A DNA stretch of 64,000 bases from Verrucomicrobiota bacterium (GTDB taxonomy: Bacteria; Verrucomicrobiota; Verrucomicrobiia; Opitutales; Cerasicoccaceae): NCBI GenBank assembly GCA_039818205.1, contig JBCBUK010000005.1:1-64000 (forward strand), in the 5' to 3' direction. A program made the translations under genes and the position numbers. Positions 1-64,000 of the stretch are shown here, one piece after another; position 1 is the stretch's first letter; each line of letters starts with the position of its first letter. The notes beneath the pieces were generated by a model. That model saw nothing but the letters and a program-made list of their open reading frames with translations. It did not search any database and was not told the DNA's origin.

Positions 1-411
1 AAGTGGCGTGACAAAGATCGGCTTACCACCCTGCAAAAGAATTTCGAAAACAAACTTGCGCAAGTTCTCGCTGTATTCGCCCTCCGGTTCCGTAAACAGC
101 CAATCAACCGATTCCTTTTGGTCATTGTGGCCGAACTCGATAAAGTAGTAATCACCTTGAAACGCTAGGGCCTGCTCCCAAAAACCAGCTTCAATAAAGC
201 TCTTTGTGCTCTGCCCACCTTTGCCGCGGTTTATAACTTCGACCTCGCCCGAAAAGAAATCGCCTAGGAATTCGCCCCAGCCATATTTTCCGGTCACTTC
301 ATGATGAACCGACGACGAAAGCAGCGAGTCGCCAACGAGCACGATACGAATCGGTTCGGCCTGAGCATGCGCCCAAGCGAGTAGTAGACAAATTGTAGCA
401 AATAGTTTCAC
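1..411 (-). CDS. Secreted SGNH/GDSL hydrolase, rhamnogalacturonan acetylesterase-like (CE12); runs off the left edge
   Basis: Not in the ORF track. Manual translation from GTG at 411 (AGGGGA RBS upstream) gives MKLFATICLLLAWAHAQAEPIRIVLVGDS..GWGEFL..INRGKGGQSTKSF..YFIEFGHNDQK..GGKPIFVTPL: signal peptide plus SGNH blocks I-III. Confidence 0.85.
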   Translation of the reverse strand, partial: MKLFATICLLLAWAHAQAEPIRIVLVGDSLLSSSVHHEVTGKYGWGEFLGDFFSGEVEVINRGKGGQSTKSFIEAGFWEQALAFQGDYYFIEFGHNDQKESVDWLFTEPEGEYSENLRKFVFEILLQGGKPIFVTPL

Positions 412-466
412 CGTTCCCCTGGATGGGCTACTAGAGTGACTTACATTTTTTTAGCAAGACCCTCCA

Positions 467-484
467 CCCCTCAAATTTGAGGGG
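467..484. promoter_or_regulatory. Perfect 18-bp palindrome CCCCTCAAATTTGAGGGG, likely a protein-binding site
   Basis: Read directly; no loop; lies in the divergent intergenic region 412-542. Confidence 0.5.
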
Positions 485-542
485 ATTGCCGAAGGCCTTA
501 TAGCCACTTGACAGCCACAGATTCGCCCTCAATGAACTACCC

Positions 543-824
543 ATGCGCCCAAAGCCCTTAATTGGCGACCAAGTCTCTGCCCGCTTCGTGGATGAAACAG
601 GCACGCGCTGGCTGCTTTCTACGGGACGCATCGGTTCGGTCGGCCAGAAGGTCACAGCTCTATTCAACGTCGAAGAGACAGATTTCGCCATGCAGCAGGA
701 TTTCTGGGTAAACTTCATAGAGGACGATCTAGCCCCAGTTAACCCTGGCGAATGGGAATATATCGGTCCTACCGAAACTGGGATGATGTGCATCCCTGAC
801 TTTGTTTGGAGGCCCCACTCCTAG
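543..824 (+). CDS. Hypothetical 93-aa protein
   Basis: ATG start with TTGACA upstream (508-513); fills the gap; its TAG overlaps the integrase TAG in a shared CTAG (821-824). Confidence 0.55.
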   Translation: MRPKPLIGDQVSARFVDETGTRWLLSTGRIGSVGQKVTALFNVEETDFAMQQDFWVNFIEDDLAPVNPGEWEYIGPTETGMMCIPDFVWRPHS

Positions 825-2170
825 CCCGTCCGGAAGTCCACGACCTTTGACGGCTTTTTCTGGCCAAACGACACTTTCGCGGCGGATTCCTGCGAATGCT
901 GATCTCGCAAATGCCCGTAAACCTTGCCTATCAGGATCCCGCCGTCACTGTGTCCGACCCACTCGGCGATTGTTTTAAAGTCAATTCCCGATTCAACGCA
1001 GGTGGTGATAAAATAGTGCCGAAAGTCATGATGGGTCATTCTGGCCAAGCCAAGACGCTCACACGCTCCGTCAATCGCCTTTTGAATGTTTTTCCGGCGC
1101 AATATAGGGCTTTCGAAGTCAGGCTGATGCTCATCAAAGAGTTGCTTCAAAAATGCGCGCCCCTCGGGAACCAGTGGAACGATCCGATTTGCCGCATTCG
1201 ATTTCGTGCCAGGAATATGCAATTGATTCTTCGTCCAGTTTACATGCTTCCATTGGAGCCGTTGCGCCTCGCCGATTCGCACGCCCGTAAACATTAGAAG
1301 CCGCGCACAATCGCCCGCGTCCCTGTTTCGACCCTCCCCGGCTGCCTTCAACTTCGGCCCCTTTTGGTTTTTTCTCAGATGGCGTTTGAATGTCGCCAGT
1401 GAAATACCAAGAGATTCGGCTTGCTCAGCCTGGGTTGAACCTTGAGCGCCTTCGAGCGAAAGAATTTTTTCCGGCTGCGGATGTTCCAGCTCAACGAGCA
1501 ATTTGTCCATTTCTTCGATTGACGGAAGATTGACCTTTTTCTCAGTGCGTTCCTTGGCTCGCTTCACCCTGAGCGCCGGGTCATCTGCCCGAACTCCGAT
1601 CGTAATGGCAAGTTCGGTCAGATGCTTCAGGGCACCGATTGTCTTGTTGATAGCCGACGACGATAGAAGTTTATCTTCCTGCTCGGTTCCGGGCGGCGCT
1701 TTTCCGATCGGTATCGTTTTGACCTTTCTTACCCAGCGTTCGCATTCGGCCTTGGAAAGTGTAGACATTTTTCGGTCGGCCATTTCTGGCCACGCTCGCA
1801 TAAGGCGCTTTGCGGCGGCAACTCGTGCCTCTTTGGATTTTGGCTTAAAATCCGGGTTCCCTTGGACATCGCGAATATACATGCCATAAATATCCCTCAG
1901 AGTGACATCATGCAGGTCATGGTTCACTCTGCCTTTTTCGGCGTCGTGCCTCATCTGCGCTTCAATCGCTCGCTGTTTCGCAATGCTCAGTTTATCGGTG
2001 CGCAAACTTTTCCATTTACTATAGCCTTTTCCCTCTTGACGCCAAAGCAAACGGACATAGTAACTTACCCCCTTCTTTCCATCTTTGTTGGTGGTAGTGT
2101 TCTTATAAAGTCCTTTGATACCTTTAATCTTCTGGTAGGTCGTGTTTTTCGCATCGTTTTTGTCGCTCAT
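821..2170 (-). CDS. Tyrosine recombinase / site-specific integrase
   Basis: Catalytic residues intact: TGVRIGE (R), GTKS (K), HDFRH (HxxR), VGH, KVYGH (Y). N-terminal arm-binding-like region (YYVRL..WKSLRT..AK). Start moved to ATG 2170 (MSDKN) because the longer ORF overlaps the tRNA. Confidence 0.93.
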   Translation of the reverse strand: MSDKNDAKNTTYQKIKGIKGLYKNTTTNKDGKKGVSYYVRLLWRQEGKGYSKWKSLRTDKLSIAKQRAIEAQMRHDAEKGRVNHDLHDVTLRDIYGMYIRDVQGNPDFKPKSKEARVAAAKRLMRAWPEMADRKMSTLSKAECERWVRKVKTIPIGKAPPGTEQEDKLLSSSAINKTIGALKHLTELAITIGVRADDPALRVKRAKERTEKKVNLPSIEEMDKLLVELEHPQPEKILSLEGAQGSTQAEQAESLGISLATFKRHLRKNQKGPKLKAAGEGRNRDAGDCARLLMFTGVRIGEAQRLQWKHVNWTKNQLHIPGTKSNAANRIVPLVPEGRAFLKQLFDEHQPDFESPILRRKNIQKAIDGACERLGLARMTHHDFRHYFITTCVESGIDFKTIAEWVGHSDGGILIGKVYGHLRDQHSQESAAKVSFGQKKPSKVVDFRTG

Positions 2171-2251
2171 ACAAAAGGTGTAGAAAAGCGATGTCCAACA
2201 AGCAAGATTTTCAATTTCAAAAACACGTAAGTCACTGAAAATCAACGATAA

Positions 2252-2324
2252 GGGTCGGTAGCTCAATCGGTAGAGCAGTTGCCTTTTAAGCAATTGGTTC
2301 TGGGTTCAAGTCCCAGTCGACCCA
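2252..2324 (+). tRNA. tRNA-Lys (anticodon TTT), CCA not encoded
   Basis: GGGTCGG/TCGACCC acceptor stem, AGCTCAATCGGTAGAGC D arm, GTTGC-CTTTTAA-GCAAT anticodon arm, CTGGGTTCAAGTCCCAG T arm. Confidence 0.97.
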
Positions 2325-2488
2325 CTTTTTTGATTGTGTCCACCCCGCCCGTCTCAATTCCCATGTCTGCTGATCGCCAATTTTGCTGGTCGACCAAATT
2401 GGTCGTTGCTGCGCGCAAATGTTCGGGATTCGCTGAAGTGCATTGATTTAGGCAACTTTTTGCCAGAATCGCAGTCACTACCTACACC

Positions 2489-4366
2489 ATGCAACGCCCT
2501 CTCGCTACCCGAACAATCATATCTTCATTATCAATGATATTGATGGGAAGTATTGTTGTGTGGGCGGATGTCCCAACCGCACCGGCGAGTATCGAGAAAA
2601 CACCGTTAACCGAGGCGGAACCGGTTGCGGACAAAACAAACGATCTGTCCACCCAGGCCCTTGATTCCTGGGATCGAGAGAGTCAAATTGAACCCGATGA
2701 GATCTCCGGCCTCAAGGCCACAGTCGACATCCTACAAATCATTCGGAACACTCCAAACGCACTCGATCTGGATGCCGAAGGTGATCCAATGTTTGTGACA
2801 CTGCGCGAGTCCATCGACCAAGCGCTCCAATCAAACCTGGGCTTGAGCGTCAGCCGGTTCCAACCGGGCTTTGCCCAAGATCAGCTAACGATTGCTGAAT
2901 CAATCTTTGACCCGAATATTAGCGGATCCGCCATCGCAAGCGAACGGGCCGATCCGCCTGCGACCTCGCTCGAAGGGGTCGGAAGTGGAGAACAAGCAAT
3001 CGGAGCCGGCCAACGGTTCAGCGTCTCAGTCGACAAACGGTTCTCAACCGGAACGCAGGTTGGCCTTGAGACTAACCTGAACCGATCAACGACGAATTCA
3101 TCCTTCGCGCTCCTGAACCCCGACTTTTCAACTCGTCTGGGATTCAGTGTTCGCCAACCACTCCTCTCAGGGTTTGGTGAGGCAGTCAATCTGGCACCCG
3201 TTGCCCGGGCACGCATTGGAATCCGCCGCAGTCGCCTGCAAGTTCGCCGGGAGGTTCTCGACCTTATTGCCCAAGTAGAAATCGCCTACTGGAACCTCGC
3301 TGCGGCCCGGCAACGTCAGGACCTTTTCCTATCGAACCTCGAGCTCGCGAAATCTCTCCTCGAAGAGAACATCGCGCGGGAGCGGGTCGGGCTTGCGACG
3401 CGATTAGATGTCCTGCAAGCTGAAGCCTCGCTGGCAGCCCGGAGCGAAGAGGTCATTTTAGCACAACAGGCAGCCGACAACGCCGAAGACGCATTGAAAT
3501 CCGTCCTGGGCATCCTTGCTGATGGCCCCGACCTCCCCATTGCGGTCGAGTCGCTGCCGGAGAATTTGCCCCTTTTGCCGGGATTCCGCGATAGCGTCCA
3601 TGGGGCATTGACGACTGACATGGACAGCCAGATCCAGCTCGAACTGATCGAGCAACTGGAGATTGATCGCATGGTGGCCAACAATCAAACCCTCCCCGAT
3701 TTGGATCTATTTGGCGGGGCTGGACTACTCGGCCGCGATGGCGGAGGCGTCAGCGCGTACCAGGGTGCACTTGAATCCCGAGGCTACGATTGGAATGTCG
3801 GACTCGAGATGAGCCTACCGTGGGGCATGCGCGCTCAGGAGGCGCGTCTGAGGTCATCCGTCCGCTCGATCTATCAGGCTGAGACCCAGCTGGCTGACAT
3901 TCAGCAGGAGCTGCTCCGGCGCCTGCGGCTCGCCTGGCGATCCATTGCCTCAGGTCGAGAGCGCTTGGCGACCACTCAGGCATCGCTCCGGTTGAACGAA
4001 GAGAGCTTTGAGCAGGAGCGTGCCCGCTATGAGGCTGGGCTTTCGAATTTCCGGAACGTGCTCGAAGCCCAACGTGATTTTGACAACGCCAAGCTTCGCC
4101 ATCTGGCAACGCTATTCGATATTCGCGAAGCGGTCGTTTCGCTCGCTCGCCTTGACGGACGCATATTATCGAGGCATGGGTTTAGCTGGGACGAGATTGA
4201 CAATCGGACCCAAACCACCCCGGATCCCGTGCAACCGATCACCCAAGAACTCTGGCCTGAGCCTGCCTTAAAATCTTTCAATCGCGATCCCGATACTCTG
4301 CCCGCCAGTTACGGTGAATCGCCCGACGCCCTCATTGAAACTTACCTGGGACCTAATCGACAGTAG
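2489..4366 (+). CDS. TolC-family outer membrane efflux protein
   Basis: Signal peptide, two OEP-type repeats (VEIAYWNL..., RYEAGLSNFRNVLEAQ); first gene of the adaptor/ABC operon. The start may be slightly downstream. Confidence 0.9.
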   Translation: MQRPLATRTIISSLSMILMGSIVVWADVPTAPASIEKTPLTEAEPVADKTNDLSTQALDSWDRESQIEPDEISGLKATVDILQIIRNTPNALDLDAEGDPMFVTLRESIDQALQSNLGLSVSRFQPGFAQDQLTIAESIFDPNISGSAIASERADPPATSLEGVGSGEQAIGAGQRFSVSVDKRFSTGTQVGLETNLNRSTTNSSFALLNPDFSTRLGFSVRQPLLSGFGEAVNLAPVARARIGIRRSRLQVRREVLDLIAQVEIAYWNLAAARQRQDLFLSNLELAKSLLEENIARERVGLATRLDVLQAEASLAARSEEVILAQQAADNAEDALKSVLGILADGPDLPIAVESLPENLPLLPGFRDSVHGALTTDMDSQIQLELIEQLEIDRMVANNQTLPDLDLFGGAGLLGRDGGGVSAYQGALESRGYDWNVGLEMSLPWGMRAQEARLRSSVRSIYQAETQLADIQQELLRRLRLAWRSIASGRERLATTQASLRLNEESFEQERARYEAGLSNFRNVLEAQRDFDNAKLRHLATLFDIREAVVSLARLDGRILSRHGFSWDEIDNRTQTTPDPVQPITQELWPEPALKSFNRDPDTLPASYGESPDALIETYLGPNRQ

Positions 4367-4368
4367 CC

Positions 4369-5454
4369 ATGAAAATCATCACAACACTCATTGTGGTTGC
4401 ACTCTTTGCCGCCGGCGGCTGGTGGACTTGGTCGCGCCTGCAAGACGAGAGTAATCGGGACAAACCGGAGGGACCCCGCACCGCAACCGTTGGCATGGGT
4501 TCAATCGAAGACCTCGTCGTGGCCGGTGGCTACGTTGAACCCATCATTTCCACCGAGGTCCGCTCTGAAATAACCGGTCGCATCGAAAGCATCATGATTG
4601 AGGACGGCGAGAAAGTTGATGGTGGGCAGACACTCCTCGAACTCGAAAAAACCGAGCGTCAAACCGAACTCGAAGAGGCCGAACGACTATTCGATGCTCA
4701 AAAACTGCGCCTCGAACGCGCTCGCCGGGACTTCAAGCGACTCGATGAGCTTCGGTCGAAAAACTTTACGAACGAGAAGGACTTCCTTGATGCCAAGACC
4801 GAACTAGACTTGATGGAGATCGACCTGGAAGTTCGCCGAGCCCGCCTGGAGAACGCCAAGGAAAATTTGGCCAAAACAACGATTATCGCGCCGCATGAAG
4901 GTGTCGTCGGCAACTTTGATTTAAACCCAGGCCAGGTCATCACTGGGGCAACATCGGTCAACCAAGGAACCACTCTAATGACCATCAATGACCTGCTACG
5001 GCTACATGTCCGCACCAAGGTCAACGAGCTCGACATCAACAAAATCCGCGAAGGCATGTCAGCCCGGATCACCTTTGACGCCCTACCCAATGAAGAGTTC
5101 GTTGGTGAGGTCGAACAGATCTTCAGCTACGCGGAATCAGAAGGCAACGAACGCATTTTCCGCGTCCTAATCACGTTTGAATCCACCGACGACCGTATTC
5201 GCCCTGGCATTAGCGCAAAGGTTACATTACCGATCGCTGAAGCCAAGGATGTGCCCGTGGTGATACCGACCGCCCTCTTCAAAGCTGATGATGGCTTCGT
5301 AGCGTACGTCCAGAATGGCGAAGCCTGGGAGAAAGTAGCGGTCGAAACTGGCCTAAGCGACATGCAAAACGTCGAGATAATATCCGGCTTAAAGGACGGC
5401 GATGTCGTTAGTCTATCGCTGCCGGAAGCGGTTGGCCCCTCGGCCGACAGCTAA
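4369..5454 (+). CDS. Periplasmic adaptor subunit (MacA/HlyD-like)
   Basis: N-terminal TM, lipoyl half-motifs (EVRSEITGRI..GEKV; IIAPHEGVV), coiled hairpin, GLKDGDVV C-terminus. Confidence 0.92.
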   Translation: MKIITTLIVVALFAAGGWWTWSRLQDESNRDKPEGPRTATVGMGSIEDLVVAGGYVEPIISTEVRSEITGRIESIMIEDGEKVDGGQTLLELEKTERQTELEEAERLFDAQKLRLERARRDFKRLDELRSKNFTNEKDFLDAKTELDLMEIDLEVRRARLENAKENLAKTTIIAPHEGVVGNFDLNPGQVITGATSVNQGTTLMTINDLLRLHVRTKVNELDINKIREGMSARITFDALPNEEFVGEVEQIFSYAESEGNERIFRVLITFESTDDRIRPGISAKVTLPIAEAKDVPVVIPTALFKADDGFVAYVQNGEAWEKVAVETGLSDMQNVEIISGLKDGDVVSLSLPEAVGPSADS

Positions 5455-5480
5455 TCGAATCTGAACCGCCTATTGGTTTC

Positions 5481-6167
5481 ATGGCCCTGATCGAACTAGA
5501 CAGTATCTGCAAACACTACCGCATGGGTAACGAAACCGTGAAGGCTCTTGATGGTGTGTCCCTGGAGATTGATCAGGGAGCCTACTCGGCGGTTCTTGGT
5601 CCTTCGGGTTCGGGCAAATCAACCATGATGCATTTGCTCGGATTTATGGATTTTCCCACTTCGGGCTCAATGATTTTTGACGGAGATAACGTCTCGGAAC
5701 TGAGTTCCTCGAAGCGCGCATGGTATCGCGCCAACCGGTTGGGATTTGTATTTCAGACCTTCAACCTGCTTCCACGTTTGAGCGTGCTGGAGAACGTGCG
5801 ACTTCCGTTAGACTATGCGCGAAAAACGAGGAACAGCGACCAACGCGCCAAGGATGCGCTTGAACGGGTCGGCATGGGGCACCGAGTGTCTCACCGGCCG
5901 GGGCAGCTATCCGGCGGTGAGCGCCAACGGGTTGCCATTGCCCGAGCGTTGGTCAACGACCCTAAGTTGATCTTAGCTGACGAACCCACCGGAAATCTCG
6001 ATACTAAAAATGTCGAACGGGTGATGGAGCTTTTCGACCGATTAGTGGATGAAGGCCAAACCTTGATCCTTGTCACTCATGATCTCGAGGTCGCGCAACA
6101 TGCTCGGTCCATCATCCTCGTGCGTGACGGGAAGCTGGTCGGCACTGAAGAGGGAGGTCGTGAATGA
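5481..6167 (+). CDS. ABC transporter ATP-binding protein (MacB/LolD-like)
   Basis: Walker [25 protein letters not shown] signature, [15 protein letters not shown]. Confidence 0.96.
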
Positions 6168-7390
6168 TTATCGGGAGCGCGATCATTCACGGTGTTCGGG
6201 AGATCGGAAAACACAAGTTCCGGAGCTTCCTCTCGATGATCGGAATTATCCTGGGCGTTGCTGCGCTGGTTGCAATGGTCGGCGTCGTCGAGGGTATGAT
6301 GGCTGGTTTTCGCAAAACATTTGAAACCACCGGAGGGATTGAGCGCCTAAGTATCGACGAAGTCGAACCGCCGACCCACCAGGAAGCCATTGCCCACTTA
6401 TCCCCCAAGCGCACACTAGCGGATTACTATGCTCTGCAACAGTCTGTGCCAATCGCAAGGCGCATTGCTGCTGGCAAAGACATGAACTGGATCAACATGC
6501 GAAGCCAGAACGGGCGGACCTGGGGACGGGCGATCGGCACGACTCCGGAAATCGCAGAGATTGATGATTATTCCGTAATTAGCGGCGGGCGTTTCATTTC
6601 CGATTGGGATGTCCAACAGAAAAGCCGGGTCGTAGTCTTGAGTCACCGTCAAGCCTCTCGCCTGTTCGGTGATCCCAAGGATGCCGTTGGAGAAACCATC
6701 TCGCTACGGGGTATCGTTTTTAACGTAATTGGTGTTCAAGAAAACGATGAGACAGGCCAATGGATGCGACAACGCCAAGCGTTTCTACCCATTTCGACCG
6801 CGATTCACTATTTTGCCGATGCCGAAGACATTACGATTAACCGCTTAGCGGTGCAGGCTCGAGACATGCGGGATATTCCAGAGCTAACTGACCTTATTGA
6901 GCGCACCCTCCTCATTACCCACAAAGGCGTTGAAGACTTTGCGGTAGAAAGTCGCTTGGAACAGCTCGAAGAGTTCAAGAAGCTCGAGAATTCATTTATT
7001 TTTTCCCTTGGCGGAGTTGCTGCGATTACCTTGCTCGTTGGAGGCATCGGCATAGCGAACGTGATGCTAGCGTCCATTTCGGAGCGCATCCGCGAAATCG
7101 GTATTCGCAAAGCGGTGGGCGCACGAGGCACCGATATCTTTGTTCAGTTCGTCGCCGAGGCGTTGGTCATCAGCGTCATTGGTGGATTCCTGGGAGTCAT
7201 TGCCAGTGTGGGCTTGGTTGAGTTGCTCCGGGACTTAATGCCGACTGACAAGGGTGGCCAGGTCGCGCTGTCAGCAAGGGCCATGGCTTGGGGGTTTATT
7301 TTCAGCGTTGTCGTTGGATTCCTTGCTGGAATTTTCCCTGCTCTAAAAGCCGCACGTTTACCGGTTATCGACGCACTGCGCTACGAATAA
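6164..7390 (+). CDS. ABC transporter permease (MacB/FtsX family)
   Basis: RSFLSMIGIILGVAA, large periplasmic domain, VGGIGIANVMLASISERIREIGIRKAVGA, C-terminal ALRYE. Confidence 0.94.
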   Translation: MIIGSAIIHGVREIGKHKFRSFLSMIGIILGVAALVAMVGVVEGMMAGFRKTFETTGGIERLSIDEVEPPTHQEAIAHLSPKRTLADYYALQQSVPIARRIAAGKDMNWINMRSQNGRTWGRAIGTTPEIAEIDDYSVISGGRFISDWDVQQKSRVVVLSHRQASRLFGDPKDAVGETISLRGIVFNVIGVQENDETGQWMRQRQAFLPISTAIHYFADAEDITINRLAVQARDMRDIPELTDLIERTLLITHKGVEDFAVESRLEQLEEFKKLENSFIFSLGGVAAITLLVGGIGIANVMLASISERIREIGIRKAVGARGTDIFVQFVAEALVISVIGGFLGVIASVGLVELLRDLMPTDKGGQVALSARAMAWGFIFSVVVGFLAGIFPALKAARLPVIDALRYE

Positions 7391-7454
7391 CGACTTCTGC
7401 CGAAACGCAGCGAACTCACCAAACCAGGTCAGCGCAGCAAGAGCGTTTAGAACC

Positions 7455-8522
7455 TCAGTTGGCGGGAGCCAACTTACGCAGCTTTAGCTCATTGAGGCGA
7501 TAGGGCCCAAGGCCAAGCGTCGAAGCGTATTCAAACAAAGCGGGTTCACCGGCTGGCACATCATAGTTCGCCGAGCGACGCCCCTTCACCAGTCGACGCC
7601 ACATGAGGTAATCGAGAGCAACCGGATTAGAGGAGAGCCACAAGCGCTTCTCGCGCTGGGTATAAAAGGCATTGAACCGTGGACCACCAACGTATTGATA
7701 GCGCTCAAGCGAGAGGATCGAGAAGACCCACTTTTCGTTGAGTTCGGGAATCGCCGCAATTTCTGCCGCCGCTACCGGCGCATTTGCTGGACTGAGGAAA
7801 AAGCGCTGGTTGTTGGTCACATTCCACAAGGTTGCATTGGCCAGAGCACCGCTGATGCCGAGGGCTTCGCTATCAGCCGCCATTGGCAGGTTGATCCAAA
7901 AATCGGCTTCCATGAAAAGCGTGGTTGGCAGGAAGCTCTTACGGTCGTCTGGATCTTCTTCGAATGAGAAGCCGCGACCCGAGGAGATCGCCCGAGCCAT
8001 CCGCTCCCGCGAGGGCAGGTTGCTATCATAAAACCAAAGGTCCTGAGTGATACCGGACGTCGTATCGAGTGGCAGAACCGGGACATCGTAAAAAGTGTCA
8101 TCGCCGAGACCTTGGCGACTAGGCAGGTAGCCGCACTCACGCAAACGCTGTTCGGTGCCATCAACAATAAACAACATGGAACGAGAGAAACCACGGCGCT
8201 CCAACGCATCGATTACCGCACGGGTAAGGTTCGGTGGTGTCATCAAGCCTGGGCCAGCCTGCGTAAAGACTTTGATCCCGGCGCGACCATGAACGCCTGG
8301 CTGCAGACGCTTGCCAGTGACGGATTCCCAATGCGAAATGAGTGATTCAACCCCTGCGTTATAATCGACTTCCGTGAAACCGTTTAGTGGGTATTCCCAC
8401 ACGTAGGCTTGCTCAGCCAGGGATGGCTTGTAGGTCTGCCCCCATGCGGTGCATCCCAAAAGTAAAAAGAAGAAAAATCCGGTAACTTGACGTTTGGCTA
8501 ACATTATCAGCGCTTGACTCAA
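7455..8522 (-). CDS. Exported DUF362-like protein
   Basis: GIKV..T...L.RAVIDAL..RG and ADFWINLP...LGISGALAN..SNPVALD pattern typical of DUF362; N-terminal hydrophobic segment; alternative ATG at 8504. Confidence 0.6.
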   Translation of the reverse strand: MSQALIMLAKRQVTGFFFFLLLGCTAWGQTYKPSLAEQAYVWEYPLNGFTEVDYNAGVESLISHWESVTGKRLQPGVHGRAGIKVFTQAGPGLMTPPNLTRAVIDALERRGFSRSMLFIVDGTEQRLRECGYLPSRQGLGDDTFYDVPVLPLDTTSGITQDLWFYDSNLPSRERMARAISSGRGFSFEEDPDDRKSFLPTTLFMEADFWINLPMAADSEALGISGALANATLWNVTNNQRFFLSPANAPVAAAEIAAIPELNEKWVFSILSLERYQYVGGPRFNAFYTQREKRLWLSSNPVALDYLMWRRLVKGRRSANYDVPAGEPALFEYASTLGLGPYRLNELKLRKLAPAN

Positions 8523-8556
8523 TTTCGGCAGAGCCGATGGTTATAACTGTCCCTGA

Positions 8557-10212
8557 ATGAAACAGCGATATAACACCCAGCTTGCCTTTACTTGGGTTTT
8601 GCTGGCAACACTTTTTCTAGCCGGATGCGGTGGTGGCGAAAAACAGCCCGACGCAGAAGAAACCGCTCGTGTCCTAGCCGCAGCTAACGAATTGCTTTAC
8701 GAGGGCGAAGTATTCCTCGCGATTGAGAAGCTGGAAGTGCTGGAGATGCAGATGCCCAACAATCCGGAAGTCGTTGAGGCCTTGGCATTTGCTTACGCCA
8801 AGCAGCCCGATCCCGACATGGCTGCGATCTACTTCGACCAGGCCTACAACCTCGATCCAACCAACGTCGACCTCGCGCTCTACGCAGCAACCGCTTACAC
8901 CGAGAGTGAAAACTTTAAGGCTGCGGCTCAGGCCTACCGCAAATATTTACGAGACAACCCCGATGATAGCGTTGCCCTCAAGGCGCTAGCCCGCGCCGAA
9001 ACCGAGCAGAAGCACCATAAAAGCGCCCTGGACGCCTACCTAGAGGCCTTTCGCCAATCACAACAGCAACCCACGCCCGAAGAGGCTGCAACCGTCGGGC
9101 ATCTCTATCACGCACTTGGCAATAGCAGCCAAGCGAGCCGCTGGTACCAGGCTGCGTTGAAGCCCGGTGCCCCCCCAAATGATCGACTGACCGCACACCT
9201 TGGGCTGTTTGACCTCGCCCTGCGCGCCGAAGACTGGGAAGGCGCCTATGCCCTCATGGAACAGATCGAGGCAGAGGCTCCAGGAGAATTTACCGCTGGT
9301 CCTTACGCCTCCGCAGGCGACGAGCTGCGGAAGTGGAAGCAAGCTCAGGAATCCCTGGCCGATACCCGGATCCAAGTGCCCACTTCAGAATCGGTCACGG
9401 AAACGGTTGAGCAAACGACTCAAACTGCTGGCGTTCCTCCCGGACCATTGACTAGCCAGTCACAGAATACTGAAGCCTCAGATTCTGCCGCGTCGAATGA
9501 ACCGGCGACCGGAGACTCCGCGCAATCGATCGGCAATTTGGCCGATATCGGTGATCCGGCGACCGCTAAGGGCTTTAACACGGTCGACCTGACTGCGGAA
9601 TTGCAAGACGGGTCCGTCCCCGAAGTTGATGGTGGATTATCGGTTGACGATGTTACCGTAGAAACTGTGGATGACACGGATCTTGAGACGGCTGAGCCAC
9701 CCCTTGAGGTATCCACGGAAACCATTGTGGTCGACGCGGTTCAGGCCTCCGAAGAGGCAATGACGGCCACCAAGCGAGGCGACATCGCCTACGAGGCCGA
9801 GGATTACGCGTCGGCGATTCGCTACTATCGGCAGGCGATGGCGGATGACACCCGCAATGCCGATCTCGCCTACAACCTTTCCCGTGCTTACTACAACCAC
9901 GGCAAATACAGTGAGGCCGAGCTGTTCGCATCGGAAGCGATGCGACTCGATCCCAACGAGGTTCGCTACACCTTGAATTATTTGCGCGCGATCCAACGTA
10001 CTTTGGGACGCGAGGCATTGATGCGGGAGCTGATCCGGGCCAAGGAACGATTCCCAAACAGCCCAGATGTCACCCTTGCCTTAGGCCGGGCTTACGAGAT
10101 CTTTGAGGGCAACACCCGCAATGCGCGATTCCTCTACGAAGAATTCCTGGCACTGGCACCAACCCATCCCCGAGCCGAAGACATCCGCACGAAGCTCCGC
10201 TCCCTCCCCTAG
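8557..10212 (+). CDS. Tetratricopeptide-repeat lipoprotein
   Basis: Lipobox LAGC; N- and C-terminal TPR blocks separated by an acidic T/S/E/D-rich linker. Confidence 0.85.
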   Translation: MKQRYNTQLAFTWVLLATLFLAGCGGGEKQPDAEETARVLAAANELLYEGEVFLAIEKLEVLEMQMPNNPEVVEALAFAYAKQPDPDMAAIYFDQAYNLDPTNVDLALYAATAYTESENFKAAAQAYRKYLRDNPDDSVALKALARAETEQKHHKSALDAYLEAFRQSQQQPTPEEAATVGHLYHALGNSSQASRWYQAALKPGAPPNDRLTAHLGLFDLALRAEDWEGAYALMEQIEAEAPGEFTAGPYASAGDELRKWKQAQESLADTRIQVPTSESVTETVEQTTQTAGVPPGPLTSQSQNTEASDSAASNEPATGDSAQSIGNLADIGDPATAKGFNTVDLTAELQDGSVPEVDGGLSVDDVTVETVDDTDLETAEPPLEVSTETIVVDAVQASEEAMTATKRGDIAYEAEDYASAIRYYRQAMADDTRNADLAYNLSRAYYNHGKYSEAELFASEAMRLDPNEVRYTLNYLRAIQRTLGREALMRELIRAKERFPNSPDVTLALGRAYEIFEGNTRNARFLYEEFLALAPTHPRAEDIRTKLRSLP

Positions 10213-10830
10213 TTATTTAGGCGTGTAGGGCGAAACTGGTTCTTGTCGCGCAAGCATCCGCTCAACGTATTTTGCGAGGAGGTCAAACTCGAGGTTTACC
10301 TTGTCGCCAGCGGCTCGTTGCTGGAGGTTGGTTACCGTCAAGGTGTGCGGGATCAACCAGACCGCCAGCGAGTCCTCGTTCAGCACCGCAATCGTCAGCG
10401 ACATGCCATCGATCGCGATGCATCCTTTGTAAACGAGGTATTGGCGAAAGGCTTCTGGCGTGGAAACCTGAAGGAAGTGATTTTTACCGATCGCTTCAAA
10501 CTTGAGGATCTCCGCGGTGGCATCCACGTGGCCGGAAACCACATGGCCACCAAAGCGCCCGTTCGCGGGCATGCTCCGCTCAAGGTTGATCAAGCTTCCC
10601 GGCTTAACACCATCCAGCGAGGTCAACCTCACGGTTTCATCTAGAAGGTCGAAACTGAGGTGCTGGCCATCGATCTCAGCGACCGTCAGGCAACATCCGT
10701 TGCAGGCCAGGCTATCGCCAATTTTCAAATCATCGACCACCAGGTCTGCCTTGAGAACCAAGCGCCAACTCGCGGCCGACTCAACGAACGAGACGACTTC
10801 TCCAGTTTCTTCTACAATTCCGGTAAACAT
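10213..10830 (-). CDS. ribE: Riboflavin synthase (alpha chain)
   Basis: MFTGIVEE N-terminus, GDSLACNGCCLTV, GGHVVSGHVD, KGCIAIDGMSLT. Confidence 0.97.
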   Translation of the reverse strand: MFTGIVEETGEVVSFVESAASWRLVLKADLVVDDLKIGDSLACNGCCLTVAEIDGQHLSFDLLDETVRLTSLDGVKPGSLINLERSMPANGRFGGHVVSGHVDATAEILKFEAIGKNHFLQVSTPEAFRQYLVYKGCIAIDGMSLTIAVLNEDSLAVWLIPHTLTVTNLQQRAAGDKVNLEFDLLAKYVERMLARQEPVSPYTPK

Positions 10831-10833
10831 AAT

Positions 10834-11745
10834 TTATTTGCGGCCGCGATGGCGCCCCGATTGACGACGCGCATGCGGACCTCTCAGGGAGTCTCGAACC
10901 TGCGCCAGCTTGCGGGCGGCGGCACTTTGATGAGTCGGTTTCTTGGTCAGCCGGCTCACCCATTCCTCGTTGTCGCCCAAAATCTCATCGAACATTTTGG
11001 GGATCGGGGATTCAGCGCCAAAACGGACCATTTCACCATTATAGAGAAACTTTACCTGAATCTTGGCGGCGTGCAAATACAGCCGCTTGTTTCCGGTGGC
11101 TTCGGTCAACAATCGATTGAAGCGAAACTCGCCATAAACTCGGTCACCCAAAATGGGCATCTTATGTTTGGAACACTGATAACGCAGCTGATGGGTGCGA
11201 CCAGTCAACGGCATCAATTTCATGAGCGAAAGACCGAAATGATAGCGATCGCTGCGTTCCCAGAAATATCCAGTCCGCGCCTCCAATGCGCGGCCAGATC
11301 GCATATGGACCGGGCCACCCGAACCGCGCTTGCTCTTTTCCAACCGATCCACCCATTGCCCATGCATTCCAGGCCGCCCGGTGCCCTTTACCACAGCGTA
11401 GTAGGTCTTTTCGGCGTCATTCGATTGAAAACGTGCACGGATTGTCTCCGCCACCTTGTCGTCAGTTGAGACTAGAATCACACCCGAGGTTGCGGAATCC
11501 AAACGATGCAGCAAGTGGACGACCTCTGGCGCTCCCTCACCTTCTAGCTGATGGTAGCACTCACGCTCAAAATCATAGGGTGCCTTGAACAACGCATGCT
11601 TTTCGCTTTTGGCATCGTCGGGATTGGGATGCGAAAGGACGCCGGGTGGCTTCTCAAGCGCAAGGAGCCCACTGGGGTGGCTGGCAATCAGGCGCACGCC
11701 TTTTCCCCAGGGCAACCATTCACGTTGCGCGCTGCCGTCACTCAT
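10834..11745 (-). CDS. RluA-family RNA pseudouridine synthase
   Basis: KPPGVLSHP, HRLDSATSGV (catalytic Asp), TGRTHQLR, PILGDRVYG, LYLHA. Confidence 0.93.
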   Translation of the reverse strand: MSDGSAQREWLPWGKGVRLIASHPSGLLALEKPPGVLSHPNPDDAKSEKHALFKAPYDFERECYHQLEGEGAPEVVHLLHRLDSATSGVILVSTDDKVAETIRARFQSNDAEKTYYAVVKGTGRPGMHGQWVDRLEKSKRGSGGPVHMRSGRALEARTGYFWERSDRYHFGLSLMKLMPLTGRTHQLRYQCSKHKMPILGDRVYGEFRFNRLLTEATGNKRLYLHAAKIQVKFLYNGEMVRFGAESPIPKMFDEILGDNEEWVSRLTKKPTHQSAAARKLAQVRDSLRGPHARRQSGRHRGRK

Positions 11746-13016
11746 CGATAGTAAAACGTAAACTTAATCGTCTCCTCTTCACCAAGTGTTTTGACCATCT
11801 CTTCCGTCCATACGCCAAACGGTGCGCGGGACTCAATAGCGTTAAGGCACATGGCCGTTCCCGATCGACTCGCCGAAGAAAATAGCACTTCCATCCGGGT
11901 GATTTCGCCCTTCTGGTTAATGTTGTAGCTGATGATGACCCGCGAGCCCATCTCCGACATGATTGTCGATGACTGGCGCGCCAGCAGTTGCCATTGCAAA
12001 TCAACGGCCTCAACCATCCGCTGCAAATAGGCACCGAACTTGTCAAAATTTGCGTCGACCTGCGTCGCGCCCATGCGGCTGGTGGAGCGCGGGTTATTCT
12101 TGAGTGGACCCGATGTCGCGCGGACAAAATTCAAGGTTGGACGAGCCTGCGGGCGCGGTTCCGATGACGGCAATGCTTGAACTTGCTCGGGGAGGGTCAC
12201 CTCTTCCATCACCACTTCCAGCCGATCGCTGGTTGCCTTTTCTGGTTGCGCGGTTTGCTCCGTTGTTTCCTCAACGACTACGGGTGCTTCGCCCACTTTC
12301 TCCGCTGCCAAAAAGCCTTCCTCCTCGGTGGGCGCTTCATCCACCTCGATTGCCTTAATCGCCTCGACACCAGGCGTCTCATCAGAAACGTCGGCATCTA
12401 AGAACTGTGATTCCTCGGCATCGGCCACGACATCTGTTGGATTGTCAACCGGCTCGGCCGCCTCCTCCGCCAGCTGCTGTTCATCTGGTGGCGTCTCGGT
12501 TGGCTCGGCCTGCTCTTGTGATTCACTCGGGGGCTCCGGTGGCGATGGTTCGGAAAGTACTGGTGGTGACGGCGGTGTTGGTTGCGCCGTCAGGTCACCG
12601 GTCACAATTTTCTGGGATTCCAGCAGCTCGCCCTCAACCATGGGTTCATCTGAGTCGCTAAGGGGGTCGGGCTCCTCTTGGGCAGCCACCGCATCTTGAG
12701 CCGCGATCTTGTCGGCGTCCTCCGGCTTTTGTTCGGGCACTAGCGGGTTGGCCTCAATGAACTCCGGACGCACCTCAGGCGGAGGGATGAACTCGACCTC
12801 CAAAGGCGGATTGGGTGGCGGACGCTCCTTTTCGATGACACCAATTTCATCCCAAGGGAAAAGCCAAACCGTTCCCAAGTGGAACAGAATCGTAATTGCC
12901 AGGCCGAGCGGAACGGAGATGTATCGCTGACGATCACCAGCAGAGTCAACGGTCCAATCGGGCCAGTCATTTTGGGGCCGCACGGGCGCGTTTGCGGAAG
13001 ACTCAAGCTGACTCAT
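11742..13016 (-). CDS. Membrane-anchored TonB/TolA-like protein
   Basis: Single N-terminal TM with conserved-type His (ILFHL), long Pro/Glu-rich linker, compact C-terminal domain (AYLQRM..W..V...INQKGEI..AIESRAPF). Confidence 0.6.
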   Translation of the reverse strand: MSQLESSANAPVRPQNDWPDWTVDSAGDRQRYISVPLGLAITILFHLGTVWLFPWDEIGVIEKERPPPNPPLEVEFIPPPEVRPEFIEANPLVPEQKPEDADKIAAQDAVAAQEEPDPLSDSDEPMVEGELLESQKIVTGDLTAQPTPPSPPVLSEPSPPEPPSESQEQAEPTETPPDEQQLAEEAAEPVDNPTDVVADAEESQFLDADVSDETPGVEAIKAIEVDEAPTEEEGFLAAEKVGEAPVVVEETTEQTAQPEKATSDRLEVVMEEVTLPEQVQALPSSEPRPQARPTLNFVRATSGPLKNNPRSTSRMGATQVDANFDKFGAYLQRMVEAVDLQWQLLARQSSTIMSEMGSRVIISYNINQKGEITRMEVLFSSASRSGTAMCLNAIESRAPFGVWTEEMVKTLGEEETIKFTFYYR

Positions 13017-13636
13017 GCCCGCGCCTCCATGCTTTGGTGGACACCGAGCGCCGCGAAACGCTCCTGCAAGAACTCAGTCGGTAAGCCCATCACGTTGTTA
13101 ATGGAGCCATCGACGTGATCGATAATGAGCTCTCGCCCTTCCTGGATTCCGTAGGCACCCGCCTTGTCCAATGGATTAACAATATCGAAATAGGCGCCAA
13201 TCTGCGCAGAATCCAACTCGCGAAATGTGACCTTGCTCGTAACGAAATGAGCTTCGTCGATCCCGCCCGATTGCGCAATCAGGCAAATACCGGTATAAAC
13301 TGTGTGGGTGCGCGCGGAGAGCTTGGCGAGCATTGCTCGGGCCTCATCTAAATCGGCTGGTTTATGGAGCACCTCCTCATCCAATGCCACCGTAGTATCT
13401 GAGCCAAGAATCAGCTGGTCAGGAAACTGTTTTGCGACGTGCTCAGCCTTAATTCGAGCGTTGTGCAAAACGGTCTCACGCGGGCACGAATCCGGTTCCT
13501 CATGCTCTTCGACGTTCGCCGGGCACACGTCAAAACCCACGCCAATGGTGCCGAGCAAAAAGGAGCGTCGTGGAGACGCCGATGCCAGCACAATCTTATC
13601 AAACCGTGGGTTTGTCCCTGTGGGTGAAATTTCCAA
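13013..13636 (-). CDS. maf: Maf-family nucleoside triphosphate pyrophosphatase
   Basis: IVLASASPRR, ILGSDTTV, DKAGAYGIQ, NVMGLP. Confidence 0.95.
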   Translation of the reverse strand: MEISPTGTNPRFDKIVLASASPRRSFLLGTIGVGFDVCPANVEEHEEPDSCPRETVLHNARIKAEHVAKQFPDQLILGSDTTVALDEEVLHKPADLDEARAMLAKLSARTHTVYTGICLIAQSGGIDEAHFVTSKVTFRELDSAQIGAYFDIVNPLDKAGAYGIQEGRELIIDHVDGSINNVMGLPTEFLQERFAALGVHQSMEARA

Positions 13637-13694
13637 AATCCCTGCCTATAACAGTGATTCAACGAGCGAAGGCAAGTAGCGAAGTGCGATTATC

Positions 13695-14408
13695 TCAGGA
13701 TCCATTCGGCGAGTAGCGGTAGCCAAAACCGTGCACGGTGAGCAGGAATTTTGGTTTCGCGGAATCGGCTTCGATTTTCCGCCGCAACTGAGACACGTGT
13801 TGATCCAGTGTCCGCGTGGTTCCCAGGTAGTCAATGCCCCAGGCCGCGTTGAGCAGGAAGTCGCGGCTTAGCGCCCGATCCGCGTTCTCGAGAAAGGTAA
13901 TGAGCAATTTGTACTCGAGCTGGGTAAGCGCGACCTCGGCATCGCCCCGCATCAACTGACGCCGCGCGGTATCGATCTTCACCTCACCGAAGGCGACTAG
14001 TTCGTCTATCGGCGCCGTTGCATCGCTCGATCCAACTTGGCTGCGTCGCAAAGCCGCTGCCACCCGAGCCAACAGTTCCCGAACCCCAAATGGTTTCGTA
14101 ATATAATCATCCGCACCAAGCTCCAGCCCAAGAACCTTGTCAATTTCCTCGCTCTTGGCACTGAGCATAAGCACGGGTACTGCCGAATCTTTCCGCCGAA
14201 TTTCCCGGCAAACATCATAACCGCTAACCCGCGGCATCATAATATCGAGCATGACGAGGTCGGGCTGATGGTCGGCAAACTGGTGAACGGCCTCTTCGCC
14301 GTTAGACGCCTCTACCACGCGATAGCCTTCGCCCTCGAGGCTGTCGACCAAACCGAGACGAATACTGGGATCATCTTCGGCAACAAGTATGACTTTTTCT
14401 TCAGACAT
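13695..14408 (-). CDS. OmpR/PhoB-family response regulator
   Basis: AEDD, LDIMMP, GADDYITKPF receiver motifs; winged helix RTLDQHVSQLRRKIE..TVHGFGY. Confidence 0.96.
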   Translation of the reverse strand: MSEEKVILVAEDDPSIRLGLVDSLEGEGYRVVEASNGEEAVHQFADHQPDLVMLDIMMPRVSGYDVCREIRRKDSAVPVLMLSAKSEEIDKVLGLELGADDYITKPFGVRELLARVAAALRRSQVGSSDATAPIDELVAFGEVKIDTARRQLMRGDAEVALTQLEYKLLITFLENADRALSRDFLLNAAWGIDYLGTTRTLDQHVSQLRRKIEADSAKPKFLLTVHGFGYRYSPNGS

Positions 14409-16800
14409 GATTCGTATCCATGGGTACCGTTAGCGTGAAACAACATCCACTTGGTTGATTCGAAGCCAGGCTCAACTGCCCGTTGAGACCATGGGCCAAC
14501 CGCGCCGCGATACTCAAACCCAATCCACACCCCGGACGATCCGCGGTCAGGCGATCATCGACCCGATGGAAGGCTTCAAAAACCTGGCGACGTTCTGCAG
14601 CCGGGATGCCTGGCCCAAAATCTACCACAGTCAGTCGCCAATCGCGATCAGATTGTTCGAGTCGAATTTCTGCCCGTTTGCCAGACGACGCATACTTGGC
14701 TGCGTTGTCGAGCAGGTTCAGCAAAATTTGCTCCAGGGCATCCTTATCCAGCAGAACCTGGATCGGTTGATCATCCGCGACAAACTCAATATCCAAGCCT
14801 TCGCCGGACAAGCGATCACGCTGCGCATCGATGATGGAAAGCACCGTATCCCGCAAATCAACCTGGTCCTGATTAAAATCCCGACGGCCGCGTTCGAGAC
14901 GGCTAAAATCCAGCACGTTATTGACTAGGCGGGTCAAGCGCTGGGTCTCGTTGAGCATAGTCTGCAGGTATTTCTGCTGCTTGGTCGGCGCAATCTCGCG
15001 GCCATCGTGCAGCATCTCAGCAAACATACGAATGCTGGTGAGCGGCGTCTTCAACTCATGGGAAACGTTCGCGACGAAGGTAGTTTTCCGTTGGGCCTCA
15101 TGCGCATCGCGCTGAGCTTGCCAGAGCATCAAACTGGCACCAAGCAGAATGGTCACCGTCAATCCAGCAACGGCCAAGCCACCGAGCAGCCGCAAGCGAT
15201 TACCAAACGGATTCACCAGGCTTTGCGAGTAGGCACGGATCTGCCAGCCGGGCAGCGATGCCCCAACGGACATCGTCAGCGCGGGTCGTTCATCCCGACT
15301 CTTGGGATAGCGTTCCACCCGGTCACCCGCCACGACCGTTCCTTGCGCGTCGACCAAAACAAAATGGATGGATTCCTGTTGACTGAGGCCAACCGCCTTA
15401 GCGAGCTCAGCAATCAAAGTTTCGCGATTCAACCAAGCACCGAGGTGATCATCAGAGCGAGGGACGTCTGTCCAATACAGCCAATGGTAAATCCCATTGA
15501 TATCGGCCTTCATCCACGCCCGATTTGCGGGTGGCATGAGCGAATTATTATGCCGATGGCCACGCGGCTGGACGAGGCTGTATTTTTCGACCCGCTCTTG
15601 TTGTTCGGACTCAACGGGGAAGGCAATTTCATCTCCAAGAAAGTCATTGGTATACGAATACCCATCAATTCGAGAATCACCCAGATCAACCATGTTTGCG
15701 ACACCCAATTGAGTCTCGCGTTGAGCTGGGCCGGTAAACACCGAATTGGCCCCGGGCCCAGCCACTACTCCGCTCGCCACAGTCTCAAGAACATTGTCGG
15801 ACATCGAGTTCAACCCGGCATCCGAGCTAACCATCCCCGACTGATACTCCCCACCAGACGCCATAAAGGAATCAGAATCGACCCCATCGAATGAACTCCC
15901 CGCAATCGCACCATTGCCAATCACTACCTTCGCCTGCCCACTTACGTAAGCGGTCGAATCCCCCAACTGGCTCGCACCCAGTGTCTCGTTTGCAAATTCG
16001 ACCTTCTCGCTTAGGTCTAATGAAAAATCAGATTTCCGGGAGTCCGCCTGGGGCGCGTCACTACGATAACCAACAATTTCCGTTTCAACCGGTTCCTCTT
16101 CCTCTACGTTAATCGATCGGTTGCTAACAGCGGCCTGCACGTCCTTGTTGAGCTTGTAGACGATCGCACGTTGCTGAATCGCAGCATTGTCGGAGTCTCC
16201 ATAATAAACATTGGAGGCGCGGTTTGCCTCTACAACTGGCGCTGTTTCGGCAACTTCCTCAACGATATCGGTGGGTGCTCGTTTATCCTGCCGACGAGGG
16301 ATGAGCTCGCGCATGCGCGTGGCGCTTTCGTTAAACAAAAGGCTGTAGTCTGCGGACGGCTCTGCCGCGCCTGAGGCGGTTGTTGATTCCGGCTCATCAA
16401 TTTCCCAAGGCAAGCCAATGAACGGTTCATCCGCCGGCTGACCGGCGGACGGATTCGGGAAATCACTGCGTTCGCCATACCAACTGGTCACATTGTCGTC
16501 CCCTCGAAAAAAGAATCCTGCGGCGATGTAGGGATTGTTCGCGACCAACTGAGCCAGACTCAACTTCGGGTCTGGAGTTGCTCGCGCCGCCAGTAGACCC
16601 TCTCCAACGCTCAATTTAATCTCGTCGGCCAGGAGATTCACGTTATCCGCGACGGTGGCCGTACCGGTGGCCAAAGTTCCCGCCGCCAGCTGTTCCACGC
16701 GGTCGGCTTCGCGCCCCAATAACCACCAAGCCCCCGCTCCCATGGCGAGGGTCGCGCCCAGTAATAATAACCAGGCTAACATGATCGGTCTAAATTTCAC
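14401..16800 (-). CDS. Sensor histidine kinase
   Basis: Two TM segments around a ~500-aa extracytoplasmic region; H-box VSHELKTPLTSI, N-box NLLDNAAKY, DFGPGI, GCGLGL. Confidence 0.95.
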   Translation of the reverse strand: MKFRPIMLAWLLLLGATLAMGAGAWWLLGREADRVEQLAAGTLATGTATVADNVNLLADEIKLSVGEGLLAARATPDPKLSLAQLVANNPYIAAGFFFRGDDNVTSWYGERSDFPNPSAGQPADEPFIGLPWEIDEPESTTASGAAEPSADYSLLFNESATRMRELIPRRQDKRAPTDIVEEVAETAPVVEANRASNVYYGDSDNAAIQQRAIVYKLNKDVQAAVSNRSINVEEEEPVETEIVGYRSDAPQADSRKSDFSLDLSEKVEFANETLGASQLGDSTAYVSGQAKVVIGNGAIAGSSFDGVDSDSFMASGGEYQSGMVSSDAGLNSMSDNVLETVASGVVAGPGANSVFTGPAQRETQLGVANMVDLGDSRIDGYSYTNDFLGDEIAFPVESEQQERVEKYSLVQPRGHRHNNSLMPPANRAWMKADINGIYHWLYWTDVPRSDDHLGAWLNRETLIAELAKAVGLSQQESIHFVLVDAQGTVVAGDRVERYPKSRDERPALTMSVGASLPGWQIRAYSQSLVNPFGNRLRLLGGLAVAGLTVTILLGASLMLWQAQRDAHEAQRKTTFVANVSHELKTPLTSIRMFAEMLHDGREIAPTKQQKYLQTMLNETQRLTRLVNNVLDFSRLERGRRDFNQDQVDLRDTVLSIIDAQRDRLSGEGLDIEFVADDQPIQVLLDKDALEQILLNLLDNAAKYASSGKRAEIRLEQSDRDWRLTVVDFGPGIPAAERRQVFEAFHRVDDRLTADRPGCGLGLSIAARLAHGLNGQLSLASNQPSGCCFTLTVPMDTNHV

Positions 16801-16831
16801 TTACTTGGTTGTGGCCACGAGAATGAGCAGA

Positions 16832-17143
16832 CTACCATTCAGATAAACTCGCGCTCGTTTGCAACGTCACATTCGCCTTAGCCTCGTTGTTAGTCGATCG
16901 ATGCATCTCGATTCGATGTTCTCTCGTATCATCAAGCCGTTGATGCAGTTCGGCAGCCTGGAGATCATAGACCAGATCGCTAGACAAACTCGGTGCGTTT
17001 CGGTGATGGTCAATTGGCTCCGGGCGTCTAAAACGCTCTAAGCCTCGACCGATAGAATTGAAAATCCGTGCAGAAAACGTCTCACGCTTTTCGAGTTTCG
17101 CCTGCGATGGGCCAGCGACAATACTTGGGGTGGCAATCATCAT
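16832..17143 (-). CDS. Hypothetical 103-aa protein
   Basis: 4-bp start/stop overlap with the upstream gene; fills the gap in a co-oriented run. Confidence 0.45.
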   Translation of the reverse strand: MMIATPSIVAGPSQAKLEKRETFSARIFNSIGRGLERFRRPEPIDHHRNAPSLSSDLVYDLQAAELHQRLDDTREHRIEMHRSTNNEAKANVTLQTSASLSEW

Positions 17144-17823
17144 CTAGCTGGGCTGGGAGTTCGAGTCTCTGTGCTGCCGCGATCGACTGAGCTCGATTCA
17201 GTTGCAAAGCTAAACTCGGAGAGTTTGGGCGTGTATCGATCCTCATTGGGTTGATAATTGAAATGGCCTCGCATGAAATCTCGAATGATGCCATTGCCTT
17301 GCATCTTGTAGAGTGTAAGTGAGCCATAGACAGCAGTGTCTCCAGCAATTACCGGTTGACCATCGAGACCAACCCGGACTACTCCATCATCTTCGAGGAA
17401 ACGCCGGGGACTGAATCGAAGATCAATATGCATGAGCGTATAACCGTCGATTTGCTCCGATCGATCTTCAAGATGGGAAAGCGGATCGCCCTTTAAAATT
17501 ATATTGCGGGTCTTCAACCCCCGCCGATTCGTTTCGGATTCATCAGAAACCAATTTTAGGTAATCCAGGTGAAAAAGCGGACCCGGAAATTCTGAATGCC
17601 GAGGCCCGATCTGCATCAAACTTTCGGATCCGACTTTCTCCAAATCGACCACAACGACATCGCCTTCTTTGGTTGCGGTATAGGTGCCAAACGTCCAGCC
17701 GGTAAAGGTTAGCTTAAAAGCCATTCGGGTGACGTTCTCGATATCGCCGCTTCCATCCGGGATCTTTGCCTGGGCCGGAATCCAAGCCACAAAGACTAAC
17801 AAGCATGCAAAATGTATTTTCAT
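17140..17823 (-). CDS. Hypothetical exported protein
   Basis: Signal peptide MKIHFACLLVFVAWIPAQA; 227-aa ORF with no family I recognise. Confidence 0.7.
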   Translation of the reverse strand: MKIHFACLLVFVAWIPAQAKIPDGSGDIENVTRMAFKLTFTGWTFGTYTATKEGDVVVVDLEKVGSESLMQIGPRHSEFPGPLFHLDYLKLVSDESETNRRGLKTRNIILKGDPLSHLEDRSEQIDGYTLMHIDLRFSPRRFLEDDGVVRVGLDGQPVIAGDTAVYGSLTLYKMQGNGIIRDFMRGHFNYQPNEDRYTPKLSEFSFATESSSVDRGSTETRTPSPAR

Positions 17824-17960
17824 AAGATTGTACCTGAATCCGTTTCTGTTGCTGAGGTCTGGCGATCGAGTCTGGCGGACGACCGAGAATTACCCGGCCG
17901 CCCACCCTTTACTATGGCTTGCTTGTCCCCTGCTTGCCTGAAACGTTTATCCCTCAAAAT

Positions 17961-19328
17961 TCATTCCTGCTGCGCGGCTGAATTCTGATTAAATTTATTA
18001 TATGAATCGCTGCGGTAGACTTTCCGCATCTTAGTGCTCATCCCAGCATTGCCCACCGTTTCGGCTTCGTTGGTTAGGTAGGCTGAGGATTCGTCGACGA
18101 CAGCATCGTTGAGAAAGCCGTAGCGTTGCTGCACCTCAAGTGAGACCTTCTTAAGTTCTTCCGACGCCTGTTGGGTGTCTCCCAAATCTGAATAGCGAAT
18201 CGCGCCGTCCTTGGCTTCAGCAATGCGATTTTCAACCACTATTTGCGCAACTTCGACGTTGGCAGCGCTCTTCACCTCTTCCACATGGTCGGTGTAAGCG
18301 ATCGGCACAGAAACTTGTTGTTTACGCAGCTCGTCTGAGCCGACGGGCTTGTAGTTTACAACCACCTCAACTAAATCCTGGGCATCACCCGCGGCACCCG
18401 CTGGCGCTTGGATTTCGAGGAGCGCGAGCTTATCCAGGCCCCCGTAAACCTGAGGCAGCGTGAAGCGCGCCTGGTCGGACTCGATCGACGCCCCTCGGCC
18501 AATACTGCGGATAATTTTCGCCCCCTTCTTGGGGTAGACGATGATTTCGATATCGGTTGCCGCGACGTTTAGTACATCGCCAAGTTCGAGAGAAAAAATC
18601 CGCGGAAGGTCCTGGGCATTCTCAACAAAATACATGGTCCCCTGTCCGGCCTCGGCCAGAGCTGTCATCAGGTCTTCATTGAAATCGAGCCCCAAGCCAA
18701 CCGAGCTAACAACAATGTCCTCGCCAGCAAATGCACGGGCGAGCGAGCGAAAATCGGACACATGACTCGGACCTTCATTTGCTAAACCATCGGAAAGAAG
18801 GATCATACGGTTGATGTAGCCTTCCTGCCCGTGCCGGCGTAATTCAGCCGCAGCTTGATTGAGCCCAGCGTAGATCGCCGTGCCACCCCGCGCATCGACC
18901 CGCTCCAATGCACGACGGATCCTGGAAATGTTCTCCTCGGTGGCAGCTTGCGCACCCGCCAAGGTATCAATCTGATTATCGTAAATAATCACGGAAAGCA
19001 TGTCGCGAGGTCCCAGCTTGGAAATCGCTACCTTTGCGGCCGCGATGGCCTGTTCGATTTTCCTCCCACTCATTGATCCCGAGCGGTCGAGCACCAGACT
19101 CAGGTTCACCGGTGGCCGCTGGGAATCACTCAGCACCCGCTCAGGGCGAATCTTGATCTGCACAACGACGGTCTCATCGCGATCCGCCGGAACCACGGGA
19201 CGGTCCAGTTCGGCATCGATTAACAAGGATTCGCGGGCGACCTCAGTCCGAGCCAGACCGGTCGACACTAGGGCGACCGCGGCGAAAAGTGGAAAAATTC
19301 GGCTTAGCAAGTTCATGACGCCTAGCAT
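17961..19328 (-). CDS. Exported von Willebrand factor A domain protein (YfbK-like)
   Basis: PVNLSLVLDRSGSMSG MIDAS motif, GGTAI, ILLSDGLANEG; signal peptide (likely start ATG 19316). Confidence 0.9.
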   Translation of the reverse strand: MLGVMNLLSRIFPLFAAVALVSTGLARTEVARESLLIDAELDRPVVPADRDETVVVQIKIRPERVLSDSQRPPVNLSLVLDRSGSMSGRKIEQAIAAAKVAISKLGPRDMLSVIIYDNQIDTLAGAQAATEENISRIRRALERVDARGGTAIYAGLNQAAAELRRHGQEGYINRMILLSDGLANEGPSHVSDFRSLARAFAGEDIVVSSVGLGLDFNEDLMTALAEAGQGTMYFVENAQDLPRIFSLELGDVLNVAATDIEIIVYPKKGAKIIRSIGRGASIESDQARFTLPQVYGGLDKLALLEIQAPAGAAGDAQDLVEVVVNYKPVGSDELRKQQVSVPIAYTDHVEEVKSAANVEVAQIVVENRIAEAKDGAIRYSDLGDTQQASEELKKVSLEVQQRYGFLNDAVVDESSAYLTNEAETVGNAGMSTKMRKVYRSDSYNKFNQNSAAQQE

Positions 19329-19517
19329 AGACCCAAGCGTCGAATATGTCGTCAGCCCCCCGTAAAGTGATTGTCAGAATTTTGTCAGATGCGCCTGCCT
19401 TGCTCAAAACTGCAGGAAAACCGCCAAAATACACTCAATAGTGTGAAAATTAGATCGAAGGCCCGGCCTTGACGCGGCGGCACAAAGGGGCAAACTCGGC
19501 GGATTTCCATCGCAATC

Positions 19518-22154
19518 ATGTCCGAAAAGTCCGCAGAATACCAACCCGCTGAGATTGAGCCAAAATGGCAACAATTCTGGGCAGACGAGAAAACGTTTGC
19601 CGCGACTGACCCGGCACCAGGCACCAATCCTGGTCCGAAATACTATCTGCTGGATATGTTTCCCTACCCTTCCGGTGCGGGTCTACACATCGGGCACCCC
19701 GAAGGCTACACGGCGACGGACGCCTTGAAGCGGATGAAGAAGTCCCAGGGGTTTAACGTGCTCCACCCAATGGGTTGGGACGCGTTTGGCCTGCCGACCG
19801 AGCAATTTGCCATCAAAACAGGGCGACGTCCCGCGGAAGTCACGGTCGAAAACATCGCAAATTTCAAGCGCCAGCTGGCCGAGATTGGCTTAGTCTACGA
19901 TTGGGACCGCGAGGTCAATACAACCGACGCCACCTACTTTAAGTGGACCCAGTGGATCTTTATGCGCCTGTTCAAGATGGGACTGGCCTACGTCGACGAG
20001 AAACCGGTCTGGTATTGTCCGGAACTGGGAACCGTTTTGGCCAACGAAGAAGTGCTCAACACGTCAGAAGGCCCACGCTCTGAGCGCGGCAACTTTCCCG
20101 TAGAGCGTCGCCCACTGCGTCAATGGGTCCTGCGCATCACCGCCTACGCCGACAAGTTGTTAGCTGGGCTGAAAGATTTGGATTGGCCAGACTCGACCAA
20201 GCGCCTTCAGGAAAACTGGATTGGACGCAGCACTGGAGCCGAGGTCGACTTCGAATTGGCCGGGCTCAATGGCAAGACACTGCGGGTGTTCACGACCCGT
20301 CCCGACACTTTGTACGGAGCGACCTATATGGTTGTGGCTCCCGAGCATCCGCTGTTGAACGAGATCACCACTGACGAGCATCGGGAAGCCGTGGGTGACT
20401 ATGTGGACCAGGCCAAGAACAAGTCGGATCTTGAGCGGGCGGAGCTGGCAAAGGAAAAGACTGGCGTCTTCACCGGCGGCTACGCAATCAACCCCGTAAA
20501 CGGAGCCAAGATTCCAGTTTGGGTGGCTGACTACGTGTTGATCACCTACGGAACTGGCGCGATCATGGCCGTTCCAGCGCACGATGAGCGCGACTTCGAG
20601 TTCGCCCAGACTTTCGGCCTGGAGATCATCCCAGTCATCGAAAATCTAGAGGCGGAAAACGACGATCTAACCGAGGCCTACACGGGCGACGGCAAACTGA
20701 TAAACTCGGACCTGATCAACGGACTCAACGTCGCTGAAGCCAAAAAGAAGATCACCGAATTTCTCGCGCAAAAGAAACAGGGTAAGGAAGCCGTGAACTA
20801 CAAGCTGCGCGATTGGTTATTCTCGCGCCAGCGCTACTGGGGCGAGCCCTTCCCGATTTTGTGGATATCCGCGCCGGACTATCAACGCCTGAAGGACCTG
20901 GAGAAAAGTGAACTGCACCCATCGATTCCCATCGATGCGGTCACCTCGAAAATCGATGGTGAGGATCGGTATGCCGTTAGCATTCCCTCGCGATCATTAC
21001 CACTGAACCTGCCCGAAGTTGATAGCTATCAGCCGACCGGTACTGGCGAGAGCCCACTCGCCAAGGTTGCAGAATGGGTTAATGTTTGGTTGAATCTGCG
21101 CACCGGCGAAACCCGCCCCCGCGTGATTGAGGATCAAGGCGACGAGCGGTTGACGGAATGCCCCGGTGAGGACTGGGTCTCCGCAACGCGCGAAACCAAT
21201 ACCATGCCGCAATGGGCGGGATCATGCTGGTACTACCTGCGCTACATTGATCCCAAGAACCCAGACATGCTGATCGGCCCCAAGCTGGAAGATTACTGGG
21301 GCGTGCCGGATTTGTACGTTGGCGGCGCCGAGCACGCTGTCCTGCACTTGCTATATGCCCGTTTTTGGCACTTGTTCCTAAAGGACATCGGTGTGCTCAA
21401 CACCAAAGAGCCGTTCACGAAACTCTTCCACCAAGGAATCATCCTGGGCGAAGACGGTGAAAAGATGTCCAAGAGCCGCGGCAACGTCGTCAACCCTGAC
21501 GTGGTTATCGAGAAGCACGGTGCCGACGCCATGCGCTTGTACTTGATGTTCTTGGGTCCGTTGGAAGCCATGAAGCCTTGGAATACCGATGGCATTCAGG
21601 GCATTGACCGCTTTCTGCGGAAAGTCTGGCGCACCTTGCTCGATACCGAAGGCAAGCGTTCCGAAAAAGTCTCGGATGCAGCTGACGACGACGAGACGGC
21701 ACGCATGCTGCACGCCACGATCAAGAAGGTCACCGCTGACTACGAATCCTTGGGTTTCAACACGGCCATTTCGCAGATGATGACCTGCATCAATCAGTTC
21801 GCGAAAGCGAAGACGTTGAACATCGATTCCGCCAAGGCCTTTGTTCAGTTGCTGGCTCCACTTGCACCGCACATTGCCGAGGAGCTTTGGGAACGCTTGG
21901 GCGAGCAGCCATCGGTCGCCAATGCGCCTTGGCCAACTCATGACGAGTCCAAGTTGACCCAAGACACCATCAAACTAATGGTCCAGATAAACGGTAAATT
22001 GCGCGGCGAACTCGAGATTGCTAAAGACACCGATAAAGGCGAAATCATTGCCGCCGCGAAAGCCCTCGAAAAAGTTCAACCACACCTCGACGGCAAGAAC
22101 ATCATCAAAGAAATTTACGTGCCCGGCAGAATCGTGAACCTGGTGGTAAAGTAA
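19518..22154 (+). CDS. leuS: Leucine--tRNA ligase
   Basis: [14 protein letters not shown] (HIGH), FTTRPDT editing domain, KMSKS, C-terminal IVNLVVK. Confidence 0.99.
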
Positions 22155-22168
22155 ACTCCCCCGAAACA

Positions 22169-22918
22169 ATGCGCCTTTTCATTACCTTCATCGCCGTGTT
22201 GCTCAGCGTTTCCCTACGCGCAGAGTTTGGCGTTGCCGTGGTTGATAGTATCGGCGGAGACGTTTCAGTTTCCGGCTCGGCGAATCAGCTCAAGGCGAAC
22301 CAGGTTATCAACCCCCAAGGGATTGATATCAAAACCGGGTCGAGTGGATTTGCCGCGTTTGTGTTCTCCAATGGAGTCGCAGTTTACCTAGGACCAAACA
22401 GCCACCTGCGTCTCGACAGCTACGAGCAGATTCCCTTCGAGTCCGAACCCGACAACCTGGAATTTGAGCCAAGTCGCTCCCGCCTGTCGCTACAACTCAC
22501 CACGGGCGTAGTTGGCATTGCCCACAAGGAACCCAATCCGGTTTCTGAATTATCAATCGAGCTAGGCCCCGGCTACATCGTTAAATTGAGTTCACAGGCT
22601 GCGGTTATCATTTCGGGTATCGAGGGAGCGACAACGGCGCTCTTAGATGGCCGCGCCCGTATCACCCACCAAAACGTCGAACACCTTCTCCGGGAAGGCT
22701 ATCGATTCAACGCTAAAGCCAACCTTCCCGCTGGTCCTGATATGTTGGAAACCTTACGCAGCGACGAGCAGGAAGCCTTGGACCCAATCGTGCAGAACGC
22801 CATCGTCGCCCGCGACCGCTGGTTTTTTGAAACGGGCGATGGCGTTACCCTGAAGCCTGTAAGAATATCTGAGATGTTGCCTCAGAAAAATCGACGATTC
22901 AACAACACGAAACTTTAA
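22169..22918 (+). CDS. Exported FecR-like domain protein
   Basis: Signal peptide; IKTG..G.A...FSNG...LGPNS.L and L.L..G pattern of FecR-type beta domains. Confidence 0.6.
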   Translation: MRLFITFIAVLLSVSLRAEFGVAVVDSIGGDVSVSGSANQLKANQVINPQGIDIKTGSSGFAAFVFSNGVAVYLGPNSHLRLDSYEQIPFESEPDNLEFEPSRSRLSLQLTTGVVGIAHKEPNPVSELSIELGPGYIVKLSSQAAVIISGIEGATTALLDGRARITHQNVEHLLREGYRFNAKANLPAGPDMLETLRSDEQEALDPIVQNAIVARDRWFFETGDGVTLKPVRISEMLPQKNRRFNNTKL

Positions 22919-23761
22919 GTGCTCCTCTCCCGTTTTCTTCCAGATTCATTCGACGCATCGGAGCCCGTTGCCGTCATTGCTGGCCAACGTGAATACCCAG
23001 TCTTAACCACCACCCGATTGCGTGAGTCTGGCATTCCCGTTCGATTGATCGCATTCGAGGGAGAAACCCGACTCGATTTGTTCGAAAGCTTTCCCGCTAA
23101 CGAACGGGTCATGATCAAAGTCGGACAAGTGGGCCACCTGCTCAAAGCGTTGAAAAAGTTTGGCGCCAAGCATGCGCTGATGGTTGGTCAAATTACTCCG
23201 CGGCGTCTGTTCGATGGTTTGCACCCCGATATCAAGGCGGTCACCCTCCTCGCTCGGCTCAAGGAACGAAATGCGGAATCAATATTTGGTGCGCTGGCCG
23301 AAGAGATGGCCAAGCTTGGATGCCACTTACTGGACGCCCGGGCATTTCTGGATGACCAACTCGCCGATCAAGGACTCATGGCAAAGGGAAAGTACATCCC
23401 TGATGACGATACGCTCGAACACGGCGTTCGCATCACCCGAGAAATGGCCCGGCTACACGTTGGCCAGGGCGCAGTGTTCAGTCGTGGAACCGTGCTTGCG
23501 GTTGAGGCGTTCGAAGGTACCGACGCCATGTTAGAACGAGCGGGCGGCTTCGGCGCGAAAGAGACGGTTTTTGTCAAAACGGTCAAACCCGCGCAGGACT
23601 ACCGGTTTGATGTTCCCGTTTTTGGGCTAAAGACCCTAGATATAATGATCTCTGCGGGAATCCGCTCTGCAGCACTGGAATCGGGGAATGTCATCATACT
23701 AAACAAAGAGCAGGTTGTTTCCGAAGCAACCAAGCGGTCTGTCGCATTAATTGGATTTTAA
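22919..23761 (+). CDS. lpxI: UDP-2,3-diacylglucosamine diphosphatase LpxI
   Basis: VIAGQREYP, VGQGAV, LAVEAFEGTDAML, KPAQDYRFDVP motifs. Confidence 0.92.
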   Translation: MLLSRFLPDSFDASEPVAVIAGQREYPVLTTTRLRESGIPVRLIAFEGETRLDLFESFPANERVMIKVGQVGHLLKALKKFGAKHALMVGQITPRRLFDGLHPDIKAVTLLARLKERNAESIFGALAEEMAKLGCHLLDARAFLDDQLADQGLMAKGKYIPDDDTLEHGVRITREMARLHVGQGAVFSRGTVLAVEAFEGTDAMLERAGGFGAKETVFVKTVKPAQDYRFDVPVFGLKTLDIMISAGIRSAALESGNVIILNKEQVVSEATKRSVALIGF

Positions 23762-23823
23762 TCTACCCTCTTATTTAGGGGGCATTTGTCTCAAAATAAA
23801 GGGGGCCAAGTGGCCCTACAGTC

Positions 23824-23851
23824 TTGACGAATACTTTTGGGGGTATAAGTT
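23824..23851 (+). promoter_or_regulatory. Putative sigma70 promoter TTGACG-N16-TAAGTT
   Basis: Near-consensus -35/-10 upstream of the ORF at 23966. Confidence 0.4.
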
Positions 23852-23965
23852 AAGGATTATCGAGGCTTTCGTTTATTTATTGATCAAAATCAATAAGCGA
23901 ATCGCCACGATATTTGCCTCCCGCATCCGACTGACCTCCCATCATCTCTAAATACTGAAGCCGTC

Positions 23966-24592
23966 ATGGCTAATCCGTTATCAAAACTACTCACCTTCAG
24001 CCGTAATCGCGACTACGGCATGGAGAGCATTATGATGGTCGCGATGCTCTTCACGACGGCGATGGCCATATCAATGTTTCTCTTCGTTGAGTCCTACTCA
24101 GTGATGATGGACGATCAGTATGTAGCCCGGTCGAAAGCCTCCGCAAAATATTTTGATGACTACCTGAAGGAGCGTGAGCTGGACTCGTGCAGTTTCACCA
24201 TCTACCGCACCATGGGACACGGGCTCAGCAAAGACGATCGCATTCTCCGTGGTCAATTTGGTGACTTCATCATTTTTAAGAAAGCCGTCCATGACGATCG
24301 CCCCGAAAATTCCTACTACATCATCGGATTCTTCGCGGTCGATCGCGCTCAAGGTGACGAGCTTGATATCTTTAGTTTCGAGTGCGTTGTGTCCCATCAA
24401 CCGGGTCACACGTTGGAGTCACAGATCAACCAAGCAATCGCTCAATCGCCCTCGGAAATGGCGTTTCATTCGGTGAAACGCATTGGGGAAAAAGGCATAT
24501 TTGCCAGTAGTATGGATGGTAGTCGCTTTCGCCTGAATGCGGCCAGCGTCGCACCCGGCGAGCTTCCAGCGACGATTGCACTTGGTCACTAG
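23966..24592 (+). CDS. Hypothetical single-TM protein
   Basis: 208-aa ORF with a hydrophobic segment at about residues 22-42 and a promoter-like region upstream. Confidence 0.65.
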   Translation: MANPLSKLLTFSRNRDYGMESIMMVAMLFTTAMAISMFLFVESYSVMMDDQYVARSKASAKYFDDYLKERELDSCSFTIYRTMGHGLSKDDRILRGQFGDFIIFKKAVHDDRPENSYYIIGFFAVDRAQGDELDIFSFECVVSHQPGHTLESQINQAIAQSPSEMAFHSVKRIGEKGIFASSMDGSRFRLNAASVAPGELPATIALGH

Positions 24593-24733
24593 GATCACGG
24601 GCTGCAATCCGATCGCCTGGCCCTCAGCCAAGGAACAGAATTTGCTCTAGCTGGTTCAGGTTTGCCAGTTGCGTTGATGTGAGTATTGTCGACTGCAACT
24701 CGCAAAGACATCGCATTCTTCCACCCACTAGCT

Positions 24734-25984
24734 ATGAGCCACAAGATTCTGCACATCACCGAACCCACTCCTGTTCCTCCCTACGAGAAGCGCGCGAATA
24801 TACCCGACATTCGGAAAGCGGGTTTAGATCCAGACTTTTGGTATCCATTGGCGCGAAGTCAGGATGTCAAGATGGGTAAGGCCAAGGCCGTGAGTTTTGC
24901 TGGAGAACCGATTGCTCTGGTTCGCAGCAAGGAGGCGGGGATTTTTGCAGTGGAAGACCGCTGCGCCCATCGCCAGGTGCCCTTGAGCGTCGGAGTCGTC
25001 GAGGACGGAGGTATTCGTTGCGGCTATCACGGCTGGAAGTTTGACTGTACTGGCAGTTGCACGAGTGTCCCCTATCTCGACAAGTGCACCCTTCACCCGA
25101 ACAGTATCAAAGCCTATCCCTGCAAGGAACGATATGGGCTCATCTTTGTTTTCACCGGTGATCCGGCGCTTGCGGACAAAGTTCCGTTCCCCGAGATGCC
25201 AGCTGCAGAAAACCCGAAATACAAAGTCCGTACCCTGGATCGTCGAATTGGCTGCCACTACTCGTTCATGCACGAAAACCTGATGGATATGAACCACCAG
25301 TTTTTGCACCGCAAGCTGATGGGTAGCATCAAAACACTTTTCCTCGGCAAGCGCGAAGGGCCAAATTGGGTGGAAGTTGACTACTCGTTTTACCGCAAGG
25401 GTGGCAAACAGTCACTGGGTGAGAAGGTCATGATCAACCGCAGCGGCGAAGCCAAAGAGATTAAAGACGATGACGCCAAAAAAGAAGCGGAAGAAAAAGG
25501 CATTAAGACCCGGGACATCATGACCATCCGCACCGAGTACCCCTACCAGACCTTGCGGTTTTGGACCGCGGGCAGCTCCGAGCCAGCACTCGACCTGTGG
25601 AATCTCTATTTCCCCGTCGACCGAGAGCAACGGATTAACCAAACCTATGGTCTTATGTGCATTCAGCGCCCAGGTATTCCCTGGTTACTGGATATCATGT
25701 GGCCCGCGATTGTTTGGTTCACCAATGGTATTTTCAACGAGGACAAGTGGATTTGCGAACTTGAGCAAGCTGCCTTTGATGAACAAGGCGAGGACTGGAA
25801 CCACGAAATTTTTCCGGCAATCCGCAGCGTGCGCCGTGTGATTACCGATTGTGGCGTCCCGATTCAAACCTCCTGGAAAGGCAGCAAGTCTGCCCCCAAG
25901 CATGTGCGCGACCGAACGGAGTCCGAAAGCCCTGCTGAGATGGTCCAAGAAGAGCCAGCAGAGGTAGAAATCGAGACCACTTAA
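24734..25984 (+). CDS. Rieske non-heme iron oxygenase alpha subunit (VanA-like)
   Basis: DRCAHR..RCGYHGW Rieske ligands and ENLMDMNHQFLH mononuclear Fe site; ATG 24734 preferred to TTG 24686. Confidence 0.92.
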   Translation: MSHKILHITEPTPVPPYEKRANIPDIRKAGLDPDFWYPLARSQDVKMGKAKAVSFAGEPIALVRSKEAGIFAVEDRCAHRQVPLSVGVVEDGGIRCGYHGWKFDCTGSCTSVPYLDKCTLHPNSIKAYPCKERYGLIFVFTGDPALADKVPFPEMPAAENPKYKVRTLDRRIGCHYSFMHENLMDMNHQFLHRKLMGSIKTLFLGKREGPNWVEVDYSFYRKGGKQSLGEKVMINRSGEAKEIKDDDAKKEAEEKGIKTRDIMTIRTEYPYQTLRFWTAGSSEPALDLWNLYFPVDREQRINQTYGLMCIQRPGIPWLLDIMWPAIVWFTNGIFNEDKWICELEQAAFDEQGEDWNHEIFPAIRSVRRVITDCGVPIQTSWKGSKSAPKHVRDRTESESPAEMVQEEPAEVEIETT

Positions 25985-25988
25985 GCGG

Positions 25989-28247
25989 CTATTGCGTCTT
26001 CATCCGCGGGTCGACGATATCGCGCAAGACATCGCCCAGAACGTTAAAGGAAATAACGGTCAGGAAGATTGCGACACCGGGAGTCAAGAGCCACCAGAAG
26101 TTGAGGAAGAGCACCTTCATGTCATTCTGAGACTGTTTGAGCATCAAGCCCCACGACGCGGACGGCTCCGTGATCCCCAAGCCTAAGAACGACAGCGCCG
26201 CCTCGCCCAGAATGTATCCCGGAATCGAAAGGGTCGCCGCCACCAGTAAGTAACTCGCCAGATTTGGAAGGATGTGCTTGTAGAGAATCTTCCAAGCGGG
26301 CTGCCCCATGCTTTCGGCCGCCATGACATATTGCCGCCCACTGATGGAGAGGGTCATTCCCCGAATGATGCGCGCTGTGCCCGCCCAGCCAATAATCGAC
26401 AGAATAACAATAAGCGCCACGTAGACCTGAGTGGGCGAAAGCCCCGGTTGGAAAAGCGCAGAACGTAATGCAAGCAGCAGATAGAGCGTCGGAAACGACA
26501 AGAGGAATTCCACCAAACGCATCCCGACGAAATCCACTCCGCCACCGAAGTACCCACTCAACCCGCCAATGGCAAAGCCAAGGGTAAGCGTGATCGAGAT
26601 ACCAATCAGTCCAATCGATAGCGAGATTTGCGAACCGTATAACAAACGGGAAAAAACATCCCGCCCGAGTGAATCACTGCCGAGCAGGTAAACCCGCGCA
26701 TTCGGATTCTCAGACTCGACGCCAAAGAAACGATGACTCATCGGAATGAAGCCCCACAGTTTTTCTGAGTCCCCGCTTTTGACAAAGAACTCAAGCGGAT
26801 AGCTTTCGCCTTCGATTGGCTCGTAGCGATTTATGGATCGATCAACAATTTCATACGCCTGCACTCGGAGGCCTCCATCACCGAAAAAGACTTTGGTTGG
26901 CGGATGAAAAGACTGCGAGAGGTTCTGCTTACTCATCGAGTACGGTGCGAGGAAATTGGCAAACGCGGCACCGAAATACAGGCATAGCAGAACGATCGCT
27001 GCGGTTAAACCCATTGGCCGTTTCAAGAGCGCCTTCCCCAATCGCTTAAAGAGCTGGACAACGATATAGGCCATCATCGCAAGACAGATAATCGCAACGA
27101 TGGCAACCAGGACAATCGCGATCCATTTTAGGAATCCGAGTATCGCAGGAATGGCATCTGGAAAAAGGCTCTCAATTGCGATTTCGATTCCGAACGCGGC
27201 AACGATCACCGACGCAAACAAAGCAATCTTCAAAGGCGACAGTTGCTTGCTGCGCGAGCCCGACTCACTCAATCGCACCCGCGGATCAGAGGCAGCGAGC
27301 AAGAGGTCAGCCAGCAAATTACCAAGAACCAGCATGAGCACCGAAATCATCAGTGCGGCCATGACCACGTACTCATCTTCTTCCAACAAGGCTTGAAACA
27401 TCAACTGGCCCAAGCCCGGATAATTCATGACGCTCTCCACCAGCAGCGCTCCCGAGAGTAAGGAGGAAAACGCAAAGCCAAGCGCGGTGATCAATGGGTT
27501 GATTGCATTGCGTAAAACATGCTTAAACATGACCACTTTCTCGCTCAAGCCCTTGGCTCGCGCTGTGGTCGCGAATTCCTGCTGCATGTAGTCGATGAAA
27601 TTCGCCCGCATGATCCGCATCATACTCGCAACCGAACCAATCCCCAAAACGATCGTCGGTAGGATAAGGTGGTAGGCAAGGTCAGCCAATTGCACCGGCG
27701 CGGAATAAAACTCGCTGCCAATCGCCGTCCGCCCACCGACCGGGAACCATCCCGTTACCGCAGCAAAGTAAACTGCCAAGATCGCCAAGAAAAACTCCGG
27801 TATCGACAACGCCGCATATGCCAGCAACGCCGACAGACGGTCCCAAATGGAGTCCTTGTAAATGGCAGCCAATACACCAATGGGAATCGCGATCAGCCAG
27901 GCAAACGCAATCGACGTGAACGATAGAATCAAGGTTGCCGGCAGTCGCTGACCAATCAACTGAAGGACCGGGATCTGATAAGTGATGGACTCACCCAGTT
28001 TGCCTTGAACCAGATTACCAAGCCAGGCTCCGTAGCGAACATACCAAGGCGTCGGTTCGCCGTCCGCATCCACCAGGTGGTAGGCCCGTTCCAATTGCTC
28101 CACAGTCTCGGACGGGATATCCGGCGACGACCGCATCTTGGTAAGAATGTCGCCGGGCGAGATATACATCAGAATCGACGCAAATAGCGTGACGGCCAGA
28201 ATCAATGGGATCAGTGCCAGAAGTCGTCGAAGGATGTAGCTAGCCAT
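25989..28247 (-). CDS. Fused OppB/DppB-OppC/DppC ABC permease
   Basis: N-half YILRRLL..TARAKGLSE..HVLRNA..ESVMNYPGLG (OppB type); C-half LGSDSLGRDVFSRLLYG..EAALSFLGLG..DVLRDIVDP (OppC type); one continuous frame. Confidence 0.9.
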   Translation of the reverse strand: MASYILRRLLALIPLILAVTLFASILMYISPGDILTKMRSSPDIPSETVEQLERAYHLVDADGEPTPWYVRYGAWLGNLVQGKLGESITYQIPVLQLIGQRLPATLILSFTSIAFAWLIAIPIGVLAAIYKDSIWDRLSALLAYAALSIPEFFLAILAVYFAAVTGWFPVGGRTAIGSEFYSAPVQLADLAYHLILPTIVLGIGSVASMMRIMRANFIDYMQQEFATTARAKGLSEKVVMFKHVLRNAINPLITALGFAFSSLLSGALLVESVMNYPGLGQLMFQALLEEDEYVVMAALMISVLMLVLGNLLADLLLAASDPRVRLSESGSRSKQLSPLKIALFASVIVAAFGIEIAIESLFPDAIPAILGFLKWIAIVLVAIVAIICLAMMAYIVVQLFKRLGKALLKRPMGLTAAIVLLCLYFGAAFANFLAPYSMSKQNLSQSFHPPTKVFFGDGGLRVQAYEIVDRSINRYEPIEGESYPLEFFVKSGDSEKLWGFIPMSHRFFGVESENPNARVYLLGSDSLGRDVFSRLLYGSQISLSIGLIGISITLTLGFAIGGLSGYFGGGVDFVGMRLVEFLLSFPTLYLLLALRSALFQPGLSPTQVYVALIVILSIIGWAGTARIIRGMTLSISGRQYVMAAESMGQPAWKILYKHILPNLASYLLVAATLSIPGYILGEAALSFLGLGITEPSASWGLMLKQSQNDMKVLFLNFWWLLTPGVAIFLTVISFNVLGDVLRDIVDPRMKTQ

Positions 28248-28256
28248 AGTAAGTCG

Positions 28257-30095
28257 TTATCGGTCCAATTGCTGGTTGTCCGCCTGTGGATCGGGAGTCC
28301 AAAATTCCTCAAGATTCCAGGTGGTGATGCCCGCTGGAGGGATCTCATAATTGCGCCAGCGATTCTTAATGCCGACGTATCCCTTTGGCGCCACCAGCAA
28401 CATAAAGGGAACCTGCTCAGCCAATATCGCCTGAACTTCGTTCATGATCTCGCGGCGCTTGTCGATGTCTAGAATTTGCTCTTGTTCGCGAAAGAGTTCA
28501 TCAATCCGTGCCTCCCATTCCGTGGCGGGTTCCTTCTGCTTGGGGTGCCAGAGGTGGTAGACACCTTCACTCAGATACATCGCCTTACTCCCGGAGGGAT
28601 CGTAGGCCGCCGAAGCCGAACCCCAACCAATCACACCGGCTTCATAATCAAACGTATAATCCATTTTTCGGATGAGCGTCGCGAAATCGATCGGGTTTAT
28701 GTTCAAGGTAATCCCGAGCGAATTCAAATTCTCCTTGAAGGTCACGATAAGGTCCTCCCAAGCGCTCGATCCAGCTGGCATCAAAATAGTGAATTCCACG
28801 GGGTTTCCTTCGGGGCCCAGCGCTTGGCCAGATTCATTCCAGGTAAACCCAGCCTCCTTCAGGAGCTCACGCGACTTGTCGGGGTTGTAGCGAAACTTAC
28901 GAACATCCGGGTTGTGCCACCCTTTTTGAGCCTGTGAAATCATTGAATCGATCGGGACAGCTTGCCCAAAGAATGTTGCCTCTATGACTGCCTCACGATC
29001 AAAAGCATAGAACAATGCCTGGCGGAAAAGCTTATTTTGAAACCAGTCCAACTTGTAAGGCTCGACGTAGGGATTGCCGTCCTCGTCTTTGCCGGGATTT
29101 TGGTTGAGCCAGATCATACTGATCGAAGTGGATGGCTCGCGCTCGTGAATCGTAAAATCGTAAAGTGCTTCATTGCGGCGAACCCAAGCCACATCGGTTG
29201 GCCCTATCCCGGAGATGCTAGTCTGGCCCGTCGCAAAAGAAACGATTTCTGTGTTCGCGGCAGTCACGAACTTAAAAATGAGGCGGTCGATATAGGGCAG
29301 ACGCTTTCCATCCTGGTCCGCCTTCCAGTAGTGCGGATTCGGCTTCAAGATCAAGCGCTCACCGGGCCGAAAAACCTCCATCACGAATGCGCCGGTTCCG
29401 ACGATTTCGCTCGGTTCGTTGATCCCGGTCTGAGTCGTCCAACTTTTGAAAAACAACTCTTTCGAGTGCGCCTCACCAAGCTTGTGCTCCGGCAAGATAT
29501 TAATGTTCATCAAATCGAAGAGAAACGGCGCATAGACACTCGGCGTATAAAATTGGACGGTGTAATCATCGATTTTTTTGACCTCCAGCTTACCGTCTTC
29601 AAATTTAAATTTTGAATAGTAGCGCGACGGATAGAGCGGATTCACCCGCCCCGTCTCCGGATCTTCCTTGTCTGACAGAATCGTATCGAAGGTAAACAGC
29701 ACGTCATCCGCAGTTAAGTCTTCGCCATCTGACCATTTAATCCCCTCGCGCAGATAAAAGGTGTAGGTCTTTTCATCGTCGGCGATCTCCCAGTCCTTTG
29801 CCAACGCCGAGACAATCTCGGCCTTAATTGGATCGTAGCTGATCAGCCCATCAAACATTCGGGACAAGATGATACTCGTCGTCAGATTGTTCGGGACCAA
29901 ATAGTTGAACGTTGTTGGCTGCGTAGTTTCGGTCTGAATAAACAGACCGCCGTATTCACCCGCCGGGGCCTCCGTAATCAAAACATCCTTCGGCAGGGGA
30001 TATTGACCTCGCTCAACTGGGGGCGGCGTCGAATCGCAGCCAACCAAAACGATTGCTGCAATTAATATCGAAGATATGAGGCGAACCAATTTCAA
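28257..30095 (-). CDS. Family 5 (peptide/nickel) ABC substrate-binding lipoprotein
   Basis: Lipobox LVGC, YTFYLREGIKWSDGEDLTADDVLFT, VGTGAF. Confidence 0.93.
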   Translation of the reverse strand: MKLVRLISSILIAAIVLVGCDSTPPPVERGQYPLPKDVLITEAPAGEYGGLFIQTETTQPTTFNYLVPNNLTTSIILSRMFDGLISYDPIKAEIVSALAKDWEIADDEKTYTFYLREGIKWSDGEDLTADDVLFTFDTILSDKEDPETGRVNPLYPSRYYSKFKFEDGKLEVKKIDDYTVQFYTPSVYAPFLFDLMNINILPEHKLGEAHSKELFFKSWTTQTGINEPSEIVGTGAFVMEVFRPGERLILKPNPHYWKADQDGKRLPYIDRLIFKFVTAANTEIVSFATGQTSISGIGPTDVAWVRRNEALYDFTIHEREPSTSISMIWLNQNPGKDEDGNPYVEPYKLDWFQNKLFRQALFYAFDREAVIEATFFGQAVPIDSMISQAQKGWHNPDVRKFRYNPDKSRELLKEAGFTWNESGQALGPEGNPVEFTILMPAGSSAWEDLIVTFKENLNSLGITLNINPIDFATLIRKMDYTFDYEAGVIGWGSASAAYDPSGSKAMYLSEGVYHLWHPKQKEPATEWEARIDELFREQEQILDIDKRREIMNEVQAILAEQVPFMLLVAPKGYVGIKNRWRNYEIPPAGITTWNLEEFWTPDPQADNQQLDR

Positions 30096-30182
30096 ATTAG
30101 CGAAGGAAAATCACTTCGGTCGGAAAATGCAAGTCATCCCTGCACATCAATAGCTTACAGGATCCTATGAGAAGACACCAAA

Positions 30183-30216
30183 GAAGCCCGTTTGTTTCGT
30201 CAACAAAGCGGGCTTC
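30183..30216 (-). terminator. Probable intrinsic terminator of the CIA30 gene
   Basis: GAAGCCCGTTTGTT-tcgtc-AACAAAGCGGGCTTC hairpin (one bulge), 27 bp past the stop at 30244, with a short T run on the minus strand. Confidence 0.6.
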
Positions 30217-30243
30217 AAAGGGTATTAAATTCGTTCAAGGAGG

Positions 30244-30843
30244 CTACTCAGCCGCAATCCAGGCGACTTCAAGGTTGAACGGGCCTTCCTTCTTGTCGCC
30301 AAGCAGAATCGCAATCTGCTGGATACGGTCCGGATTGAACGTATGGTCCGACAACTGACGACCGCGCCAGCTCTGGTTCAGCCCCTCAAACGGGATGAAA
30401 ACTTCGGCCCATTCACCCGGAATGGTTTCAAATTCGCGGTTGAATGAAACTGGCCACATTCCCCAAAGTCGGGCGTCACTCTCAAACCGCAATTGATAGG
30501 TTCGACCGTCGCCTTTTACCTTCAAGCGGATTCCTTTGTATTCCGAAAGGTCCAGGTCCACATTGCTCTGCGCCATCGAAAAGCCACCGTTGTTCTCGAG
30601 GGAGAGGACGCCATTGAAAACCATACCTTCGCTACCAAGAGTCGCCCCACCCTGGGAAAGGCCACCCATAACGCCGTCGTTAACTGTCCCCCAAGCCGAA
30701 GCGGGACTGTCGCCGGAAAATTCGTAAAGCACTTTCATTAGTTTCTTTTCGGAGGTGCTCGCGACTAGTGAATTCGCGGAAAAAAGCATCAAACATAATG
30801 CGGATATCGAGCCAAGCGCCCAGGTGATAGATCGTTGTTTCAT
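30244..30843 (-). CDS. CIA30-family protein
   Basis: WGTVNDGVMGGLS, LSLENNGGFS, VKGDGRTY, GPFNLEVAWI. Confidence 0.92.
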   Translation of the reverse strand: MKQRSITWALGSISALCLMLFSANSLVASTSEKKLMKVLYEFSGDSPASAWGTVNDGVMGGLSQGGATLGSEGMVFNGVLSLENNGGFSMAQSNVDLDLSEYKGIRLKVKGDGRTYQLRFESDARLWGMWPVSFNREFETIPGEWAEVFIPFEGLNQSWRGRQLSDHTFNPDRIQQIAILLGDKKEGPFNLEVAWIAAE

Positions 30844-30994
30844 GATACTGAGGGATGTAAGATTAGACGTTCAACTTATAGTAACGGAAAAAAATGAAAT
30901 CCGCAAGTGACACGCCACTTTCCAACAGCCAATTCGGTACTCAGCCCAATTTCATTGCGCACTGCAATTCATCGTATGGAACGATCACGGCGCA

Positions 30995-32563
30995 CTAGTA
31001 AAACAACCGTCGGTCGAGGCTACGGTATTGGATCGCTTCCAGCAGATGCTGAGTTTCAATGCCATCAGAGTCTGCAAGGTCAGCAATAGTACGGGCGACC
31101 TTGAGAATGCGATCGTAGGCCCGGGCAGATAGCTTCAACTCCTCCATCGCTTGCTGTAATAGATCGCCCTGCTCACGATTGATGGAGCAATAATCCCGGA
31201 TTTGCTTGTGGCTCATTCTCGCGTTGCACGCGGTCAAACGAGTCCCGTTTTCTTTGTTTCCGCCGAATCGATGCCCCTGACGCCCGCGCGCCTCCATCAC
31301 CCGATTCCGCATCACCGCCGAGCTCTCGCCCTTCTTTGCCGAGCGCAATTCATCAAAAGTCAACGCTGGTGCCTCGACGTGCAAGTCAATGCGATCTAAC
31401 AACGGACCAGAAATACGGCTGCGATAACGCTGAATTACAGTGGGGTTGCATCGGCATTCGTGCCGGGTATCCCCGAGGTATCCACATGGACACGGATTCA
31501 TCGCCGCCACGAGCATCATGGCTGCGGGCAATGTAACCTTGCCCGCGCTCCGGGAAATCGTCACGTCGCCGTCCTCCAACGGTTGCCGTAACACCTCCAG
31601 CGTTCCGCGCTTGAATTCTGGCAGTTCATCCAGAAACAAAACGCCATGGTGCGCCAGAGAAATCTCGCCCGGACCAGGATTCACCCCTCCCCCAATTAGG
31701 CCCACATCACTGATCGTATGATGCGGCGAACGGAACGGCCGAGCAAAGCAACGGTTCTCGTCTTTCAAGCTAACACCCGCCGCCGATTGCACCGCGAGGA
31801 TTTCTAAAAACTCATCAAGCGTCGGCTCGGGCATAATCGTCGGAATGCGTTTGGCAATCATGCTCTTGCCGCTTCCCGGAGGCCCGACAAGAAGAAGATT
31901 ATGCCCGCCGGCCACTGCGATTTCCACCGCACGACGAACCGTATGCTGGCCTTTCACTTCGGCGAAGTCGATGGCGTGCGCTTCATCCGGCGGCTGGCGA
32001 AACGGGCTCTTTTGCGGGTCCAATGCCTGCAAAGCCAACTCGCCTTCCAGCATGCGGACGGCTTCATCCAACGAACGAACGGGAACCACATCGATGTCCT
32101 CTACGAGCGCCGCTTCGTCCGCCGACTCCGGCGGCAGCATTATGCCTTGCTTACCCGTTTGACGCGCCATCATCGCCAAGGCTAAACCACCACGAATCGG
32201 GCGCACTTTGCCCGATAAACTCAGCTCACCCGCAATGAGGTATTTTTCCATCACCCCCGCCAGCTTCTCGTCGCCAATCTGTCTGGTCGCGCCCAGCATA
32301 CCGAGCGCAATCGGTAAATCATACATCGGCCCTTCCTTACGAATGTCGCCTGGCGCGAGGTTGATGGTCGTCCGCGTCTCAGGCGCCTTAAAACCGCTAT
32401 TACTCAACGCCGATCGCACGCGATCCACCGATTCCTTCACCGCCGAGTCTGGCAAGCCCACCATAAATATCTTCGGATCTCCATGTTCACCAGCATTCAC
32501 TTCTACCTGAACAGGATGCGCCTCAATGCCCAATAGGGCTCCAGATTGTATCGTCGCAAGCAT
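30995..32563 (-). CDS. comM: YifB/ComM Mg-chelatase-like AAA+ ATPase
   Basis: [59 protein letters not shown]. Confidence 0.93.
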
Positions 32564-32690
32564 ACTGCGTTTTATTACGGCCTATCCGATCCGCAGCAAG
32601 CGATTATTTCACACTAAAAACTTCATGGGTCATTTCTCTACCCACGACGTTAGAAGAAACCCTGACGTCCAAGCAAATCTAGAAATGGTT

Positions 32691-35600
32691 CTATTCTGGC
32701 TGGATTTGGACACGGATGAAGACGGAGTCGCCGCTATTGTCGGGTATCTCGATGGTAACGCGCTCCTTTCCTACAGTCGTGTCTTCTGTCGCTTCGTTGA
32801 ACACGACCAACGGATCCCATTTGGCCAAGTCCGTCGAATACTCGTAGGCAACCAAGACGCCACGGTGATTTTTGCGTCGTTCGTAGATAAATCGGAACGT
32901 GGAATCGGACGAGATATGCTCTATCTCAATTAACGCATTTGAGTCGGAACGGAGCGGGTCTTTGCCGAAGTAGAATTCCTTGATCATGCTCAAGCCATCG
33001 CCATCGAAATCGATATTCGGATTAGTGTTGTACTCGGACTCAAGCGCCGCGGGCAGGATGGTGCTTGGCCATGTTGCAAAATCGACATTGCTGTCTGGAG
33101 GGGCCAAAGTGGTGAATGACTCAGCTCCACTGAACACTCCACCTGCGCTGTTCTCTGCATACAAGCGATATTGATATGTTGTCTCTGCCAGCAAGCCAGT
33201 GATCGTTTGCGCGAAGATTCCCGTTTCATAACCAACGTCGATGGACGCCTCCCATCCTGTCTTCGTTTCTCCTTGATCGTTTTCTCCATAGAAGAGAATG
33301 ACGTGGGGCGTTTCTCCGCCCGTGCTGGTCACCTCGCCATGAATGTCTGCAGTGGTGGCAGTGAGGCCCATTTCAGCATGAGAAACGATACTTGGCTTAG
33401 TCGCTGGAGCGCTTTCGGTCAGGGTAACATCCCTCACACTGCCACCACCAGTATTCTTTGACAAACCGATGTAGCGAATGTCCGCGAAGCTGCCTGAGCC
33501 AACCATATCTGGGCCGCGAACAGAGACGCCTTCAACGAAGAATTCCATCGTCCAGGTGGCGGGGTCGGCGTCTGAGGCATCGAGCACTACACTTACCTCA
33601 ACATAGCCGAAGTCAGGAACCTGATCCGTCGGCACCGTTATTTGACCATTCTTGATCACACCAGTGTAAGTAAGCAGCGTTCGGTTATTCGCTTCACTGC
33701 GGACGAGGATGGACCCGTAGGGATTGACGTCAGCGATGTCCCATCGAGCATTCGCATTATACTGCGAATAACAAAGGGCGATGCCATCACCTCCCTGATT
33801 GGAAAGGATGTCTGCGCTCAAGGTGTAGATATTTCCGGCTGTCGGTGTCAGCGGTAGCCAGATGCCTTTTCGTTTTGTGCCTCCGCCTGATACGGCACCA
33901 TCAGCGAAGAAGTTGCTGTTAGAAGAATTGGCATTGTCCCAGACCTCGGCGCCGGGTGCGAAGTCGGGAGCAACTCCATGTATTTGCTGGCCACTCGGAC
34001 CGTTGAAGTAATGCAGGTAAACGAAGTCGTCTGAAGTTTTCGCAGTGAAATGTTGCGTTGAACTGCTCCAGCTTTCGCCGCCTTCATTGCTGACATGTAT
34101 TCGGTAATAGTAGACTTCGTTTGGAGCGAGGGAACTGAGGAATGTTGAGACGCTACCGTTACGATGTTCGCCAATGGAAACTGTGTTTGACCAGTTGCCA
34201 GCAACCTCGCCGCCATCATTCGTTCCATAGTAGAAGGTGACGGTCGTGGGCGCGTTGCCATCGTCGGTGATGCGACCTTTGATTCGCGCTGCGGTTGACG
34301 TAACCGCTCCAGCGGGACTGACTTCAACAATGGGCGAGCGAAGTTCCAGAGTCGTAAATGCTTCGGTGTTGCTGATGAAGGTGCCGCCTGCGCTATTGGT
34401 GGCATAAAAACGGTAGAAATACTCAGTATTGTGTGTGAGAGAGCTGAGCGTGTGGGAGAAGCTTCGCGATTGAATGCCCAGGTTGATCGCTCCGTCCCAA
34501 CCAGTGGTTGAGGCGCCTTGATCGGTTTCGCCGTAGAAGAGGGTAATGCTTGGTGACTGCCCACCCGTTGTAATTATTTCACCGTTTATTGTCGCTTCAT
34601 GGATCGTGATGTTCGTTTCCGAGTCAGTGGTAATCACGGGCAATTCAATTGCTGGCGGAACACCAGTTACCGTGATAGTGCCTCCGAGATCCCCGAAGAA
34701 CGGCGAGTAGTCGCGGCCGTTTAGATCGGTCAGGTCGATTGCGCTTGGATTCGTCGCGGTGTCCAGGGTGTAAGTGCCGGCGGCAAAGTAGTCTTTATCA
34801 ACGGTCAGGTCCGTGACGGCAACTTGACCACTGAGGACAAAGAAGTTTCCGTCGCCTACGATGTGCATCGCGAAGGATGCATCGCCAGACAGGATGTCTT
34901 GAGTGAGATCCACGGGACCTCCGGATTGCGTACTGCCACCGATGGTGAGTAGGCCGGTGAACCCGGTCATGTCCGCGCAATCGATCTCGGCAAGATTGGT
35001 TAAATCTTGAGTGCTGTTTGGTCGACGCCAGGTTAGCTCACCATCACCGACGATCCGGTTAGCGGCAATCTTCTGATTGGAACGGTTACCATTGTAAGTG
35101 ATGAGGCCCTGATGCACCGTGATGGTGTCGAAGGTGGCAGTATCGTCGCTGTTCTGTTGATACAGGGTACTGCCAGGAAAGAGGACGAGATCATTAAAGC
35201 TGATGGAATTGTAGATCCGGAGCTGGTTGCTGAGAATTAGCTGGTCGGCGTCGAAGCTCTCGCCGTCTAGCTGTCGGAAGCGCAGGTAGTCGTCCATGAT
35301 CGCAATGTCACCCGCGCCGGGGATCGTGCCGCGATCCCATGAGGCCGCGGTCATATCAACATTGTTTTGAATCGAAAAGAAAACCGACGATCCGGGGTTG
35401 GTCGTTGTCACGCTTTCAGTGTCTGACCAGGTGGTCCCACCAAAGTTTACTGCGCGGACACGATAGTAAATCGTTTCGTAGAGATTTAAACCCGACAGGG
35501 ATTGGCTGAAGCTTCCTGATTGGTATCCGAGGTCGGCAGAGTTGTCCCAATTGTTGGTGTTCGTTCCGCCGTCATTATCGCCATAGAAGATCGTAATGCT

Positions 35601-38600
35601 GGGCGTGTCTCCACTGGTGTCGTCGACTTGCGCATTGAGCGTGAGACTGTTGGCTGCAATGTCGCTAGACGGAAGAATGGAGATGACTGCGGGGTCGATT
35701 GGGGTGCTACTGCCAGTTCGGAAGGTGGCGGCAGTGGGAGAGAAGCTTTCACCGCCAGCATTCTCGGCATAGACACGGTAGTAATAGGTGGTCAGTTCGC
35801 TTAAGCCGGTGAGCGTGGTGTTGAAGCCGCCAGATCGGGTTCCCAAATCAACTACTCCATCCCATCCAGCCGTGGTCTCGCCGCGGTCCATGGTGCCGTA
35901 GTAGATCTTGATATTGGGATTCTCTCGGCCGGTGTCGATGACGGCACCTTTGACTCTGGCGTTGGTTGCGTTGATGCGATCCGGTGTTTGAACTTCTACG
36001 ATCGCTGGCTCCGGTACTTGGCCAACGAGGATGACGTTGTCCACGCCCATCCATCGGTTGGCGCTTTTTCCACTGACTTCCATCCATACGTATTTAACGT
36101 CGTTTGGGATGTCGTAGGTCCCGATGAAGGGGCCACTGCTACTGGTGGTGCTGCCAGTGATAAAGAACAGCTCCTGGACTTCAATGGTCCCGTCGTCCAG
36201 CTCCATATGAACTTTTGAGCGCAGGTAATTACTGCTGTTGTAGTTACCAGCGAAGACCTGCATCTCTGCGGCGATTCGGCAATTCGAGAAGGCGCTGACG
36301 TCAATCGGATCACTGAAATACCACCATCTCGTGCTACTGAAACCGGTTCGTGTATCCACAATATAGGCTTCTTGTTCTGCGATCGGGTCAACCGGAGCAT
36401 TCAACTTCGTAATGCCGGTTATGACGCCGGTACCATCCGTGTCATTTTCGGTGGTGAATGACCAGAAAGGAATCTCTCGGTTGGGTGCGGTTGATTCGGT
36501 ATAATGGATTTCTCCCGAACCGGTTACCAGACCTTCTCCCATTCCGGTAAAGTCTTGCGCTGCGATAATAACGTGATTGTCGAGGCCGCTGAGTTCCGCC
36601 CGTGCTAACATCGCGTCATTGACTGAGATAACCTCCACAGCAAATGAATCCTGATTCGCATCACCACTTGCTCCCTCGACGGTCATAACTACAAAGTGCT
36701 CACCGACCGCGAGATCGACATAAGGATTCGCTCCTGAAGCAACTACCTGCCCATCAATTTCCCAAGTAATGCTAGTTGGAGTGACGCCATTGCTACCACT
36801 TTCACTTCCATCGAATTGAACCAGGCAGCTACCACTGCTGTCATAATCAACAACGACTTGATCCAAACCAGCGACTGCGTTTGGTGCGGCTGGATTATCT
36901 CCTCCAATGACATCGACTGCAAATTGGCTTTGTGCGGTGTTGCCGTTAAAGTCAGTCGTTGTCAACGTGATGACATGAAATCCGGTTGGGATTTCTGCCG
37001 TTTGAATGGCATCTGAGCCAGTGGAAATTAAGTCACCATTTGCAAAGGTCCAAGTATATGTCTGGATCGCGATGTTGTCGGTGCTGCCACTTCCGTCGAG
37101 GGTGACGGTTGCAGTTCCACCTAGGTCATCATCGATAACGACGACATTCAGGCCTGCGTTGGCAACCGGATTTTCTGAGTCACCAGCAGCGGATAAAGTC
37201 GAAAAGGTGACTGGCTGCGGCGTCCAAAATTCCAACATGGCGCCAACGGGATTCTGAACATGTGCGCGAGCATAGTAATTGTTGTCCGGCAATAGTCCTT
37301 CGATCAAAACTTCACGTGCTTCCAGTTTGTCGGAGAGCGAATAGGTGATGCTGTGATCCCAGTTTGCGGGATTCGTTCCGCCGTCGGTCTCTCCGTAGTA
37401 AACCGTTAAGACAGAGCCAACGGGGCCTGCCTTGGCCAAGTGTCCATCTAGGAGAGCGGAAATGCCGTCAACGTTTTGGATCACGAGCATCGCAGAAGGA
37501 CTTTCGGTCACTTGGACAAGGGCATTTTGGCGAGCAAGTGTGAATTGCCCGGTCAGGGTTTGTGGATTCACTTTGTTGACGTGGGACCACATTTGGACGC
37601 TGTCGATGTAGCCGGGAAAGCGGGTGTCCGTGTCGAGTACGTCGCTGGTGATCGAGCCAATGCCGATATGGAATCCGCGCGTGTCCAGGGTGACATTTCC
37701 CAAAGCACTGCCGTGATTACCGTTGGAAATTAACCAAACATTCTGTTCGGGGTCATAAAGGTGGAGTAAGGTTTTCTCATTGTCCGAATAATTTCGCCGG
37801 CGCTCGAACATGATGAAGTAGTCTTTTCCTGCTTCGAGGAAAATGTCGGGACGGCCCAATGAATCATTCATGGCATAGATGGGGTCGATGCTATTGCCCC
37901 AATTGGCCGCTTCGAAGAAAAGCGTGTTCTTCCATTCGCCATTAACATCCAGTCGGCGGACACCGAAATCAAAATCGTAAAGAGCTGAAAAAACGACAAA
38001 GTGGGAATCGCTGTCGGGCAGGGTGTCGTTGAGGCGAACCCAAGCAGACGTGATATAACTGCCGTCACGAATGCGGTCTTCAATGCGTCCGCTGGTTTCG
38101 CGATCAACGAGATGTGGGTTGTCCGCGAAGACCCAGGCCTCGTTGGCATTGAGGCTGTAGTTGCTATAGGGAGCAATGCCTACATTGGACCACCCGGCAG
38201 GGTCACTCATTTGCGCATCAGCTGAAAAGCTATTCATACCATGGTTTGGAACGGAGGCGCCAGAGCCGATTTCTAATTTATAATGAATCCCCTGATCCTC
38301 GTGGTCAGGGAACGGCGCTGGGTTGGGGCCGAGGATGGTGGCGGGATCTGCCGTAAAGTCATGTGAGTGATAAACCGGCACCAATCCATTCGCGCTCTGG
38401 TAGGGGATCAATGTGTCCTCAATAAATTCAAACACTTCTTCTGCTTCGCCATAGCGGCTGTCATCCCAAGTGACGATGGTATCAAAGCCAGTTGATAGCA
38501 TGGCACTGAAGCCCGGGTAAAAAGGCAATAATTCCTCTTCGGTTCCACGCCATAATGGATGATCCACTAAGGTGTACCAGTCGTATAGCTCATCCATGAA

Positions 38601-40994
38601 ACCTTGTTCTCCATCTAATCCCCTTAGGCGTGGATTGCTGTAACGGCTGAGTGCGCTGTTGATGTCATTGGCGATTGTGCCCAGTTCTTCGAGGTCGAAC
38701 GTGTCAACCAGAGCCTTCAAGGTCTGTCTTTCATGGACGTGACCGCCCGCGCCCTGATAGCCCTGATCTCTCTCGTAAACGCCGCCGGACAGATCGTCGC
38801 CCAAGATATTGAGGATTGCTTGAAATTCGGAATCGCTGATATGATAGCGAATGCTGTTTACATCGCTCTTAATGTGCCCGACCATTGCGTTGCGGGCAGG
38901 ATTGTTGACCATCCTGACGAAGCATTCCAAGAGTTCCATATAATGTGGAGCCAGGTCAGCGCCGCTGAGGCGACTAAGGGCCTTGTAGGCGCCAACTCGA
39001 ACATACCAGACGTATTCGTATTCGAGTAAAGGGAGTAGTGCATCGGTGTTGTCGCGCACGATATCGACAGGCACCTTGATCATGGCCCAGGTCGCGGCAT
39101 CCAGCTCCCAATGGTCGGAATCGGGATCTCTCAGAATGCTGAGTACGTAAGGCGCCATGCGGCGGTAGTCGTCCTCATCGTAATCATAATCGGTAAAATC
39201 TGCGGTATAAAAAGGCTCTAGGCCGGTAATCGCTTTTAGGCCCGCAGTTCGGACGCGGGCATCATCGCTCTCGATAGCTTCGATGATCATATCTACCGCC
39301 GGATCGGTTAGATCGTTGTCGGGATCTCCATCGGAGTTGAGAGGGCTGAGGTTGTCGTCATTTGCCAGATGGCCAAGCGCTATGGATGCGTGGTAGCGAA
39401 CCTTGGGGTGCCAATGCCGCATGTGCTTGTGGATGTTTTCAACAGTGCCGTTGTTGATCCATTCACCCATCCAGGAACCATAGTCACTATCTTCATAACC
39501 CTCGGCATGCGTGATGAGGAAGTACTCGTGATGCTTGGGAATGACTTCAGGGACATGCCGGATCACACTGTGCTCGGTTGGTGGGGCACCAGTCATGCGC
39601 AGATTGTTGCGTGCCGCTACGTAGTTAAGCCCGACCATGGCGCCCCAGGCATCATCGTCATAGCGAGTCGAATCGAATGCTGGAAGTAAGGTAAACGTTC
39701 CATCGTAGTCACGGCAAAGTTCAAAATACCAGCGCATGGTGTCCATCATGTAGCGATAGGAGCCCTCATGCTCATTCAATCCGCTGGTAATGGCGCGCCA
39801 AAGGACGTTGCCGAAGTTGCCGGAGTGTCCACCTTCAAAGGCATCCGCGTTGTAGCCGTCCATTGCGCCAATCATCTTGGCAGCAGAAGCATAGGGCTCA
39901 TTGAGCATCGAGATACCAGCACCTGCGAGAGACAGTTTACCATTCACAGCGCCGCCTTCGTTATAGCGGTGGTCACCATAGATTGGGGCGCCGACTCCCG
40001 CAGTTTGGTAATAATACCGGAGCGATTTTTCGAAATCTTCATCACTAATAGTTACGCCACACTCGCGGGAAAGCGCCACTCCCGTAAAGACTTGCCCACC
40101 GACTGCATTGACCAAGCCACTGCCCACGTAATCGGCCTTCACAAATCCCGTCTGGCCCACACTCCAACCATGGCCCCATCCACCCACTGATTCGGTGGCA
40201 AAAGCATGATTCACGTCGTTCTGCAGATTGGGTAGGACAGCGGTGTCTCCGGTGCGGATGTAATACTCGGCAACGGCGATGGTCTTGAGTGAGCCATACC
40301 AGTTGTTTGTCCTGCCGGTGTTGCTTCCGGTGCTGATTGTTTCGGTCCCCAAGCTACCCATCAAGGTCCTGACGGCATCAAGGTGCTGCTCTTCACCAGT
40401 GGAGAGGAGAAAGAGTGTCATGAAGGAGGCCATGTGGCCACCTGTCTCCCAAGTAAGCCCGGAGTTGATTGAACCGACATAACGATCCGCCGTTTGCTGA
40501 ATGATGAGATCCGATTTCGGACAGCTATCCGGCCAAGTCGCGCTGTAGGCAGTGTTGGTGATCGCTAGCTGAATGGTGTAGTCCGAGCGATTTCCATTTC
40601 GTTCGATATCAAAAGTGATCTCCCCGTTACCGGCTTCCGAGTCGGTGATGGCATTACCTAAGGCCACTCGCGGGTCATGGTGAGTTCCGTTCCCTATTGA
40701 GGTGAAATAGCTATCGGAAAGGCTGTCGCCATTGACCTTCCAAATGATGTCGCCGACTTCAATGACGCCATTCGCCGGACCACCCGACTGAACCTTGCTA
40801 ACAACCACAAAATCGTCACCCGAATCCCAATCGGCGTAGAAACCTGTCGGGCCTACTTGGAATGGATGGTTGCTAACAGCCAATAGCGCCTGACCTCCGA
40901 AGAAATTGATGATGGCCAAAATCAGTAGTCTGCTAACGTATTTCACAAGGATGTCCCTTAGTCTACTACCAGTATATGAATGGAAGGCCTGCAT
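32691..40994 (-). CDS. Giant (2767 aa) secreted multidomain protein: PDZ/DUF6288-like N-terminus, HEAT-like repeats, LamG-like region, 2 PKD-like and 6 FN3-like repeats, C-terminal verrucomicrobial-type module
   Basis: Signal peptide; VGPTG..V..GGPA.G...GD.I (PDZ-like); PVANAG..VTLDGSGSTD (PKD); six [YF]YG..D.G....W...L.....Y.YR..A.N..G repeats; C-terminal DFDGDG..EFYFGKDP..YSTDL..W..FIRVQI. Confidence 0.85.
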   Translation of the reverse strand: MQAFHSYTGSRLRDILVKYVSRLLILAIINFFGGQALLAVSNHPFQVGPTGFYADWDSGDDFVVVSKVQSGGPANGVIEVGDIIWKVNGDSLSDSYFTSIGNGTHHDPRVALGNAITDSEAGNGEITFDIERNGNRSDYTIQLAITNTAYSATWPDSCPKSDLIIQQTADRYVGSINSGLTWETGGHMASFMTLFLLSTGEEQHLDAVRTLMGSLGTETISTGSNTGRTNNWYGSLKTIAVAEYYIRTGDTAVLPNLQNDVNHAFATESVGGWGHGWSVGQTGFVKADYVGSGLVNAVGGQVFTGVALSRECGVTISDEDFEKSLRYYYQTAGVGAPIYGDHRYNEGGAVNGKLSLAGAGISMLNEPYASAAKMIGAMDGYNADAFEGGHSGNFGNVLWRAITSGLNEHEGSYRYMMDTMRWYFELCRDYDGTFTLLPAFDSTRYDDDAWGAMVGLNYVAARNNLRMTGAPPTEHSVIRHVPEVIPKHHEYFLITHAEGYEDSDYGSWMGEWINNGTVENIHKHMRHWHPKVRYHASIALGHLANDDNLSPLNSDGDPDNDLTDPAVDMIIEAIESDDARVRTAGLKAITGLEPFYTADFTDYDYDEDDYRRMAPYVLSILRDPDSDHWELDAATWAMIKVPVDIVRDNTDALLPLLEYEYVWYVRVGAYKALSRLSGADLAPHYMELLECFVRMVNNPARNAMVGHIKSDVNSIRYHISDSEFQAILNILGDDLSGGVYERDQGYQGAGGHVHERQTLKALVDTFDLEELGTIANDINSALSRYSNPRLRGLDGEQGFMDELYDWYTLVDHPLWRGTEEELLPFYPGFSAMLSTGFDTIVTWDDSRYGEAEEVFEFIEDTLIPYQSANGLVPVYHSHDFTADPATILGPNPAPFPDHEDQGIHYKLEIGSGASVPNHGMNSFSADAQMSDPAGWSNVGIAPYSNYSLNANEAWVFADNPHLVDRETSGRIEDRIRDGSYITSAWVRLNDTLPDSDSHFVVFSALYDFDFGVRRLDVNGEWKNTLFFEAANWGNSIDPIYAMNDSLGRPDIFLEAGKDYFIMFERRRNYSDNEKTLLHLYDPEQNVWLISNGNHGSALGNVTLDTRGFHIGIGSITSDVLDTDTRFPGYIDSVQMWSHVNKVNPQTLTGQFTLARQNALVQVTESPSAMLVIQNVDGISALLDGHLAKAGPVGSVLTVYYGETDGGTNPANWDHSITYSLSDKLEAREVLIEGLLPDNNYYARAHVQNPVGAMLEFWTPQPVTFSTLSAAGDSENPVANAGLNVVVIDDDLGGTATVTLDGSGSTDNIAIQTYTWTFANGDLISTGSDAIQTAEIPTGFHVITLTTTDFNGNTAQSQFAVDVIGGDNPAAPNAVAGLDQVVVDYDSSGSCLVQFDGSESGSNGVTPTSITWEIDGQVVASGANPYVDLAVGEHFVVMTVEGASGDANQDSFAVEVISVNDAMLARAELSGLDNHVIIAAQDFTGMGEGLVTGSGEIHYTESTAPNREIPFWSFTTENDTDGTGVITGITKLNAPVDPIAEQEAYIVDTRTGFSSTRWWYFSDPIDVSAFSNCRIAAEMQVFAGNYNSSNYLRSKVHMELDDGTIEVQELFFITGSTTSSSGPFIGTYDIPNDVKYVWMEVSGKSANRWMGVDNVILVGQVPEPAIVEVQTPDRINATNARVKGAVIDTGRENPNIKIYYGTMDRGETTAGWDGVVDLGTRSGGFNTTLTGLSELTTYYYRVYAENAGGESFSPTAATFRTGSSTPIDPAVISILPSSDIAANSLTLNAQVDDTSGDTPSITIFYGDNDGGTNTNNWDNSADLGYQSGSFSQSLSGLNLYETIYYRVRAVNFGGTTWSDTESVTTTNPGSSVFFSIQNNVDMTAASWDRGTIPGAGDIAIMDDYLRFRQLDGESFDADQLILSNQLRIYNSISFNDLVLFPGSTLYQQNSDDTATFDTITVHQGLITYNGNRSNQKIAANRIVGDGELTWRRPNSTQDLTNLAEIDCADMTGFTGLLTIGGSTQSGGPVDLTQDILSGDASFAMHIVGDGNFFVLSGQVAVTDLTVDKDYFAAGTYTLDTATNPSAIDLTDLNGRDYSPFFGDLGGTITVTGVPPAIELPVITTDSETNITIHEATINGEIITTGGQSPSITLFYGETDQGASTTGWDGAINLGIQSRSFSHTLSSLTHNTEYFYRFYATNSAGGTFISNTEAFTTLELRSPIVEVSPAGAVTSTAARIKGRITDDGNAPTTVTFYYGTNDGGEVAGNWSNTVSIGEHRNGSVSTFLSSLAPNEVYYYRIHVSNEGGESWSSSTQHFTAKTSDDFVYLHYFNGPSGQQIHGVAPDFAPGAEVWDNANSSNSNFFADGAVSGGGTKRKGIWLPLTPTAGNIYTLSADILSNQGGDGIALCYSQYNANARWDIADVNPYGSILVRSEANNRTLLTYTGVIKNGQITVPTDQVPDFGYVEVSVVLDASDADPATWTMEFFVEGVSVRGPDMVGSGSFADIRYIGLSKNTGGGSVRDVTLTESAPATKPSIVSHAEMGLTATTADIHGEVTSTGGETPHVILFYGENDQGETKTGWEASIDVGYETGIFAQTITGLLAETTYQYRLYAENSAGGVFSGAESFTTLAPPDSNVDFATWPSTILPAALESEYNTNPNIDFDGDGLSMIKEFYFGKDPLRSDSNALIEIEHISSDSTFRFIYERRKNHRGVLVAYEYSTDLAKWDPLVVFNEATEDTTVGKERVTIEIPDNSGDSVFIRVQIQPE

Positions 40995-41126
40995 CCTCAG
41001 TAGTGAAGATCACCTCAATCAAACTGGGTAGACCTTCCGAGAATGAAGATGAAACCTCCCCTTTCAATTTGAAACAGCCTATGACCATCATCTTTTACAT
41101 TTAGTTCGCTAGTTTGGGATCGCGAT

Positions 41127-41517
41127 GGCTATCTAAGAAGAAATTGATAAGCCCAATGGGACTTCCGAGTCGTCGCAGTCCTGAAAAAATGAGTTTTGGG
41201 AGCGGTACTCCCCCTTGAATTGGCCAATTGCCAATGAGAGTATTTTCGGTCAATTACACCGAAAACTCATATGAAAAAAGGATGTCGCACGACTGGGCAG
41301 ATTATCCATTTACTTCGCGCCAATGCGCAAAATCCAAAGAATCCCACTGAGCGTTTTTGAGCAGGTCCGCCCACGGACGATCGCGCCCGTCTGCTCGTGC
41401 CGAATCTTCCGGGATAAACTGTTCCAAGTACTCCTATTCACTCTCACTCAAATCCATCCATTGATCAACGAGATCAACGATCCAATAGTACAAGAATTAT
41501 CTATGAGATGGCCCCTA
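41127..41517 (-). mobile_element. Degenerate, internally deleted IS5-family element
   Basis: Candidate ends TAGGGGCCATCTCATAG (41517-41501) and GGCTATCTAAGAA (41127-41139) enclose transposase fragments. Confidence 0.6.
41275..41457 (-). pseudogene. IS5-family transposase N-terminal fragment with stops and a frameshift
   Basis: MDLSESE*EYLEQFIPEDSARADGRDRPWAD, then in another frame TLSGILWILRIGAK*MD.LPSRAT; matches the IS5-type pattern MDLT..QW..L...IP....GRGRP...LNGILWILRTGA.W.DLP. Confidence 0.75.
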
Positions 41518-41549
41518 AGCGCCCTTACCAGTTCAAGGTAAGGGCGCTT
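41517..41549 (+). terminator. Perfect 13-bp stem hairpin, terminator-like
   Basis: AAGCGCCCTTACC-agttcaa-GGTAAGGGCGCTT followed by CTCGTTCTTCTT. Confidence 0.5.
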
Positions 41550-41672
41550 CTCGTTCTTCTTATGAGGTACCCTCGATTAAGCCAATACATAGCTGATAAT
41601 CAGACAGCTGACCACTGACTACACTCGCGTTTTTCATCGCCATCAAGCGGCTAAAAAAGCATATTGATAATC

Positions 41673-43313
41673 ATGAATCTACGCCCCTGCTGCTTTTCAT
41701 TTATTCTCTTCTGTTTGTTTTCAGTTGTTTGTGCAGCTGAACCTGCGGACTCCATCATCAAGAACGCCGAGGCTGACCTGGCAAAATTTGAAGGCCAAGC
41801 TGATGGCTTAACCGCCGATCGCAAATCAAGCGTCCGCCGTTTACTCAAACTCGTGAATCTGGCGCACGAGCGGCTCGATAGCTCGAAGAATAAAGACGCC
41901 CCATCCTGGCAGAAAGCCAATGAACGATTTATAACACTGAAAACGCGCCTCAACGATCTTCTTACTCCCGACGAGAATAAATCCACTACCAGCCAAGCAA
42001 AACCGACGGCATCGACCTCAGCGGCGCCCAGTACTAGCACCACCGAATCCGCAGTCCGTCCACTTGTCTCGGGCGAGCGAGTGCGGGTCAAGAAACTGAT
42101 TCGCGACATCAATTCAGTAGACGAGTCGATTGTTACGACCGGCCCGTCACCACTTCAGGACTCGAATGAAGTCGCCAAGTATCAAAAGCGTATCAAGCAG
42201 TTCCAAGAGGCATTGCAACGGTATCCTCAGCTGGACGACCCCGATGTCCAGGCAGCTCGCCAAGCTTACAATGCCTTATTGAAGAAACTCGAAGGCGAAT
42301 ACAATCGAGCCCGTGGCCAAAGCCAAGAACTGGGCGATGTCCAAGCACGCCTCGCCACGATTCGTCAAAACTTCAACGACTACCCGGCCCCGAAGCCATT
42401 GGCTTTGCCGTTCGACGAGGTGGCAGCCCAGTCTTGGGTGAAGCAGGCTAGCCAAGCCCGAACAGTTGCCGACCACAACTTCAAGGAATTGAAGCAGATT
42501 GCCCCACTAGCCTATTTGCCGCAGACTGTCGGCACCCCTGAGAGCGGAGCGCCGTTTGATGCTTCGGATCTGCAGCGCATGCTAGCCTACTGCAGCACTC
42601 TCGTTAAAGAGGTTGAAGGGAGCTATGCAGCAACCGCGCAAAGCCTCGATAGCCGACTGAAGACGATCGAGTCAGATGTTGTGAACCGCTGGAACCTCGA
42701 CCCTAATGACCCGGAGAAGCGATGGCGCTTCATTGGGAAGGGCCAGGCTCTCGATGCTCATCAGGTCTTCGATGAAGCGATCACCATGGCACAGTCTTCA
42801 GTATACTTAGAAAGCGCACTGAACCGCGATACAAGCAAAGCGGAAGCGGTTATCTCGCAACTGCAAGACGCCAAATCCAGCTTCGACAAGAATGCGCAGA
42901 TTGCATTGCGGGAATCTCAGTTACCCAAGGCAGCTTCCAAGGATAGTGCTCGCCAAAAGATCGCAAAAGAAGTTCTGAAAAATCCTGATTATGAGTTCGG
43001 TGAGTTTGGGACCATCGTGCTAACGACACCCAAAATCATCGAGCGGGAGAAAAAGCATAGCGAACTCGAGATTGATGACGCAGAGGTGACTCTGGGCGGT
43101 GATCTTAAAGTTTCCGGTACAGAAACAACTTGGACCTACAAATGGGAAGAGTTTAAATTCGCTGTTCCACTAAAGGAATCAGACAGTGACATTTGGTATA
43201 TCTGGTGGATCACGGCTAAAAAATACTCGTCAGGCGGAAACCGCACTCCCATCGGCTATTGGGTTTCGGGTAAAGCCACTCAAGGCAATGAGATTTTGCC
43301 AGAGAACTTTTAG
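41673..43313 (+). CDS. Hypothetical exported protein (helical/coiled-coil body, Trp-rich beta C-terminus)
   Basis: Long ORF with signal peptide (ILFCLFSVVCA-AE) and an S/T-rich linker; no family recognised. Confidence 0.8.
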   Translation: MNLRPCCFSFILFCLFSVVCAAEPADSIIKNAEADLAKFEGQADGLTADRKSSVRRLLKLVNLAHERLDSSKNKDAPSWQKANERFITLKTRLNDLLTPDENKSTTSQAKPTASTSAAPSTSTTESAVRPLVSGERVRVKKLIRDINSVDESIVTTGPSPLQDSNEVAKYQKRIKQFQEALQRYPQLDDPDVQAARQAYNALLKKLEGEYNRARGQSQELGDVQARLATIRQNFNDYPAPKPLALPFDEVAAQSWVKQASQARTVADHNFKELKQIAPLAYLPQTVGTPESGAPFDASDLQRMLAYCSTLVKEVEGSYAATAQSLDSRLKTIESDVVNRWNLDPNDPEKRWRFIGKGQALDAHQVFDEAITMAQSSVYLESALNRDTSKAEAVISQLQDAKSSFDKNAQIALRESQLPKAASKDSARQKIAKEVLKNPDYEFGEFGTIVLTTPKIIEREKKHSELEIDDAEVTLGGDLKVSGTETTWTYKWEEFKFAVPLKESDSDIWYIWWITAKKYSSGGNRTPIGYWVSGKATQGNEILPENF

Positions 43314-43623
43314 GCTACCACACAGTTCGAGTTCAGCAAGGACTCCCTCGCTACCCACTACTTGGGCTCCTTGTGATCTAAATATGCTCCAAATTAACCA
43401 CGATTCTCAGGGTGGTATTTGGCTATGCGGAATTCTTTCACTTCTCCTGCGAGCGTGGAGATTTCAGGCGAGTGAAACGAGTTCTGAAAATCAACTTGTT
43501 AGCATTCATTCTTCACAACCCTCCAAGAAATCTGGGCTAGATCACAATCGTTGGCCAGGCGCTGCTGTTAGGAACCGACAGCTAGGCTTCGCGACAGTCG
43601 GCATCCGATCGATAGTGAGAGAG

Positions 43624-43845
43624 CTATTTCTTTTCGACCTGAACCAGGCGCTCCATCGCACCATCCAGGCTAGCGAACCACTCCGGATTTGTCCGGAAAA
43701 TCCACACGACTGCAAGGAGACCGACAATAACGACCCCAAGCCATCCAGTTTTTTTGACGAAAAGCCCAACTCCGACGACGCCGGCAATAACAAGAATAAC
43801 GGGTAGGTAGTGCTGTAGTTCAGCATTCACGACGCTCATAGTCAC
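43624..43845 (-). CDS. Small two-TM membrane protein
   Basis: YLPVILVIAGVVGVGLFVKK and GWLGVVIVGLLAVVWIF hydrophobic segments with a basic loop. Confidence 0.55.
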   Translation of the reverse strand: MTMSVVNAELQHYLPVILVIAGVVGVGLFVKKTGWLGVVIVGLLAVVWIFRTNPEWFASLDGAMERLVQVEKK

Positions 43846-44332
43846 CTTTTAGCGGCCCAAGTCAAGGATCCTGAAGCAATTATTAGGCACATCAGTAATA
43901 ATTTCCGGTCCAGATACCCTATTCGCTGCAGACTGCCTAAGTAAATCCAACCAGTACTTTCCTACTACTCACCGGTTACAGTTCAGAAAATTTGATAAAT
44001 TTGACGCCGTTAGTTCCGTAAGGTTGGCATCAAACGCCAAATTCTTACATTTACGTGAATAAAGAAATCAGAGTTGATGAAAAACCCGGTGCTTAACAAA
44101 GTGATATTATGATTTCGTCAATCTACCCGGGACAAACATCGCCAACCGGTGACACCCTGTCTTTTCAAATCGGGTACTCGCCTCGGGCTGTTGACCGATC
44201 ATATATCCACACTTCCAGTTCATCTGCTCGCTCATAGGTGCATCATCAATGCATCCGAAACAAGCCCGGAATGCTGACCCAATCCGAGGACGGACTTACC
44301 GCAACCGCCGCTAGAAATTCGATCCAATTACC

Positions 44333-47300
44333 ATGCCCGAGAAAAAAAAGAAAGGTGTCATTAAAAAAGTCTCAATCACGCTAGGAGTTCTGTTTTTGCT
44401 CTACGTTATCGGAGGATTTTGGGGCGTCCCGCTCGCCCTGCGCTATATTGGGCTGAGTAAGCTAAACGAAGCCGTGGCCGGAAGCGGCGAGGTCGAGGCT
44501 TTCCGATTCAACCCATTCACTTGGGAGTTGAAGATTGAAGGCCTAACTGGGCGCACCCCCGATGGTGAGACGGCACTCTCATTCGAAGAATTTTCAGTCC
44601 AGGTTCAGCCATTCTCGGTTTTCGCCGACGCCTACGAAATCAAATCCATCTTATTGAAGGCACCTCAGCTCAACCTGATCGTCGACAAGAATGGCCAAAT
44701 CAATATCCAGTCTGCCATCGGCAAAATCCAGGAGCAGGTGGACGAAATGCAGGCCGAGCAAGCCGAGAAACAAGCCGAGAGTGACGAGCCCTTTGTCATC
44801 CCAGCTATCGTCATCAACCAGCTCCAAGTCATCGAGGCTGGAGCGAAAATTCAGATCGACTCCCTGTCCGAGCCGTTTGTTCGTGAGATACAGCACGTAT
44901 CCTTTGAGATGAACAACGTCAGCACGGATGCCCTCCACGAGAACCCCTATGACTTTGAACTCTCGACGGCTCGGGGCGAGACGCTATCGGTCAACGGAAA
45001 CATCAAGCTCGACCCCCTGAGCTCGCAGGGAAAAATTGAACTGAAAGACCTCTCGCTCGCCGATTTCTCGGCCTTCGCGGGCGACCAAATTGGACTGGCC
45101 GTCACCGATGGCAGCCTAAGCGTTGGCTTCGACTACGCCTTCATCCCGCTCGGCAACAATCCAAACCTGGGTATCACCAATGGGTCCATTGATCTGACCG
45201 AGTTCGCGCTGACCGCCAATGAAGAATCCGAACCCTTTCAAACGATTAGCTCGATGTCGATTGACGGGTTGGCCTTCAACATTCTCAAGGAAGACATTTC
45301 GCTCGAATCCTTTGAAATCCGTGACAGCTCATTGACCGTAGTGCGCGACTCCGACGGGCTATTGAGCCTGCTCAAATACGTAACGACCGCCGAGCAGCAG
45401 GAGGCGATTGCCGCCCAAGCCCAAGGTGAGAAACAAGCGGAAGCAAAGACTCAAGCCCGCGAAATTCGACTCGGGGTGGTGTCCGACGATCAAGACTTGG
45501 GCGTCGCCCTGACTTCTGCTTGGAATCAAATTCAGCAATTGGTCGAAATCAAATGGAACCTCGCAGCAGGCAAAGTTCTTGTGTCCAATCAAAGCTTGGT
45601 CTGGCGGGACGAGTTTCTCGCCCGACCAGCCGAGTTACGTTTCACCGAAATAAATCTGGAAGCGACCGAGCTGACAAACCAGGAGAACGCGCCGTTCCCC
45701 TACAAGCTCAGTCTGAAGATGAACGATAGCGGCACGATCGATCTCGATGGCACGTTTACACCGACGCCCGCCGCCTCGGTCTTCAATTTCGATGTCGCGA
45801 CGCTGCCCTTAGTTGAGATCAGCCCTTACCTTGACCCTCTGGCGCCCGTGCGGCTCAACAGCGGTGCGCTTTCGGCGCAGGGCGATGGCAACATTGCCTT
45901 TCCCGATCAAGTGGTTCCTGAACTCACCGCTGAAGTATCGAGCGGGAGCCTGGCTGATTTGCAGATCGACTGGGCTGAACCAGCGGGCCCACTATTAAAG
46001 TGGTCGAACTTCAGCTTTAGCGGCATCACAGCCAAGACAGATCCGATGTCGGCGACAATTTCAGAGGTCACTCTAGAGCAACCCGAAATTTGGATCGAGC
46101 GTCTGGAGGATGGTTCATTGCGCCTTCCACTTCCAGCAGGCAACGCGGCCGAACCAAGCGCCGCGCCTACGAGTGACTCGACGCCCGCCCGAGAACCCGC
46201 CGAGTCCGCACCCGCGTTTTCGGCGATGCTGACTTCCTTCAAGATGAGTGGCGCCAAAGCCAACATCAAAGATCAATCGGTTAGCCCAGCCGTCGCCTTC
46301 TCGGTGACCGAGGTTCAAATGGAGGCCGGCCCCCTTGCCTATCCTGATGTGCAACCACTCAAGTTTGATATCGGCTCCAAGCTTGCCGATGGGCCGTCGG
46401 GAACCGTCAAAATTAAAGGAGCACTGGAGCCACTGAAACCACTGGAGGCAACCGAGATCTCGATCTCAACGGCTGGTGTAACGCTTCCTCCATTTAGCGC
46501 CTACGCAGTCTCAATCATTGGCCAACCACCGACCAGCGGAAGCGTCACCTCGAAGCTCGACTACAAAATCACGAGTGGACAAATCGACGGAGCCAACGAC
46601 ATCAAAATCAAAAGCATGGTTTTTGGCCCGCGCCCGGAGAACACGGATGCGCCCGACCTTCCCCTGGAACTGGGAGTCGCAATCTTGGAAGACAGCAACG
46701 GCGTAATGAACATCGACATTCCCGTCCAAGGAAACACCAACGATCCGGAGTTCACGATCGACCGGATGATTCAATACGCAATCGGCAACGTGATTGAGAA
46801 GTTAGCCAGTGCACCATTCGAGGCACTCGGCGGAATCTTCCCTGGCGAGGACGGCGACCCAGCTGACTATGTCGCATTCGAGCCCGGCCAATCCTCGCTG
46901 AGCGTCGAAGCCACCGAAGGCTTAGCCAAACTAGCTGAGGTGCTCCTCGATCGCCCTCTCCTCAAGCTCGAGCTCATTCCTTCGATTGCCCCAGAAGAGG
47001 ATCTTGGTACCCTGCGCACGATCGCCTACCAGGCTGCAATCGACGCCCGGAAATCACAGGGCGACAACGACCAGCAGGCACTCGAGTCGCTATACGATGC
47101 GCTTCCCGACAACTTGAAGCTGCCGGCCGGTAGCGAGATTACACCAGCGTCCATGGAGCAAGTCGTCCGCCTGTCCATGCCTGTCAGCGGCGAACAGCTT
47201 TCAACACTGGCACAGACTCGGGTTGAGGTGGTGCAGAGCGCTCTCCTCGCGAGTGGCACGCTCGATGCCAGCCGCATCACGGTCTCGGCGCCGGAGGGAG

Positions 47301-47356
47301 CGGCCTACCTTGAGGAAGGTGCCCAGGTCAAATTCGGCCTCAGCGCCGGGGAATAG
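44333..47356 (+). CDS. DUF748 / AsmA-like envelope protein
   Basis: N-terminal anchor ..GFWGVP, FNPFT.EL, repeated beta-taco-type segments, LPLELGVAILEDSNG..IDIPVQG...DPEF near the C-terminus. Confidence 0.85.
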   Translation: MPEKKKKGVIKKVSITLGVLFLLYVIGGFWGVPLALRYIGLSKLNEAVAGSGEVEAFRFNPFTWELKIEGLTGRTPDGETALSFEEFSVQVQPFSVFADAYEIKSILLKAPQLNLIVDKNGQINIQSAIGKIQEQVDEMQAEQAEKQAESDEPFVIPAIVINQLQVIEAGAKIQIDSLSEPFVREIQHVSFEMNNVSTDALHENPYDFELSTARGETLSVNGNIKLDPLSSQGKIELKDLSLADFSAFAGDQIGLAVTDGSLSVGFDYAFIPLGNNPNLGITNGSIDLTEFALTANEESEPFQTISSMSIDGLAFNILKEDISLESFEIRDSSLTVVRDSDGLLSLLKYVTTAEQQEAIAAQAQGEKQAEAKTQAREIRLGVVSDDQDLGVALTSAWNQIQQLVEIKWNLAAGKVLVSNQSLVWRDEFLARPAELRFTEINLEATELTNQENAPFPYKLSLKMNDSGTIDLDGTFTPTPAASVFNFDVATLPLVEISPYLDPLAPVRLNSGALSAQGDGNIAFPDQVVPELTAEVSSGSLADLQIDWAEPAGPLLKWSNFSFSGITAKTDPMSATISEVTLEQPEIWIERLEDGSLRLPLPAGNAAEPSAAPTSDSTPAREPAESAPAFSAMLTSFKMSGAKANIKDQSVSPAVAFSVTEVQMEAGPLAYPDVQPLKFDIGSKLADGPSGTVKIKGALEPLKPLEATEISISTAGVTLPPFSAYAVSIIGQPPTSGSVTSKLDYKITSGQIDGANDIKIKSMVFGPRPENTDAPDLPLELGVAILEDSNGVMNIDIPVQGNTNDPEFTIDRMIQYAIGNVIEKLASAPFEALGGIFPGEDGDPADYVAFEPGQSSLSVEATEGLAKLAEVLLDRPLLKLELIPSIAPEEDLGTLRTIAYQAAIDARKSQGDNDQQALESLYDALPDNLKLPAGSEITPASMEQVVRLSMPVSGEQLSTLAQTRVEVVQSALLASGTLDASRITVSAPEGAAYLEEGAQVKFGLSAGE

Positions 47357-47374
47357 TTTTCGCCTGACCAGCTT

Positions 47375-48628
47375 TTGCTTGCCATGCGGGGTGTGCCCGC
47401 ATCCACTGGATCGCTTGTGAAAAAGACCGCTCTTAGTCAACCCGACTACTTTGTCGCCATTTGCCGCGCCGGCCTCGAGCCTGTTGTCGAGGCGGAGCTC
47501 AAGGCCTGGGACCTGAAAATCGCGTTCTCGGGCAACCGTATGGTCGCCTTCCACGGAAGTGACGAAGACTTCTATCGGGCAAACATGGGGCTCCGATCCG
47601 CACTATCGATCCTCAAGCCACTCCGCAGATTTCACGCGCGCAATACCGACATGCTGTATTTCCAGTCGCGCAAGGTGAACTGGCACCAACTCTTCCCCGT
47701 GGATTCGACCATCCGCATTGACCTGAAGGGTGATTGGGGCCGCTTCGGCAACGAGCGCTTCTCACTCTACCGGATCAAGGACGCCATTGTCGACACCTTC
47801 AAGAAACTGTGCGGCGAACGGCCCTCGGTCGCGACGCGGGACGCCGACATCCACATTGTCGCATTCGCCATGAAGGACGAGGTAACGCTGTATCTTGATG
47901 GCTCCGGAGAACCACTTTTTAAACGTGGATATCGGTGGGAACACGGAGAAGCACCGCTCAAGGAAGACCTGGCCGCTGGCATGCTCCAGCTCGTCGGCTG
48001 GGATGGCTCGACCGACCTAATAGATCCTTTATGTGGAAGCGGCACATTTCTATTCGAAGGTTTTCTACTGGCAAACCGCATTGCCCCAAATCTCGATCGC
48101 GAATTTTCCTTTCAGAAATGGGATTCGTTTAACTTGCCCGCATACCGGCGCGCGAAGCGGTCGCTCGAGGAAGCCCAGCGCGATGCGGACATCAAGATCG
48201 TTGGCTACGAAGCCGACTCGGAAACATTCAATATAATGCAGCGCATCGCGCAGCGCAGTTTCCCGGCCGGTGCGTTTTCCCTGCATCCGAAAAATTTCCA
48301 AGAGGGAACGCAGAGATCGCCTGAAGCCCAAATCATCACGAACCCACCGTACGGAGTGCGGCTCAAGCCCGACGATCTCAACGCGGTTTACCGGGATCTC
48401 GGCACATTTTTCAAGGACTCGGTTCCCGGAGGCAAAGCCGCGCTGATCACGGCGGCGATGGAAGCCGCGGTTTACGTTGGCTTACCCGTCAAAGAAAAGT
48501 GGCGACTGTTCAATGGCGCAATCGAGTGTCGGTTTTTCGCCTACGATGTCCCAGTGCCCAAGCTTCGAGAAGACGAAGAACCGAAGCCCGAGGTTGCCGA
48601 GGACGAAAAACCGGAGGCTATTGAATGA
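47375..48628 (+). CDS. THUMP-domain SAM-dependent RNA methyltransferase (RlmL-like)
   Basis: GLE....EL, SGEPLFKRGYR, APLKEDLAAGML, DPLCGSGT, TNPPYGVRL; start may be GTG 47417. Confidence 0.9.
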   Translation: MLAMRGVPASTGSLVKKTALSQPDYFVAICRAGLEPVVEAELKAWDLKIAFSGNRMVAFHGSDEDFYRANMGLRSALSILKPLRRFHARNTDMLYFQSRKVNWHQLFPVDSTIRIDLKGDWGRFGNERFSLYRIKDAIVDTFKKLCGERPSVATRDADIHIVAFAMKDEVTLYLDGSGEPLFKRGYRWEHGEAPLKEDLAAGMLQLVGWDGSTDLIDPLCGSGTFLFEGFLLANRIAPNLDREFSFQKWDSFNLPAYRRAKRSLEEAQRDADIKIVGYEADSETFNIMQRIAQRSFPAGAFSLHPKNFQEGTQRSPEAQIITNPPYGVRLKPDDLNAVYRDLGTFFKDSVPGGKAALITAAMEAAVYVGLPVKEKWRLFNGAIECRFFAYDVPVPKLREDEEPKPEVAEDEKPEAIE

Positions 48629-49212
48629 AGCTCGGCCTGAGCGGTGGTATTGGCTGCGGAAAATCGACTGTCGGACGGCTTTTTGCCGAACTGGGTTGGA
48701 AACGCCTGGATTCCGACGAAATCGTGCGGGAAATTCTAAACCAAGACTCCGCAGTGCATGAAGCCGTCAAGACACGCTGGGGATCCGGCGCCATTACCAC
48801 GGATCAAAGCCTCGACCGAGCCTATATCGCCCAGCAAGTATTCCACAATCAAGCCGAACTGCGATGGTGGGAAGGTGTTCTCCATCCGCGAGTTAGGGAA
48901 ATTTGGCAAGGCGCCTTGGCCGCTGAACCCGAACGGAATTGGCTCATTGAGATTCCACTCCTATTTGAAAACGACCTGGAATCTCACTTTGATTTTACTA
49001 TTTGCGTGGAAGCCGACCAAGAAACACAACTTCGCCGTTTGGCGGTTAAAGGGCTTGACCGTGAGCAATCGCTGTCCAGAATCAATAACCAGTTACCGGT
49101 TTTAGCTAAGGTTAAACGTGCAGACTACGTTCTCTCTAATGCCGGTTCACTTGAGTTCTTGAAGCGCCAGGTTGGGCGTTTGTCTGGATTGCTGCAAAGC
49201 GCCCCGCAATAA
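48625..49212 (+). CDS. coaE: Dephospho-CoA kinase
   Basis: GLSGGIGCGKST, LDR..IAQ.VF, LHP.VR, EIPLLFE. Confidence 0.95.
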   Translation: MKLGLSGGIGCGKSTVGRLFAELGWKRLDSDEIVREILNQDSAVHEAVKTRWGSGAITTDQSLDRAYIAQQVFHNQAELRWWEGVLHPRVREIWQGALAAEPERNWLIEIPLLFENDLESHFDFTICVEADQETQLRRLAVKGLDREQSLSRINNQLPVLAKVKRADYVLSNAGSLEFLKRQVGRLSGLLQSAPQ

Positions 49213-49301
49213 CTATTTAACGTATGTGAATTCTACTGGCGATGATGCCGGTGAATTTCTCCTGATCCGGAAGTTTTCTATTTCCTGTATTGTTTTCATC
49301 C

Positions 49302-51296
49302 ATGAGTGACACTGAAGAGCAACTACTCGATCTACCCGAAGTCGAGGACCACTCTGAGCAATCTGCTCCTAAGAAAAAGGTAGCCCGCAAGCGAGCCACC
49401 AAAAAGACGGCCCGCAAAGCAGCGAAAAAAGCCACCAAGAAAGCGGCCAAGAAAAAAGCCGCGGCCAAGGACGAAGACATTCCGGAGGTATTTTCGGCCG
49501 ATCCCGATGACATCGATGATTACGGTGATCGCGAAGCCCGCGAAGAACGCCAGCACCAGGTCGCAGAGGCGAGCGCTCCCGTAGAGGACGCTCCAGCCAA
49601 AGAGCCGGCAGCCACGCCTCCAGCGGAGTCTCCCGACGAACGCCATTCAAGCGAATCGGATTCGGATGACTACCACCCGCGTGCAAAGCGGGAACACAAC
49701 CAACGCCACGGTCAACGCAACGACCACGGTCAACGTAATGACCAGGGCCAACGCAACGAGCACGGTCAACGCCGCGGAAACCAGCACCAGAAGGGTGGCA
49801 AAGGAAACAATCCGCGCTTCGACAAATCCAAACAGAAATTTAAGAAGAAAGAGAAGTTCAGCAAGGGCGGCAACTTCAAGAAGAAGGGTGGCACTTGGCA
49901 AAAAGACTTCTCCGCCGCAAGCGAAGAAGACGTCGACCCGCCGAACTTCGAAAGTCTTACCGAGTGGGACGTACTGCGGGACCCAGACGCACTCCGCAAC
50001 CTGGTCGATGAAGTCAATCAGGACGACGCCCTCGATTACAACGAGATCTATGGCTTGAAACTACCGGATCTTGAACATTGGGCCCGCGACAATGAGGTGT
50101 CCTGGGACGGGCCACCCAATCGCAAGAAGATTATCCGCGCCATTCTGGACAAGGCAGGAGAAGAGAATCGCGCCATCAAAGCTACGGGAATCGTCGAGGC
50201 TCTCGAAGATGGCTTTGGCTTCCTCGTTTTCGCCATCGATAGTTTCCGCCTCAAAACCGAGAGTCCCTACATCGCCGGATCGCTATTTAACCAGTTTGGT
50301 CTGCAGCGCGGCCATGAAATTGAGGTCATTCTGCAGGCACCGCGCGAAGAAGACACCACACCCTGTGTCGTTCAGGTCGAAACCGTAATGGGTATGGAAC
50401 CTGAAACTGCCCAGCACTTGACCCCATTCAAAGAGCTGGTCCCCTACTATCCAACCGAGCGCATCATGATGGAGTCCGAGGAAGGACGCCTCGGCAAGTG
50501 GGATAACATTTCAATGCGGATTGTCGATTTGCTCAGCCCCGTGGGCCTTGGCCAACGCGGCTTGATCGTCGCCCCGCCCCGCACCGGTAAGACGGTTCTC
50601 TTGCAGGGCATTGCCAATGCAATTCGTGCAAACAAGCCCGAGGTGAAGTTGATTGTCCTGCTCGTCGATGAACGCCCGGAAGAAGTCACCGACTTCCGCC
50701 GCAGCGTCAAGGGAGCTGAGGTCATCGCGTCGACCTTTGACGAATCTGCCGAAAGCCATGTCCACGCTGCGGAAATGGTTTGTGAGAAATCACGCCGCAT
50801 GGTCGAAGCCGGCCAGGATGTCATCATCCTCCTCGATTCGATCACTCGACTGGCACGTGCCTACAACACGACCATGCCCAATAGCGGCAAGATTCTTTCC
50901 GGCGGTGTCGAGGCCAGCGCCTTGCAAAAGCCGAAGCGCTTTTTCGGATCGGCCAGAAACATTGAAGATGGTGGAAGCCTAACGATTCTGGGTACGGCCT
51001 TGGTCGAAACCGGCAGCAAGATGGATGAAGTGATCTTCGAGGAATTCAAGGGCACCGGTAACATGGAGCTGCACCTTGATCGTGAGCTCTCCAACAAACG
51101 CGTGTTCCCCGCCCTTTCCTTCGAGAAAAGCGGTACTCGTAAGGAAGAGCTGCTTTATCACCCAGATGAAATGCAGAAGGTTTATGGTCTACGCCGTGCG
51201 ATGAAGGGCGTCGGATCCGTCGAAGCGATGGAGATGCTGATCCAGCGAGTCAAAAAGACGAAGACCAATGCTCAGTTCCTGATGTCACTTCGATAA
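49302..51296 (+). CDS. rho: Transcription termination factor Rho with long N-terminal extension
   Basis: [54 protein letters not shown]. Confidence 0.98.
49707..49772 (+). repeat. 18-bp tandem repeat (about 3.7 copies) encoding HGQRND-like units in Rho
   Basis: CACGGTCAACGCAACGAC / CACGGTCAACGTAATGAC / CAGGGCCAACGCAACGAG / CACGGTCAACGC. Confidence 0.9.
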
Positions 51297-51364
51297 GCTG
51301 CCTTGTTTAATACTTTGTAAAACAAAGTTTTGAACAGATTGAGTGGACCGTAGTCATACCCTTC

Positions 51365-52084
51365 ATGAGGGTGTTACTAATCTGTTTATCGAGTTTTCTC
51401 ACGTTTATTCTGGCTGCAATCATTGTGGCCAAGCCCTGGGTTACAATTCATCACACAAAACCCATTGTAGTTAAAGGCTATGCAGAGCAACCAGTTCATG
51501 CCGACACCGGAAGCCTGACGGCATCAGTCCAATCCACTGGACAAAGCAACGCAGACGCTTACCGGCACGCGGGAAGGTCACTGGAGCGGGTTCATCAACT
51601 GGCAACCGAGATCCTGGGGGAGGATTTTGCTCTTATTGAACTGCCTGCTTCGGTCTATCCGGTCAACAAACTCAATGCCCAAGGTAAAAAAACCAACTTC
51701 GTGGACTTCTACAGTGCGTCGCGAAGCTACCGTTTCGATACGGACAACGTCCAAGGCCTGGAGAAGCTCGGGCGAGCCCTGTATGATCTCAATGCCGAGA
51801 GCATCAATATCAACGTCAACGGCCCTGAGTTCTTCATCAGCAATCTGGATGAAATTAAATTGAATCTAGTAAAAGCAGCGACTGCCAACGGCAAGGAGCG
51901 GGCCCAGATTATGGCGAGCAGTTCAGGCGAGGACCTAGGATCTCTGGTTGCCGCGAGACAAGGCGTCATCCAGATAACTAAGACCAACTCAACCGAAACC
52001 TCGAGCTGGGGCATGTATGATACGCAGACCATTGATAAAGTTGTTAAACTGGTGGTGACGCTCGAATACGACATCGGCAGTTAG
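51365..52084 (+). CDS. SIMPL (DUF541) domain protein
   Basis: IVVKGYAE..V.AD, K..LV..AT.NGKERA..MA..SG..LG.L..ARQGVIQIT, TIDK.V..VVT. Confidence 0.88.
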   Translation: MRVLLICLSSFLTFILAAIIVAKPWVTIHHTKPIVVKGYAEQPVHADTGSLTASVQSTGQSNADAYRHAGRSLERVHQLATEILGEDFALIELPASVYPVNKLNAQGKKTNFVDFYSASRSYRFDTDNVQGLEKLGRALYDLNAESININVNGPEFFISNLDEIKLNLVKAATANGKERAQIMASSSGEDLGSLVAARQGVIQITKTNSTETSSWGMYDTQTIDKVVKLVVTLEYDIGS

Positions 52085-52132
52085 GCGCTTTTCGTTGTCT
52101 CCGCCAGTGTTTCGTTAAATCGTGAATCCACC

Positions 52133-52693
52133 ATGATTCTTGATCTACTGCGGAATCCGCCGGACGGCATGAAACCCCAATTCGCCAGCAACGATACCTT
52201 CGCCATCGAGTACCGGCGCAGCGGCATGGGGTGCATGAACGTTTTCCTGATGGTCTGGTTAGCCATCTGGACCGCTGGCTGCGTGCTGATGATTCGCACT
52301 CGCATTCCCGAATGGCGCCAAGAGGGTACCGATGTCGTCCCCATTCCCGTGATCCTACTCTTCTGGGCCTTTGAGTTCGTCGTTGCTGGCATCCTGCTCT
52401 ACTTGCTTTTCTGCCGCAAAAGCTTTCTATTCGACGAGCAGCATATGGTCTTGGAAACACGGGTGCTGTTTTACAAAAAGGCTCGGATATATCCACGTAA
52501 TCAGATCCAGCAGCTCGTGCAATTCAAGGATGGCGGCGGAGGAGACGACAGCTTTCCGAGCTGGGGGCTAAAACTAGTCCACGAAGGAAAGAAGCATGGG
52601 CTCATTCACCGCCAGCCCCACGAAAAGAGCCAATGGCTAGGGAGTGTCATCGCAGCATGGGCTGGGGTATCCTTTGTGGGAGTGCCAGAATAG
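52133..52693 (+). CDS. Hypothetical two-TM membrane protein
   Basis: FLMVWLAIWTAGC and ILLFWAFEF TM segments followed by a soluble beta-rich domain. Confidence 0.75.
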   Translation: MILDLLRNPPDGMKPQFASNDTFAIEYRRSGMGCMNVFLMVWLAIWTAGCVLMIRTRIPEWRQEGTDVVPIPVILLFWAFEFVVAGILLYLLFCRKSFLFDEQHMVLETRVLFYKKARIYPRNQIQQLVQFKDGGGGDDSFPSWGLKLVHEGKKHGLIHRQPHEKSQWLGSVIAAWAGVSFVGVPE

Positions 52694-53279
52694 AGTATAG
52701 AATGTTTTGCAGGTGAACGGTTCGCGTCTCCGCAGAGTTCAACTGGCTCGCCGGGCTAACCGTGCGGCGCTCCCATGGGATGAAACCCGCGAACCAGCAG
52801 CGCCAGAATCCAAGACCAACACCAGGATTCTCATCCAATAGTTCGCGAAAACTCTGCAGGCGCCCGATCTCTCGACCCGTCGCAGCCAGATAACACTCAT
52901 ACACAAACTTCGAGCAGTACTGGCCGCGGCCGTCGTAATCGAATCCGAGGTCATACCAGATACCCATCCGCGCCTTAGCCTCGTCGCCCAAGGCTAATTG
53001 CTCTTCTGGGGACAGTGGATCAATCGGGCGACGCACTTCGAATCGGCCGCGATCGCTCCGCCGAATAAACGAGGAGACGCTCACTCGCCGAGAGCGCGGG
53101 ATCGCACTTTCATAGACATAGACATCTCCGTCTGGCTCCCGAATAACCAGGCCAACGTGGGATGTCCAACTGTTCGTTGCCGCGGCAACCTGCCGAAACA
53201 AGAGGGTTGGTACAGCGATAAAAATCAGATCCCCGGTTTGCAGCTCATCGAGATCTACGGCTTTGGGTTGCGTATTCAT
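52647..53279 (-). CDS. YebB/YiiX permuted papain-like (NlpC/P60) enzyme
   Basis: LQTGDLIF, ATNSWTSHVG (His), YDLGF...QYCSKFV (Cys); ATG 53279 preferred. Confidence 0.88.
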   Translation of the reverse strand: MNTQPKAVDLDELQTGDLIFIAVPTLLFRQVAAATNSWTSHVGLVIREPDGDVYVYESAIPRSRRVSVSSFIRRSDRGRFEVRRPIDPLSPEEQLALGDEAKARMGIWYDLGFDYDGRGQYCSKFVYECYLAATGREIGRLQSFRELLDENPGVGLGFWRCWFAGFIPWERRTVSPASQLNSAETRTVHLQNILYSILALPQRIPQPMLR

Positions 53280-53466
53280 ACCACAGAGTCTGCTAGTTGC
53301 GTGCCAGGGCGACCGCCAATTTCGCAAGCCTTTCTAGGGTAGTCATTTAAGAAACCACACAAGTCACTTCTAATTCAGCAACCCATCCAAAAACGGGCCA
53401 CTTCTCAGCTAACTATACAGATTTTGAACGGCATCTGTTCCGAAATCTTGTCCGCAACAACAGTGA

Positions 53467-55086
53467 CTACCCGCTCAACGCTTCGACCAATACCTTGGCA
53501 AAAACCGTCATCATAATCAGCGCGATCGGATAAGCTGTCGCGTAGCTGACAACGGGCGATTGCGAGTCGGTTTTCGATGTGATCGCACCAAGCGCAGGCG
53601 TCGAGGTCATGCCACCGCAAATTCCGCCCAGCGCCTGAAGAATATTCATCTTGAAAAACTTCGTCGCCAGGGGCAACGAGATCGCAATGGGCGCGATCGT
53701 GAGAACGGCCCCCATCAAGAACAGCGTAATCCCATAGGTCTGCAGGGTTTCAATCATTGCTCCCCCACCCTTGACGCCTGCATCGGCCAGAAACAGTACG
53801 AGACCAAACTCCTGCAACAGCATACGCGTTGGTCTTGGAATATGACCGACGATGCGACCAACACGGCCGAAGTGCCCGAGCACTAAGCCAGTCAAGAGCG
53901 GCCCACCCGCGAGTCCGAGTGTCAACGGAGATCCGCCGGGCAGGGTCACAGGAATCAAGCCCACCACAATGCCCAAAGCCAAACCTAACGACAACGACAG
54001 CAAATCCGTCTCTCCCATCGCACTGCTGCGGTGCCCAACGACGTCACTGTATTCCTTTAGGGCTTCGGAACGCCCCACTACGGTGAGCACATCATGAAGT
54101 TCAATCACCGTCAATGCGTTGGGGACAAAAGTCAGCCCCAAGCGAGATATGCGGGTGATCACCACGCCATGATTCTTCAACGGGGACAACTCACGCATGG
54201 TTCTTCCCGCGGTTTCCTTGCTCGTGACCAAGAGTTCGCGTTTCTCGTTCTCAACGTCACGCAGCACCGACGATTCACACCGTCGCCCCAGGAAATCGAC
54301 CACAATATTGATTTCTTTGCTACGACCAACAATCAAGAGATGCTGGCCGGCTTCGAAGACGTCATCATAGCTCAACGGCTCCAACTTGTCACCGCGCTGA
54401 ACCCGCGACACCTGGCAGCCATTAAACTGAGCCAGGCCAGATTCCGAGATGCGCTTATCAATTAAATTGGGGTTAGTGACTTCAACGAGCACGGTTTCCA
54501 CCCGCATCTCATCCTCACGAGGATCCGCAGCATCATCCGCTGCTTTCTTAAGGTCCCACTTTAATACCCGCGGCAAGACCTGGATAAAGATTACCACCCC
54601 AGCGACACCAAAGGGATAAGCAATACCATAGCCGATCACGAGCGCTGATTCCCCAGCGCCGGTCAGACTTTCGCTGGCCGCCGCCAAGGCCGGAGTGCTG
54701 GTCAGCGAACCCGCAAAAATCCCCGCTGCCAAGTCCGCAGGTACATCAAGCAGCTCCGCCATCAAGTAAGCGAGCCCTGAGCCAACCACAACGATCAACA
54801 ACGCGAGCTTCGCCAGCTGACTGCCCTCGCGAGCGATTGCCGAGAAGAAACGGCCTCCCGCACCAATGCCGACGCAGTAAACAAACAGAACCAAGCCAAT
54901 GGAACCCACCGAACTCGGCAGCGCATACTGGAAGTGTCCCGCCGCAAGTGCCGTAAAAAGAACACCGGAACTTCCCAGGCTAACTCCCTTGATGCTAACA
55001 TTGCCGAGGAGCAAACCACCGCCAATAACCACAAAGAGCGCAATGAGCTCATTGCTCATCAGTGTTTCGATGACTCCGGACTCCAT
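53467..55086 (-). CDS. AspT/YidE/YbjL family transporter with TrkA-C domains
   Basis: LGSSGVLF, LFVYCVG, GSLTSTPALAA, GGMTSTPAL; two internal RCK-C domains. Confidence 0.92.
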   Translation of the reverse strand: MESGVIETLMSNELIALFVVIGGGLLLGNVSIKGVSLGSSGVLFTALAAGHFQYALPSSVGSIGLVLFVYCVGIGAGGRFFSAIAREGSQLAKLALLIVVVGSGLAYLMAELLDVPADLAAGIFAGSLTSTPALAAASESLTGAGESALVIGYGIAYPFGVAGVVIFIQVLPRVLKWDLKKAADDAADPREDEMRVETVLVEVTNPNLIDKRISESGLAQFNGCQVSRVQRGDKLEPLSYDDVFEAGQHLLIVGRSKEINIVVDFLGRRCESSVLRDVENEKRELLVTSKETAGRTMRELSPLKNHGVVITRISRLGLTFVPNALTVIELHDVLTVVGRSEALKEYSDVVGHRSSAMGETDLLSLSLGLALGIVVGLIPVTLPGGSPLTLGLAGGPLLTGLVLGHFGRVGRIVGHIPRPTRMLLQEFGLVLFLADAGVKGGGAMIETLQTYGITLFLMGAVLTIAPIAISLPLATKFFKMNILQALGGICGGMTSTPALGAITSKTDSQSPVVSYATAYPIALIMMTVFAKVLVEALSG

Positions 55087-55272
55087 TATGTTAATAATTT
55101 CTTATTCTATGAAATTTATAAATCAGAAACACTAATCAATCTAGAACTTCGGTCAAGCGCCATTTATCCTGCTCTGATTTGGGAGATCTCGGGAAATATG
55201 TGCCCGCGCCCCAGATGTGACAATGTAAATATAGAGTTGCACCGGTCGGTGGAAGTCAGACCCTAGAGAGCG

Positions 55273-57063
55273 ATGGAGGAATCAATTTACGGGAGCATGG
55301 CTGTGATCCTTGCTTTGGGCGCGGCTGCGCAGTGGATCGGTTGGAGGATGAAGATTCCAGCAATCCTACTGCTTCTGGGCGCCGGTTTCGTCGTTGGTCC
55401 GATCACCGGCTTGCTGAATCCCAATGCAGTCTTTGGCGACCTGGTTTTTCCTATGGTGTCCGCCGCTGTCGCGATTATTTTGTTCGAGGGCGGGCTTACG
55501 CTGAAGTTTCATGACCTTCGACAAGCGGGCGTCACCATCGTTCGCCTGGTCTCCGTGGGCGTGGCCGTTACCTGGGCAATCGCCTTCGTGCTCACCCGGC
55601 AACTGCTAGGCTTCGAGCCGATGCTCAGTGCCCTCTTCGCCGCGCTACTGACCGTTACCGGCCCCACGGTAATCGGGCCAATGCTCCGCACCATCCGTCC
55701 ACGCGGTAAGGTAAAATACATGGCCAAGTGGGAAGGTATCTTGAATGACCCGATTGGTGTCATTCTCGCAGTCTTGGTCTTCGAAGTGCTCATTGCGGGT
55801 CAAGGAGCCGACGGTGGCGAGATCGTGTTGATGGGCCTGTTCAAAACCATTGTGTTTGGCGTTGGCGCTGCGTTGGTTTCCGCCGGGATTCTACTGGGTT
55901 TGGTTCGGGCGAAACTATTGCCCGAGTTTCTGCACAATTTCTTCGTGTTGGCGCTCGTGCTTGGCTCATTCAACATCGCCAATCATTTCCAGGAAGAATC
56001 GGGCCTGCTGACCGTGACTCTCTTTGGCATCATCCTCGCCAACCAAAACCATTTCGACGTCCGGCACATCACCGCCTTTAAGGAGAATCTGCAAGTCCTG
56101 CTCATCTCGACATTGTTCATCGTGCTTGCTGCACGGGTCGACCCGGCGTCGATTGAAATGATCAATCTCGGCAGCCTGATTTTTCTTGGTGGCTTGATCC
56201 TTCTCGTGCGACCGGTCGCCGTACTCGTCTCCACCATCGGCTCCGGCACCAACTGGCGAGAGCGTGTGCTGCTGATGATGCTCGCTCCCCGCGGTATTGT
56301 CGCCGTTGCGCTGACCTCGCTCTTTGCCCTCAAACTTGGCAAAGCTGGTTACGAAGAGGCCGAAACGATGCTGGCGGTAATGCTGCTTGTCGTCGTTGGA
56401 ACCGTCGCCTTTTACGGCTTGCTGGCAGCACCCGTTGCCGCTCGCTTGGGCCTATCCAACCTGGATCCTCAAGGCGTTCTTTTTGTCGGCGCACACGATT
56501 GGTCAATCAACGTCGCAAAGGAACTGAAGAGCCTGGGTGTCGATGTCGTGCTGATCGACTCTAACCGTTATCATATTTACCGCGCCAGCAAGCAAGAGAT
56601 GACTGCCTACGCGGGCAACGTATTTTCGGAGGAGTTCCTCGAAGAAATTGACTTCTCCAACATTGGCCACGCGGTTGCGCTCACGGGCAACGATGAGGTT
56701 AATGCATTCGCCCAGACCACCTTGCGCGAATACATCGAGCGCGCCGACATCTACCACCTGTTACCCGACTCCAGTTCGAATCCGCAAGATAATCAGGCGC
56801 GCAAGATGAACCCGCTCTTTGCTGAGGATGCGACCTATAACTATTTCGAGAAGCAATTCCGCAACGGCGCAACGCTTGACCACATTACGCTACGGGAGAA
56901 CTTCGATATGGCCGCCTTTGAAGACGAATACGGGTCGCGCGCCATCTTGATGTTTTGCGTCGAGGAGGACGGAACGGTCCGCATCTTCAGCGCGAAAACC
57001 AAGATCACGCCCAAGGAAGGCGCAACGCTTGTTTTCCTCAGAAAACCCAATCAGGAAAAATAA
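55273..57063 (+). CDS. CPA1 (NhaP-type) cation:proton antiporter with TrkA-N-like C-terminal domain
   Basis: AIILFEGGL, VTGPTVIGP, WEGILNDPIG, APRGIVA; C-terminal NAD-binding-like domain. Confidence 0.92.
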   Translation: MEESIYGSMAVILALGAAAQWIGWRMKIPAILLLLGAGFVVGPITGLLNPNAVFGDLVFPMVSAAVAIILFEGGLTLKFHDLRQAGVTIVRLVSVGVAVTWAIAFVLTRQLLGFEPMLSALFAALLTVTGPTVIGPMLRTIRPRGKVKYMAKWEGILNDPIGVILAVLVFEVLIAGQGADGGEIVLMGLFKTIVFGVGAALVSAGILLGLVRAKLLPEFLHNFFVLALVLGSFNIANHFQEESGLLTVTLFGIILANQNHFDVRHITAFKENLQVLLISTLFIVLAARVDPASIEMINLGSLIFLGGLILLVRPVAVLVSTIGSGTNWRERVLLMMLAPRGIVAVALTSLFALKLGKAGYEEAETMLAVMLLVVVGTVAFYGLLAAPVAARLGLSNLDPQGVLFVGAHDWSINVAKELKSLGVDVVLIDSNRYHIYRASKQEMTAYAGNVFSEEFLEEIDFSNIGHAVALTGNDEVNAFAQTTLREYIERADIYHLLPDSSSNPQDNQARKMNPLFAEDATYNYFEKQFRNGATLDHITLRENFDMAAFEDEYGSRAILMFCVEEDGTVRIFSAKTKITPKEGATLVFLRKPNQEK

Positions 57064-57365
57064 GCTTCGCTCGACTGAGTGTTGGCAAAAAGCTGGTTGA
57101 TCCCGTTCGCTTGGTCCCGCCAAGGTAGGGATTTGTTGGCGAAATCTTTTCGATAATAACGAGCGACTACTTCACTGGTCTCTCGCTCGTCCAACTCTCG
57201 CACAATGCGGCGAATTCGGTTCCATTCATAAAATGCGATCAGCCCGATCATGATCATCGAAGAATTCAACAGGCCGAAATTGAAGCGGACAAAAACGGAA
57301 AGAGCACCCAAAACGGCGATCAATCACCAATTGATCATCGGACCCACAAGTTCGGAGCGCTTCAT
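57051..57365 (-). CDS. Small membrane protein, possibly interrupted by an in-frame TGA at 57326-57324
   Basis: ATG 57365 MKRSELVGPMINW* continues in frame with LIAVLGALSVFVRF...; hydrophobic N-terminal half. Confidence 0.4.
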
Positions 57366-57391
57366 TGCCGCAGAAACTGAATCGTAGGAAC

Positions 57392-57886
57392 CTACTTGTT
57401 GCGAATCGAGAAAAGCGAACCCGCCAGCCAAACGTCGGTATTGCGCAGGCGCAGGCTAATCTCACGCGCCAGATTCATGACGACTTGCGAGAAGGTCATG
57501 ATATCGTCTTCGGTCGCGTAGCGAAGATCATCTCGCGATAAGGAAAGGCAAAATGTCTCGTCGAGCGCGCGAACAGTGGCCGATCGTGGCTGGCTATCAA
57601 CCAGCTCCATTTCACCAAAGGTTTCACCCTTCTGCAAAACCGCGATGCGCTCCGAAGTAATTTGCTCTTTATTGAAAACCTTCTTCTCAATGACCACCCT
57701 TCCGGAAGAGATCATATAGAGGCGGTTTCCTGATTCTCCCTCGCGGATGATGATCTGCCCCGGCTCGAATTCTTCCTTGTGGAGCACCTGTAAAAATCGC
57801 TCGAGCGCCGCTTCATTAATTTTGTGAAACAGCGCGTGTTTACGGAGCAAATCGGCTCCTCCTTCAAGAACTTTTGCGTCGGACAT
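57392..57886 (-). CDS. Stand-alone cyclic-nucleotide-binding domain protein
   Basis: IIREGESG..LY.I.SG.V, GETFGEMEL...PRSATV; ends after the C-helix with no HTH. Confidence 0.9.
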   Translation of the reverse strand: MSDAKVLEGGADLLRKHALFHKINEAALERFLQVLHKEEFEPGQIIIREGESGNRLYMISSGRVVIEKKVFNKEQITSERIAVLQKGETFGEMELVDSQPRSATVRALDETFCLSLSRDDLRYATEDDIMTFSQVVMNLAREISLRLRNTDVWLAGSLFSIRNK

Positions 57887-57933
57887 GGAAAGCGTAATTG
57901 CAGAAATTTATCATCGAGACAGCCAGTGCCTAG

Positions 57934-59343
57934 TCATACATCAAAATACATACTAAACTCATGTGGGTGAGGACGCAAGCGAATCGCGTCATGTTCCGCC
58001 TGTTTCAGTTCCAGGTAGTTTTTGATGAAATCATCGGTGAACACGTCGCCCTTGAGCAAAAATTCATGATCCTCACGGAGCGCATCGAGAGAGCCCTGCA
58101 AACTCCCAGGCACCCGGGCCACGTTGGCGGCTATCTCCGGTGGCAAATCGTAGAGATTCTTGTCCATTGCCTCACCTGGATCGATCTTGTTCTCGATGCC
58201 ATCCAAACCAGCCATGAGCAGCGCCGAGAATGCCAGATAAGGATTCGCCGCCGGATCCGGGCAGCGGAACTCGACCCGAATCGCCTTGGGATTGCTTGAA
58301 TAAGTCGGAATTCGGCAAATCGCGGATCGGTTTCGGGCGGAATAGGCCAACATGACGGGTGCTTCGAAGCCTGGTGCCAAGCGCTTGTAGGAATTTGTCG
58401 TCGGATTCGTCAAGGCGCACAACGCGGGCGCGTGCTTGAGCAGGCCACCAATGTAATACAAGGCAGTTTGCGACAAGTTGGCGTAGCTTTCGCCCGCCAT
58501 CAAGGGTTTGCCTCCCTTCCAGAGTGATTGGTGGGTGTGCATTCCCGAACCATTGTCACCATATAGTGGCTTCGGCATGAAGGTGGCTGTTTTCCCACGA
58601 CGGGCCGCCACATTCCGGACCACATACTTGTAGACGCACATATTGTCCGCCATTTGGAGCAAGGTATCGTATTTCAGGTCGATTTCGGCCTGACCGCCAG
58701 TGGCGACCTCATGATGCTGGGCCTCGACCACCAAGCCAAGCTCCTGCATCACGGCAACCATCTCATTGCGGATGTCCATTGTTCTGTCCGCTGGCGGACA
58801 AGGCAAATAGCCTTCCTTGGGCCGAATTTTGTAGGCTTGGTTCGGAAACTCCTCGCGACCGGTGTTCCAGGCTCCCTCGACGGAATCGACGTGGTAAAAC
58901 GCCTCGTTGGTTGCACCACCAAACCGGGCGTCATCAAAAATAAAAAACTCTGCCTCCGGGCCAAAAAACGCCTGATCAGCAAATCCGCTGGCGAGCAGAT
59001 ATTGTTCGGCCTTTTTGGCCACACCCCGCGGTGACCGCTCGTAGGGCTCCCGCGTGATGGGATCTTCGACATCGCAAAGCAGGCTCAAGGTCGGCAATTC
59101 GACAAACGGATCCATCCAGGCAGTTTCCGGATCCGGGATGACGAGCATGTCCGATGCTTCAATGCCTTTCCAACCACGAATGGACGATCCATCAAAGCCC
59201 AAACCCTCCGAAAACAGCTCCTCGTTCAGCTGCGAAACTGGGATGGAAAAATGCTGCCATGAACCATGAATGTCACAAAACTTCAGGTCGACCATTTTGA
59301 CGTCTTTGGCCTTGGCGAGAGCAAGAACTTCTTTCGGTGTCAT
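57934..59343 (-). CDS. glnA: Glutamine synthetase type I
   Basis: [53 protein letters not shown] adenylylation-site motif. Confidence 0.99.
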
Positions 59344-59500
59344 GCGTGCAAAGGAAAAGGAATGTTTTTTAGGTTTGCGAGCATTTAGCGCGCTCGACTA
59401 GGGAGAGGATGCCTAAATTACGCTAGAGGTATCTTCGAGGGTGTCGGGTCTCCCGCCAAACCCATGCTCATCGGGTTAAACTCCGGGATCGATACCTCCC

Positions 59501-61540
59501 GTGGAACAAAGCACCCGAGTGATCGAAACACTCGTCCCAATCAAAATCCCAACCATGCCTCGACGCCCAAATAAAAAGAATAAAATCATCGTGTTCGGCG
59601 AACTAACGCTCGCGAACTGCTTGGACTGGTGCGTCGTTTTGACTCTGGCATTAACGATTTGCTTCACGATTTTCCAGGTCGGCGGTGCCCGCCCAGAGAC
59701 CATGGTGATCTCATCCTTTCTCATAGGCATTGCGCTGGTCTTACACACCCTTTCGCTGATTGCCGAAAAGCCGACTGAGCCATTTCGGCTCAGCATGCTG
59801 GGCTTCATCTTCCTGCCCTATTGGCTTTATCTGCTGGTTCAATGGCTTTTCCTGACCGACTACCCATGGAAGGGCCAGGAAGAATTGATGATCATGACTC
59901 AGGGCATCATCATTTTTTGGCTCGTGATGAATGGGTTTCGCACGCGGAACCATGTCTGGGTGATGATGCTTGCGCTACTCGGGATCTCCAGCCTGAGCGT
60001 ACTGATCGCGATCATGCAGTATTTTCACAGCCCTGAGTGGCTCCCGAAAATCATCGACCCGATTAACGGCGAATCCTACCCAGTTAAGTTATCCGAACAG
60101 TATCACGGCCGGGCTTCGGGAACTTTTGGAGCACCGACTTCCTATTCGGTACAGATGCTCATGATCGGCTTTGCCCTACTCGCAGCAGGGTTTTCCAAAC
60201 GCTTCTCCAGCATGGCGCGGGCGTTTCTCGTGTATATCGGCTTTATGATGCTCGCGGGTATCATCATGTCGATTACCCGTGGCGCCCTATTGCTCATGAT
60301 CGGCGGCTTGTTTTTGATCCCCATCGTCACGCGGGCCAAGCTAAAGACAGTGCTGATCGCCTGGATGTTGTCTATTATTGGCATCGGGATCACGGGATTT
60401 ACGATGCTTCAGATCAGCGACTCGTTTCGCGATCGGGTTGTGCGAGCCATCGATGAAGGTGGAGAAACCACCCGCCCCGCGATGTGGAACGCTGCCTGGC
60501 AGCAGTTTCTCGAAGCGCCCGTGCTCGGCAATGGACTGGGCGCCTACGAGTTCAAGTTTGAAGAACATCGGCCGGAGGGCTTTAACCGCAGTCCGAAACA
60601 CGCACACAATGACTACTTGGAGACCCTCGCGGACCAAGGGGTTGTTGGCTTCGCCCTTTTCTGGTTGCCCGTAATTTTCATTGCGATTCTTGCCGCCAAA
60701 GAGTGGTTCAACCAACCAGATTTGGTCCGGCTTAGCGGGCTCGATACCAAAGTGAAACGGAGTATGCGTATGCCGACTCCAAAGCTGCTGATAGGCTCCT
60801 TAGGCCTCGGAATGGCTCTGTTCTGCGCGCACCTGTTCCTCGAATTCCACCTGCGGGTACCCGGCCTCCTATTTTTATTCTTCCTCTTCCTTGCTGTTAT
60901 CGCCAAGTGCGTTCCGATGCCACGAGTCAGCCTTCCCCGAAATTTGGTGAGCATCTTAGGTGTATTGGCGTTGGGCTTCGGTTTGGCCGTCGCCCTGCCC
61001 CTATGGGAGGCACCACGTTTTGCCGCGTTGGTGCACATCCAGAACGGCCAAGCTCAACTGCAGAAATTCATCTCCAACCTCGATGAGTATAAACGGGATG
61101 AAGCCTACTATGAGACAATGATCGAGTCGCTCAAATTGGGGACTGAGCGGGCCCCAGGAAACGCGATAGCCTGGTCCAACTTGAGCAACGCAATTGCCCT
61201 GCAAAACATGCTGCGTCCAAGCCAAAACCGAGAGTTTGGGCAGGAATCTGAGGGCTACGCACGACGAGCTTTAGAACTATACCCTAGAGACGCAACTGCC
61301 TGGATCAACCTTGGGCATGCCCTATCACTCCAAGGCCGCATGATTGAGGCCCGCCAGGCTTACGAAAAAAGCGTGGAGCTGGCACCGAATCGAGCCGATG
61401 TCTGGCACCACTACGCGTCACACCTGAACCATTTGAAATCGACTCGCCCGGAAGCGCTCACGGCGATTGACCGGGCGCTAGAACTGGAACCCGGTCGAGG
61501 CGAGTCCCTCGAACTACGCCGCAAGATTCTTGTCCCTTAA
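59501..61540 (+). CDS. O-antigen ligase/Wzy_C-family membrane protein with C-terminal TPRs
   Basis: [34 protein letters not shown]-terminal TPRs; start may be ATG 59555. Confidence 0.88.
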
Positions 61541-61980
61541 TGGAGCCGACGGTCATCATCCGGCACCCGAAGGAGCGCCTGAGCAAATGTACGCTGGAGC
61601 CGTTGAGGGGGCGACCCGATCTCGTGTTCCATCGGGCTTCCGAAAGCTTCGAGTTCGATGCGACCGGCTACACGTTACTGGCGATGGACTCCCCGGAACT
61701 CTCACCAGAGGACGCTGGGCGACCACTTTTGCTGCTCGATGCAACCTGGCGCCTGCTACCCCAGGTCGTTGAATGCGTGATTGGCGAAAGCATTCCACGA
61801 ACCCTCCCCGCGAACATCAAAACCGCTTACCCCCGAATCAGTAAAATCGCAGAAGATCCGTTGGGTGGCTTAGCCTCGGTCGAGGCACTCTACCTCGCCC
61901 ATCGCATGCTTGGCCACGATGACCCGACACTCCTTGAGCACTACTATTGGCGCGAAGAATTTCTAAGCCAATTTCAGTAA
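61540..61980 (+). CDS. Tsr3/DTW-superfamily (aminocarboxypropyltransferase-like) protein
   Basis: [43 protein letters not shown]. Confidence 0.75.
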
Positions 61981-62526
61981 TGGCTGCTGCTGGCGCGCCT
62001 CAAGCTCCAATAGCTGACGTTTAATGTCGAGCCCTCCCGCATAACCACCAAGACCGCCGCCTTTATTAATGACGCGGTGACAAGGCACAATAATTGCGAG
62101 CTGATTCTTCCCGTTAGCGCCGCCGACTGCCCGGATTGCTGCCGGATTTTCAATCGCCTCAGCAAGCTCGGCATAGGACCAGGTTTCGCCATAGGGAATT
62201 GTTTGGAGAGCACGCCATACGGTCTGCTGAAAATCGGTTCCGCCGAGAACAAGCGGGGTCGCGAATTCAGTCAGTTCCCCGCGAAAATACCGCGCCAGCT
62301 CGTCTTCAATCTGGTCAGTGATCGCGGTCCTGCCCGTAACGATCGTGAAGCGCTCGTGCATGCGATCCATCTCAGCCGAAAGCGCCCGGCGACCTTCGAA
62401 CTCCAAAAGATGCAACGCATGCTCGTCGGCCAGGGCAATCATGGCGCCGGATGGCGTTTCGATTCTAGCAGAAAAAAGCGTTGGGCAATCAACGGAAACT
62501 GGCGGCAATTCGAGCGATACTGACAT
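61963..62526 (-). CDS. ogt: Methylated-DNA--protein-cysteine methyltransferase
   Basis: [33 protein letters not shown]. Confidence 0.93.
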
Positions 62527-62574
62527 GAGCGAAGCGTAGCATCAATTTCGCCATCAATCAATCGGGCATTACAC

Positions 62575-63447
62575 TCAATTATTCGCGGTCTGAACCGTAC
62601 GGTGGCGCAGAACGATGATCACAATCCCCGCAATGATCATGAACAAAGAGTAGAATGCCCCCCGCGAAAGCCCCATGATCAAACTGGCATCTGGCTCCCG
62701 GAAGAATTCTCCGACGACACGCAATACCGCGTAGCCAATCAGAAATTCCCCCGTGAGCTGCCCGAGGGGTCGCTTACCGGGCTTACTTAGCCAGAATCGC
62801 AATTGCAAATAGATGGTCAAGAGAAGCCCTTCCAAAGCCGCCTGGTAAAGTTGTGATGGATGCACTGGCAGCGTCCAAAAATACTCAGCGTACCCCTGGT
62901 CATTGACGCGAACATCGAGGAAGTGCATTGCCCAGGAGACATCCGTCACCCGGCCATAGAGTTCCCCATTGATGAAATTGGCTAGCCGGCCCAGCAAGAC
63001 ACCGGGCGGACCAAGGGTTACGGTGATATCAGCGACCTGCCAGAACGAGGTTTTGGTCTTATAGGCGAACCAGATCATCCCAAGGAGGATTCCAACCATG
63101 CCGCCGTGACTCGCCATACCCCCTTCCCACAACTTGAACAGGACCAAGGGATTCTCCAGAACGGCATCCAATCGGTAGAGCAGATAATAGCCAACGCGCC
63201 CGCCAACGATCACGCCTACAACAATCGCGGTTAGCAGGTCGGCTTGTTGAGTGGCGTTGTACGGGGAACGCCCGCGCTTAAAATACAACTGCAACAGGAA
63301 CCAGGCGATCGCGAAGCCGGCCACATAAGCCAAACCATACCAACGAATTCCATCCAAGGGCCAGCCCTCGGGGAACTGGATCAGGAAGGGATCCCAATCA
63401 TGAATGCGATAAGGAGTATCCGGTGGCGGTGGAATCTGGGCGATCAC
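62575..63447 (-). CDS. lgt: Prolipoprotein diacylglyceryl transferase
   Basis: IRWYGLAY, GGRVGY, WEGGMASHGG, GRLANFINGELYGR, HPSQLY; GTG 63447 chosen to avoid overlap with the upstream gene. Confidence 0.95.
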   Translation of the reverse strand: MIAQIPPPPDTPYRIHDWDPFLIQFPEGWPLDGIRWYGLAYVAGFAIAWFLLQLYFKRGRSPYNATQQADLLTAIVVGVIVGGRVGYYLLYRLDAVLENPLVLFKLWEGGMASHGGMVGILLGMIWFAYKTKTSFWQVADITVTLGPPGVLLGRLANFINGELYGRVTDVSWAMHFLDVRVNDQGYAEYFWTLPVHPSQLYQAALEGLLLTIYLQLRFWLSKPGKRPLGQLTGEFLIGYAVLRVVGEFFREPDASLIMGLSRGAFYSLFMIIAGIVIIVLRHRTVQTANN

Positions 63448-63493
63448 GGCGCAATGGATGTCAACCGAGGTCAGGAGGTCAATGCGTAACCGA

Positions 63494-64000
63494 TCAGGCC
63501 TCGATCTTATCGATCTCGGTGAGCCAGGATTCGCGCTTGGGCTCGTCAACGAGGGCTATCTCCAGTCCATTGCGAGCCAGTTGCTTCAGCTCAGAACGTG
63601 AGAATCCCCGATGTTTCGCCAATACCTCGTAGTCATCAATTAAGTCGTTACCAAAGCAAATCGGGTCATCGGTATTGACGGTAACTTTGACCCCCTGGTC
63701 AAACAGTTCGCGGATCGGGTGATTGTCCAACGAGACACCGGGCATGAGCTTGGCATTGCTGATTGGGCACATGTCCAGAGCAACCTGCTCTTGCTTTAGC
63801 AGCTCCACGACACTGGGGTCATCGATCGACCGTGTTCCATGTTCGATTCGTTGGGCGCCGGTTTCTTGAATAATTCGGCGCACAAAATCTGCTCCCATGA
63901 ACTCGCCGGCATGGGCTTTCGTGTATTTGCCCGCCGCCCGCGCTGCGGCCCAGATCTCGGCCGTCCAAGGCTCCAGCGGCAGGTCTTCCGGGCCGTGTAA
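63494..64000 (-). CDS. add: Adenosine deaminase family protein (5' part outside the window)
   Basis: Frame open to the window edge: LHGPE..KAHAGEF..RIEHG..CPISN..HPI..VNTDDP. Confidence 0.9.
   Translation of the reverse strand, partial: LHGPEDLPLEPWTAEIWAAARAAGKYTKAHAGEFMGADFVRRIIQETGAQRIEHGTRSIDDPSVVELLKQEQVALDMCPISNAKLMPGVSLDNHPIRELFDQGVKVTVNTDDPICFGNDLIDDYEVLAKHRGFSRSELKQLARNGLEIALVDEPKRESWLTEIDKIEA

What the first reader, a model, noticed from the sequence alone, without database searches (positions are those of the whole stretch)
1330..1480. Helix-turn-helix inserted inside the integrase just before the catalytic arginine
Seen: between LPSIEEMDKLLVEL and RDAGDCARLLMFTGVR there are ~50 extra residues containing TQAEQAESLGISLATFKRHLRK, a classic HTH pattern (xQxExAxxLGISxxTxxRxL), followed by a basic linker. 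Known: in lambda Int/XerC-type enzymes this link is only a few residues, and the integron IntI insertion lies elsewhere (between boxes I and II). Inference: an integrase with an additional DNA-binding module that could act as a built-in directionality factor, autorepressor or target selector, which would explain the lack of a recognisable xis or repressor gene.
Basis: partly seen in the sequence, partly recalled or inferred. Interest (0 to 1): 0.7.

Follow-up and report, generated by a model that had tools for sequence, protein, structure and literature searches.

The report
Prophage integrase with inserted DNA-binding helix-turn-helix
A rare group of integrases from Verrucomicrobia, the enzymes that insert phages and islands into tRNA genes, carries a conserved extra helix-turn-helix module inside the catalytic domain; it probably grips DNA next to the recombination site, but it does not stand in for the usual excision protein.

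Summary
Confirmed. The integrase at 821-2170(-) has a 46-residue insert (aa 230-275) between the first two catalytic-domain helices: 83 residues from Pro216 to Arg298, against a median of 37 in 117 other hits. AlphaFold models a helix-turn-helix there, and the insert is under purifying selection. Profile searches found 24 sequences with the insert, in three subclades about 30-45% alike. One origin is not rejected. Catalytic residues and an N-terminal arm-binding domain are intact. The integrase ends an element, probably a prophage, inserted at the tRNA-Lys anticodon loop; the rest lies on other contigs (link inferred). Attachment-arm geometry matches relatives without the insert. Best reading (0.4): an auxiliary module that binds DNA just outside the core site. 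No target motif was found. No prior description turned up in the paper searches or in this scan's notes.

The parts
821..2170 (-). Tyrosine integrase gene, 449 aa (arm-binding, core-binding and catalytic domains, plus HTH insert)
   Evidence: PF00589 E 8e-19; phrog_1 E 1.5e-41
1937..2146 (-). N-terminal arm-binding domain (beta sheet plus helix, aa 9-78)
   Evidence: model strands 9-14, 21-27, 33-45, 48-55 and helix 61-78; model 18-433 aligns to full-length lambda Int 1z1b 13-356, Z 18.1, rmsd 7.5, 314 aligned
1586..1909 (-). Core-binding domain (about aa 88-195), with a 15-aa Pro-Pro-Gly loop (aa 152-167) that occurs with and without the HTH insert
1346..1483 (-). 46-aa insert between the first two helices of the catalytic domain (aa 230-275)
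1364..1435 (-). Helix-turn-helix core (aa 246-269); G255, T260 and R263 in 11 of 11 non-redundant members, P231, A251, S257 and K262 in 10 of 11, Q247 in 9 of 11
875..1330 (-). Remainder of the catalytic domain with R298, K323, H381, R384, H407 and Y418 present
   Evidence: R298 invariant; H381, R384, H407, Y418 in at least 90% of 87 rows
1862..1881 (-). Arm-type repeat pair inside the integrase gene, inverted relative to the attachment arm; also present in the C44 paralogue; role unknown
   Evidence: I3; 6 matches genome-wide; synonymous-recoding nulls 236 and 54 of 5000; pattern chosen after seeing the sites
2177..2199 (+). Arm-type direct repeat pair (13-bp period) of the integrase-proximal attachment arm, just upstream of the start codon
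   Evidence: matching pair on the far arm at C29:14112
2228..2240 (-). IHF-like site (2 mismatches to the recalled consensus WATCAANNNNTTR); the far arm on C29 has a perfect match
   Evidence: conserved position in 8 aligned arms
2252..2325 (+). tRNA-Lys(TTT), head-to-head with the integrase; integration target
2252..2289 (+). Attachment core: 5' half of the tRNA up to the anticodon loop (2283-2289), duplicated at C29:13948-13985 (38 bp) and C11:70341-70300 (42 bp)
543..824 (+). 93-aa ORF convergent with the integrase; no Pfam or PHROG hit; probable cargo
1..411 (-). GDSL-like hydrolase gene cut by the contig edge; 125 of 137 residues identical to a gene beside the integrase of another prophage on C13; cargo

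Best explanation
A lambda-type prophage/island integrase subfamily of Verrucomicrobiota that gained, probably once, an HTH module in the loop between the first two helices of the catalytic domain. Shown: the insert, its predicted fold, its conservation, the intact catalytic residues, and crossover at the tRNA anticodon loop with arm repeats and IHF-like sites on both arms. Inferred: each Int protomer bound to a core half-site reaches out with the tethered HTH to the next turn of DNA outside the half-site. This extends its footprint and raises affinity or fidelity for the attachment core, while directionality is still set by a separate Xis and IHF. The likeliest DNA under it is the conserved tRNA D-arm or T-arm sequence 14-24 bp from the loop, read partly through the backbone.
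For: Purifying selection and higher conservation than the core-binding domain. Mean column conservation over aa 255-264 is 0.80, as high as Box II (0.79), while the linkers are at 0.43. The conserved Gln/Ser/Thr/Arg pattern is the DNA-backbone-contact pattern of HTH regulators (recalled knowledge), and the insert region has more Lys+Arg than Asp+Glu in 10 of 11 members, equal in one. Natural PDB hits to the profile are mostly DNA-binding HTH regulators, all weak (best E 0.013). The recognition helix stays constant although targets differ (Lys, Ala, Met, Thr tRNAs); these targets share a T-arm motif at +14 (8 of 8) and a D-arm motif at -17/-18 (7 of 7) from the loop. Arm spacing is unchanged: far-arm repeats at +127 here, +127 to +129 in 8 of 9 relatives without the insert. 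Separate Xis-like genes persist. Both argue against an architectural replacement. Engineered precedent: zinc fingers inserted into Cre- and Vika-type recombinases act through a site 5 bp outside the target (PMC11631766, passages and Supplementary Note 1).
Against: No DNA binding was tested and no protein-DNA model could be made. That this loop lies at the outer edge of the half-site is recalled from Cre-loxP structures; a paper search for those contacts found nothing relevant. No insert-specific motif was found in the near arm or the far arm (the two insert-bearing far arms match at 11 of 30 positions, within the range of unrelated pairs), and the far arms do not mimic the T-arm. An integrase without the insert uses the same tRNA-Met in the same geometry in the same genome (L051), so the HTH is not needed for that target. 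D-arm and T-arm constancy holds for most tRNAs, including most targets of insert-less relatives. Most members were found with a profile containing the HTH, which inflates its apparent conservation.
Confidence: 0.42

Rival explanations
1. The HTH binds accessory sites on the attachment arms or at the integrase promoter. It then tunes integration versus excision, or represses its own gene, alongside (not instead of) Xis.
For: The arm repeats lie 7-30 bp upstream of the start codon. The head-to-head tRNA-integrase layout is predicted to be autoregulated (PMC2951348, passages). Both copies in this genome carry an extra arm-type pair inside the gene. An HTH in some pNOB8-like integrases was proposed to regulate integration/excision (PMC8371274, passage). 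Weak 10-11-bp periodic repeats occur in one insert-bearing far arm (p 0.01).
Against: The same layout, arm spacing and periodic repeats occur in relatives without the insert (p<0.05 in 1 of 2 with and 1 of 9 without). The arm-binding domain already explains the arm repeats. Internal arm sites were not general in 21 loci scanned. Xis-like genes are present.
Confidence: 0.27
2. The insert is a protein-contact or allosteric module: it contacts a neighbouring protomer, Xis or a host factor, or modulates docking of the swapped C-terminal helix and so gates catalysis.
For: In Cre, helices F and G, which by position correspond to the helices flanking the insert (inference), help form the cavity for the neighbour's C-terminal helix (bioRxiv 10.1101/2020.05.24.113654, passage). 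The exposed Leu-Ala at the start of the recognition helix is conserved in 9 of 11 members.
Against: The best-conserved residues are the Gly, Thr, Lys and Arg typical of DNA-contacting HTHs, and the module is mostly basic.
Confidence: 0.14
3. Moonlighting regulator: the integrase uses the HTH to regulate other element or host genes away from the attachment sites, as the reader suggested for the 467-484 palindrome.
For: Weak similarity to sigma-70 region 4, Xre-like and other regulator HTHs. Recombinase-fold proteins that act as repressors exist (MrpR; PMC10516654, search listing only).
Against: The palindrome also occurs beside an unrelated integrase and on C1. Catalytic residues are intact. 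A sister prophage in this genome that carries the same cargo gene has its own repressor.
Confidence: 0.1
4. A neutral, tolerated relic (for example a captured regulator or transposase fragment) with no current function.
For: It is rare (1 of 400 other genomes of the order; 4 of 401 in one family) and most of the family does without it.
Against: pN/pS of about 0.16-0.25. The motif is kept across subclades only 30-45% identical.
Confidence: 0.05

Closest known systems
Arm-binding-domain tyrosine integrases (lambda Int, Tn1549/Tn916 Int; classification of Smyshlyaev et al. 2021, PMC8138268)
   Same: Three-domain layout, catalytic residues, arm repeats and IHF-like sites on both arms, 7-bp crossover region; best structural matches Tn1549 Int 6emz (Z 18.2) and lambda Int 1z1b (Z 18.1).
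   Different: A 46-aa HTH before Box I. In the passages and part 3 that I read, the subgroup-specific insertions are elsewhere or of other kinds; 'helix-turn-helix' and 'Verrucomicrob' do not occur in the main text. Its Appendix figures were not seen.
Integron integrase IntI insertion (I2)
   Same: A lineage-specific insertion within the catalytic domain, essential for function in IntI (PMC8138268).
   Different: Different place: against IntI4 (2a3v) the gap falls between query 343 and 351, between Boxes I and II. Far below the IntI cut-off (52 against 265 bits).
Archaeal integrases with HTH domains (some pNOB8-like; family fam30-04 with BAT and HTH_10)
   Same: An HTH on the same chain as a tyrosine recombinase; a regulatory role was proposed (PMC8371274 passages).
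   Different: Archaeal, with another catalytic signature for pNOB8. The passages do not say the HTH is inside the catalytic domain; the primary paper (Erauso 2006) was not seen, so its position is unchecked.
Protelomerase TelK 'stirrup'
   Same: An additional DNA-binding domain on a tyrosine-recombinase-type enzyme (PMC3558466, figure legend).
   Different: It is C-terminal, and the reaction is different.
Engineered insertional zinc-finger recombinases (Brec1-278, Vika-172; PMC11631766)
   Same: A DNA-binding module inserted on flexible linkers into the recombinase, acting on DNA just outside the target site.
   Different: Artificial. The Cre site 278 lies after Box I; whether Vika 172 matches this loop could not be checked. 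Dependence of activity on the insert is untested here.
KplE1 IntS / 'OD-shape' tRNA-integrase pairs (Panis 2010, PMC2951348); pTN3-like 5'-half targeting
   Same: The integrase promoter region overlaps an attachment arm; head-to-head pairs are rare (under 8% together with another class) and predicted autoregulated. [quoted passage not shown]
   Different: Here this layout is the rule for the whole family, with or without the HTH.

Membership tests
Tyrosine recombinase (phage integrase, PF00589) | Catalytic R-K-H-R-H/W-Y set and fold | tested here: met
   R298, K323, H381, R384, H407, Y418; Pfam 68.4 bits against cut-off 27.1; fold matches
Arm-binding-domain integrases | N-terminal three-strand-plus-helix arm-binding domain | tested here: met
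   model secondary structure; alignment to lambda Int residues 13-356; Pfam DUF6538 only weak (E 0.15)
Arm-binding-domain integrases | Arm-type direct repeats flanking the core on both sides | tested here: met
   window 2177-2199 and C29:14112; the same layout in G724
Named subgroups (IntTn916, IntSXT, IntP2, IntCTnDOT, IntBPP-1, IntDes) | Subgroup HMMs and phylogenetic placement | not testable with these tools
   the subgroup HMMs are not in the libraries offered; the tree held only family members
Integron integrase | I2 insertion between Boxes I and II; score above family cut-off | tested here: not met
XerC/XerD/XerS | Score above NCBIfam cut-offs; no arm-binding domain | tested here: not met
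   54.6 against 329.6 bits for XerD and 49 against 335 for XerC; arm-binding domain present
Helix-turn-helix domain | Two helices with a tight Gly turn and profile match | tested here: met
   helices 247-253 and 258-269; G255 in 11 of 11; HTH families matched by up to 6 of 9 members at E<=0.1; one member above a cut-off
Helix-turn-helix domain | Third (N-terminal) helix of the tri-helical bundle | tested here: inconclusive
   aa 230-246 is modelled as coil in the query; the region is variable among members
Helix-turn-helix domain | Sequence-specific DNA binding | not testable with these tools
   no binding data; no target motif found
Excisionase/RDF (HTH_17, MerR-like winged helix) | HTH_17 or MerR profile match with a wing | tested here: not met
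   no HTH_17 or MerR family among the hits for the query segment or the 25 of 31 families shown for 9 members; no wing strands in the model
Prophage | Virion genes between the attachment sites | tested here: inconclusive
   tail genes follow the far attachment end on C29 (phrog_469, 31, 329, 396), but no contig overlap links C29 to the window

The most novel reading that the evidence does not exclude
A natural version of the engineered zinc-finger-gated recombinases: the inserted HTH reads a conserved tRNA D-arm or T-arm sequence just outside the core site, and recombination is licensed only when it is bound. This would give a two-part target check that lets the lineage move between tRNA genes with different anticodon stems, and, because only tRNA-derived half-sites carry the motif, could bias the direction of the reaction.
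Probability: 0.15. Interest if true: 0.78.

Novelty: new variant of a known kind. Interest (0 to 1): 0.55.

Why it matters
Tyrosine integrases normally add specificity through an N-terminal arm-binding domain and separate proteins (Xis, IHF). A conserved fourth module placed inside the catalytic domain points to another way to tune target recognition or activity. It also marks a loop that naturally tolerates a 40-47-residue folded insert in an enzyme with intact catalytic residues, which is useful for recombinase engineering, where insertion sites are now found by screening. The sites are mapped (core and both arms) and close relatives lack the insert, so the test is direct. The surrounding family also shows that restoring the 5' half of a tRNA, called rare in bacteria, is routine in these Verrucomicrobia elements.

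Tried and rejected
Small element bounded by the inverted repeat 435-452 / 2219-2236: rejected as the element's ends, because the tRNA 5' half and matching arm repeats lie on C29. The 18-mer has only these 2 copies genome-wide at up to 2 mismatches and stays unexplained.

Region-only homologue search returned only the query and missed known relatives, so it is insensitive. Pattern scans with the three-sequence alignment found no member: genomes 0 of 55 candidates, viral 1 distant of 64, metagenomes 1 distant of 202. Viral scans with P0138, P0152, the clade II alignment and P0136 found no locus shown to carry the insert (L041 is a family member judged from its ORF start and 31% identity, L042 was not examined). 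There was no match to the insert region among 50,697 phage records, and only distant hits among plasmids.

Dropped hits: P0135 (tapeworm repeat protein) and P0141-P0143 (multi-HTH proteins without an integrase domain); G451 (free-standing HTH protein, transposase-like by eye); the G064 pair (two whole tRNA genes) from the 10 pairs. The donor of the HTH was not identified.

Homodimer prediction of the insert alone: no answer. The promoter scan was at chance level. The automated internal-arm scan picked the wrong register for the window and C44. The single-sequence fold was poor.

Literature: ten searches (and the error-free subset of these) showed no paper describing this insert or this Verrucomicrobia family; 'HTH domain inserted' and 'inserted helix-turn-helix' had 0 occurrences in the listed papers. 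One search was the tenth search. Nunes-Duby 1998, the classic alignment, is not held under the id I tried, and subscription journals were not searched. Earlier scan notes held nothing on this insert.

Full report
Observation. The ORF at 821-2170(-) encodes a 449-aa tyrosine integrase (PF00589 68.4 bits; phrog_1 E 1.5e-41). A homologue search gave 159 hits, of which 120 were listed. The segment from Pro216 to catalytic Arg298 is 83 aa in 3 of them and 19-55 aa in the other 117, with 37 aa in 61. The insert is thus 46 aa, about aa 230-275 (nt 1346-1483). The two other carriers are a 69% paralogue on contig C44 of the same genome and a partial 52% NCBI protein.

Is it an HTH, and is it kept? All 8 Pfam hits on the segment are HTH-type or HTH-containing families, but each is below its cut-off. 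AlphaFold2 with 87 rows (pLDDT 87.8) gives helices 247-253 and 258-269 at block pLDDT 83-92, coil at 230-246 and an uncertain linker at 271-280. Only 3 of the 87 rows carry the insert. Between the two genome copies, pN/pS is 0.157/0.628 for the insert and 0.111/0.716 for the HTH core, close to the catalytic domain (0.110/0.748); synonymous sites are near saturation. Three-way identity of the core is 71%, against 33% for the core-binding domain. These three sequences were found with the whole protein, so this test is not biased by the HTH.

A subfamily. A profile of the insert plus flanks against 1.84 billion representatives gave 12 hits. Eight are integrases with the insert, three are unrelated multi-HTH proteins and one is a false repeat hit. 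A second profile search gave 18 hits, all family members with the insert or part of it, 11 of them new. Genome searches added G211 and five Opitutaceae/Verrucomicrobiae MAG loci, of which L043 is P0156 and L046 probably holds P0137. That makes 24 sequences, several of them fragments or near-copies. Eleven less redundant ones were used for column counts: G255, T260 and R263 in 11 of 11; P231, A251, S257 and K262 in 10; Q247 in 9. Mean conservation over aa 255-264 (0.80) equals Box II (0.79); the linkers are at 0.43. This is inflated by how the members were found. One member passes the HTH_23 cut-off. In a tree of 70 rows built without the insert columns, the 16 carriers form two supported groups (13 and 3 rows) in an unresolved fork with 30 non-carriers. 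Forcing them together gave a log-likelihood 13.5 higher, p-AU 0.82, so one origin is allowed but not shown. The form is rare: 1 of 400 other genomes of the order, 0 real of 400 in the phylum, 0 of 400 in the class and 4 of 401 in one family. These samples overlap, and only the top candidates per genome were scored. The four hits have the contig numbers of the named Opitutaceae/Verrucomicrobiae records and are marked 'same order', so the host is an Opitutales bacterium (inference).

Anatomy of the protein. It has an N-terminal arm-binding domain, a core-binding domain with a Pro-Pro-Gly loop that occurs with and without the HTH, and a full catalytic set. The closest structures are Tn1549 Int and lambda Int (Z about 18). 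It is not XerC/D or an integron integrase.

The element. The integrase starts 81 bp upstream of tRNA-Lys(TTT) (2252-2325), head-to-head. This holds for 13 of 13 relatives' loci checked and 5 of 5 insert-bearing MAG loci, all at tRNA-Met(CAT). [quoted passage not shown] After the C29 copy come a perfect IHF-like site and an arm-repeat pair matching window 2177-2199, then phage tail genes. Before it lies a different integrase whose arm repeats match those after the C11 copy. The simplest reading is two elements in tandem at one tRNA, ours running from C29:13986 to window 2289. No contig overlap proves the link. A second insert-bearing system (G724) shows the same kind of junction, and G211 has the tRNA-Thr 3' half beside its arm. 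Of 10 pairs from relatives without the insert, 9 show the same 5'-half duplication. Papers describe head-to-head pairs as rare and predicted autoregulated (PMC2951348, passages), and 5'-half restoration as seldom in bacteria (PMC8371274 section 18).

The missing xis and repressor are a contig-edge effect. L044, L045 and L046 encode HTH_17 proteins above the cut-off within 1.2 kb after the integrase (L045's insert is confirmed). L043 and L047 are cut short. A sister prophage on C13, which has a different integrase but the same GDSL cargo gene as window 1-411, has a CI-like repressor and an HTH_17 gene 5-7 kb beyond its integrase. Far-arm repeats sit at +127 here, at +140 in G724, and at +127 to +129 in 8 of 9 insert-less elements (+139 in the ninth). 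The near arms of 8 aligned loci (7 with the insert, 1 truncated) show no extra motif. The 467-484 palindrome has copies on C1 and C13. An insert-less integrase uses the same tRNA-Met in G724. So the HTH neither replaces Xis nor is required for tRNA targeting.

Mechanism. Shown: a conserved, basic, folded HTH on two variable linkers in an intact lambda-type integrase. Inferred: it binds DNA, from its residue pattern (recalled HTH knowledge) and weak matches to regulators. By recall of Cre-loxP structures, this loop sits near the DNA backbone at the outer end of the half-site; I could not confirm that in a paper, and no coordinates were available. If so, the HTH would reach the DNA just beyond the core. 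At attB this is the D-arm and T-arm, which are at constant distance in all known targets but also in most other tRNAs. Engineered insertions of zinc fingers into Cre- and Vika-type recombinases work in this way and can make activity dependent on the insert (PMC11631766: passages, Extended Data legend, Supplementary Note 1). I put this at 0.42, accessory-site or autoregulatory binding at 0.27, protein contact or allostery at 0.14 (the flanking helices line the C-terminal-helix cavity in Cre), a moonlighting regulator at 0.10 and a relic at 0.05.

Novelty. Ten paper searches showed no description of this insert. The library lacks most subscription journals, Nunes-Duby 1998 was not held, and the Appendix of PMC8138268 was not seen. 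Precedents are HTH domains in some archaeal integrases (position unchecked), the TelK stirrup and the IntI insertion. Earlier scan notes did not report it. Verdict: a real and apparently undescribed variant of a well-known enzyme family, with function inferred only. Interest 0.55.

Noticed in passing
window 2252-2289; G000 C29:13948-13985 and C11:70341-70300; L002-L014, L043-L047, L055-L085: The whole Verrucomicrobia integrase family, with or without the HTH, sits head-to-head with many different tRNA genes and restores the tRNA's 5' half after crossover at the anticodon loop. The intact tRNA then has element DNA as its upstream region, a layout papers call rare in bacteria.
   Followed up: partly
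window 1862-1881; L031:446-465: Arm-type repeat pair inside the integrase coding sequence of both copies in this genome, inverted relative to the attachment arm; a similar internal pair in L004 (18 of 20, 0 of 30 shuffles).
   Followed up: partly
G000 C11, C29, C5: Apparently two different prophages in tandem at one tRNA-Lys(TTT), with unrelated integrases; the genome holds several more prophage regions (C13, C28, C30-C33, C40).
   Followed up: partly
L031 (G000 C44:1-3177) and L032 (G000 C9:18570-18842): The paralogous HTH integrase on C44 and a deleted remnant on C9 both precede a copy of the same tRNA-Ala(GGC): alternative alleles or a duplicated tRNA. No 5'-half copy was found for it.
   Followed up: partly
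window 1-489; G000 C13:108193-112839; C29:6290-9319; C44:2568-3177: Several prophages carry similar cargo next to the integrase: a GDSL hydrolase, a response regulator and a roughly 1000-aa sensor-like protein (the last two judged from ORF starts only).
   Followed up: no
window 435-452 and 2219-2236: An 18-bp inverted repeat (16 of 18) with only these two copies in the genome; one arm overlaps the IHF-like site, the other lies upstream of the GDSL gene. Unexplained, possibly chance.
   Followed up: partly
window 1670-1717 (aa 152-167): A 15-aa Pro-Pro-Gly loop in the core-binding domain, patchily distributed in the family and not tied to the HTH.
   Followed up: partly
L039:1563-2960 (G211 C18): The insert-bearing integrase there is frameshifted near its start, has a diverged HTH, and lies beside only the 3' half of a tRNA-Thr(CGT).
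   Followed up: partly
G000 C16:13079-14107: A cluster of 7 tRNA genes, including a second tRNA-Lys(TTT) of different sequence and a tRNA-Asn called with anticodon ATT.
   Followed up: no
P0122 and P0130 (cluster of P0019): Family integrases listed in 975-979-aa proteins, one named 'TPR repeat protein': possible fusions or mis-called genes.
   Followed up: no
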